From: Dicyema japonicum
Lineage: Eukaryota > Animalia > Dicyemida
NCBI GenBank assembly: GCA_011109175.1
Contig: RDEW01000014.1
Coordinates: 558,001 to 622,000 of the forward strand
Length of the DNA stretch: 64,000 bases
Direction: 5' to 3'
How positions within the stretch are numbered: position 1 is the stretch's first letter; every line of letters starts with the position of its first letter. The notes beneath the pieces are model-generated. The model did not search any database. It saw nothing but the letters and a program-made list of their open reading frames with translations, and was not told the origin of the DNA. Position numbers and translations under genes: made by a program. Below, piece after piece: positions 1-64,000 of this stretch.

Positions 1-671
1 TATTCGCATAAAATATATTTGTCGAACATTGACGCAAACCTGAAATTATAATTGGGAAATTTCTTGAGTGGTCGACGAGGACGAGTACACTATGACAATT
101 GATGTTCCGTATCGAGAATATTAGCAATTGGCGTTCCACATGGCCCCCCATTATCTCCCCTATTGTTAAACGTTAGGATGGATGACTTGCCACTCTCTCA
201 GGGGGACGCTGACTTATTATTAACGTATGCTGATGATATAGTTATTGCCTCGAGGGATGTGAGTATTGTGGATTCAACGAGAAGAATACAGGACAATATG
301 AATAAATTAAGTTCATGGCTTTGGAAAAATCAATTGACTGATAGCCCGGAGAAGTCGGTGTCGACCATATTCACGACAAACAGAAAACTATGGAAAGTAT
401 CAATTGACGTCACACTGGATGGAAAGATTATCCCGCAAAACAAATACCAGAAAATCCTGGGAGTCACCTTGGACACCTTCTTAATCATTACAAAACATGT
501 CGAAAATATGTTATTGACTTGTACGAGGAAAATCAACTTCTTGAAGGCGTTCTTGTGAAACCTAAGAACATGAAAGATCTGAGTGACTGGTAGTCATATG
601 CAAACAGTTTATCGAGGCGACAATAGGATACGCATGTAATATCTGGGGATCTTACTTTTCTACAATGAATT
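1..671 (+). mobile_element. APE-type non-LTR retroelement (family A), RT fragment, copy 1
   Basis: GVPHGPPLSP, LTYADDIVI and KILGVTLD RT motifs (ORF 163-558); near-identical to 3091-3878 and 9686-10472. Confidence 0.85.
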
Positions 672-808
672 TGAAAATATAAGTTTAATTATGTAAAAAT
701 TAGAAAAAAGTTGATTTGTTAAAAAATATAGATTATATATATATTTTTTTAATAAAAACATTACGATAAAAGATAGTTCTACAACATAACAAAAATTAAC
801 ATGTTCAA

Positions 809-987
809 CGTTATTTAACTAACAATAAAAAAGTTAATATATTTAGTAATCAACAACCTTCCTCGCCACACTGTTCGCCAGACTCCTCAGGCAGATTCGA
901 TTCTGGTTCCTGAAACAACTCCGAGAGCGCTTTGTCCAATTGAACCCTCTGCCCATATGTCATCTCAGGGCTCTGCCTCCTATACTC
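809..987 (-). mobile_element. 5'-truncated R4-like retroelement 3' end with 11-bp TSD
   Basis: Matches 31315-31490; flanked by AACATGTTCAA at 798-808 and 988-998. Confidence 0.85.
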
Positions 988-1552
988 AACATGTTCAATA
1001 TTTATAAAATTAATTTAATGTAAATCAAAAAAAATATATATATTATTTTAGTTATTTATTCGAATCGCTATAAATCACTTTCGATTAGCATGATAACCTA
1101 ACTGATGACTTATACTGATTCTCATTCTTCTATTCAGCGTTTCATTACGTTTTACATTCAATTGGATGTCATTAAATAACCAACATTTTAAAAATACCAA
1201 ACAATTAACATTAACGTCATCACAGTCTTCCATTTAATAATATATTAAAATCTACTTGTTAAAAATAATATATTAAGATTAAATCTATTTTAAATATCTT
1301 CTCATATATTAATGTCTGTTGATTTAATTTCAAACTTTATTTATGAATACATATAAAGTTGTAGTAATCGATATAATATAAAGTTTTTAGTGCTAATTAG
1401 TGGCATCTGTCCGACATAACGATACTCATTAGTTTAATTTTAAATTAGTGTAAATTAAAAAGTGTCACAAAATAATTAATTATTATTTAGTAGTAATAAC
1501 TCTCGAATATTACAGACTATATTTTAATTTTTTTTGAATGAACTAGAAATAT

Positions 1553-1980
1553 TTAAAAATAAAACTTTTTTTGATGCGAACGATCATTGAAAATCTGATT
1601 ATACATTTGTTTGTAAGATTCTGTATCGGAATCAGAATCTTGTATGAGTTGGTTATTTTCCCAAGTTTCATTAAAATAAAGCCATTTCTCGTTTTCGCAT
1701 CTTTCAAATTTGTCTCTTTTAATTCTTTTAGTGTTATAGAATTCTTTATACCTTTTAGATTTTGGATATAAACTAAATATATTTAAATATTAAACTGATT
1801 ATATTTATCTATAAAAGAAGAAGATCTTTTCATCGGTTGATATTCTTCCTCATCAGATTCAAACAAATTCACTAAATTTCAGATTTTACTATGAACCATT
1901 CCATAAATCCATTATCGTAGTAATCTGATTTTTATTATATAAATACTCAATGTTATTTTGAGAAAATAAAATTACAATCA
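1553..1980 (-). CDS. Orphan gene A of cassette 1 (spliced; paralog of gene B; 5' end uncertain)
   Basis: GT-AG introns 1872-1896 (25 nt) and 1773-1795 (23 nt) join an open frame MDLWNVNLFESDEEE...SKRYKE...FNETWENNQLIQDSDSDTESYKQMYNQIFND...KFYF*. Confidence 0.7.
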
Positions 1981-2451
1981 AACATCAGAAAAACATAACT
2001 TTATGTGACTACTTTCTTATTTATTTCATTTTTGTGAATGTATTAATTAGAAATTTTGATTTAAGATAAATTTCAATATAAAAAGTAATATTATTACTAA
2101 AACTTTATGTTTACAATGTTAAATAAAAACTTAACAGCATATTTGATATAATTTATATTTTAATATTTGAATATTCATTTTTGACAATAATATTAAATAA
2201 TTCAACATGCTATTTTAAAGTAATTTTTAAATTATCTTTATTGTTTCGCGATATTTTAAATTTTGACGTAAAATATTGTGATTACTCATAAATTTTTATT
2301 TCGTATATAGAAGAAATTGGCATTATTAATAAATTTTAAATTATAAGAGATTTAATAATAAATTGTAAATTCTAAGAGATTAATAAAGATTTAATAGAAA
2401 AAAGAATTTTTGTTATTATATAGACTATCAAATATAGTGATAAAATTATTA

Positions 2452-2910
2452 GCTAATAATTTTATTTTATCGCAATAATACCGAAAATTATATAATGGAT
2501 TTAGATCGCCGATTGTTAGTAGAAATGGACTTGTGGAATGGTTTCTAGTATAATATTAATTATAGTTAATTTGTTTGTAACTGACGATGAGCAAAATGAC
2601 AGCAATAAACGAAATAAACCGACATGCGACATGGAGAGCCAGATGAAGTGAAAAATTTAAATATATTTGTAGTTTCGATGCAACTTCCAAAAGAGCACGA
2701 CAAGAATCAAACACTCAGTTCTACGAAACAAGAAAAGATGATAGTGAAAGTCAAAAATCGAAACCGATGACGTTCAAGGAAATATGGAACTATGACCGAC
2801 TCAAACAAGAAGATTCAGAATGGGGGAGAGAATCTGGCAAACAATTGTTTGACCATATCTACAATGATATGATGGCTTGGTCGCAAAAATATGATGAAGA
2901 AAAGTTGTAG
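2452..2910 (+). CDS. Orphan gene B of cassette 1 (spliced; one 1-nt indel near 2840; 5' end uncertain)
   Basis: GT-AG introns 2541-2565 and 2648-2672 (25 nt each) give MDLWNVNLFVTDDEQ...SKRARQE...FKEIWNYDRLKQEDSEW...ES.K.MFDHIYND...DEEKL*; intron positions match gene A. Confidence 0.72.
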
Positions 2911-3090
2911 TTTTTAATATTTCCAGCTCTAACAAAAAGCGAAATAAAAAAATAAATAATCATCTTTAATCATCGATAATTATCACTAATGATAAATAAT
3001 TTCCAAATTCGCTACTATAATTAATTAATTTACACTAATTTAAATCAAAAGAAATGCGGCATCGTTCTGTCGGGCAGATGACACTTAATG

Positions 3091-3878
3091 GGACTACAAT
3101 GACAATATCAGTGTTCACTTCAACTCTACCTTATTCAAGGACGGAAAAATACGATTGTATGCTCAATTGATATCCAGAAGGCTTTTAACTCGGTTTCGAG
3201 TAAGATTATCACGCACAAAATATATTCGTCGAACATTGACGCAAACCTGAAATTATAATTGGGAAATTTCTTGAGTGGTCGACGAGGACGAGTACACTAT
3301 GACAATTGATGTTCCGTATCGAGAATATTAGCAATTGGCGTTCCACATGGCCCCCCATTATCTCCCCTATTGTTAAACGTTAGGATGGATGACTTGCCAC
3401 TCTCTCAGGGGGACGCTGACTTATTATTAACGTATGCTGATGATATAGTTATTGCCTCGAGGGATGTGAGTATTGTGGATTCAACGAGAAGAATACAGGA
3501 CAATATGAATAAATTAAGTTCATGGCTTTGGAAAAATCAATTGACTGATAGCCCGGAGAAGTCGGTGTCGACCATATTCACGACAAACAGAAAACTCTGG
3601 AAAGTATCAATTGACGTCACACTGGATGGAAAGATTATCCCGCAAAACAAATACCAGAAAATCCTGGGAGTCACCTTGGACACCTTCTTAATCATTACAA
3701 AACATGTCGAAAATATGTTATTGACTTGTACGAGGAAAATCAACTTCTTGAAGGCGTTCTTGTGAAACCTAAGAACATGAAAGATCTGAGTGACTGGTAG
3801 TCATATGCAAACAGTTTATCGAGGCGACAATAGGATACGCATGTAATATCTGGGGATCTTACTTTTCTACAATGAATT
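3091..3878 (+). mobile_element. APE-type non-LTR RT fragment, copy 2
   Basis: SIDIQKAFNS, YADD and KILGVTLD motifs; ORF 3370-3765 encodes the same protein as 163-558. Confidence 0.85.
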
Positions 3879-3942
3879 TGAAAATATAAGTTTAATTATG
3901 TAAAAATTAGAAAAAAGTTGATTTGTTAAAAAATATAGATTA

Positions 3943-6900
3943 GTATCTCCGCTTCCTTCCTATTTTCTGGATCATCCAACTCTTTATCAGTGTCGCGTCG
4001 CCTCTTTCCCAAATTGCATCCAGTAAGAGGATTCTTCATCATTTCCCAATTATTGTTAATCGCCATCGTTATTTGTTCAAACCCGTGTTTATATTCTACA
4101 AGCATGCTCTCTAAAGTCTTCTTCAGCGCAATCGTTTGGATGTACGCTCGGGTGATAATCGTAATTCCAATGATGTCCATGTATGATTTGAAATACCTGG
4201 AGACAATTCCATCCCAGGTAAGAACAATTGGGAGTATCTTTATTTTGGCTTTGTAAATGATCTCTAGTTAACTCGCAAGAATGTCGTATTTATGTAGTTT
4301 TTCAACTTCGACAGCCTTGAGATTGTCCATTGCTGTTACTCCATTTTCAATTAGCCATATTTGGTTCATTTTCTTATCGTACAAGAAAATGTCAGGCTTG
4401 TTATATTGGACTTTGGACTCCGTTGGAATGGTCGTATCAACTCGGATCTCGGCATGCTGATTTGTGATGATGCTTTGAATAGAATGTGACTTCAATTTTT
4501 TGGATTTTTTAAATCCAAATTTTCTAGATAAATGCATGTGAATGCATTTAACTATTTCATTGTGTCGTCTTGTATAGTCTGAGTTTAGCATTGTTACACC
4601 TCGTAGCCAAATGATCGACAGTTTTTTCGAGGAATTACAATGTGGACATTTTAGACCAAGATCCCGGAAAAAGATATTCCTATCTTGCAAAAGAAAGAAC
4701 ATCGCTTCAGACTTGGGAGAAATATTTCCATTTGTGATCCATGTAGACGATGATTTATGTCAAATGTATCATCTCAAGTGATTCAAATAATATTGAATGT
4801 AGGCTTTTCTTTTTGATGATAGACAGGAGAGAGTTAATCTGTGAACTCTTTAGATTCTCCACAATGTCTATGGTTGGGCCCATTTGGTATTTTACCCGCA
4901 GGAATTCTGTGATTGTGGCCATATGTGTTTTTCTTAGCTGTTCGGCCCACAGAATTCCAGCTTTTCTCAGAGAAATCTTTTTCCGCCTTTCAAGGCTTGT
5001 TTTAAACTCAAGTAGCATTTTTTCTGACTTAAAAGTAACTGATATCAGCCCTCTTCCCAGCGTACTCCTTGGTAAGTTTAATCTTTCCTTGGAAGCCGGT
5101 TTCATGTGAATACCCAAACGCATAAGTAATTTTCTGACTAATCTATCAAATTCCTCGTATTCACCGGGTTCCATCTCGAGAAGACCAATATAATAATAAA
5201 AAAGGGATAGAGCATGTTCATTTATGGCTTTAAACAAATTGACCGAATTCAATTTCGTTTTTGACAGTTTTTCAATACGATCTTGCACCTCCTCTTTGAT
5301 ATTTTTAAGTACAACTTCTTTAACTACTTTGCTGGAATTGTCTTCTAACACCCCCAAATAGCGATAACTATCCACTCCATCCATTAGTTTAGCATCATTC
5401 GATAGTAAATAACTATTTGTTGCGGACTTTTCAAAATTCTTTTCTAAGCCGGACAATTTAAAGTAAGCATTCACATCTTTCATCATGCATGCCAGTGTCC
5501 CTTCCTCTTTTGCCAAAAGTTTCAAATCATCGATGAATAAGAAATGATTCGCAGAAAAAGTAAAAGAATTAGATTCAGCAGTATTGATAGACATGCTCGG
5601 ATATTTTGCAGACAACATTCTGCTTAGTGGATCCAAAACAAATACAAATAATTGAGGTGATAGAGAGTCACCTTGGAGTATTCCACGTTCAATATTAATC
5701 GTTCCCAATATCTTTTTCCCCAATCTTAATGACACACGCCAGTTTGGAATTATTGATATTACAAACTTGGTTATCCATTCTGGTAGTCCCGGGTTTTCCA
5801 GGATTTTAACAAGATACTCGTGACTCACTGAATCAAACGCTTTTCTAACATCAATCCATGCACAGAATAGTTTGTTTTCATGGGCTTTGTTAACACATCT
5901 GTTTAAAAGTGCCAATTCCTTTGCTCCTTGACAGTGTCGTTTTGTCCCAAGCTGATACTCAGTAATTAAATCATAAGTTTCAGCATATTGTTCAATTTTT
6001 TCGTTTACACACTTCGTAACCAGCTTGTATAAGCACGGCATACATGTAATCGGTCTAAGATCCTTAGGGTCAACAGAGTTCTTCTTCTTTGGGATTAGGT
6101 ATGTAATCCCCGTATAAAACCATCTTTTCGGTTGACTTTTCCCACTAATGATATCTCTGATCTCTTTAAATAAATATTGATGAAGAGAATCCAACTTCTT
6201 GATAAAGAAGTTATATACGCAATCAACTCCGGGGGCCTTCCAATTTGGGAGGTACTCAATTAAATTTGATATAAAATTATCGTTTATATCAGATTCTTGC
6301 TGTTCAACTCCCGTTATTCTCTTGTTCATTCCAAAACTCAAAACATTTTTATCTCTTTTTTCCCAAACCTCTGTCCAAAATTTAAAGCATTCGGATGTGT
6401 CAAAGCCATCAATGCACTCAATGTCAGAATCTGACTTTAGTTTTCTATAGAATGACCTTCTGTTCAACTCAAAATTTCGATTATCAGTTCCATATTGTCG
6501 CTTCGAGTCTGCAATCGACAACTTTTTGTTTAAAATTCTAATTTGGTCATTTATTGCGGTTTATATCCTTTCAAATTCACCCCTTTTGCATTTTTTTAAT
6601 TGTAGGAACACTGAATGTCGACTGCTTTTTTCTTTTCCTCGCCTGTAATAGTAGACATAAAGAAATTTGATATTACTAGATTATTTTCAGCTAAAATTTC
6701 AATCTTCTATTGTATTCTTTGCCTCCAGTTCGATTTGAAAGGTTCCTTCATTGTGATTTGTTGATATACACACTGAGCAGAGTATATCAAACATTAAATG
6801 TCTTCAATACTAGAAGGTATGTTATTCGATGTATATTCGATAAAAGATTTATTTAGCATTTCAATTAAATTGTCATTTACAAACTGGAAAGGAATCTTCC

Positions 6901-7343
6901 TTGTTTGACGCCTTTCATCTATTTTCTTTGAACTATTTGCATCAATCTGACTCAATAATTCTTCAAAGGTTTTATTGTATAATGCCAACTCAGGTGCCTT
7001 ATCCATTTTAATTCCAATTTTAGGTATTGTACTATATTCTGATGACAGGAGACAAGTCTCTTCAACTCATAAACGGATTTCTTTTTTCCAAATTTAGAAT
7101 TAAAATAATTGGCTATGAATGGCCACCCTCCTCTAGGTACTCGTTTGAGGCGGTCTTTGACACAAGTTAAAAGAGATGAGATCCATTCTCCGGGATTAGA
7201 AGAGTCAATAGAGTCGCAGATTGCATTCAGAGAACACAAAGTTGAGATGGTTTGTTGAGGACCGTTACTGTAATTGACTTGGGCATTAAAATGACCATGA
7301 ACAGGCAAATCCACACTTTCTCGAACACCATTTATTAATAAAA
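3943..7343 (-). mobile_element. Near-complete R4/Dong-like non-LTR retrotransposon (RT, CCHC finger, restriction-like endonuclease), 8-bp TSD
   Basis: 588-aa RT ORF (WKAPGVD, LRPITC, WIDVRKAFDSV, GILQGDSLSP, LFIDD), CPHC..DHLATRC, RRHNEIV, NKPDI, KYDILA. ATAGATTA at 3935-3942 and 7344-7351; the empty site is present in unit 1. Confidence 0.92.
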
Positions 7344-7422
7344 ATAGATTATATATATTTTTTTTATAAAAACATTACGATAAAAGATAGTTCTACAATA
7401 TATCAAAAATTAACATGTTCAA

Positions 7423-7600
7423 CTTTATTTAACAAACAATAAAAAGTTAATATATTTAGTAATCAACAACCTTTTTCGCCCCACTGTTCGCCAGCCTCCT
7501 CAGGCAGGTTCGATTCTGGTTCCTGAAACAACTCCGAGAGCGCTTTGTCCAATTGAACCCTCTGCCCATATGTCATCTCAGGGCTCTGCCTCCTGTACTC
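7423..7600 (-). mobile_element. 5'-truncated R4-like 3' end, duplicated copy
   Basis: Copy of 809-987 with the same TSD at 7412-7422 and 7601-7611. Confidence 0.85.
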
Positions 7601-8153
7601 AACATGTTCAATATTTATAAAATTAATTTAATGTAAATTAAAAAAATATATATATATTATTTTAGTTATTTATTCGAATCGCTATAAATCACTTTCGATT
7701 AGCATGATAACCTAACTGATGACTTATACTGATTCTCATTCTTCTATTCAGCGTTTCATTACGTTTTACATTCAATTGGATGTCATTAAATAACCAACAT
7801 TTTAAAATACCAAACAATTAACATTAACGTCATCACAGTCTTCCATTTAATAATATATTAAAATCTACTTATTAAAAATAATGTATTAAGATTAAATCTA
7901 TTTTAAATATCTTCTCATATATTAATGTCTGTTGATTTAATTTCAAACTTTATTTATGAATACATATAAAGTTGTAATAATAGATATAATATAAAGTTTT
8001 TAGTGCTAATTAGTGGCATCTGTCCAACATAACGATACTCATTAGTTTAATTTTAAATTAGTGTAAATTAAAAAGTGTCACAAAATAATTAATTATTATT
8101 TAGTAGTAATAACTATCGAATATTACAGACTATATTTTAATTTTTTGAATTAA

Positions 8154-8580
8154 CTAGAAATATTTAAAAATAAAACTTTTTTGATGCGAACGATCATTGA
8201 AAATCTGATTATACATTTGTTTGTAAGATTCTGTATCGGAATCAGAATTTGTTGATTGGTTATTTTCCCAAGTTTCATTAAAATAAAGCCATTTCTCGTT
8301 TCGCATCTTTCAAATTTCTCTTTTAATTCTTTTAGTGTTATAGAATTCTTTATACCTTTTAGATTTTGGATATAAACTAAATATATTTAAATATTAAACT
8401 GATTATATTTATCTATAAAAGAAGATCTTTTCATCGGTTGATATTCTTCCTCATTAGATTCAAACAAATTCACTAAATTTCAGATTTTACTATGAACCAT
8501 TCCATAAATCCATTATGCGTAGTAATCTGATTTTTATTATATAAATACTCAATGTTATTTTGAGAAAATATAATTACAAT
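8154..8580 (-). CDS. Orphan gene A, copy 2
   Basis: Collinear with 1553-1980 with the same introns; several small indels, mostly compensating in frame. Confidence 0.55.
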
Positions 8581-9049
8581 CAAACATCAGAAAAACTAAC
8601 TTATGTGACTACTTTCTTATTTATTTCATTTTGTGAATGTATTAATTAGAAATTTTGATTTAAGATAAATTTCAATATAAAAAGTAATATTATTACTAAA
8701 TTTTATGTTTACAATGTTAAATAAAAACTTAACAGCATATTTGATATAATTGGATATTTTAATATTTGAATATTCATTTTTGACAATAATATTAAATAAT
8801 TCAACATGCTATTTTAAAGTAATTTTTAAATTATCTTTATTGTTTCGCGATATTTTAAATTTTGACGTAAAATATTGTGATTACTCATAAATTTTTATTT
8901 CGTATATAGAAGAAATTGCATTATAATAAATTTTAAATTATAAGAGATTTAAATAATAATTGTAAATTCTAAGAGATTAATAAAGATTTAATAGAAAAAA
9001 AGAATTTTTGTTATTATATAGACTATCAAATATAGTGATAAAATTATTA

Positions 9050-9506
9050 GCTAATAATTTTATTAATCGCAATAATATCGAAAATTATATAATGGATTTA
9101 GATCGCCGATTGTTAGTAGAAATGGACTTGTGGAATGGTTTCTAGTATAATATTAATTAAGTTAATTTGTTTGTAGCTGACGATGAGCAAGATGACAGCA
9201 ATAAACGAAATAAACCGACAAGCGACATGGACAGCCAGATGAAGTGACATATTTAAATATATTTGTAGATTAGATGCAACTTCCAAAAGAGCACGACAGG
9301 AATCTAACACTAAGTTTTCCGAAACAAGAAAAGATGATAGTGATAGTCAAAAATCGAAACCAATGACCTTCAAGGAAATATGGAACTATGACAGACTCAA
9401 ACAAGAAGATTCAGAATGGGAGAGAGAATCTGGCAAAAAAATGTTTGACCATATCTACAATAATATTATGGCTTGGTCGCAAAAATGGGATGAAGAAAAG
9501 TTGTAG
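9050..9506 (+). CDS. Orphan gene B, copy 2 (open from ATG 9092 to TAG 9504-9506 after splicing)
   Basis: Introns 9138-9161 (24 nt) and a 25-nt GTGACA...GTAG; ends ESGKKMFDHIYNNIMAWSQKWDEEKL*. Confidence 0.75.
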
Positions 9507-9685
9507 TTTTTAATATTTTCAGCTCTTCCAAAAAGCGAAATAAAAAAAATAAATAATCATCTTTAACCATCGATAATTATCACTAATGATAATAATTTCC
9601 AAATTTGTTACTATAATTAATTAATTTACACTAATTTAAATCAAAAGAAATGCGGCATCGTTATTAGGGCAGATGACACTTAATG

Positions 9686-10620
9686 GGACTACAATGACAA
9701 TATCAGTGTTCACTTCAACTCTACCTTATTCAAGGACGGAAAAATACGACTGTATGCTCAATTGATATCCAGAAGGCTTTTAACTCGGTTCGAGTAAGAT
9801 TATCACGCACAAAATATATTCGTCGAACATTGACGCAAACCTGAAATATAATTGGGAAATTTCTTGAGTGGTCGACGAGGACGAGTACACTATGACAATT
9901 GATGTTCCGTATCGAGAATATTAGCAATTGGCGTTCCACATGGCCCCCCATTATCTCCCCTATTGTTAAACGTTAGGATGGATGACTTGCCACTCTCTCA
10001 GGGGGACGCTGACTTATTATTAACGTATGCTGATGATATAGTTATTGCCTCGAGGGATGTGAGTATTGTGGATTCAACGAGAAGAATACAGGACAATATG
10101 AATAAATTAAGTTCATGGCTTTGGAAAAATCAATTGACTGATAGCCCGGAGAAGTCGGTGTCGACCATATTCACGACAAACAGAAGACTATGGAAAGTAT
10201 CAATTGACGTCACACTGGATGGAAGATTATCCCGCAAAACAAATACAGAAAATCCTGGGAGTCACCTTGGACACCTTCTTAATCATTACAAAACATGTCG
10301 AAAATATGTTATTGACTTGTACGAGGAAAATCAACTTCTTGAAGGCGTTCTTGTGAAACCTAAGAAACATGAAAAGATCTGAGTGACTGGTAGTCATATG
10401 CAAACAGTTTATCGAGGCGACAATAGGATACGCATGTTAATATCAGGGGATCTTACCTTTCTACAATGAATTGGACAGATCTGCAAAATTCAAGTGAAGG
10501 AAGCAAACCTTCTAAGGAAATCTTCATCGTGTGGAAATCCTCCAAGAAACCTTGAAAAATATGATAGAGGCAATTGAACACTACCTGTGAAGGACTCTTT
10601 ATGTGGACCCGCCCATATCG
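9686..10620 (+). mobile_element. APE-type non-LTR RT fragment, copy 3 (continues past the repeat breakpoint)
   Basis: Same RT sequence; after 10472 it continues with LINE-like sequence instead of the repeat spacer. Confidence 0.8.
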
Positions 10621-10739
10621 GAAAATGTCTTAACCAAATAACTACAAAAAAAACCGTCTTAACCAATAACTAGTAATTCACTCGATTATTTGTCCGTCTT
10701 AATATTTTATATGACAATGATCTCCTCAAAGACCATCGC

Positions 10740-10825
10740 CCCCTGATCAGAAAAATCGCTCCTTGACAAAAAAATCGCTCCCTTGAAAAAAAATCGGGCG
10801 ATTCGCCCCTCGCTGAGAACCATTG
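10740..10825 (-). mobile_element. hAT (Charlie/Buster-type) terminus
   Basis: Reverse complement begins CAATGGTTCTCAGCG; 8-bp flank GTTTAAAC with central TA; subterminal AAAAATCGCTCC repeats. No partner end found. Confidence 0.55.
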
Positions 10826-10960
10826 GTTTAAACAATAATAAAAATTTTTTCTAAATTGAGAGTAATGTGGAATGATATTTTTCAATTAGCTGCATACTTA
10901 TCGAGAAATATTTTTTTTAATTATTAATTAAAAAAACTTAATAAATCTAGATTCCAGATA

Positions 10961-12130
10961 CAGTAAATTCTCTCGAATCCGCCAATTTCGGGGATCGGCA
11001 AAAATCTGACGGATTCGAGAGACTTTTGATTTTTTATCCATTAATAATGTAAATCAAAAAAATTATTTATAAGAAAAAAATCAGTAAGTTTTGATTAGCA
11101 TCTTTTTATAGTACGGATCATTGAAGATCCAAGCTTTCAATAGACTCAAGATTTTCGACATTAAAGAATTCTTCTTGATTATAGAATTCTTTTAATTTAT
11201 TTAAAGGCTAGGAAAGCCTCGCTAATAGCTATACCTTTCAGACTTTCTTCAAGGGGTTCTTCACTATCAATTTCTTGTTCTGATTCTCCAAATCATTCAA
11301 ATCAAGTTCTTCATTTTCATTGTAGTCAATTTCGATATTAAGTCTCTCTTCCAAAGGATCATATATGTTCATTTTGTCTAGATTATATTCGTAATTTTTA
11401 ATAACAAGGTTTTCATAATTTATATTTTCAATGTTTTGAATCCATTTTGCGTGCATTTTAATATTAAAGAACTATCTATCTAGTTCCAAGCATTGACTGA
11501 AACTCTGTTTCAATACTTTATAACCTGATTTAAGGTTACTACAAACACTCTTGGAGATATCATTTTGTAAAATAAACCAGTTTAGTCCGCATTATAAACA
11601 TTTTGAGCTCCTTGGAGATTCATTTTATTTTGATTAATTTAATAAAATCTGATACCACATTAGGGTCAAAATTTAAAGTTGCAGATTCTCCATGCATATT
11701 TTGTAACTTCAAACCTTTCCTCTTTTTAAATTTAACAAGCTCCCTTTGGTTCCTTTGAAATCAGTGATCCCTCGTTTCGATGCAAATGTTTTGACTTTCT
11801 CAGTAATAATTTAATCGTTCAAATGGCTCTTTTAACATCCATTGAATTAACCAAAGAAATCGTATCATAATCGATTTCACTAAACTTTAAATATTCTTTG
11901 CGAAAAATTTCAGATCGTAAGTTATTCAACATATTTTCAGATCCTCATTTACTTCTCAGATCATCAATAGATCTAAGAGAAATAGGTGCATTATATTTTT
12001 TGGAAAAAATTTCTGAAATTTTCATCGAAAGTAATTCAATATTCGATTCAATAAACTTTAAAATGGCAATTTTTTGTTTGTTTTTTAATCGTGTATAGCT
12101 ACGTTTCATGAAAACAACAATAAACAATGA
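10961..12130 (-). mobile_element. pogo/Tigger DNA transposon remnant
   Basis: CENP-B-type HTH (EKVKTFASKRGITDFKGTKG..KFKKRKGLKLQNMHGESA), NVYNAD*TGLFYK, terminal KLTDFF, and a TA + CAGTAAATTCTCTCGAATCC terminus at 10959-10980. Confidence 0.85.
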
Positions 12131-13084
12131 CAACGTGATAATAAGTTATTTGAAAAATTATTTAAAATTAAGAGAACTGAAATACAATTTTTGAATATCC
12201 TTGATGCGTCTTCTTGGGTGAAGTAAGTTTTCCCTTATCATTTATAAACAAATATTGACATAATCTGGATGATAAATTACTCCGTAGTTAATTTTAATAG
12301 ATTACTTCCAGATATCTTAAAATTAAAATTCCATTTCAAACATAATTATAGTTATTTTTTACTTCAGTAAAATTTTTACAAAATTGCACTGCTGGTTATT
12401 TGAGCAAATCTCAGACGCCATCTTTAGACGGGATAGCCACGTAGTCAGGGCAGCCGCTATACGACAATTTACTCTCTTTTTTTCTTAAATAAAAAAATAA
12501 TATTCAACAATTTCAAAACAATTTCCCCTTCTGACAGGAATTATTTTGGGTAGATAGCCAATTTTAATAAAATTTTCTGTTTTTTATGCAATTTTCTACA
12601 CTTTTTCATAGAGGAAGTAAAACGATATCCTATACCCTTAAACAAATTTTGTGAAATTTACTGTTTAACTTATGCAAGGAAAACCATATTCGACTAAGCA
12701 TTAGTGATCTCAAACTTATCAGTTAGCACCTTAAATAAATGTTAAGGTTTAAATAATTAGGTTTTTTAATAAAAATAATAATCTGTCCCCGACATAATTA
12801 TTTTATTGCACAGGATAATGGACTCTGATTTAAACACGCAAAACATCGAGGATTCTTAGACTCACCTTTGATTAGGAACTCTCTTTTATCTGACATGTTG
12901 AGAACAAAGTTACTTCTGTATGAAGAAAATGAAAATTTTAAAAGTGCTCTCGAAACACTTAAAGACAAAACTGGGAGTTTATGAACGATTTTCCGACCTA
13001 CGATGACGTATGCAAGTGCTTCGTGGGCAATGCAAAATTCACGGTCCTCGTAAAAGTACAACCTATTATTTAAAATCTTCTAAT

Positions 13085-13440
13085 TATTATTATTAAAACC
13101 AAAAATCACCTACAAATTAAAAAACTACATAGCCGTCTGGTGATTCCGGACGCCTCGACTAGCCATCTCATTCTTGCTCGGTGTTTCTCGGGTTCCAACG
13201 CATTTCCGGATTGGGCAGGGGTTTCTAACTTTTTTGAGGGGTAGTAAGGCTCCGGTTTTCTTCACTAATTCCTCAAATAGTGTAGGGTTTAGAGGTGTCT
13301 GGGAAAACCTTTGCATAGCCTTATTGGCCATTTTTTGGAATGTATTGATTTTTTCCATATTCGCGTTTAATAGTTTGGTATCCCATGCAATTAAATTACA
13401 ACGAAAATTCTTAAAGGCTGCAGTCTACCGAGCTGCCCCC
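13085..13440 (-). mobile_element. APE-type LINE 3' end (family A)
   Basis: Post-RT tail IAWDTKL...KINTFQK, ending in the family GGAATCACC motif with a downstream complementary arm. Confidence 0.65.
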
Positions 13441-14078
13441 TGTTTCATATAATATCGAAATATCTACAAACATGTAAAAAGTTTGAGCCGATCCATGTCC
13501 TATGAGAACAGTAGTACATGATTCTCGACCCTGCCGGACTCTTACCCTCCTTTATCTTTCTGGGTTCACATAGTTAGTTGAGAATTTTTATTTCTTTATC
13601 TTTGCTCCAGTTATCCTGGGGGTAATAATAAGTAATTTGCCACTCACGATAGAAATAGATGTCTACTGATGGATCATTAGGTTTCAGAACGTCAAAGCAT
13701 TTGAGTGTAAATAGACATCCCAGTTCTTGAAAAAATAGTGACTTCCTGATTATATCTCCAGTTACCTTGACAACAATTTCGCAGAAATTGAACCTGTCCA
13801 AGAGACCTCCTTATTTTTTCTTTTGAGAATTCTCTGTCTTTTTTGGAACAGAAAATGAATTTACCACGTTGCTAATATTTATGAAAGTTAATACATGTGG
13901 CGTCCCACAGAAGTTGCTTCCTTTCCTCGAACTAAAAAATCGTATTCCGCCTCCTCTGTCAAGCATGGCTACAGCATGGAGTAGTTTTTTTATTTACGGA
14001 TAAAAAGTAACAATTCAAAAAGTAACTAAACTCATTCATATATATAAAAAACAAAATTCACAACCAATAATAAAGTGA

Positions 14079-15357
14079 TCAATATCTCTTCTCATAAAGT
14101 ACAAGAAAACGTGAATAACCACACAATTTCTGTTCACACTTTTCCATCAAAAACAATGAAGTGTTCATAAGCAAATCTGCAATTTCACTCCAACAGACAC
14201 ATGGTATGAAGAATACGAGTTACCCCCTCGTCTTAACATCGTTTCAGAGAACTTTAATAAGCGTTGATAAATCGCATAAGGATCCACAGAACCCTGTCCA
14301 TTCTTCTTCAAGCTCTCCCGCACTCCATAAGGTGCTAAAGACAATATTACAAACTCAAATACGGTCTGTGATGATAGCATCATATTTAAAGTGATTCCTC
14401 TTTCAGCGGTAATCTGTAAAAGTCCGCAGCCAAAACGTCAATTAGTCTGTCAGAGAGATCATACTGGAAGAAATTGGCTGCATTGGACTCACGTCGTTGT
14501 CTCCACGTCTTTTTCGCCCGAGTAGACCGTCCTCGCCCTTTGAGAAGAGTCAGATCCAATTCTGATCCAAGGACAAAGGCACCGTCGTGGGCAGCAGCCA
14601 ACAAAATACTGCCTGTCCCCACAAAAGGATCTAACACAAGTCTACCAGACGAACAACACGCAAAATTGCTCATCAAAAAAGCCATAAGCGGATCCATAGA
14701 TGTTCTTCCTAAAATTCATTCTCAATATAACCTATGAAAACTCGATTCTTTAAAGAATACGCCTTATTTAAGACGTATTTACGACCTCTTTTAAGTAAAA
14801 CTCCTAGGAAAATTCGACTAGGGACTTTCTCCTTAGCTTTGTAATATTCAAGCAATCCAAATTCGACGTCAGGGTTCTTTAGGCAAACGTCACAGTCAAA
14901 AATTGAATAATTCATAAAATCTAATTTCTAATATTAACATAAATTAGTTTTTTTATAAAAAATTTACTTTAAACTTTTCATGTTGTTCCTCAATCGAAAT
15001 TTTTATATTAACAGTTTCCAAGTGATAAGACCAAGTTAGGTTCTGAGAATTAAGCAGAGGGTCGTTACAAGTGCTATAATCTCCGAGAAACTCATCCCAC
15101 GTAAACCCGTCGGCTATAAATCTGTATGCTGCTCTTGTATTGATTGACACAAGTTTACTTTATTAAAATAGACCGCTCAGTGAAAATTTCGAAATTTTTC
15201 TCAGTCATTGTGCATTTTAGAAATGGTCCGTGGAGTTCAATACTTGAAATGTCGAATTCGGGAAGAAGAGATCTCAATTCCTGAAATAACTCCTTCTTAT
15301 TACAGGAATCCAAAAGTTTTCTAATTGAAGTGAATAGTGAAGAATATAAATTGGCAT
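14079..15357 (-). CDS. TRMT11: tRNA (guanine-10-N2)-methyltransferase
   Basis: Five introns (15281-15303, 15134-15158, 14928-14967, 14709-14731, 14335-14362) join YSLKNRVFIGRTSMDP, VLDPFVGTGS, DAIITDPPYGVRE and CEQKL; two 1-nt indels. Confidence 0.92.
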
Positions 15358-15559
15358 CACTAGATCGAACGTGGAATTATTAAAATTATTTAAACAAATG
15401 TTTTTATTTATTTATAAAAATCTTGTAAAAAATATTTTAAATTCTTAAGTCGATAGAATGTTTTAGTGGTAGCATATTTTTATTAACAGGATGTTCACTT
15501 AGCTTCGTGATGGACTCCAATATATAATGCAGCCACATGACCATCATCGAATGATTAAC

Positions 15560-16652
15560 TGTCACAGTCCAGATCTGCGAGACGCCTGAGCCGCCATGCT
15601 CAAGATACGAAAAAAATATTTTTAATAAAATTTCATTGTAAGAAATTATCAATATTAAAAAATAAAACTTATATATAATTTTTTTGAAAATATCAATTAT
15701 AAAATATGGTTCTAGTGGAATTAACACGCGCAGCAATTTAAAAAATTAAGATTTCAGTGAATCGGAAACGATACGCTCAAATTTTCAGTTTCAAGAAATC
15801 CGAAGCGTGCATTACTAAAAATGGTCAAGAGTTGCGATTCTTTTTTATTGTGGAAGCTAAATTAAAACTAAAATATATTGAAGTTGTATATTTGTTAATT
15901 TAAATTAGGCTCAACATAATCTAAATCACTTTGGACGTGATAAATTATATAGTTTATTGTCACTTAGCATTTATGATGCAAGACGTAGTGAAGTGGCTAC
16001 TGTGGTATCTAAATGTGTTTATTTCAGGTAAATTATTTATTCTAACAATTTTAGTCTGAACGAATGCTTGCGGCTAAACAAGTAATTACGGAAAATATTA
16101 TCAAATCAGGCGAAGAATGAAAAACCGTAGAAATGGAAATACGACGAAATTGAAGATGGCGATGAAATTTTAATACGCCACAACGGGGACGCAAACGTAG
16201 CTAATAGAAAATACCCCTTATACGGCCAAATCTCAACGAAAAATATACTGTAACAAATACCGAAGGAGAAATGATCAAATTCTAGATGATGAAGATAAAG
16301 AATTTAACACCATACATATAAGCCAGGTCAAAAAGTTATGATAATTTTAATTTTTTGATTTGTTTTCTTTGAAAATATTGTATCAATTAAAATAACATTT
16401 TAATAAATTTTATTGCTAAAATAGTTTGGTCAACTATTTTCGTGAATTTTTAAATAAAATGAAAAAACGTTACATTCAATTAATGATTTTGATGGAATGT
16501 TGGTTTACAGGAAATCACGATCTTTAAAATAATAGGGAAAAAATTAATAATTTCAGACATTTAATCAAAAGATCAAGAAAAAAACTTCAGAAATGTAATT
16601 TTTATTAACAATTATTAGTATTTTTAAAATCTCGCAGCTCTGGACTGTGACA
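15560..16652 (+). mobile_element. Non-autonomous Ginger-like (integrase-type) DNA transposon, TGT...ACA ends, 5-bp TSD
   Basis: 23-bp TIRs with 22/23 identity (15560-15582, 16630-16652); TTAAC on both sides; spliced remnant with integrase zinc-finger pattern HNLNHFGRDKL...RSEVATVVSKC; no DDE core. Confidence 0.7.
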
Positions 16653-16749
16653 TTAACTTCCATATAACAGAATGGAGATACATGTGCTCATTGATGACCA
16701 TTGGTCAAAAAATACCCCAAACTGAAAAATATAATCACATTACAAGATC

Positions 16750-17035
16750 CTAAAACTGTCCGAACTTTTTGGAGACATGCTGCGCTTTGCTTCTACAACT
16801 CACGAGAATTATGCGGTGGAAATGTATTTCATGGATGAATATTGAACAGATTATCTTCAAAACTCTCTCGGTTGTTCTCAACGGTGACCTAACAAAAATC
16901 AATAATAAACTATTTACACAAGATCTCGACAACCTACGAAAAAAAACACTGAACAGGGTAGTCTGGAAGAAGCTAGTTGACAGGATCTGTCAGGTGGCAC
17001 AAGAGGAATTAACCTTGCTATTATTTTTCAAACAG
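16750..17035 (+). mobile_element. RTE-like LINE 3' fragment
   Basis: DLDNLRKKTLNRVVWKKLV, same tail type as 27333-27671. Confidence 0.6.
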
Positions 17036-17199
17036 TGATTTTAATAATTGTTGGTTAAATAAAATGGATAAAAGTCCTTGTCTTTTTTCTCGTCATCAAG
17101 GACAAGGTGACGGGTTCAGGAGACATTTGAAACCCGATGTTCTGAAACGTTGTACGTAGCATCCAAATTTTTGGGTCAGAAATATAATCTTTTTATGAT

Positions 17200-17426
17200 C
17201 CTTCTAAGCATCCTAATTTGTCTTATGACTCCACGTTGGGACTTGTTCCTCAATTTTTTTCTAGTGCCACGTGGTGCTATGTGGCTAATTGGTTAAAGTT
17301 TTCTGCTTGTTTTGTCTGTTTCTTCTCCCTTACTTGCTAAAGTGGGGTCATTTTATCCACTTGTCTCAAGAGGCGCCTTGTGTCAGTCTGACACGAAAAA
17401 GGATGATTTGCTTTCCCCCACTCCAG
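17200..17426 (+). mobile_element. LINE family B 3'-region fragment
   Basis: Homologous to 18840-19060, 23300-23470 and 60950-61140. Confidence 0.7.
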
Positions 17427-18134
17427 AAAATCTCAACTCTACGAATCTCTCAACAATGGAAGCTCTGATCCGTCACAGAAAATCTCTTCCTCGTGGATTT
17501 TAGCAGAAAAGAGATCTCCACCTCTCATTATGACGAAATAGATCTTTCTTCCAATGAATTCAGCCTAATGAGTCAAAAATGACAAAGAAACCCGAAAAGG
17601 TGTTTTATGAGGATATTTTGGGGGATGGTTTTTTTTATTATGACTTTTTTTAGAAATGAGAGCTCATGGTGTCTCGTATTACAATCTATCACGTGACGAA
17701 GGGGAGAGAATGAGGCAGCTGAAGATGTTTGATGACTTTGAGAAGGAGGCTGAAGCGAAAAGAAAGGAACATAATAAGAAGGTCGAAGAACGACAGTCCG
17801 CTTTGGCTGAGAGACTGAATAAAATTAAACGGAAAAAGCTCAGAGAAGCGGGACTTGACCCAGAACTTTTTGGTGGAGGTTGTTTTTGTTGATGAATGCA
17901 GTGGATTCTTACGAGGAAGTCGTTGTCGCCAAAAGAGACCCTTCACCCGAGACTGTTGTCGAACAAAAATCATTGGAGGTGAATAAGGAAGATCATGAAG
18001 TAAGAGAATGGGATGTTGGGAAACGGAATTACTCGAAGACAACCCGTTTGGATGACAGTGAGTTTGAGAGGGACCGCAAGTACTATGAAAATAAAAGAAG
18101 TCAGAGAGATCTTGAATTTGCCCCTTATTATTGA
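17427..18134 (+). CDS. CCDC174: CCDC174-like protein, N-terminus not located
   Basis: KSQLYE...FLVDFSRK, VFYEDILGDEMRAHGVSYYNLSRDE, AERLNKIKRKK, VREWDVGK, R..EFAP; introns 17628-17653 and 17879-17901; two indels. Confidence 0.78.
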
Positions 18135-18839
18135 CATTTTTAATTTTTTATTAACTCCTAATATATTAGGGAGACGTTTATGATTATTGGCAACATCAAG
18201 TAGAAACATACAAAGTTATATTAACACACTTGAGGCACCAAAATACTATACTTTGGACCAACCTCTTCCAACTTAATCTGTTGCAGGTGATGCTTCTTAG
18301 GACATGCAAATCGTTTGCCCTTTTCATTTGTCGGTTAATTGGTTTCTCATCGTTGTCGAGGACTTATCCAACTCTGGTGCACTACGACATATCTCTAATA
18401 CTCTTAATCTCTTCTTCCCCTTCTTAATGGACTCGAGAAATCCTGAGATGTTAATTCTCAAATATTTTTTAATAATACGACGAAATGAGTAATTTTTAAG
18501 AAGGATTAATTTGGGGTAGTGTAAGGTTAAGTTTGTGGTAGCACGATAAGAACAGTGAAATTTAAAGAACCTAATAAATTCATGTCACTTAAACTAAAAT
18601 CAGTTGACTATGTCTATCTGTCTGTGTATGTATGTTTTCAGTATCGATTTTCCTTACATATCCCTTTAAGATCAAAGTTAGCCAAAAAGGGTTTTTTTTT
18701 AATTACGGAACGATGTACTTCTCAAAGTTCCCCTCTCCCATGCCTCTGGAATCCATAATCATTAAGAACCGAGGAAAGTCCCGTGAGAATACGACTATCT
18801 AGTTATACGACCGATATGGGCTTGTGTGGGCTTTAAGAA

Positions 18840-19205
18840 TCCTTATTTGTATTATGGCTCCACGTTGGGACTTGTTCATCAATTTTTTTCTAATGCCACG
18901 TGGTGCTATGTGGCTATTTGGTTGAAGTTTTCTGCTTGTTTTGTCTGCTTTCCTGCTAGAGTGGCGTCATGTGATCCACCTGTCTCAATAGGCGCCTAGT
19001 GTCAGTCTGGCACGAAAAAAGGATCATTTGCTCTCCCCACTCCACTGGAGGGGTTTCCACAATTGCAAGGAATGGACGTCTTTTACCTTTTATGCTGGTT
19101 CCGGATGGACTTGTGTGACGTTGAAAGACTGTTTCTGTTACATGGAAACTGGATACACTTCATTAGTTCTTAACTTCTTTCTCGGTGTATCCGGGCTTAA
19201 TTTAT
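18840..19205 (+). mobile_element. LINE family B 3' end
   Basis: Ends ETGYT followed by CTTCTTTCTCGGTGTATCCGGG, homologous to the EAGIT*/EAGVT* ends of family A. Confidence 0.7.
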
Positions 19206-19539
19206 TATTATTTTGAATTTCCTCACAACCTTTCAATCGTTTGGGTGTGTGCACCAGTCTCGGGGTTTATAAAATTTCGCCTATAATTTTACATTGCAGG
19301 TGAAACGTCTAGTTCCCTTTCGCCTGTGACATAGGAATTCCTGAGTCATCTAAGGAATCGAATTCCTAAAAGAATAAACATGACGCCAATATTAGTGTCG
19401 TACTATTGGCTACTTGAATTGAAGATTTTTTGTTTGTTTCTTCTGTTCGTCCTCTTCCCTTTTGGCTTAAGGGACGCCTACCTTATTTTACATTAAAGAA
19501 AGCTAACTTGTGATTCACTATATAATGTCGAAAATTATT

Positions 19540-19990
19540 AGATAAGACATCCGGCCACTATCAGAAAGTTTATCGACAAAAATTTCCAACGATCTGTAAT
19601 AATTGGACTTCCTGGCATAAAATTCTTGTAATTAAATCAGTGACTGTTTCAACATATGATCGGGAATTTTTGTCAGAAAGCATTGTTTGTTGACAAATTC
19701 CACCAAGCACCAATTACTGTGGAAGTATACGGCCTCATTGTTCTTATTTTCGAGGACATGCTTTCGTCAACCTCGACTACCAAATTCTGACAGCCTATAG
19801 CGCTGGTGGTTTGCTTTACTTTTCGTAGAAACATCCCCCAATCCACAAATGTGTAGTACTCGATCCTAGTTCTCTACAACACCATTTAAATGATTGGTTG
19901 TAAAAAACTCATAAAATAAAAATCGCATGACATCATGGAGAGACATGTGTGGGGATTTTAAGCATGCTTCTACTGTAATTGGTAGCTCGC
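19540..19990 (-). mobile_element. Merlin/ISXO2-like transposase remnant
   Basis: Frameshifted VVEVDES, LVLGGIC and PGSPIITDRW motifs. Confidence 0.7.
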
Positions 19991-20240
19991 AGTATTTTAT
20001 TTAAAAGATCCACGTTAAAGCTATTAGCCATGTGTCGAAGGTATTAACTATATTTTCACTAAAAAAATAATATTTTAATTTTTTTTAAATTTTGAAACCT
20101 GATCACTATAAACCAAATAATTTTTACATTGAATTTCTGAAAAAGTGATGCAGAAGTTGAAAAATTAACCATTATTTAAAATAAAATTAATAATTAAAAT
20201 AAATTTATTAGGGTAATAAAATTTAAAATTTTAATTTGAA

Positions 20241-20716
20241 ATGGGTAATTGCTGTCCGCAATTTGTAGAATAAAATTCTTTGATTATAGGGCAAAAGAGA
20301 AAGCGAGGAAGAAAATTTGTTAGAAGGCCAACAAATAAAGTAGGTGAATAAATATACTAAAGTTATGGGAGTGTAGAATACGATGAACCTCGTTCAAATC
20401 ATACCGACGATCTGGTTTCCATCGCAAATAGGTTTTGTGCAGGAGATAACTCTAAGAAAAATGATAGATAAATCAACTGATGGCGTTGCTTTCTCAGACG
20501 AATTCCACACCATAGGAATGGATAATTATAAGTACTCCTTTCACTAAGACCAGCAAAATATTGATAAACTCCAACATATCAGAATTTGACTTACCTGAGC
20601 ACTTTATGTTGTCAGAGTCCGAGGCAATTAAAGAAATCTTTATAGTTGATGCCGTAAAGGAAGAAGTTGAAGCAGTTTGTTATTGGTTACTAAACGTAGG
20701 TCCAATCATTCATTGA
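20241..20716 (+). CDS. Small protein with MGNCC lipid-anchor N-terminus, possibly LAMTOR1-like
   Basis: Three GT-AG introns (25, 23, 22 nt) and one indel give MGNCCPQFGKRESEEENLLEG...; gene model better supported than the family call. Confidence 0.6.
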
Positions 20717-21199
20717 AGTTCCAAGATTTAAAGATTATTATTGATTTTTATTCACTATTATGAAAAATTGTTACTTTGAGAGACATTTGACCCAATTCAT
20801 GCCATTTAGTTAGTTTAAGTGAAAGGAATTTAATTTTTAAACTTTTTGCAAAGTAGTGTTGTTAAGAAATTATACAAAATGTTAGATGGTTTCCTTTTAA
20901 AGCCTGTTCATGAGAACTATAATGTCTCGTCCTATGCTGGCAACGTGTCACCTGTCAATCAAACAGTTTTACCAGGCCATTCAGATGTCGTGCTTAATGT
21001 GGCTTTTTATTTTCACTCGTGCCGGACATATATAGTATTTTTTGGCTCTATTCATAAATATAAAAATGTGCTCTATAAAATGCTTATCTGTTTCAGTATT
21101 ATGGAACTTCAATCCATAGTGAGCATTCTAAATGGCAAGCCTGTACATACATCTTCAAGATACAGAAATACAAATTAATGAAAAAATCCGAGAAATTTA

Positions 21200-21335
21200 T
21201 TGTCATTGATTATACTTCAAAGACGAAAAATTTGAAAACACAAACTATGTTTTTTCATGGATTACGAGTCTGAAAAGCGAACTATTGCGGAGTCTATGCA
21301 TAGAACTAGCCATTCGGGGATTCGTAAACAGAGAA
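21200..21335 (+). mobile_element. Integrase zinc-finger N-terminal remnant (Ginger-like?)
   Basis: CFFMDYESEKRTIAESMHRTSHSGIRK parallels the H..H.G..K segment at 15909-15945. Confidence 0.35.
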
Positions 21336-22079
21336 GTGGAGCGATAAGCAGGGAATCTTTGTCTTTCCTCGATTGGTTGGAATATCTTACCACACTAAGA
21401 TGCCATGATGTCCGTGAGGTTTAGTGAGTTAATTTCTATTGCTATAGTGAGAGGCAACATTGTGTCAATTATGTGGTTTAGTTAGTTAAGTTATTCCTGT
21501 CTCATTAACTTGTAGGAGGCTAGCTTTTAAGTAAAAAGTGGAAATGAAAGTCGCTCACATTGACCTAGTTACTTTTGTAGAGCATCGAATAAGTTCTGCA
21601 CATTTGAACTCAGAGAGGTTGCGGTCATTCGGTTTATATTTGTGTGTTGGTAGAGAAGAATCGTGCGTTTTTTTGCTTTGTCCAAAAAATAGCTCAACAC
21701 AACTTTTAATATGTTTATTTTTTCAAGAGGCCTTTGTGCATTGTTCTTCCACGTGTTTTGAGAAGGCTGGTAATTCCTTAAGAACATTATTGAATCCGCA
21801 ATAAAATACCGCAAAAGCGAAATTCCTTAGAAAGTTCTCAATCCGTCATTATAAAACCGCAAAATGTGAAATTCCATTAAAAATTCAAATTCCACATAAA
21901 ATACAACAAAAAGGAAAATCCTCCAAAAAATCTTGAATCGACATAAAATGCCACAAAATAAAAAACTCCACAAGAAAATCCGTCGCATTTATCCGCACTA
22001 GGGCAACCGAAAATAATAAAATGATAATGTTCGCACTTTCCGAAGCCATATCAGTTATCGCTCCCACAAGCAGAACATA

Positions 22080-22310
22080 CACTTTATTTAAGCAAAGAAC
22101 AGTAATAATAGCTAATCGAGGAGGATATTCTTTGTTTTCTTTTCCTTTTAGACTATCCAGTTCCGCAGTGAATGTCCACTGATGACGGCGTCACTCGTCA
22201 AGCTCTTTTATCTTCGTAGATGTGTGGAACCTTCCACCAGGTGAACAGCAGCGTGAATCGAACTCGTGACCTAAGCTACTTTGCCCGACACCTAACCACA
22301 TGCCACCGGC
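22080..22310 (-). mobile_element. tRNA-derived SINE
   Basis: A-box-like TGGCATGTGG (22296-22305) and B box GAGTTCGATTC (22255-22265) on the minus strand; body and AATAAAG tail recur at 61265-61420. Confidence 0.72.
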
Positions 22311-22349
22311 AACAGAAAAGTTACCTTAAATAAAAAATGACCTTATTAA

Positions 22350-23250
22350 AGTTAATTAAATTGTTGATCTATAAAAAGGTGACCAAAAATGCTAGAAAGT
22401 TAAGAATTATTTTTGGCCACAAGTGCCTTGATGGAAGATATTCATTTATCCACTTCAGGATAAATTTAATACGGAAAGCACATTGTGTAACAAATGTACC
22501 ACACACGTGCTATGTGAAACGATTTGAATACAACTGTTTCAATATTTTTTCTGCAGGAACAATATAAGGAACAGCATCTGAAATGAGTAAATATAAATTT
22601 CTTTTTTCAACATTAGCTTTGCGAATAACATCATTAATAATTTGGCATATAATTGCAGAATTAGGGGATGAATCACTAGGAATACATTCAATTAAAATTT
22701 TGAGGATTCTTTAATATTTCAACAAGACAATTTATATATTTTTCTCTACCTAAATCAGTTTCGTCGATCATTAAAATAATGTTCTCATTTGAAATTGCTT
22801 CAATAATTTTTGAAACTATCCGTTTTGTGAGAAACTTTACAATATCGCGGCATCTGGTTTCCAAAGTAACAGAATGACAATGTTTCTAGAAAAAATTACA
22901 ATTGTAGGATTTCTTAGCTTATAACGCGGTATATTTGCAGATAAAAATGCTTCTGCTAGATCATTAGCAAAACAATCAGTAGTAGAGTCAATCTTAATAT
23001 AATTTTGCAATGTTCGTATTTGGAATCCTTGAATTATGTTTTTGAGTTTTCCTGTGTTTTTCGATAAACCATTGCTTTTTATAAGTAACACATAAAATGT
23101 ATAATTTACAAAACAATCTTCTGTCCGATGAAAAAAAAATTCTTTATCAACAATAGAAGAAGGCTCTTTTAGAATCGGTAATTTTTTTCTAATCCTCACT
23201 ATTTAACCTTCATTTAAACAATATTCCTAACAAAACAAAAAACTCTTCTC
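22350..23250 (-). mobile_element. hAT-related transposase (CGGBP1/DUF659-like), N-terminal half, degraded
   Basis: DLAEAFLSANIP.YKLRNP, LMIDET, LLISDAVPYI, HSTCVVHLLHN. Confidence 0.8.
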
Positions 23251-23299
23251 TCTTTTACGCAGATGATCTAATAATTGTTTCATGTTTTAAATAACGAAG

Positions 23300-23635
23300 G
23301 CTCGTGGCGCCATGTGGCTACTTATTGAAGATTTCTGTTTGTTTCATCTGTTCCTACTCTTCCATTTTTTAATATAATAACGTCCTGATCCACATGTTCA
23401 CGTGGGGCCCAATGCCACGGTGGCACGAAAAAGGATCATTTTCTATCTCCCACTCCACTGGAGTGATTTCCATTACTACAAAGAATGGACGCATTTTACC
23501 TTTTATGTTGGTTCTGGATTGACTTGTGTGCGTTGAAGGACTGTGTTTTTGTGACACTTTAAACTGTGACACTTTAAACTGGATACACTTGATTAGTTAT
23601 TAACTGTTAACTTTCTTCTCGGGGTTAATAATAAT
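23300..23635 (+). mobile_element. LINE family B 3' end
   Basis: Homologous to 18895-19205. Confidence 0.7.
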
Positions 23636-24899
23636 TCTTCAAAATATCACGGCTGCTTGACAATCAACCTACTTCTCGTCAAAATCCGATCGCTGTCCGT
23701 TTATGTTCAACTTGAAGTAAAGATTTTTGGAAAATTCTCCTTGTGAAAAAAGCTGTGAAAATACTTGGGATTATTTATGACCAATTTTTTTCTTTCTAGG
23801 CCCACGTGGAAATTTTCATCTTGAAAGATAAACGAAAACTGTGTTGTTTCTCGAGTCGAATTTGGACACGAAAAATACCCTAATACTTATATTCAAACAA
23901 TTCAACAAAGCTACTCCGAAAATCGAAAAATATTCCGCCCTCAGTAGAACTTGAGGAGCTTTATGAATACTTCTGAACTATTATTTTTTCAAATTTCACG
24001 TTTAGAAGATTTGACAAACTCGGAGAGAGACTACCCATGGTAAAAATAATAATGGAAAACCGTGAGAAGCCAAGTTTTTAATTAGTTTTTTAAAGCTACG
24101 ACGGAATGGTTTAGAAAGCAAGAAATTCAATTTTTTCGTTGTCAGTTGATAGGACATATTATACGCTTCTGCAAAAATGATGAAAGAGGTTTGATTTGTT
24201 CAGGAAAACACAGAAGATCAGAGTGCCGATTTGACGGAAAGAACGATAAAAATGAATAAATTGTGAATCAACTAATCACATGGTTAACTACGGAGGTTGC
24301 TCTTCTGCAAACGCAGCTAATAAATTTAAATGGATAAAATTTTACTTCAAAGTAAAAAATGCAATCAAAGTGTTTTTAAAGGAAGCTCTAATGCCAATAA
24401 GATCAGTGAGGATAGTAAAGATCTGAACGAACCAACACGGAACGGGTGGAACCTTATCACTTTTCGGAATGCAAAAAATAATATTTGAGTACATACCGAT
24501 GGACCCTAGTGTCCTCCGTCGACAGTATGTCCCAAACCCAATCTTTAAACACATCAGCATACATAAAAAATCCAAATATTGTCTTGTCTCTCGTCTACAA
24601 GTTAGTGATACTGGGGTTACTTGACTAACTGGTCACTGAAGCATATTCTCTCCGATATCGCACACGAGTCCCTCTATAACTAGTGGAAATGGAAGAAAAC
24701 ACCCAGTCTTAGCATTTGTGAAGCCCAGTGGGGTAAAGCAAATAATCTTTTATCGTGATAGCATTAGAACTGGAATTTTTATATTTATTTAAAAAATCCA
24801 AAGATCGACATAATGCAGCTGTCAAAACCAAATAATTAAGTAATCACAGCTTCTAGTAATTCCCACACTCTTCATGACTGGTCAGCCAGCAATTTCAAC

Positions 24900-25420
24900 G
24901 TCTCCTGGAAGTATCTCTTCAATTTCTGTGGAGAAACTCGATCGGGGTGTCTTTCTTCAAAACTGATCGATATTCATACACATGGATAACTTTTTCTCCT
25001 AGTGGGTTTCCTGGTTTTTTCCAAAACTTTGGAAACCTCGGGCATTTTTTTGGTCGACATCTCTGAAAGCAAAAACCCTGGAAACCTGAAATTGGTTCTC
25101 TTTCGTGTGATGAAAGAAATATGATTTTCCGCTGGGGTGAGTTGATGTGTTCAGTTTTCATTGAAGAAAGAGTAAATCTCCATACATAGCAAGGGTCATA
25201 CGGTAGCCACCCTGGTTTTCCTCTAAGGATTGAAAGTGAGTCTAAGAAATTCCGCTTTCGAAGCCTCCTGGTCATGTTCTTCAGCATGATGATTAAACGT
25301 AATTAATGCGTCAAAAATGACATCAAGGATTTTCTGGCATTTTGTGAATGGGACCAAGATATCTCCGAGGATTAACTCTGGTATAAGGGTGAACTGAATG
25401 ATCCTCATCTGTTGGCATAT
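24900..25420 (-). mobile_element. Degraded APE-type LINE RT/tail fragment
   Basis: KILDVIFDALITFNHHAEE, a variant of KILGV.FD. Confidence 0.55.
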
Positions 25421-26026
25421 CGTATAGAAACGAATTAAGTAGAATCAAGACAAAGGGGATCCTGTGGGACCTCATTAGAAAGTAATCATGACCCTTAATT
25501 TGTTCCATTAACGCTAACTCTTTCGAAATTTCAGAACAAATTAAATGCATCTACAAGGTGCAAGTTGGGGTTGTCCAATTTAGCGAAAGACGACAACTTA
25601 AAATGTACCAGAGCATCTTACGAAGTATAAAATTATTTTAATTAAACAGGTGAGTTATCTTGTCGCTCGTTGTAGAGGGGCACCTACTATTGCCGAAAAT
25701 CTTATACAGCCATGTTCAAAAAAATCATTGAGTGTATTTATGGAGAACAGATTTTTCAGAAACTGGATCTTGTTCCTTTGTAAAATAATATTATTTCAAG
25801 GCGAATTCAGGAACTTTCTGAAAATATTGAAACCCAGTTACTAATTCGTTTGAATAATTCTAATGGGTTTGCCATTCAAATTGATGAGTCTACTGATGTT
25901 GAAGGATTGGCACATTAATAGGCTCTCGTTCGATACTCATTTGACAATATTATTGAAAAAGACATGTTAATGTGCCAATTGTTGGAGAGTAATTGTACTG
26001 GGGAAGATGATATCCAAATTATTAAT

Positions 26027-26667
<641 letters not shown>

Positions 26668-27289
26668 TAACGTTTGTTTGAATTACGAAACGAGCTTATT
26701 GTGTCTCTTAAGAAACAAAATTTTCCAATTTACAAAAATTTGGAAAACAATCTTTGGTTATAGAGACCTGCATATTTGGTTTCAAATAAAAAAAAATAAT
26801 TTACATTATCACTACAAGGAAAATATCAAACAGTTTTTATTTTGAATGATAAAGTAATGGCCTTAAAACGGAAAATTGAATTTCGGCGATCATCCGTAGA
26901 TAAGAATAATATTGCATGCTTTGTCGTTTTGCAAGAGTATCTCGATGAATCAAAATCAGCATTGGAAGATACAGTTCTTCAGGACATCAAAGATCATTTG
27001 GTGATTTTGGACGATAACATTGCAAAATATTTTCCGGGTAAATTTGATGACGATTGGGTTCAAAGTTAAAGTAATACCAGCAAATCTAACATCAATTGAA
27101 TATGCTTATTGATTTGACATCAGAATCAACGTCAATTCAGATATATATAAAAATGAATCCCTTTTTAATTATTGGAGAGCATACATTTCAAAATATCCAG
27201 ATATCTCAGAAAAGGCTATAAGTGAACTAATACCTTTTCCAACGACTTACTTATGCGAGTCTGGGTTTTCAATATATAGCACTTTTTCT

Positions 27290-27712
27290 TCCGAAGCTCC
27301 GAGCACTCCTTTCTTCCCGAAGCTTTTTCAAAATGCCGTCCGAAATCTTATACAAGAGAACAGGAACTAAGCCAATATCATGTGATATTACTGATTCAAG
27401 ATGGAGGCTCTTTGGACACATACTCCGCCACGATATGGGGACCCCTGCCAACATAGCAATGGAGGAGTGTTTTGTCTTAGAAGCATCTCGTTTCCGCGGC
27501 CGGCCGAGGACAACACTGCCGGTTATTGTAGATGAAGATCTCAAGAAGACTGGAAAGTGCCTTAAAGATGGGGACGATCTAGATATGCTACGGAACATGG
27601 CAACGGATCGAAAAAGATGGGCGACGTTAATTAGATTGTTAATTTTTCGTGTTGCACATGCTTTGCCATGATCTTGGAATCGCGTACGTGCCTATAATAA
27701 TAATAATAATAA
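27290..27712 (+). mobile_element. RTE-like LINE 3' end with (TAA)n tail
   Basis: RWRLFGHILR, FRGRPRTTLP, DLDMLRNMATDRKRW, TAA repeats. Confidence 0.85.
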
Positions 27713-28139
27713 TGTATATAAATTTATTCAAATTTGTATTTGGCAGGCGGCACACTAGAAATTGTCTGTCATGATCTACATTAATTAGATTGTCATCTAC
27801 ATCTACCAAAACAAAATATAGAAATAAACTTAATGCTTCAGCTGATATGAGGATACAGTTGTCAACAATAACTCCTAACGTTACATAACTATGTTATGAT
27901 AAAAAATTAGCTCAATGTTCACATTAAAATTGTTTTTGGTTATTACGATTATGTTTTAAGTGAAAATTGTAATAATTGAATTGGAAGGGTTCCACAAAAA
28001 ATAAATTAGCCCAAAAAAGTTCCGCGAAAACCTTAAGGTTGGGAACCACTGCTTTAAAGATTTCTTTAAAGTCTTAAGATAAAGTCAATGTGACAGATCT
28101 TCCGAGTTAAAATTCGAGTCCATTTTGAATTAGATAAAT

Positions 28140-28405
28140 CTTCACGAGAGTGCTACAAGGGCCTGTTCAGCATCCATAAAGGCGGAGAAGGCCAAACTCG
28201 TTAAATACGTCGACCTTCCCGATGATGTCAAATTTGTTCCCCTTGCTATGGAGACTTCCGGATCCTACTCCCCCTCTACACTCGAGTTTTTCGGACGTCT
28301 TGGAAACCGGATCACCTCATGCACTGGAGATCTCCGCGAACGTCACTGGCTATTTGAGCGAATTTCGCTCGCAATTTTGAGAGGGAACAGCACGCGGTGA
28401 GGGAC
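28140..28405 (+). mobile_element. CRE-like retroelement endonuclease 3' end
   Basis: AEKAKLVKY, FVPLAMETSG, FERISLAILRGNS. Similar tails near 12390, 38270, 42190, 51190, 57340, 59780 and 63590. Confidence 0.8.
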
Positions 28406-28623
28406 TTCTATTGTTTAAATTTAAATTTATAAAGCCAAAATAAAAATTATGAATAAAAAAAAAAAAAAATTAGATAAATAGAAATTAAAAGTTAGGGAGC
28501 TTGATTTAAAAACTGGCCAATTAATAAAATAAATAAAATTTTTCTTATAAATTTTTTTCTTTATGTGGCTAATTTAAAAATTGGCGAATTTGCGAGGATA
28601 GAATGTACAAAATAAAAAGTAAA

Positions 28624-30595
<1,972 letters not shown>

Positions 30596-30944
30596 TAGTT
30601 AAAACGCGGGCGATTTAAATTTAAAAAAAATAAATAATATTTAAATCATAATTGATTTAAAATAAATTTAGAATCATTTGTCTTGAAGGACCGACTTTCA
30701 TTATTCAAATGGTCTTGTTCTGTTTCACTTAAATTAATGGTTTTGTTCTCTCAGTGGAGGATGTAGAGAAAATGATTCAAGATCAAAAATCAACTTATTC
30801 CCGAAGTCCGAGTGGAATCCCAACAATATTACTGAAAAAAAAATATTGGTTCTTATGCTATCGTGCCCCAAAGTAAATCTACAACTTTTCAATCAACAGA
30901 AACTCTATCCCGTTCAGATGGAAACTATCGAACATATGGCCGAA

Positions 30945-31300
30945 TTTGAAACCTGGAGGCCAAAATAATCACAGGCCTCGTTCAGACCGGTATCTCTCTT
31001 GTGTTCCTCCACAAAAAATCGTAGAAAAGTTAAGTCTTGAACAGATTGTACTTTACCTTCATGTTGCATCGTTCCAACGTGGGGTTAAGAAGGGTCTCTC
31101 CACAACAACTCACCTTACATCCTTAACAAAATTCATCACCGATACCGTACAATGTAAATTTAAGAATCAAAAGTCCCTAGTATTATCTATTGGCATATAG
31201 GAGGCTTTTTGACTCCGTCCAAAGAAAATTACTTACAAAAAAGATCTTGGTCTCTGACATTCCAGACAAATTGAAAATTTGGATTACAATTAACAAAAAC
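30945..31300 (+). mobile_element. Degraded APE-type LINE RT fragment
   Basis: HRP.S...KIVEKL and AFDSV-like segments. Confidence 0.55.
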
Positions 31301-31314
31301 TATCGATTGAGTAT

Positions 31315-32070
31315 TATTTAACAAACAATAAAAAAAAGTTAATATATTTAATCAACAACCTTCCTCGCCTGCCTGTTCGCCAGCCTCCTCAGGCAGTTCG
31401 ATTCTGGTTGCTGAAACAACTCCGAGAGCGCCTTGTCTAATTGAACCCTCTGGCCCATATGGCATCTCAGGGCTCTGCCTCCTATACTCCAGTGTCAGGC
31501 TCTCTAGGGTCCGCTTTAACACAGTGGACTGTAGATAGGCCTGGAGCTTTCCTATCTACCCCCAGCTGCTTCAGATAACCCTTGTGGTACTTTGTTGCAA
31601 TTCCTTCCTACGTCATTACTATAGGAATAACGAGGACCTTGCAACCAAGCATCTGCCCCATCTCGTTTGCAAGCAAGTCATACTTTCTTTTTTTCTTCAC
31701 CTCCACAGTTTGCAAACAGTCTTGAGACGTAATGCCAACCTCTATGATAAGGACTTGGCCAGACTCCTTATCGTGTACCACAATGTCCGGTTTATTGTGC
31801 TTGACTAGCACCGAGGTACGGATAACACTGTCTACCCTAATTTGGACCCTGGTGTTTTCTACTACAGATTGCACCTTATGAGTCCGCAACTTTCTGGTGT
31901 AGCGAATACCATACTTATTGCATAGTAGAAGATGAAGACTCTTTACTACCTCGTTATGCCTCTACATATAGTCGTGGCAGAGCATGGACCCACATCGAGT
32001 GGCTAAATGATCATCCGACATGCTCCTTGACTTACAATGAAGACATGTATTTATTGATCGACCCCGATTG
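31315..32070 (-). mobile_element. R4-like retroelement (second family), CCHC finger, endonuclease and 3' end
   Basis: CLHC...DHLATRC, RHNEVV, NKPDIVV, IIEVGITS, KYDLLANE. Confidence 0.88.
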
Positions 32071-32094
32071 AGTATTATTATTATTATTATTATT

Positions 32095-32850
32095 TAAGCC
32101 AAAGAAACACCGTCTTAACCAATAACTAATATTCAGGTGATCCCGGCATCTCTCAATAATCGGGCCATTTTTTCTCGATGCTCCGACTGTGATCCCACGC
32201 ATTTTCTATACGGACGGGGGTCTTTTTCCTTTCCTCTTCTGAAATTGCCTCCAGTTGCCTCTATGATAGACTCGAGTGCTCTGGGGCAATTTCTTTATCT
32301 GTATATTTTTCTAGTAACTTTTTTGCTCTTGACTGGATATCTTGAATTTTTGTTAGGTTCGTTGCCGACAGGTTAGATCCCCATGCAGCACATGCATAGC
32401 CTATTGTTGGCTCGACATACTGCTTGTAGAGGGTCCCGATACCTGGCGGATAAATTCCTCCACAGTTCCAAAGGAAGGCCTTTACAAAATTGATCTTCTT
32501 TGCACAGGTTGATATGATAGATTCCACATGGGCTGAGAAGCAGAGGAAAGTATCAAAAGTTACTCCCAGTATCTTCTGCGATTTCTTTTGTGGTATAGGT
32601 ACTCCATTTAACGTGACATCAATTAATTGCGTTCCCATCTTTCTATTCTTAGTAAATAGAGTGACTGCTGACTTTTCGGAACATGCATTTAATCGATTCT
32701 CGCACAACCATCCAAAATATGTTATTTAGTATTCCTTGTAGTCTTTCCTTAGCATGTTCGACGTTTACGTCTCTAGATGCGATAACTATGTCATCGACAT
32801 AGGAAAGTAGTATGTCATTATTATTCATAGGTACGGGGAGATCACTCAAA
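32095..32850 (-). mobile_element. APE-type LINE family A, RT C-half and 3' end
   Basis: SYVDDIVIASRD, KILGVTFD, PTIGYACAAW, ending DAGIT*. Confidence 0.85.
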
Positions 32851-32899
32851 ACAAATTAAAAAGGATTGGTGCTCAGTTTAGTTAAAATTATAATTAAAG

Positions 32900-33430
32900 C
32901 ATGAAATATTTTTCAATATTTTTCATTGAAATAAACATCTTTAGACATTTGTTTTTTCGAACGGGAAAAAGATTGTTCCACTGAAATTGAAGTAGCGGAC
33001 ATTTTAGAAGGTTGCATGTCATTAGATTTATTGATTTGTTAGTCATTTTAGCAACATCCATTAAATTATTCTTCTCATACCTTTCAATATCCCCATTTAC
33101 CGAAATATAACTGATCTTTTCAAAATCTGCATAACTTTCTTCGATTGAATACTGTGAGTTTTGCAATTTTTCTAAATTAAATTTAGTCATTGATGTTTGG
33201 TAATTTCAAAAAGTTCAGGAAACAAATTTTCATTGATTGCTTCAAATTCGCAACAATATTCTCAGCGTCTTCAAATTGTTTACTACATCTTTAATTGCAA
33301 CGAGAATGTCACAATAATAAAATTCTGCTTCTAAAAAACTCTCCCATCTTGTGATAATTACATCTGGTGGTAATTTAATCTCACCAAACATAGCTCTGCG
33401 CTTTATGATTGCGAAAGAGAAATTTTCATT
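32900..33430 (-). mobile_element. hAT-related transposase, C-terminal half, degraded
   Basis: LPPDVIITRWESFLEA and ATSISVEQSFS; same family as 22350-23250. Confidence 0.75.
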
Positions 33431-33499
33431 TTTTCCAATTAAGTCGTTAACGGGGGAAACTGGCCCACCGCAAGAAAGACGTGCGGGAAGCGGTCTAGA

Positions 33500-34680
33500 T
33501 GAGATTATTTTAAGGCACTTTCACGAAAGCCATGGTATTTATAGCCCCGCATGTGCAACACTCATAGAAACAATATTTATAGTTAATCTCTTCCATCTTT
33601 CTCTGTCGAATGCTAGTGATCTCAATTCGTCCAGATCGTCCCCCGCAGATTTAGATCTTTGTTTAAGGGAGTCGGAGGTGTCGATCTAGGTTGTCCGCGG
33701 AAGGGTTTGTCGCAACTGTCAAAGTAATCTTCCATCGCTTTGTTAGCGGGTGCGTACGGGTTCATTCTTAATACATGTCCAAATAGCCTCCACCGGGTAT
33801 CTATCACATCCTTGCTGATGTACGAACACATACACTTGTTGTAGATACTCGTGGTTGATATTCAACGTGGCCACTACATTCCGATTAAGCTTCTTAGTTG
33901 CCTTCTATTGAACGAATCCAGTTTCAATAGTTCGTTGAGGGAACTTCCCCAGGTCCCAACGTTGTACAGTAGGATCAGTTTCACAAAGGCGTTGTAAAGC
34001 TAGCATCTTATGTCAATTCCAAGTCCTTTGGCTCTTACCCATCCTTTCTTTAGTTTAGCCATTGTCGCATTTGCCAGTGTTTTCCTCCTTAGTACATCTT
34101 CAGCGTCTCCTAGTAGAGAGCCGAGCTTATTAGTACATCGCCATCTTTCGTGAGCAACATCGTCTTCTTTTTTGATTTCAGTAATTTCGTTTTTGTTTAC
34201 ATTTACGCTGAGAAACCATTTCTCAAGCTCTGCAGGTGCATTTTCTAGTAGGTGTTGGAGTGCAGTCGCGTCCCCTTGATACGAAATCCACATCATCCGC
34301 ATAAAATGTCTCTTCTATGTCTCCTATATAGCATTTACGGAGATCGCGGAGTGCAGATTCAAGGTATATGGTGAATAGTAAAGGGGAGAGGGAATCACCC
34401 TGGGGTGTCCCAATCGTTGTTTTGAAACTGCGGGAAGTTGCTCCTTCTGTCCTTACAGATAGTCTTGTGTCCGCAAGTAGTAGTCTGATTATCCTACCCG
34501 ACGATTCATCCAATATTTGCTCAAGCACATTCATCAGTTTTGTCTGTTTATTGAGTCAAAAGCTCTGGAGATATCTATTCCTAACACGGTCGTTGCGCTC
34601 TTGAATGACTCCATACAATGTCCGCCGTAGACCACCCTTCTCGGAACCCACTTTGATTTGCTGGTAGGTATAGATCATCC
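33500..34680 (-). mobile_element. RTE-like LINE, RT to 3' end
   Basis: GTPQGDSLSPLLF, FYADDVDF, KLGSLLG, RWRLFGHVLR. Confidence 0.88.
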
Positions 34681-35619
34681 ACACCCTTTATCCGAGATGA
34701 GAATACAATTTAAAAAACAATTTATAACGTGTAATTTAAAATGAAATTAAAAAATATTAACAAAATTAAAAAAATAATTATAATAATTATATCCTATTTT
34801 AAGACAATTTTATCTTTGAAATAGGAAAAATAGGACAATGTCCTATTTTTTTGTCCTAAATGGGACAATTTCTGCCCTACTCATCACTATTTCAATTATT
34901 GAATCACCGGATGATAGTCTCGTATGAGGCACATGTGGGAACTTAATTAGTATATTTGACATTTTGTTCTCATGATAATGTTAATAATAGAGCTGGTAAT
35001 GTAGTCTTAACTATAACTCATAACCGTTATCTCAAAACTTTTATGGGCTTGATGAATGTATTGAGCACAAAAGTTCAAAGTTTAATTCCAATCTTGTTTA
35101 AAACCTGGTGAAACATGAAATACAATGATTTGTCATGTGGTTCGTTCTTACAGGATTATAATTTGTATTACTGTTTATTACCTTGGGGGACTCTAGATTA
35201 ATAACCTTTAAAATATCATTGGTGAATAAAATTATCAGTCTTATTCTTTCCCTTGATGTTGCTGACCGATTTATGCAATATCAAAGATATTTAATATATA
35301 TTTTTCTTTTCATCTTGAAAATGACTACTAATGAGTTTTATCAGTCTTATGTTCAAAATACATCAATAGTAACTCGTGGCACAAAACTTACATGAATTCA
35401 TCTTTCTGGCGTTTATGGAAAATTTGGAAATGGATGTTAAATTGTGACAATTTATTTTTACTTATGGAAATTATATATCTTTTCTTGTAAGAATTAATGG
35501 TAAACTCATCCCTTCTCTTTCCTCATCAGAATCAATCACCTATCCCCTTTACACATCCGACAGAATGTTTTCATAATAATTACACCACATATTGCTCTCA
35601 TTTTTATTTATTAAAGAAA

Positions 35620-36240
35620 CCCCAAGACCATCAAGAAAGGAGACGTCAAATCCAACTATTTAAGTGACCCCAGCTTCTATTAGTTCCCGGGAACTCTTCA
35701 AGTTGTCCACTAGCGATCCCACAGCTTTCCCGAAGTGTCTTCTTGAATTTCTGTGGAGGGTGTTCTTTTTCAAGACTCACCTAGAATCCGTCGCATGGTT
35801 GACCTTTTCCCAAATGGGTTTCATGGTTTTTTTTGGGAAACGCGTGAAACATCCCCCATTGTTTATGTGGATGAGGGAAAAAGGCAGAGTTTTCCGTCGG
35901 AGTCAGTTAATATGGTTATTCGTCGAGGTAGAAAGAGAAAATCTCTACGCAAAACAAGCGTATTCGAAGCTTGGAGAGTAATCTGATGATAAAAACCTGC
36001 TGATGTAGGTCAAATGAAGGAGAGGACTTTTTCGCTAATCTTCAAAAATTCTACTATCGAAACCTCTTGGTTACGACTTCTTCAGAGTAACGAGTAAATG
36101 TCATTGACGTGTCGAAAGTAATGTCGAGGATCCTCCAGCATCTCGTAAATGAGATGCGGACATTGCCAGAGAATAACTCAGGTTCTCAATTGAGTATAAA
36201 ATATCGCTTGCTCAGTTTAGTTAATAAAACGGAATGCTTT
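35620..36240 (-). mobile_element. APE-type LINE family A 3' fragment
   Basis: Terminates EAGVT* with the family 3' tail. Confidence 0.65.
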
Positions 36241-36284
36241 GAGACTTAGCGCATAAATATATTAGAAAAGGTTAGTCATTAAAA

Positions 36285-36722
36285 TTAATAATAATTGAGT
36301 TTAGGCATTGACCCTGAATATCTCAATTTGTAGTCAATTCCCAAATATGTCTCCTTAATCATATGGGGTCGGTTGGTTACAACACATGGCCTCTTTTGGG
36401 AGAACATCGAACCAGAGTATTTGTAATTATCAGGATCCTTGTAATGTTGGGTTAAAATCCTTTCCAGATTAAATTTTTTGACCTCCGCCATTTGTTTAGT
36501 GTCGCTAATATTTGTTTCACATACAACATATGGAAGCTTCGGGAAATTAGACTTTAATCTCATATATTGACACTTATCGAACGGCCAGATCGGTGATATT
36601 TGAGGTCCATGACTTTGTTGATTGTCCCTTGATTTAAATAGAGGAGATGTCAAATCAGTTTTTATCTTCTTTTTGGTGCAATCGGTATAACTTGTATTAG
36701 GAAATGTCTGACAAAGCTTCAT
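36285..36722 (-). CDS. Hypothetical 145-aa protein
   Basis: Uninterrupted ATG-initiated ORF between AT-rich flanks; no family recognised. Confidence 0.4.
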   Translation of the reverse strand: MKLCQTFPNTSYTDCTKKKIKTDLTSPLFKSRDNQQSHGPQISPIWPFDKCQYMRLKSNFPKLPYVVCETNISDTKQMAEVKKFNLERILTQHYKDPDNYKYSGSMFSQKRPCVVTNRPHMIKETYLGIDYKLRYSGSMPKLNYY

Positions 36723-36879
36723 ATTTTGCTTAGATATTATAAATTAATAAAAATATCAATTTTAATAATAAAATTGCTTTTAAAATTAAGCTAAGAGAAA
36801 TAATATTTCAGCTCAGCTCATTAGTGGACGAAGGGGACGTGTATGTCTTGGAGGTCTGAATTCTATCTCACATCTCCTC

Positions 36880-37640
36880 CCCTACGGAGTCCTTCAGGGA
36901 TCTCCTTTATCCCCTGCTCTGTTTAACTTTTTTTTCTGGCCGATCTCCCGACTCTGGAATCTGATAGTGGTGTTCTGATATTGTTTTGGCTTCGAGAGGT
37001 CTAGACATCCAGAAGACCACGGAAAGAATACAAATTAACCTGGACCGGCTTAACGACTGGATAATGGAGAACCGGATCATGGTGAAGGCAGATAAGTCTA
37101 CCGCGTTCCTTTTTACCTTGGACAAAAGATTGAGAAGAAGACAGTCACCTTGAAGTTAAACAAAGTCGACATCCCTTTCAACAGATGTCAAAGGATCTTG
37201 GGTGTAACACTTGATAGGCATCTTTAGATAATGTTCTTGTGAAATGAGAAAAGAAATTGAACGTACTAAGGAGTTTATCGAGAATATGGAAGATTGGTAC
37301 TCACCCCTCCTGATGAACGTGTACGGACAGTACATCGAACCATGTTTCTCATGCATGCGCCTCTTGGGGACCGTCCATATCTTGGACAAATATGAGGAAG
37401 GTCGAGGAAATGCAAAAAAGGGCTTTCAGAGTAACGGAATGTTGTATTTGTGAGGAACACCGAACCGGACAGACGGCTCTGAAGGCCATTATGAGGCTGG
37501 ATTTCAGAATGAGAGAATGCGGCCCCGTAGATTCAGTAAGTCACCTTGTACGATCATGTGCGGGCACAAGGGAGGAACACCTGACTAAGATGAGGTCTTT
37601 AATTGAGAGCATCGAATTCACAGGATAATTAGTTTGGTTT
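36880..37640 (+). mobile_element. Degraded APE-type LINE RT and tail
   Basis: GVLQGSPLSPALFN; the tail recurs at 49270-49400. Confidence 0.7.
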
Positions 37641-38900
37641 TACCGTTGTCTTGGGATGTTAAATAATAATAAGCGAAATCCGTGAATATGTACATTGACA
37701 GGATATTTAGATTCATTTTCAAAAATCCCTCATTTTATCACCAAAGAATCTCACAAGCACACTTAGACTGATATCTCTACAATTTCTATTCTTAGAACGG
37801 TTTCGAAACTAAGACTACTCATTAGCTCCTCAAAACGATCCAAGACTGGGTTTATACTGATGCTATCAAAATCCTAAGTACCAAAAAGCTTCTAGACGTT
37901 TTTCGCCAAATATTGAATTGCAATCGTCCTCGGCAGTGCCCATCGTTTTATAACAGCTGGAGCCTGATTTGTTGCTAATGTTTTTACTTGAATAAATTAG
38001 TTTTTAATTTATCAATTCTAACGCACTGTTTCCCAAAATGATGTTATTTATGAAATGAAGCCATATTTTCCTTAAATAGCTCATATTTCACGAACTTAAT
38101 TTTTAGTTTGGTTGACTCTCATAAGTCGTAGTTTCTGATATGGTAACAAATTATAATCTTTATTTTACGATAATAAGTCATAATTAGGGCAATCCTTCCT
38201 ACTTGGATCGCTGATAGCAAAGAAGGAAAATAGACAACCGAGAAGGATTGGCTGATTCAATGTATTTCCACAAAAATCGTAAGAGGGAATGCGGTATAAA
38301 TCGTAAGAGCTGCTTACTGGAACTAAAATTTCTAAAATGGATTATGTAATTTTCAACATTATTTTCATTAAAATTCATTTATGATTGTTGAACACAAAGA
38401 TAGAGTCAAGGCACCAACTGAAGAAATCCTCTACGCGTCTTATTACATTGGTTAAGTGTCGAAGCCGCAGTCCGAAGAAGTGTCGTGGATTCGAATGGGA
38501 AAGATGAGCCTCTTAGCGAAGGTCAATTTTCGTCTAACAGATTCCACCCGTGAGGCGTCGAGTCTTTCTGGCACGACACAGTTGTTGAAGGGGATCTTCC
38601 TGCTATCTTCCTGACCAAATCCACTGGTGAAGAAAACTCTTACCATTATGAAATCTCTTCCACCAAAGAATGAAATGATGTCCCGACGGAAGGTCTTTTA
38701 TGGTAAAAGTTTTGCCAAAAATTGTCTTAGTCATAACAGGTAGATTTAATCCCAGCATCCAAAATACTAGATATTCTCAGAAGTAATAAAAAATAATCTA
38801 AGAAAATCCTACAAAATAATTTCACCTCAACTAATCCAATAATTCGTTAAGTCAAATGACATCATTATTAATATTTATATTATTTTTCCGTGAAAATGTA

Positions 38901-39608
38901 ATGTTGAAATTGGGTCACTATTCCAGTCATAGTCTTAAAAGAAAAATCGCCCCATCTCCACCGAAGAGATCAAGTGTGTTTTCCAACAGAGATCTTAGTC
39001 CTCGTCGTCGCGCTGTGGTTTGCTGAATCGTAATTTTAGATAGAATGCCAGGGGGAAATACAAAACTTGGAAGGTGTGATAAATGTGACAGAAAGTGAAA
39101 TAATATTCTTATACCTCAAATTGAAAGAGTTTGAAAAACATTTGAATTTAAAATACTCCCGAAACGGAACGAGGGACTGGAAAATAATTCTGAATCAGTT
39201 AATTTCAGCAGATTTCAAAAAGAAGAAGTATGAAATTCAGTCATTAATTATTTTTATTTCAGACTCCAAGAATATTTGCTTACTCTCTCCCAACAATTAA
39301 TTTTGTACGACATTGAAAATATCAGGGAACAAAAATGTACTTCACTAAGACTAATTTAAGGCGCAGAGTCCGAAAAATACGAATCCGACATGGTCGACAA
39401 GCTCCTGGATACTGTATTTGAAAGAGACCGTCTTATTAAAATAATTGAGTATCTATAAATTCAATTTCCCAGTGATTTGATTCGCGAAGAAAAGAAAAGT
39501 TTGATTAAAATAAAAAAGAAGAGTATTATAGTTTTCATTTTTAGGCTCAAAATTTAGTTTATACAAGTTCACTTCAATTTCTTAACTTTCCCTCCAACAG
39601 AGAGTTAA
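38901..39608 (+). CDS. bMERB (MICAL C-terminal/DUF3585)-like domain protein
   Basis: Six GT-AG introns (25, 33, 35, 24, 24, 22 nt) give one open frame including DWKIILNQ and ESDMVDKLLDTVFERDRLIKIIDD. Confidence 0.62.
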
Positions 39609-39689
39609 TCTACTCAAAAAGTTTTAATTTATAACACAGAAATTTATATTTGAGTTTAATATTCTTAAAAAATAAATCTGCTAAGGGCA

Positions 39690-40520
39690 GATAGGTTCTC
39701 TTAATACTTAAGGGGACGATCCTTGAAAAGGAGATTATTGCCTACCAGATATATGATCGTAATTTTGAATGCAAACCTTCTCCCTTTAGGACAATCTTGA
39801 ACGATTTCAGACAAAGCCGTAGCTGAGGGAAATGTACTCACACGGGGATCACTTATTAAGACGATTACTTTTTCCTCTTTTCTGTGTTCCCTGGGTTATA
39901 AGTAATTATCGACAAACTGAATTGTAGTCTTACGACATCAGAAGTCTTGGTGTCTTCTGAACGTATTCCACCAATTATTGACAAAAGTGAAGCTTCGTGT
40001 CCACTTGGCGTGTCTAAGCTGTGATCTCACGCACTCTCCGTATTCTAATGAACAGACATATGCCTTCATCAGATAACATGGGTGCCTGTCTTCGAAGGTA
40101 ATTGGATCTGTTATAAAGCCGTAAAACTTCTGTAGAGTTTTGGTAGATGTAGATTGGAAGTATTCGATCCACCTGACTCTCAAGGCGCTTAGCACCTGGT
40201 TGGCATCCAAAAAGGATCCCTCTTTTTCCTATTCTACTGAGGGGGTTCAAACAATTGGGGATATCGATAGATTTGACGAATGGAAAAATGCGTCACATTC
40301 AGACCGGGGGAAGTGGATAAACCTTTTTCAAGTATATCTGTGGTTATTAAAAAGAGTTTTTAATTTTATTTAGTATTTGTTGCCAAAATTAGACCCATAC
40401 ATCGTAACAGTAGCTATTGTTGATTCAACATATTTGATTTCCTATAGTATCCGAGAAGTGTTTTGATGTTCAGATTTCATGAGTCCAAATCAGCCTGCTT
40501 CGATTCCACATGGTGCTAAC
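39690..40520 (+). CDS. Probable multi-exon host gene, unidentified
   Basis: Coding-like composition and GT-AG candidates joining ORF 40140-40373; I could not assemble a full frame. Confidence 0.3.
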
Positions 40521-40679
40521 ATTAGTGTGGTGCTTGAATTGAAGATTTTTGTTTGTTTCTTCTGTTCCTCCTTTTCCCTTTCAGCTCTAGAGAACTTGAA
40601 TTGTTAGCGTCCGCCATGTGGTCCATTATCTTTGGTGACGCTAGATATAATTCTAAGTTATATCCAAAAAGAACCATTA

Positions 40680-41240
40680 GTCAACAACCATCCATAAGAG
40701 TTCCATGGTAACCAAAGGAATCGAATAATTTCCACACATTTTTATGAGAAAGAAATTGAGACCATTGACATTTTTCCATACACCTGTATTGTTAGCCAAA
40801 GCTCTCATTGAGTCCATGTCGTCCAGAGATTTTAAATTTTCAAATCCTTTTGTAGGACTATCGGCAAATTTATTCTTGGCCTTTCACGAAAACGACTCTC
40901 TTGATAGACGTAGTAGCTTTAAATTGCTCTGTTTGGTTGGGATGCCAACTCCATTTTCGAAGTATACCCGAATAGTCTCCAACAAGACTCCATTATATCG
41001 AGGCTTAATGCCTTACACCGGTGCTTTGTCTAATCGATGTTCAAAAAGCGCTCTGTCTTCGGAAATTAGGTAGCAGCCTATTTGTTCCTTCATAGCTGCT
41101 TCCAAATATATCATAAAGAGTAGAGGGGAGAGAGTCTCCTTGAGGGGTGCTCTTGTTTGTTTTAAAATTTCTTGAGTAGGTATTTCCGAATCTCACAAAA
41201 AGCTCTATATTGAAGTTTAGAATTCTGATCATTCTTGGAC
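40680..41240 (-). mobile_element. RTE-like LINE fragment
   Basis: TPQGDSL and DDMDSMRALANNTGVWK. Confidence 0.7.
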
Positions 41241-41659
41241 ATTACTCATAGAGAAATAGTTTCAGTACCCCCATTAGTTTATGTCTGTTAACCGTGTAAA
41301 TAGTTTTTGGTAAGTCTATTCCCAGAATGTTGGTGGCGTTATTGTATCATTCAGTTGATCGCGCTTCTCGAAATCCACTTTGGCTTTCTGGTAATGTAAG
41401 CGGATCCTTTTATTCATTCTAGGACAACATCGTTAGTGTAACAGTTCGTACTTTGATCGTTTCGGTCTTTATCGAAAAAATTAAAAAAATCAAAGTCTTT
41501 AAAACATTTTCTGATTTTAGACAACAGCTGTGAAAATTTAGAACGCAAGTTATGAAGTAAATTCGTATGTAAAACTTTTACTATTTGTGCAGAAAAATGG
41601 AACATTTTAAAAGCGATCATAAAGAAGAGCCCTTTCCCCCCGACTGCTTGCGTCAGCAA

Positions 41660-42090
41660 GGTCTATCAAAAAGTCAACGTACCTACCATTGAATATGCCT
41701 GCTCCGCCTAGAGATCTGCAATTCCCTCTTCGAGAGTGGATCGTTTGAACTCCCTCAGGCGGGAAATTATGCACCACACGGACATCCCTATTGGCGGCCT
41801 CGTTTCTGATGAGACGACGTTGAAGAATGGCCAGGATTTCCTACGTTTCTGCAAGGAACTGGGAAACCCATTCAAGGAGAAAGTGGCCCATGCAGAGGAA
41901 TTTCGGTCGGTTATAAAAAAAGTGCACGCCGATTGAATTCCTTGGCAGAAGGAAGAGAAGCCGTTTCCGGAATGCGGTTGGGTTCAGAAGACCAGATGAA
42001 GAGAGTTCGGATGTTGTTGGAGGCTGGGATCACCTAATTAGTTAGTTTTGACCAATCTTTCTTGGTGGTTTTGGAGTTAAATAAATAAAA
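41660..42090 (+). mobile_element. APE-type LINE family A 3' end
   Basis: PTIEYACSA, ending EAGIT* plus TAAATAAATAAA tail. Confidence 0.75.
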
Positions 42091-44234
42091 ACTATTTGTG
42101 CATATCATGTATCTGACTGCATTATATATCAGCAAAGAAAATTATCTGGATCTATCGCAAAAATTCCATAGCACAATGTCAATCGGATTCTACACTAACA
42201 AGAGATTTCAACGAGCGCTGCTAGTTATTTGACCGAATTTGGCTCGCTATCCTGAGAGGGAATAGCTACGCAGTCAGTGCGGGAACTGTTTGATCATTTG
42301 TTCATTTTATTTTGTCGTCCATATTTTTTTATCTAAAAACTCGAAGAATGAAAAACATAAAAATCAATAAATAATTGATTTTATTGACCTAAAAATTAAA
42401 TTTTGACTAATTTTGACACAACCAAAAATTTTGGCTTTTTATTATAAAAATGTTAGCGTCATATAGTTCTTCTATTTGTCGGCGCTGAGTGTCAATGAGC
42501 GTGAAAAAATCCTTTTTATCCTTCCTATCCCTTTTACATCGTTGCATGGGGGTGGTTCGCCTTCTATCCTGGCCTGCTGATTTTGCTCTGTGGGAACGTA
42601 TAACAGTAGTCCGCAAAGACCGGGATGAGGGCTCTAATTGCCAGAATTGATTGTCATTTACGGATGCTTCCCGTTGTGTCTCCGAACATTGTGAGGGCGG
42701 CAGATCTCTTTTGAGTTCTCTCTTCACACTTAGTAAGGACCTACTCTCATATATTTCTACATTCCATCTAATGGTTTGTGTCCCCCATCATTCACTCCCA
42801 ACATATCATGGCTAAAACAATTAAAGAACAATTATTCATCACCCTATCTTAACATAAGGAATTCAATCCCTAGCTATTCTCGCACGTGCTTACTCTCATA
42901 AAGAAGAGGAATATGCTCAAACAGTTAAGAACGCAAGGACTACTGACTCTATAAGACAACATAAGATTTTCATTTCACTGCAAACATGACTAAAAATAAA
43001 CGAAATGGACGCATATAATTAGATTCCTCGAATACAAGAGTTCCTGGGACTCCTTCTGGAAGATTCTGAAATGGATCAAAACACAGTTTTTTCAGAGGCA
43101 AGAACAGTTAATTAACTTTCTCCCGGGTCATTAAATAACTCAGATTTTCTTCTCAACATTTTCCACATAGGTACGTTGGGGTTAATTTTATAGTCTTAAT
43201 TGGAAGTTAAGCTCATCTAGATAATTTCTGAAGTTGAAAATTTCCACATTAAGACAACTTTTTTACATTTTCCACCCTCAATATTATCCACTTTCATTGG
43301 TTTAGTCATTTTCTTCAGTTCACACAAACATATATTCTTAGAATATTTTACATTGAACTCTTCAAGTATAAGCTTCACCCTCCTTTGGAAATCTTCTCCA
43401 ATTTTTACTTTATGACACGAACTATCTGAGACACCTACCCAGCCTCGGAAGAACAAATAACACATTCGATAATAGCGGAAAGAGAATGCACATTTTTGGA
43501 ATAGGATTTCCAGTTTTAGGATTAATTTTTCTCCCCACGGAACCGGAGCATCTACAAAGACAAACAAAGTTAAAGAACATTTCTTGGTCCCTTCTTCCCT
43601 TTCAACGGTTAGTTATTATAATTGTTCTTCATCAACGGGGTTTTGAAGCGTTCCCTTGAGATCGAAGATTTTCGTCATTCCTGGAATCGGTGGACCTGGA
43701 TCGTAGAGATGGAAATAGCCCGGACTGAGTAGCTGTCTTCTCTTTCTCTGAAGAAATGCTGATTTGGGTGGGGCTTGCATCGACACCTTTTCTTAGTCAA
43801 GACTTATCTTCGCGTTAAAAGCTGGAAACGCTGCTCGAACTTTTGAGAGAATTTCAAAATAGCCTCTCAACATGATATACGTACATCCTGTAGTCGTCGA
43901 GACGAGTTGAGTCTTCGGTCCCAAGACGGTCTCTTTTCTAAGATTGCTCAAGTACATGATAACGAAAGCGAGTAACGAACGTCGGGAAACCGAGCAATCA
44001 ATTACCTTAGGTAAAATTAAATTAAATTTATTGAACCAGAAAACCACAGTCATAACCAGAATGAAAAAATGGTGATCCCGGCCTCCCTCATCAGTCTTCG
44101 TATGCTCTGCTCGGAATTGAAGGAAGTGCCGTCCAGGGAAACTCCTCTGTATGGTTAGATTACTTTGATTGTTTTGTTACCACTTTTAACTAACTAATTA
44201 ATTTTTTCTATTAAATATTTTATTTAGTAAAAAA

Positions 44235-46790
44235 AAAGAGTAAACGGTTATATAGCGGCTGCCCTGAATGCGTGGCTATTTCCTCTCAAAATGGCGAGCG
44301 AGATTTACTCAAATAACCAACAACGCTCACGAGGGTCTCTTTTATCGTTTAGAAATTCGATTCCCTAGACGACTAAAGTATTCCAGCGTCGCATGCGCAA
44401 GGTAACCAGACGTCTCAACGGCGAGTGGAACAAACAAAAAATCCTTGGGTAGGACCGCGTACTTTTCCCGTTTCATCTTCTCGGCCTTCCCAGCGGCAAA
44501 ACAGGTTCCATAGGCACTCTGGAGTAGGTTGCAAGAGGCAAACGTGTTGGTGCATGTAACGTCCCAGACAAGAAGTCTCCCGGCTTCAAAAGGGAAAATT
44601 GTCACCCATCTGGTCGTTTCCCGTCCCACCTACAAAGACCGACTGGTTCAACCATGGAGGGGTGTCCGGCGGTGTCCAAAGCTCTCCTAACGACTTCGTT
44701 CAAAGCCATGTGTCTGGGAAATCTGCCTGCACTCTTCTTCAGGAGAGAGGATGTAAGGGCCAAAACAATCGATTGGTCTCCGCATCGGCACGGATATGGA
44801 ACACAGATTTTTAATCCCAGTCGCGATTAGATCCCATTACGGACGCATTCATCATCCAGGAAGGTACCCAGAACTCCATTGGGAATGGCGTTGAGACACG
44901 CACCGCTCTCGGAAGACGCCCCCGACAACAAACAGGCACGACGATGTTGGCTAGATGACACTAGAAAATCTTTGAAGAATTCCAGCATATAGCATCGTCC
45001 AAGCCCCGCTGAGAAACGAGGAAGGCAGGGAAAGCTGACAAGTGCGGCTCCAGGCCTCACGAGCATGGCCGGTGTCCTTGTCAATAGATTTCAGGTAGAG
45101 ATTGTAGAATCCTCTTGACATGGGAGTTACAGGCCACTAGCGATGATAGGTATGAAAAAAGAGAAAGGTCCACAGGTTTCCGAATTCCAAGTCCTTCGAG
45201 TCTCACTGGTAGCGTGGTTTGCTTCCAAGAGTAATCCTCGAACCGGACGTTTAAGATAAGTTCCACTGTCGTACAGAAGATCTCGTGTGCGAGTTAATCA
45301 AACAGGGTAAAATAAGGAGCAGTCCTCAGGACATATGCAAGCCTCTGTACGTTGAGACTGTTTTTCAGGAGGAATAATATTGTATGCATGTTAAGTAGAC
45401 ACAAGCGGTTCAGAGTCTCTCCGAGTAACAGTCGTTTTTCACTTATAGCTCTTCCCATTGCATTTATGGTGATCGAGGATCCAAGTAATATAAGTTTTTC
45501 ATCGGGTGTGGAAATACTTTCAGGCAGTAAATTTCCGCAACATGATCAAAGCTTTTGAATACTTTACTTCTGAAAGTCCGCAATTGTAGATTTCACATTT
45601 AGTGTAATTTAATTCCAGTCCAGCTTCCAACAGTGCTGGAATATCACTTCCAAATCCCGGAAAATAGTATCCGGGGTCCTCCGAGGACCGCATCATCTAG
45701 ATACCATAGGTTGAGGGGAGAGCGCGGAAGTTTGGTGATTTTCTCTATTGCAAGACAAAACAATAGGGGTCCAAGGGGATCTCCCTGTCGCACTCCAGAA
45801 TACGAATGGATTAGGTAGTCCCCGAAAAGTAACTATGAATGTAGGCTGTATGATTGATTCACAAATTCGAAAATATTAGGGCATCTCTCAACACACGCCT
45901 CCAAAATATTGTCCTTCCTTAGACTATTAAAGGCGTTCTTGATGTCCAGTTTTACCAGGACATGTCCCCGGATTCTTTTATACTGCGGTTTGTGAATGAC
46001 CTCATTGAATGGACAGCATCCAGGCGAATACCGACGCCTACTTGAGGGGGTTCAAGAATAGAATCTCTGGAGGCAATTTTAGCAGCCAGTCTTCTGAAGA
46101 CAAACCCGACCGCAACGAATCGTCCGACTTATTTTCTATCAAATTGACGGAGGACAGGACATGGCGGATAATTTCCGAAGGAACTCCAGACAGGATCTGG
46201 TTCATAAGTGAAATTGAATTCGTAAGACGAAGTCTTTGGTCTCCTACGGAAAAGAAGTTAGATCCTTCAGGTAGCCAGATCTCATTCCGTCTTACTAGGG
46301 GAAAAATTCCGTATTACTAGGTGAATTTTATTGTTTGATGCAATAAGGAGACTCACTCCGGATGGGGGAGCAACTTTGCGTAAGTTTTGGGGTGGGAGTG
46401 GATGCTTGTTCAGTAAAATATTGTAGGCGTCGGGAGCCGATTTTCGTGGTCCACTTGAGGAATGTGCCCTGATGGCTGCGCGAGTACCACCTTTGATTAA
46501 CTGCGACCAGACAGTTCTTTTGAGACGGTGGACTTCGACTTCCACGTCGCCCTCGTACAGGTTAGAAGCCATCGGACAACTTGAGATGTGGATACCTTCC
46601 AAAAAAGAACGAATGTTGGTCCTCAGTAGTAGCGAGAAACTTTTTTCCGTGACCATCTAGATCAAGTTCCAGTCCGAAAAGAGCAAAACTAAATAAGCGC
46701 ATCCAATCATGTACTGCATTAGTCCGGAAGTCATCTTCGATCGTTTTGGGCCTCCTCAAATACAAGTGTTAATAAATTATAAATAATTAT
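44235..46790 (-). mobile_element. CRE-like non-LTR retrotransposon, frameshifted
   Basis: LLNKHP, VFRRLAAKIA, KLDIKNAFN, frameshifted QGDPLGP and WYLDD, GLELN..KCE, LVWDVTC, FVPLAVET. Confidence 0.88.
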
Positions 46791-47019
46791 TCTAGAACTG
46801 TTTAATGGTGTACATTGTTTAACAAATCGCATGCGCTAGTATCATTAATTACTAAACAATGAAATATAAACAAAATTCTAAATGTTGAAGATTGCGACAG
46901 ATAAAAAATACGACGAGATCAAAAAAATAACCCCCATTTACCTTTTAAAAATTCAAAAAGAAGCGTAATACAATAAAAAGAAATAAAATGAACTACCGAA
47001 AAAGAAATTAAATCACTAT

Positions 47020-49011
<1,992 letters not shown>

Positions 49012-49429
49012 TACTAATGAGTATCACGATATCGTTAACTATTTTTCGTTTTATATAAGAATTGATGGAGAAAATGCTAGAACTTTCGAGCTCATTTCGT
49101 AATGCGTGTTGGCTAGCCATTTAATATATAATAAATTAATCTTATTTTAAATTTAATTATATCTAAATTTAATCTATATTTAATAATTTACGTTTTTCTT
49201 TATTTTTACTATATTTTTCTTAAGAAAATATCATGGTCATGGGTGTTAAATAAATAAATAAGGAAATATCATATCTTGGACACTGAGGCCGTCCAAATCT
49301 TGGACAAATATGAGGAAAATTGAGGAAATGCAAAAGAGGGCTTACAGAGTAACGGACTGTTGGATTTGTGAAGATCACCGAACCAGACCTACGCCTCTGG
49401 AGACCCTGTTACAATGATAAATAGCTTTG

Positions 49430-50310
49430 ATTCTGTCTGTCCACCTATTGAAGCGATAGTAAGCTTTCTAGACACATCCACTATTGGAATCCTCTCATCT
49501 AATACGAAGCTCTTGATCAAATTGGAGACTACACAATTTCAAATCCATTCAAAATGATAAAGGAGACCCCATAAAAAATCAACTATCTCGCATAATATTT
49601 GTAACATATATGGAATTGACAATCAGGGAACTCAGACCTCAAGGGAGGATAGACATTGTAGCTTATGGAGACGATGTGGACTTTATCTGGAAGACAGAGA
49701 ACCCCAGACCATTTAATGGAGGTGACATCGGAAAGACTATTTGAATAGTTTTTTCTTTCAACGTGGATAAAACGGAGGTGACCGAATTGATAAGGGGGAA
49801 ATCAAAGACTAATGAAATCCAGCGCAAAACCAATAAGTTAGGCACCCTCCTATGAGACCAGGATTGCATTTCGAGGAGAAAAACGGTTACAGATGCAGCA
49901 TTGCAAAAACTGAAGATAACCTGGCCTATATACAAAAGGATGGAAACGTAACGAGTCTATATAACGCATTGATCAAGCCTGTGTTACTATGCAACGCGAA
50001 CACTTGGGTTTGCTTAGAGACGGATTTAAAAAATTGGACTCTTCACCGCTCATAGTACAGGCAAATGTTGTGTTCCGAGAACGATCCTGAATATCTAACA
50101 GAACTGTATACGAGAGGATGAAGTGCTTGGCAATCTCGATCGAAATCACGGAAGCTAGATGGAGGCTCTTTGGATACGTACTGAGAATAATTCTAGAGGC
50201 CTCAGTTAACGTTCCCATTAAAGACTTCTTCGCCTCTGACGCTCCCCGATCCCGTGAATGACCGAGGACCACCCTCTCGATGGTCTTCGATAGGAGCCTC
50301 CAAAAAAGCG
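49430..50310 (+). mobile_element. Degraded RTE-like LINE
   Basis: AYGDDVDF, KPVLLCN, RWRLFGYVLR. Confidence 0.75.
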
Positions 50311-52049
50311 TATGCAACCTCTTATTTTTATTTTTTGCGTCAATAAATGAAATAATTGATATCAGATATATGAGTATTAGGTAAATGTCGGGTCCACTAG
50401 TAATTAAATTAATTCTCGAATGTTCTAATAAATAACAACGTGGCTGCTTATGGTTTTTTGATGGTTGTTTATGGCTTTCTTGCTAATTTGCAATTGAAAA
50501 GAATTTTATAGTGTTTTTGATTTGATTATTTGTGAGAGGGAACCAAGTGATGTTCTTAACTTTTTTAATTTTAGTTGCGTGAGAGTCCTAGTTTACGATC
50601 CGGTTCCAACGTGAGTTATTAACTGATAACTTGTCATTTGTCAAACCCAGAGACATCGTAGATGCGTAGAATTTTCAGCTGGAATGTACAGAAGTGAGAT
50701 TTGAACTTGACCCATATAGATTTTTCGGTACTCATGAGACTGCGCGTTGTCGATTGGTCAATGCTCCGATTTCCGGTGTTAACAAATATGTCACATGGGC
50801 GACTGGTTAATCCTGGGCAGACGGTTACATTTTTTTGACCTTGAAAGTGACATATATCACGTCATAATTTTATTTTTTATGGTGGCAAACCTAAATCTTT
50901 AGCGTGATTTCCAACGTGCTACACTATTTTTTTGTGGCTTCTTACAAAGCTTATGTGAAAGATAAATAAATTAAAACCCTACACGAATCTTCACATGGGG
51001 GAGTGAACAAAATCGAATCTGAGTGTCGAGAACGATATTTTGCCGTTAATAATGACATTATTAGAAAAATCAAGCTGGAGAAATAATTGAATTTTTTTAA
51101 ATAATCGAGTTGAGGAAGTTTTAAACATGTTAAATTAATAAATTCCAATAGGGAAATATTGACTATGGGAAAAAATAGCTAATAACCCTGACTGAGTGGC
51201 TATTCCCTCTCATGGCCCTGACTGTATGGATATTCCATCTCAGGATGGCGAGCGAGATTCGCTCAAATAGCGCTCACGAGGATCATTTGATAAATTAATT
51301 GATAGATTAAACTTAGTTCAAGGTTGTGTGACCACAAAAATGTAACCAACATTTTAATAGCCTTAGCATACCACAAGGATTCTGTGATTGTCAATTTGGT
51401 AATTTCCTTATCTTAAATGGTAGACGTTGTGGAGACCTGATAAGATTGATTTTTTCTCAAAACTAACAGTGCTAATTTAATAATCTATTTTATTAGTAAT
51501 AGCAGTACATAGAATCATATCAATATACGAACAGTTTTTGGCAAATGATTTTTCGGGTTCTCAAATTCTAACCAAACATTTCGTATATCCGACAATCGAC
51601 CGTGCTTACAAAAAGAAGTTAGACAATGGCTTTCAACCATTAGGATTCGATGTGAAGATTTCTAGTGCTATGGGACCCTCGGCAGTTGGATTTTTGAATC
51701 GAGTTGAGGGTCAAATTTTCCCCGTATTCGGACGATCTTGGTGTACGCTGCTGGCCAGTTTTACTTGCTATTTTGGGAGGGAATAGCGATGCGGGCTTCC
51801 TTGCTTAATTATTTATACCGAAATATGTTTTTCTCTTAATTTGGATATTATTTAAATTCCGTAGAGTAATTTTTTATTTCGAGTGATAAAAAACTCTTAA
51901 ATTTGCATTTCCTCAACTGAGAAAATTTTTGGTATCGTGTATGTGTAGGAATAGGAATAAGTCGAATAATGTAAGCGAGGATGAGAACCTTGTGATGTTG
52001 CATTTGTTTAAAGATTTTATTTAATGTTGCTTTTTTAAATTCCTCCGTG

Positions 52050-54240
52050 TTATATAACGGAAATCTCCTAGACACAATATGATGTTTGGATGGATCTCAG
52101 AGGACTTCTTTGTTAAGGAGAAGGCTTATGGAGATGGACCACTAGTGTTTCACGGTAGATCTTAAAGTCCAGAACCACATTGGATTGAATAAAAGTAATC
52201 ATGGTACAATCCTTTTCAACACTTGTGAAAGATTACAGATAAGAAAGATTGAGAGATACGAAGACTGGTCGTCTTTCGGCTTCTCAAGCTTGGAAGAGTG
52301 TGAGAGTTTAGCTCATATTCGAACAAATCCATGATCATAGCCTTAACCAGTTTTCTAGATGCTTATATCGAATTGCAGAGTGAGGCAATAGACTTATTTA
52401 CATGAAGGTCTGTTGCCAATCAAGGCATAGTGTTTCAGTAGTCAATTCCCTTCTTAGTGAGTAAATTACGATGAAGTAGGGACAACGTGTCCTAATTATT
52501 GGTTGATGAAATTATTGACTCGTTTCAGAGTTTTTCAAAAGATGATACGAGAGTGTCTATGACGTAGGCATTCAAGACGACTTCACTTACGCATGTGGTC
52601 AGTTTTTATCACTAAGAGATTTTCGCAATGAGAGACCATAAGTCTTTAGGTTGTATTTGGATTTTTATCAAGGAGTTTTTTCCTAATAATGGCCAGAACG
52701 TGTAAATGAATCTCCGTCTAAGCAAAAAAATAAGGAGCATATTAACTTCCAGGATACTATTAGCTGCCTTATCGATAGAAAACTCAGTAATGAAAAGTCA
52801 GCAAGGCGACCCACCGTTTAGAAAACAGAGCCAATCCGAATTTAGTTTTAAGTCTCTTAGAAATTTAAAGGTCATCAAGCCTTTTGCCCAACACTTGTTA
52901 CACTGCACCACTCGGCCACAAGTAAAGTCCTGAAATACTATGTGATTCCGTCCCTACTGACAGATAACATAATTTATTCGCAAAACCCCAACTAACTAAA
53001 CAAGGTAAGAGCCATTAACTAAAGAGGAAAGCCAAGATTTGGGGTCGTCTATATCGGGGCACTTTCATGAGACACCGTATGTCTCTTCTCCGTAAAAAGC
53101 CCCAATTACAATGCGAGTTTCCACAAGCAATGTAATAAATCACCGATTCTTCTCGTTTTTCTTTCGTATTCGTCATCAATTCAGATGCTAAATCCAATCC
53201 ATGTGCGAGTTTAATTGCATAATTTCGACTGAAGTTAAAAACTTTAACTTTCCAGACTTCATCCATTTTACAAGGCATTTTCCGTCTTGATTGGTTGTTA
53301 CACAACCATAGTCAGTATGTTTAGCGTTCATGTCCCCAACAAGGATTGGATATTCATTGTTTTCCATAAATATGTCAACAATCCATGGATACTCTCGTAG
53401 TTTTTTAGAATATATTCCTCCGATAATTATCCATCCCATGGTTGTTTGTAGTTGAATGCTTGCTAGTTCACAAGGATTTTCTTCATTGATCGTGGGTAGT
53501 CTTGTATTTAAAGAAGTTTTGTAGTAAATTGAAGTTCCTGTTCCAGCAGAAGAACCAGTCTTAAAAAAAAATCTAATGAGTCGTATCCATCAATTTTAAA
53601 TGGTCTTTTCTTCAATTTAGTTTCGTTTATAATTAGAACTTCCATCTGGATCGTGCTGGCTATAGCAACCAGCACTGAGGCCCGTTTCCAAAGAGAACAG
53701 GCATTAATCAGGGTTATCCTGACTACTTCTGGTTTTTTCGGTGGCTGCCCTCTTGTCTTAAGAGAGGCACCCTCTTCTATGTGTTGAAGCTTCTACTGTT
53801 TCTTTTTTAGAAGGTTTCTTATTATATGTCCTATTCCAGCCAGTTTTAATTTCTTATTCGTTCCAATTTTGGAAACTTCACTTTCTCCATTATGGCCAAT
53901 TTCTCGTTTTAGAGATATTTTTCCATTCGATTCTTTCCTTTCTTGGTCAATTTTGTTTTTCTTCGCTATGTTAGCTTCAACAGCCTTGGAACATCTTCCA
54001 TAATTGGCAAAGTGGCTGGATGAACCGCAATTCAAACGACTTATTATTGTTTGTAACCGGACACTGCGATCTTCTATGTGGACCAGAACAAACAAGGCAT
54101 CTTTCAACATATCTCCATTAGGCCTGCAGATGTTTATCAACCTCGTAGTATATTCCTTCGTCTTGTAGCACCAGTGGCACCACTTACTCACCAGTGGACC
54201 TACTGACCCATAAACAAGGTTAATTGAAATCAAGAATTTG
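52050..54240 (-). mobile_element. Jockey/I-like LINE remnant: ORF1 knuckles, AP endonuclease, RT
   Basis: ORF1 CHWC and NCGSSSHFANYGRC; APE VGDMNAKH; degraded RT segments in the correct order. Confidence 0.75.
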
Positions 54241-55579
54241 TAAAAAATAAAATCAAATTTAATAAATAATCGATAATTTTATTACCAATAAATCAATTAC
54301 CTATTCTATTTAAAAGTGGATTATGGTAATTACAAACAAGTCAGACAGTTTAATCGAAGTACTTAAGAATTTATTCAAATTTTATTCACGACAATATAAT
54401 AATTAGGACCCACGTGAGACTGGATGGCTTCAAAGAGAGGCGATCGATTGTCTCACACCTAAATACATTAAAGGAATTCATAAAAGATGGACTAAGCAAA
54501 AGACCTGGACAGGAAAAGTCGATTGTCTGCTCAATCGACTTTGACTCTGTTCCGAGGAAGATCATCACCCACAAAATTTATTCTCCGATCATTGACTCAA
54601 ACCTTAGTTATGGTTGGGAAATTTCTTGAATGGTCGCCGAGGACGAGTCATAATCGATGCTCCGAATCGAGACTATTACCAAGACATATTACTGTCCTAC
54701 GCGGATGATATAGTTGTTGCATATAAGGATGTGAGTATTATCGACGCGAAGATTACAAGACAGTATAAATAATCTCAGTTTATTGCTTTATGGAAATCAA
54801 TTGAGAGAAGGTTTGTTGCATGCCGTGTGACTCGCCTGCGTGGTGGCATCGCTCATTTGAAGTGTTGGAAAAGAATCGTAAACTCCCTATCCCGCAACCA
54901 TGGACGCGCAGATGGTGTCGAATCTTACTCCTTTCCTGTGGAGATGTCGAGGAAAATCCTAGTCATATTACAAATTAACATCAATGGTATCCGAACAAAA
55001 ATTGCAGAACTACAACATTCTCATAAAACACTCAGTGGATATAGCTCTTTTCTAAGAGACGAAACAACCCACGGCTACCAACCTCCAACTTTCCGGGATA
55101 CTTCGTTTTCAGGCGAGACAGAGGCCATGGAAAGGGAGGAAGCCTTATTACGCTAACCAGGAAGCATATAATTGCCAGAAATATTTCGGACGACATCCCG
55201 GACCCCTCCCGCTCGGACGACACACTGGAACAACTAACTCTGAGAATATATCTACCCTCTTTCCGATTGACAGCTGTCAATATGTACATACCCCCTCCAC
55301 CGTCATGTCCCAGCGGCTACAGCCCAGAACTTAGGAGATTCACCAGGTTGGAAAACACGCTAATTGGCAGTGACCTAAATGCGCAGAGTTCTCAATGGTA
55401 TGCTGACCAACAACTGGATTAACGGGGAGCCTTCATATCCGACAGTTTTGAAGACTTGACCATTCTCAATAATCCAAGCAAACACACAAGGACCCCTTCC
55501 CGTCGAGGCGACTCTCCTACTTCACCCGACATTTCTTTTTCCGCTCCTTCTCTTGCGGCTGTCATTTCATAAGATGTTA

Positions 55580-55733
55580 GACCGAGAGAAGGCTTTTCCG
55601 GAAAGTAGTGGGGACGATGGAAGATCACAGACGTCGAATGGCACAATTGATTGCGAGGACTGGGATCACCTAACTGTTTGACTCTTTTGTCTTTCTTTCT
55701 CGGTGTTCCAGGGGTTATTAAAAAAATAAATAA
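55580..55733 (+). mobile_element. 154-bp 5'-truncated LINE tail nested in the APE domain, 11-bp TSD
   Basis: ATAAGATGTTA at 55569-55579 and 55734-55744. Confidence 0.85.
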
Positions 55734-55989
55734 ATAAGATGTTATATACGACTTACATACCTACCATAACCCGATCTTCATGAGGATCCCACAAAAACAT
55801 AAGTTAATAAACACTCCAAGAACCAGTGTAAACTTCTCAAAGGCAATATGGGCCGCCTTCACATATTTCATCGAACTACACCTTCAGGCCTTCCGGATAG
55901 AAAACTTCGGATCTATCAACGCTTCTGTCAAATACCTCAACGAGATTATACTCCGAGCCGCGAGATCTAATTCCAAACGAGAAATAAGC

Positions 55990-56108
55990 TTTCGAAAGAC
56001 AATCAGTGGACGTAATTGAAAGGATATCAAAACTGAATAAAGAAATCAGAATTTCGAGACAATCAGTGGACGTAATTGAAAGGATATCAAACTGAACAAA
56101 GAAATCAC
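55990..56108. repeat. About 60-bp tandem duplication inside the LINE
   Basis: GACAATCAGTGGACGTAATTGAAAGGATATCAAA occurs twice in tandem. Confidence 0.9.
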
Positions 56109-57069
56109 GCGGAACATCACAAAACACAACAAAGAACGTTGGAAGCCTAGCTCAGAAAAGCTACGAAACATTACTTCTCTTCCCCATTGTATTATGGAAA
56201 TCGATAAGGAGGCTCAAGAAGTGCTCTCCACATTTAATTGGACATCGAGAGCTATTTCAAATCTCAATGACATTATGAAGTACCATGTGAATATTAGTTA
56301 TAAATAAACCATATTCAAAAGACCTGGATGTTTGTTCTGGCAATGGTCGAAGGAATAAATGTCCCCACATGACTTTCTTCGACCCTTCAATGGTGCACTC
56401 AGTAATCAGGAAAATGAATAACTCTTCGTCCCGCGGTTCAGATGACATCTCCATTCTAGAACTGAAACACCTGGGTCCTTCCGCGACGGCCGCAATAACA
56501 CAAATTTTCAATTTCTCAATAAACGAAAACAATATTCCGTCAATATGGAAGAAATCTCTGATACACCCTATCCTGAAGAAAAACAAACCACCAAACTGCC
56601 CGTCCTCCTACCGCCCGGTATCCATCATCTGCGCCTTATCACGAGTGTTAGAAAAACTGGTCCTTCTCAAGATCCGTCCTTTCATAACTCTACTATCTTT
56701 TCTACACGGATTCCGAGAAGAACACTCAACAACAACTCATTTAACAAAACTGGTTCAATTCATCTCGATGCCCTGAATACCTCAAATCCACACGAGAGAA
56801 CCATGCTGGTCTCAATGGATGTAGAGAAGGCCTTTGACTCAGTATCCCGGAAGATCCTTACAGCAAAAATTTTTACGACGTCGATCCACCCTAAATTCAA
56901 ATCATGGTTGGTTAACTTAATGGGCCAAGTGGTGGCAAACAACAAAAAAATCAACACCGCGATACCTTCCAAATGGAGTTCCACAAGGATCACCGTTATT
57001 ACCATTGCTCTCTAACATGCTCCTAATGAAAGTGGTCAGATGTTTACACCTACATCTTTGCCGTCAATA

Positions 57070-57230
57070 TGGAATAAAAGAAACTAAGAAACTGAAGACT
57101 TATTCTGCACAATCTGTTATCGCACTGAATTTGCGAGATTCGTGTAGATACGACGATCAGTACGGATACGGGTGCAACGAATAACAAACCCGATATTTTC
57201 GTTTATGATAAGACAAAAAATACGAATTTT
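57070..57230 (+). mobile_element. R4-like endonuclease fragment
   Basis: EIRVDTTI...NNKPDIFVYDK, close to 4268-4702. Confidence 0.75.
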
Positions 57231-57685
57231 TAGTAATCAGGCGGCAACATTTAAATCTCTTCCTCGAAATAATGAAGATGCAAGAAAATAAGATAATTTC
57301 CTATACAATTCAAGCATTTTTATTAACACAAAAAAGGTCATACAAACGTCCGCCCTGACTGCGTGCCTATTCCCTCTCAGAGGACGAGCAAAATTCGCTC
57401 AAATAAAGCAGCAGAGCTCACGAGGATCTCTTGTTCGTGCATAAATCTGACTCCTTAGACGATTCATGAATTCCAGTGTCGCAGGCGCAAGGGAACCAAA
57501 CATTTCAACCACGAGTGGGGCAAACAAAAAATCCTCCGGTAGGACTGCGTACTTGGACCGTTTCCTAAATTGTTCAATATTATATTATTAACTATGGTAA
57601 CTCAAGTCAACATAAAAATTGTGTGGATCTAATTTCTAAATTTTATTAATTTAAAAAATTAAATAATTTCGAAAAACAAAGTCAC

Positions 57686-58984
57686 ATGTCCGAGAAGTTT
57701 AGATAACTTACACATTCTAGAAAAGTTGAAGACGTGCCGAAAATAATTAGAGATTCTATCCTCCTGGAAAGCAGACTTCCAGAAGGAATTGAAAAACGCT
57801 ACATAGAAGGATATGATTTCAACGATGGAGTCAACTACGAGAAACTAATTGCCTCGTATTCTTCCTTCGGTATTCAATCGTCCAAACTTTCCCAGGCTTT
57901 CGACATTGTTAACAAAATGGTTTCCACCTTAATTTATGGTAGATCGACTGCAAGCTAACAGAGGAACCTCCAAAAGAATACCCTGTCGAAGTTGAGAGGG
58001 AATCAAACTGTTTGATATTTTTGGGTATACCTCAAACATGGTCACGTGTGGTGTCAGAGATGTCATTAGATACCTCTGCCAGCATAATATGGTATTTCTG
58101 CAGGAGACATCCATCAGATTGACTGTTTAGTAACCACTGGTGGGGGAATTGAGGAAGATCTGATAAATGCCTTGGAAGGATGTATCTCGGAGATTTCACA
58201 CTAGATGGGGAGAAACTGAGAGAGTGTGGAGTGAATAGAGCCGGTAGTTGTGTTTTCGCATGTAAAAGGGAACATTTTGATTCCGAATGACAATTATTGT
58301 GCTTTGGAGACTTGGATTATGCCTATTTTTGACCAACTCCTACTGGAACAGCAAAAATATGTAAACATATGGAATAACCCCCAGAATACAAATTGGACTC
58401 CTTCCAAGTTAGTTCGGCGACTAGGAAAGGAGATTAATAACGAAAGTTCCATATATTATTGGGCTTACAAGGAAATTTGTTTTAAATATATTGTAGAACG
58501 ATATCCCGGTTTTCTGTCCCGCTTTGACTGACGGTTCTATTGGGGATATGCTCTTTGTCCACTCTTTTGGCCGTCCTGGACTCAAACTTGACATTGTTGA
58601 AGACGTTCGAAGGATTAATTTACTTTCCATGCGGGCTACCAATACTGGGATGATCATTCTTGGGGGAGGAACGAGCAAACATCACGTTTGTAATGCAAAC
58701 TTGATGGTCTGTTGTTTTGGTGGAGATTTAGAGGAATGGGGCTGATTTCGCTGTTTATATTAACACTGGAATCGAACTTGATGCTAGTGATTCTGGTGCT
58801 TCTCCTGATGAGGCTGTTTCTTGGGGGAAGATTAAATCACAAGGGAGCTCAGTCAAGGTTGAGTTTGATGATCATACGAGGTTAGGTGTGGGCTGAATCC
58901 TCTCTCGTTTTCCCTCTGTTAGTAGCACAGACATTCGCTCGGAGACAGGAAGAATTTTATAAATTTTCAAATTCTCATCATTAG
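57686..58984 (+). CDS. DHPS: Deoxyhypusine synthase
   Basis: Eight introns of 23-28 nt join [75 protein letters not shown]; two indels. Confidence 0.96.
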
Positions 58985-60559
58985 TTTTTTTAATTTTTAT
59001 AGTTTTCCAATTTTTGTTGAAATTAATTGAATGATTTATTAGACGCTATGCTGTCGATTTAATTATTTCGAGCAAAAACAAATACGTGGATATGGCACAA
59101 TCAGAACTTCGATCACACATAAACGCCCTTGAGGTTTGATTGTTTTCGAACCGACTTTCCATATCCACGGAAAAATCTTCATGTGCCATTTTTACAACCG
59201 ATCGAAGAAAAGATGATAAGCTAGAAATCAGTCTTCATGTGACATTATTCCAATGAAAACACATACTGGGAGTGACCCTGGACCCATTACTCTTTCTCCC
59301 AACATGTACAGGACGTTCTTGCGAGGGGCCTCCGGAAACTCAAGTCATCAAAACCTTTCTAAACTCCAGGAGCCGACCATCACAGAAATGTGCTGCCGTC
59401 TTATACTATTAGTTCTTGAAACCGGCGGTGGAGCATGCCTAGGCTTACAAAATTTCAAACTTATACTAGATTAATTCTCTAAAAGCAAAAATGGTCAGCA
59501 TAACTAATTTTTTGTTTTTTTACAGAATACTGAATTTATCGCTTTAAAATCCAAATTTTGGACCATACGAGATTTGTACTAGGAAATCTACTGTATTCGA
59601 CAATTCTGAGTTAAAAACTATTTATATCTGATTAAATCCATAATACGTCTATTAAGTACTTGGGGATAAAGACACACAAAAGACCTACTTCATCAGTTCA
59701 ATAAAGATTGTGAAATTTAAATTAAAAGTTGGAGTCTGAAAATTTTTGTAAAAATCGTGACAGACTGGTTACACCAATTTTAATCTCGATGACAACATTT
59801 CCTTTTGCTTATGGTCGGAACCTGGTTTGGGACATCACGTGTGTTGATACATACTCTCAGAAAATTTGGCCGCTTCAGCCTCGGACCCAAGTCATGCTTC
59901 TAAGCAAGCCGAGGATCTAAGAGAAGGAAGTACCGAAGCATTTCTAGGATCACTTGTTTGTACTATTTGCTGTTGAGCCGTTGACCCACAAGCTGACGAT
60001 CTACTCCGTCGTCAATGATCCAAAGGGTCACCAAGGATCCACGTGAGACTGGATGGTTTCGAGAGCGTATCTCGATAACTATCGTCAGAGGAAACAGCAT
60101 GGCAATTCGAGCTCCCTAAATTAACTGCTCTTTAAGCATTTTTAATAACAATAAACACATATCACCAAAAAAATTGACCTTGAAAGGATGACTTTGAAAT
60201 ATTATCGTTTCACTAATATTCAAGACATCATTGGATAAGGATTATCCATCAAAATTTACTAAATCCATCTGAATGTTCCCACGGGGCTGAAGTGTCAATG
60301 TTCTTCAGTTTCACAAAATGTCTACTAAGGTTATAATGGATTACAACCAGTGTCTTCCTACTTCGAGGTTACATACTCAGGAGACATTGGAAACCGAAGT
60401 TCTGAACAAATGTAGCGTCGATTACAAGCAGGATCCGAGCCTGAAGTTAATCTATCAGAAGCTGTACGTATGAGATAGTTATATCTATATTGCTAACAAG
60501 TCGATCCTAAGAACTAAACATTTGTAGTATTTTTGGCATAAAGCTCTAACCATCTCTAC

Positions 60560-60930
60560 GTCCAGACGACGTCATCGGTAGATTTTTTTTCTTTTCATCC
60601 ACTTTGTCCAGGTGATAAGAATTTGTTGACTTTATTATTGATTCAATGTACGACAATAGAAAGTGTTCTATGTAAGGTCGACAATGAAATAATTGGACTT
60701 AAATTACTTGTAGGGCCTCTAGGTTTTTCAGATTTAGGTAGAAGAATTAGCCAACCTTTACCAACTCCAAGATAACTTTTGTCTTCAAATGCTCTGTTAA
60801 GTATGGGGGTAAGTAATTCAGACAATGCAGTAGGACCAAACTTGACCACCTCGGCAGGGATATTGTCCGCACCAGTGGCTCTCCTACAGTTTACCTTTTC
60901 TGTTGGTTTAACAGTTTCCAAAACACTTAT
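60560..60930 (-). mobile_element. RTE-like RT N-terminal fragment
   Basis: ATGADNIPAEVVK, LILLPKSEKP, NLSPIISL. Confidence 0.8.
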
Positions 60931-60949
60931 ATGACGTTTAAGGAAAAAA

Positions 60950-61490
60950 TAGCCGCGTGGCGCCATGTGGTGCTTCGTGGATAATTGATTGAAGTTTCTG
61001 TTGTTTGTCGTATGTTCCTCCTCTCTCTTCTTATTAGAGTGGTGTCATGTGATCAAAACTGTCTAGGTGGCGCCCGGTGCCAGGCCGGCACGAAAAAAGG
61101 ATCATTTGCTCTCCCCCACTCCACTGGAGGGGTTTCCACAACTGCAACTATGGACATCTTTTACCATTTATGCTGATTCCGGATGGACTCTGTTTCTGTA
61201 GAAGTAATAATAAAGCCTTTTCACGAGAGCCATAGTATTTTATAGCTCTGCATAGGCAGGACACACACTTTATTTAAGTAAAGAACAGTTAATTTTAACT
61301 AATCGTAGAACCAAGGAATGATCTTCACTTCTTTTTTTTCTTTTTCTTGTGTGAGTGTCCTTTCTAGACAATCCAGTTCCGCAGTGAGTATTCACTGATG
61401 ACGGCGTCACTCGTCAAACCAAGTGGAAACTGGATACATTTAATTAGTTGTTTACTTGACTTCTTTCTCGGTGTATCCGGGGTTAATAAA
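60950..61490 (+). mobile_element. LINE family B 3' end interrupted by a SINE fragment (61265-61420, minus)
   Basis: Family B body, then the SINE body and tail, then ETGYI* with the family terminus. Confidence 0.7.
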
Positions 61491-61581
61491 CAATAGTAAT
61501 AAAAATGTTTTAATAATTTAATTTTAGTAAATAAAATTGATTATTTAAAATCGTGTCTTGTGTGGCAATCGGACAATAGAA

Positions 61582-62043
61582 ATGGATTCTGAGAAAGTCA
61601 AGGAAGCGGAAAATATGATGGAAATTATTATTGAGAGTTTCCGTCATGTTGGAATTATGGCTTCTGATTTCAAATTAAAGGCGCAAAACTCGCTGAATGA
61701 AAAAATGTAAAGAAATAGTATTATTTAACAGACAAACCATAATTAATGTACTGAACGATCTAAATGATATTAAAGGAGACTTCGATGTCGCAATTGACTA
61801 TGAAACCTTGGAGTAGAAAGATGTTTCTAGCTTAGATATGTTGATCAAGATTTGAATCCGAGATTATTTGCCATGGATTCCCTAAAGGCTGCCGAGGAAG
61901 AAAATCGGAACGTCAAAGAAGTCATAGTAAATTTTGATGTCCTTTTATTCTTTTATTTTTTAGAAATTTAAACATTCCCTAATAAAAAATTATCGGAAAA
62001 TTTTCCTAATGAAATGTCCCACTATCGTTTTATTCGGGAATAA
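61582..62043 (+). CDS. MED10: Mediator subunit 10
   Basis: Introns 61707-61731, 61813-61835 and 61939-61963 give FRHVGIMASDF..SLNEKI, EYVDQDLNPRLF, KFKHSLI, FPNEMSHYRFIRE*; one base missing in an A run near 61985. Confidence 0.9.
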
Positions 62044-62339
62044 TTTGTACTTTCTTTAATTATATAGTAAATTTTTTGACTTTTTAATCACAAGCCATTA
62101 TGAATAGGTCAGTTACCTAATTTGTAGGAAAGTTTACCTGGAACATTGCTCTATTTTTATCATGAATGAAATTTGTACAACCAGCATTGACCTACGTACG
62201 TAGTGGTCAGTGGCCATTTTCCTCTCCTCTCTGCTGAAATTGTCTGCAATTCAGGAAGCTGCCAAAAGAGTAATTAGTCGCAACTTTGTGCCCACCCATC
62301 TGGAAGCAGTTTTGATTCGACGACAAAAAGAAGATGGTG

Positions 62340-63390
62340 AAAACAGCTCTGCCTAACAACCTCTTTGTGAAGCTATGAACAAATTATTAAAAACCGTGCG
62401 AGATATGAGATAACCATCGACAAAAACTTAAAGGCAAAAAACACAAATAGATGGACGAGACTATCGAAGGCTCTGTGCAAGATGTTTCAATGCAGAGTTC
62501 GCAGAGTAATATCCAAAGCTTACAACTCAGAGGCTAAAGGACCAGAAAACATAACCACATGTGAACTGAAGCACCTATGCAATCGAGCCCTGGACTATTA
62601 GCCTATATCTTCAAACTATCCATCAGCACGAATACAATCCATGAAATATGGAAGAAGTCTCTAATCACCTTATTCGAAAAACTAACCAATAAATGAACCA
62701 TCTTCCTATCGCCCAATATTCCAAGTCCGGTCTCAGGGACCCTTGAAAAGCTTGTTCTGGAAAAAGTACAGGATTCAATCTCAATACCTTCGACCCAGCA
62801 CGAATTCCGGGTAACCATTCGACCACCACAAAAACCCTCACACAATTCACTACGGAAGTCAATTCACTACCCATCTAAGGACAGTACCTATATCCGTGGA
62901 CATCAGGCCTCTAACCCTGGACATCACTGATGCCCGGCGGAGACTGTTTGGACACATCCTGTGTATGGATCTTGCTGTCCTAGCATTTGTGACGATGGAG
63001 GATCACTTCATGTTCTATCATACTGCACAAAGACCTCCAAAAAGTGAGGAAATGCCTAAAGATGGAAGACGATCTGGACGAGCTGAGATCGATTGCGTGT
63101 AACTGTGGAGGATGGAAGGGGCGAACTAATAACATTGATCCTGTGCTGCACGTGCTTTGCTATAACTATTATGGCAAGGCGATGGTGAGGACAGCTACTC
63201 TGCCTAACAACCCCTCTATGAAGCTATGAACAAATTACTTAAAAACCATGCTAAATACGAGATAACCAAACGTCTTTTCTGGAGAAACATCCAAGATCCT
63301 CGTCCACGTCGGATAGGAACTTCTCCTGTGTCGGTCTGGGGTCACTTAGTTGGGAACTTTTTTTTCCTTTAAACCCGGTGATCCTGGGGT
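62340..63390 (+). mobile_element. Nested LINE debris (family A RT and tail with an RTE-like tail at 62880-63140)
   Basis: KGPENIT, WKKSLI, SYRP, RRRLFGHIL, terminal SGVT*. Confidence 0.7.
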
Positions 63391-63589
63391 AATAATAGAT
63401 GAAAGCCATTGTCATTTTTCTAGTGACCATGGACGAAATGATGAACCTAGGAGATATTGGGTTCGAATCTTGATCGACAAAGATTGAAAGAACTTGAAAG
63501 ATCATCTGTCAGAAGCTGCACGTGTATAATGATAGTTAGTATGTAGAGGCACTTACTTTAAGGAACTTGAATTGTCATGTTATCTCTCG

Positions 63590-63830
63590 GACGCTATCGA
63601 GATATGCTCTCGAAGCTATCCAGTCTAACGTGAATCCTTGTTGACACTTTGGATCATTGAACCGATCCGACGGACTAGACCTTCAGCTTGTGGGCCAAGG
63701 ATTCTTGACGTCTCAACAGCAAATGGGACAAACAAGTGATCCTCCGTACTTCTTTCACTTCTGATCTTCAGCTTAGAAGCATGACCTGGGTCCGAGACTG
63801 AAGCCAGCGAGGAGGTAGAAAGATATTGAT
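63590..63830 (-). mobile_element. CRE-like endonuclease fragment
   Basis: FVPFAVETSRILGP. Confidence 0.75.
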
Positions 63831-64000
63831 TTATTATTCGGACAATCATTGAGTACATAAAAACTGTTCTTAAACAAGATGTTATGAAGATAGGTACTCT
63901 TAACAGAACGAGAATTACCCCATTTCTCATGATCGCTAGGCTAATGCTTAAAAACTTTGTCCTTCTAGGTTCACCCCTTTGTGTTCCTCATGCCAGTTGC

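Follow-up and report, generated by a model that had tools for sequence, protein, structure and literature searches.

Near the left end of the window (the whole stretch of 64,000 nucleotides analysed here) lies a diverged palindrome that carries what is probably a taxon-restricted pair of paralogous orphan genes, which would go back to an ancient inverted duplication of a single small gene. The kind of locus is ordinary, and the protein family it encodes is predicted to be new. A preliminary description of this DNA had recognised two spliced genes, A and B, that point outward from an AT-rich centre and are enclosed by imperfect inverted repeats of about 60 bp, and had considered both a diverged palindrome kept functional on its two arms and a mobile element. 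The first of these views agrees with our results, as homology extends over the whole arms, both spliced reading frames are open and both genes are covered in part by RNA-like reads; the second found no support. The features of the locus are collected in Table 1.

Table 1. Features of the palindromic locus and its neighborhood, with positions counted from the first letter of the window; the last rows give nucleotide identities between corresponding parts of the two arms
Feature	Position	Strand	Remarks
Tandemly duplicated block	714-3881		equals 7330-10475, collinear, 96.7% identical
Left-arm continuation	1356-1400		29/48 = 60% identical to the reverse complement of 3084-3128, z 2.3
Left inverted repeat	1401-1460		best-kept, outer part of the left arm; lies downstream of gene A
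23-mer block	1401-1423		in the left repeat
Exact 20-mer	1439-1458		in the left repeat
Gene A	1524-1912	-	ATG 1912; 105 aa, three introns removed
Gene A exons	1912-1897, 1871-1796, 1772-1566, 1542-1524	-	
Gene A introns	1896-1872, 1795-1773, 1565-1543	-	25, 23 and 23 nt; the third predicted
AT-rich spacer	1913-2524		612 bp, between the two ATGs
Mirrored conserved blocks	1942-1974 and 2457-2489		33 nt, in the spacer
TATATAA-like boxes	1941-1935 and 2489-2495	- and +	29 and 36 nt upstream of the ATGs
Gene B	2525-2969	+	ATG 2525; 123 aa, stop TAA 2967-2969
Gene B exons	2525-2540, 2566-2647, 2673-2903, 2927-2969	+	
Gene B introns	2541-2565, 2648-2672, 2904-2926	+	25, 25 and 23 nt
Right inverted repeat	3025-3083		outer block of the right arm, in the read-through or 3'-UTR part of B transcripts
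Right-arm continuation	3084-3128		weak; pairs with 1356-1400
LINE fragment	3139-3942	+	C-terminal part of reverse transcriptase, YADD motif
Retroelement	3943-7329	-	588-aa reverse-transcriptase ORF at 4755-6521, RVT_1 E-value 3.9e-28
Second palindrome copy	7998-9694		
A2	ATG 8513	-	frameshifted
B2	ATG 9122	+	intact, 120 aa; intron 1 of 24 nt, ending in AAG
Exon 1, A versus B			88% identity
Intron 1, A versus B			72% identity
Exon 2, A versus B			56% identity
Intron 2, A versus B			80% identity
Exon 3, A versus B			61% identity
Intron 3, A versus B			83% identity
Inverted repeats, left versus right			79% identity

Both genes begin with an exon of only 16 nt, followed by a second exon of 76 nt in A and 82 nt in B, and the lengths of their exons differ by 0, 6 and 24 nt. 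All introns are 23-25 nt long, have GT-AG borders and agree between the genes in position and phase at all three sites. Of the gene structures in the preliminary description, introns 1 and 2 stand with their equivalent phases, and the count of two introns per gene has to be raised to three, the third being seen in RNA for B and predicted for A. This changes the end of B: removal of intron 3 bypasses the TAG at which the gene had been thought to stop and adds a basic tail (NSNKKRNKKINNHL), extending the product to 123 aa. The corresponding stretch of A is likewise bordered by GT and AG, lies in the same phase and is identical to intron 3 of B at 19 of 23 positions, leading to the predicted product of 105 aa; with this intron retained, A would encode 103 aa and stop at TAA 1555-1553. 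As had been remarked before, ORF callers miss the genes, of which our ORF lister picks up fragments only.

We take both genes to be protein-coding, since their spliced frames are open in only 2 (A) and 3 (B) of 50,000 composition-matched shuffles, since the first nine codons (MDLWNVNLF) differ between A and B by three silent changes (GAT/GAC, TTA/TTG, GTG/GTT) and no replacement, in line with the silent differences reported earlier for MDLWN, and since the proteins, diverged to about 33% identity, still exhibit a local similarity far beyond that of shuffled sequences (z 13.5). Within exon 3 the annotated frame gives the strongest similarity (z 7.6, compared to 4.9 for the other two matched frames). 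The G+C content of both genes is low (26-35%).

Further support for the gene models came from read data. Four runs from one sample of 2019 contained three quarters of the query words and a small run of 2017 (X5) contained 7%; the read contigs were placed on positions 500-4500, and X5 was compared with three DNA runs. X5 behaves as an RNA-like run: the spacer (bins 1840-2509) and the left flank (1036-1437) have zero depth in it, while B and a part of A reach high values, of up to 3,059 and 707, respectively. In one X5 contig, 25 letters are missing across 2648-2676, which is exactly intron 2 of B if an exon 3 start of the B2 type is allowed for, and a second contig lacks exactly 2904-2926, i.e. 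intron 3 of B. Both stretches are missing from 100% of the X5 depth and are always present in the three DNA runs. RNA thus demonstrates two of the six junctions, which both belong to B and were read from a B2-like variant, and the other four introns are modelled by homology; among the junctions of the preliminary description, X5 displays that of intron 2 in B, and neither that of intron 1 nor those of A. At most variant sites the X5 letters match copy 2 (position 2875 being one of the exceptions), which indicates that the expressed copy is B2-like.

The X5 contigs cover 2596-3241 of B and approximately 1528-1707 of A, and no X5 cover was seen over the 5' parts of both genes (1708-1912 and 2525-2595). 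In the contig that extends to 2596, the first 23 letters do not resemble the genome, so that the expressed copy of B may have a 5' structure other than that of our model. We speculate that B2-like copies could use an in-frame intron of 55 nt (2541-2595), which would account for the 23 letters; such an intron is conceivable because the acceptor of intron 1 in B2 has become AAG and a second AAG is available at 2593-2595. A literature search for spliced-leader trans-splicing in dicyemids, another conceivable source of these letters, found nothing that addresses it. At the opposite end of the gene, an X5 contig of 452 letters spans 2769-3241 and so runs across the right inverted repeat and into the LINE fragment on the same strand. 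The left repeat has zero X5 cover; hence, the repeats are not common to the mature mRNAs of both genes.

The inverted repeats that enclose the genes are genuine: when 1401-1460 is aligned with the reverse complement of 3025-3083, 48 of 61 positions agree (z 8), compared to 50 +/- 4% identity in shuffled controls. The bulk of the match is formed by the exact 20-mer and the 23-base block, both of which are confined, within the 64 kb, to the two cassette copies. The similarity is not limited to the ends but runs through the whole arms. BLASTN and global alignment of the left half (reversed) with the right half revealed mirror homology from the centre at about 2225 outward over the whole length, delimiting a palindrome of approximately 1.7 kb (about 1385-3099) that continues weakly for another 45 nt outside the repeats; beyond 1355 and 3128 no inverted similarity was seen in the alignment. 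The "60-bp repeats" are therefore best regarded, as far as the alignments tell, as the least diverged outer part of two palindrome arms. Simple decay does not explain 20 identical bases and 79% identity at the ends of arms that elsewhere are about 60% identical, and we infer that the repeats have been kept either by a function in the 3' flank or by arm-to-arm conversion. Folding of the repeats as RNA gave no stable structure, with energies no better than those of shuffles (z 0.4-1.1), and an Rfam scan of positions 1-10600 gave no match.

In the spacer, each ATG is preceded by a TATATAA-like box, a putative promoter element, next to a mirrored block of 33 nt. This block is the DNA source of what had been read as a hydrophobic stretch of amino acids upstream of both genes (LIVILFSQNN and LIILFYRNN); it is a conserved piece of DNA beside the box that lacks a start codon and over which RNA cover was not seen. 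According to this arrangement, each gene would be transcribed outward from its own core promoter within the common spacer.

The two proteins have a common layout: an invariant N-terminal peptide (MDLWNVNLF), an acidic patch, a stretch of basic residues (SKR), a C-terminal part predicted to form a helical hairpin, and a short tail that is again basic. The motifs listed for them earlier are real (MDLWNVNLF, SKR, F.E.W...L.Q.DS and ES.K.....I.N). For the family searches and folding, exon 3 of each protein was used. The AlphaFold model of exon 3 of B (mean pLDDT 61) comprises a disordered first half and two helices, which cover the conserved F.E.W...L.Q.DS and ES.K.....I.N part. The Pfam search of A and B up to an E-value of 1 gave no family match; a word-based protein search with exon 3 of B and a profile of exon 3 from A1, B1 and B2 compared with 1.84 billion protein representatives found no homologue; the same profile gave no match in PDB up to an E-value of 10; and the best scores of the Atlas search with both proteins (0.50-0.61) were below the useful level. 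Look-ups of identical sequences with an ORF of B and an ORF of Hsp70 also gave no match. This agrees with the earlier remark that no family and no transposase could be recognised, and as far as the searched libraries reach for exon 3 queries, the family is predicted to be new.

A secreted pair, which had been considered conceivable, is unlikely, since both proteins are strongly hydrophilic (GRAVY -1.63 to -1.75) and have no hydrophobic window; they are predicted to be neither classically secreted nor membrane-bound. Most likely, A and B would be a co-expressed pair of small intracellular proteins, possibly nuclear ones, as suggested by the basic SKR and KKRNKK stretches. The N-terminal peptide would act as a docking motif, and the helical hairpins may pair.

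The palindrome belongs to a larger repeated unit. The duplicated block consists, in this order, of the end of a LINE fragment, a spacer that we call X (736-1384), the palindrome and a LINE fragment (3139-3881), and thus extends beyond the palindrome by 670 bp of left and more than 750 bp of right flank. Positions 5-735 are 99.6% identical to 3212-3942, which together with the block duplication reveals a tandem array of a unit of 3,207 bp, composed of LINE fragment, spacer X and palindrome. We propose that the palindrome, together with about 650 bp of spacer and the LINE fragment, would have been duplicated in tandem as this 3.2-kb unit. The second unit is split by the retroelement between its LINE fragment and spacer X. 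The depth of the DNA runs suggests three to four copies of the unit. A link to the circular DNA reported from Dicyema was considered and discarded, as the circles described measure 600-800 bp.

The two copies of the genes have fared differently. B2 is intact: compared with B1, its first 117 codons (351 nt of CDS) are free of indels, and it carries one insertion of 1 nt in the terminal A-run, which changes only the last few residues, and a deletion of 1 nt inside intron 1, which leaves the frame unharmed; the 612-bp spacer, for comparison, has nine gap events between the copies. A2 carries deletions of 3, 3, 2, 1 and 1 nt, with frameshifts that correspond to sites near 1711-1712, 1692 and 1566 of the first copy, meets a TGA after codon 51, and is either decaying or mis-assembled. 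The Hsp70 gene at 47.6-49.1 kb has a frame break of 1 nt as well, which indicates that assembly indels are possible.

The divergence between the units is uneven, amounting to 1.6% over 1,464 non-coding positions and to 6.8% in the CDS of B (p 1e-6). The tract of excess divergence (about 2580-3071, 7%) includes introns and UTR. We rejected positive selection as the cause of the fourfold divergence of B: dS between B1 and B2 is 0.11 and dN/dS 0.57, indistinguishable from neutral, with introns and UTR equally diverged. The diverged tract in the second unit was probably copied from a more distant copy of B.

The TIR-bounded reading of the preliminary description implies a non-autonomous DNA transposon with TIRs of about 60 bp (TG...CA) and two cargo genes, whose transposase is encoded elsewhere. 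Its attraction lies in repeats that are better kept (79%) than the exons of the arms (56-61%) and that lie near the outer limit of inverted similarity, and in the location in transposon-rich DNA. With the ends placed at 1400 and 3084, the trinucleotide TTA is found on both sides; however, a match of 3 nt is weak in DNA of 70% A+T and the same bases are also compatible with a continued inverted repeat. No clear target-site duplication was seen at the cassette. One DNA contig (in X1 and X4) does join the right arm to a different flank, but it leaves the reference at 3128 rather than 3083 and goes on for 64 letters along the opposite strand from 1352 downward, which implies at least one further copy with a break outside the repeat. 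The inverted similarity itself extends 45 nt past the repeats. Another DNA contig (1101-1501) crosses the left end at 1401, there is no loose end at 1401 or 3083 among those listed, and in three DNA runs the depth of the flank 1036-1437 is about that of the cassette (in X3, 5,700-6,700 and 4,200-9,600, respectively), as compared to a depth 10-100 times greater over 811-987 and 3180-3715. Within the 64 kb we found no dispersed copies in unrelated flanks: the only second copy shares the flanks on both sides, as expected of a tandem segmental duplication, and its right repeat bears three changes, which cluster in just the block that is most conserved. Neither a transposase in the cassette nor a partner with matching ends in the window was found. 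Altogether, such a transposon is unlikely as far as the 64 kb and the read data reach, and mobility finds no support in them.

Rather less probable still is that the two genes belong to a larger repeated element and not to host DNA, for instance as accessory genes of a composite of spacer X, the palindrome and a piece of LINE. The repetition of the whole 3.2-kb unit in an estimated three to four copies, the continuation of B transcripts into the LINE fragment on the same strand and the low G+C content of the genes would be in accord with it, as would the distribution of CACGTG, which is absent from the first 17 kb and occurs 16 times in the remaining 47 kb. Yet neither protein matches a transposon or viral family, spacer X is not transcribed in X5, and the pieces of LINE come from the interior of elements that are far more abundant, as indicated by the loose ends in DNA runs at their high-depth borders (3138 and 673).

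We attach equally little weight to the idea that A and B form a conflict module, i.e. a poison-antidote or driver-suppressor heterodimer of two proteins acting on each other, or a cargo element with ends recognised by a transposase encoded elsewhere, for which the tandem amplification, patchy conversion, fast change and strong transcription can be listed. The least credible of the readings, namely transcribed non-coding or dead palindromic repeats whose open frames result from choosing introns that skip stops, can draw on the lack of homologues, the low confidence of the structure model, the dN/dS of B1 and B2 that does not differ from 1, the broken A2 and some freedom that the choice of introns leaves to the modeller, but against it stand the RNA confirmation of two chosen introns and the discovery of one from RNA alone, the frames that stay open in two arms whose DNA is about 60% identical, with exon lengths that differ by multiples of three, the silent changes of the N-terminal codons, the protein similarity that is best in the annotated frame, and a B gene free of frame-breaking indels next to a spacer with nine gap events.

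The inverted duplication of a taxon-restricted gene remains the most probable reading. The genome of D. japonicum, an octopus parasite (36.7% G+C, 48.9% repeats, many LINE copies) is reduced, with 5,012 gene models and 313 lineage-specific gene clusters (PMC6736024), and its introns are very short, under 30 nt (PMC13644364, PMC6736024), a feature shared by myxozoans, of which Henneguya salminicola has a G+C content of 29.1% (PMC13644364). Introns of 23-25 nt in LINE-rich DNA of about 36% G+C accord better with D. japonicum than with such myxozoans. The pair resembles the lineage-specific clusters of D. japonicum in having no relatives outside the lineage, in its LINE-rich surroundings and in its very short introns (PMC6736024). 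The window has a G+C content of 26-45% in steps of 2 kb, contains fragments of reverse transcriptases, and from 10,000 to 64,000 harbors only three ORFs of at least 150 aa in 54 kb. In such a repeat-rich setting, genes with tiny first exons are easy to miss in annotation.

With respect to architecture, head-to-head pairs of paralogues arise by inverted duplication, and gene-bearing palindromes are found on the sex chromosomes of mammals. Like these, the Dicyema locus has mirrored arms with the same gene and the same exon-intron structure, apparent outward transcription and a short common spacer. Traces of patchy homogenisation or conversion are seen as well, and the locus looks amplified within repeat-rich surroundings. 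Unlike the known palindromes, whose arms are near-identical, its arms are short, at about 0.85 kb each, and their identity of about 60-65% marks them as old, the proteins are only about 33% identical, the host is a dicyemid and the introns measure 23-25 nt. Divergently transcribed pairs in tandem arrays are also formed by the histone H2A-H2B and H3-H4 units, which are similar in that small genes lie back to back on a short spacer in a tandem unit, here with retroelement pieces between the units; however, A and B are mutual paralogues, bear introns, belong to no known family and have no predicted 3' stem-loop. Foldback and other long-TIR non-autonomous transposons have in common with our locus the inverted repeats at the limits, the palindromic layout and the absence of an internal transposase, but differ by their dispersed copies, target-site duplications and defined termini, none of which was clearly seen here in the 64 kb, and by an interior of spacer DNA where the Dicyema palindrome carries two spliced, apparently expressed genes.

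The pair adds a transcribed and spliced gene family without known relatives to a very reduced animal genome of about 5,000 gene models, and illustrates how a first exon of 16 nt, three introns of 23-25 nt and a spliced-out stop codon allow genes to escape ORF-based calling. If the family turns out to be fast-evolving and amplified throughout the genome, it would be a candidate for parasite-specific biology. Finally, between the paralogues the tiny introns are better kept (72-83%) than the adjacent exons (56-61%), which fits the idea that nearly every base of such introns serves as a splicing signal.

The two tandem units that carry the paralogous orphan genes A and B, and their second copies A2 and B2, differ by about 7% in the tract 2580-3071 (9176-9666 in the second unit), compared with 1.6% in its surroundings. 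The diverged tract takes in introns and UTR, and it is probably a conversion tract, whose source would have been a third copy of gene B. In a single sample, DNA contigs of two runs pass at position 3128 from the right arm of the palindrome (the half with gene B) to position 1352 of the opposite strand, which they follow for 64 letters, and their depth is similar to that of the main contigs. The joint indicates a further copy or a rearranged form of the tandem unit.

The third intron of gene B (23 nt, GT-AG, 2904-2926) is missing from an RNA-like contig (assembled from a small run that behaves as RNA), and splicing it out takes away an apparent stop codon. For gene A we infer a third 23-nt GT-AG intron at 1543-1565. 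The 5' half of gene B is reached by only one RNA-like contig, of which the first 23 letters, just before position 2596, mismatch the genome. In copies of the B2 type, AAG stands at the usual acceptor of intron 1 and again at 2593-2595 (regions 2541-2596 and 9138-9192), and therefore an alternative, in-frame intron of 55 nt is possible. An in-frame ATG is also found 30 nt upstream of the gene B start (2495-2524), reading MDLDRRLLVE ahead of MDLWN; it overlaps a TATATAA-like box and has no equivalent in gene A.

The second tandem unit is interrupted by a retroelement (see table), which encodes, downstream of its reverse transcriptase, a 144-aa ORF with cysteine/histidine motifs and a faint restriction-endonuclease-like match (E-value 0.057). 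The first of three pieces of a very abundant repeat is covered in the DNA runs to about 100 times the depth of adjacent sequence and has an open frame on the minus strand, ending with TGA; loose ends at 811 and 987 show that the full element extends past them.

Repeats, retroelement and split gene in the window
Feature	Position	Strand	Content
Abundant-repeat piece	811-987
Abundant-repeat piece	7425-7600
Abundant-repeat piece	31314-31489
Retroelement	3943-7329	minus	588-aa reverse-transcriptase ORF
Hsp70 gene	47624-49120	minus	split into two ORFs

The break in the Hsp70 gene is due to an apparent single extra T near 48545, inside AVITVPA-YFND. Either the gene is a pseudogene or the assembly has an indel here, which bears on how the frameshifts of A2 are judged.

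The hexamer CACGTG occurs 0 times in 1-17267 versus 16 times in the remaining 47 kb, an absence that carries no information for the 1.7-kb cassette (the whole palindrome) taken alone.
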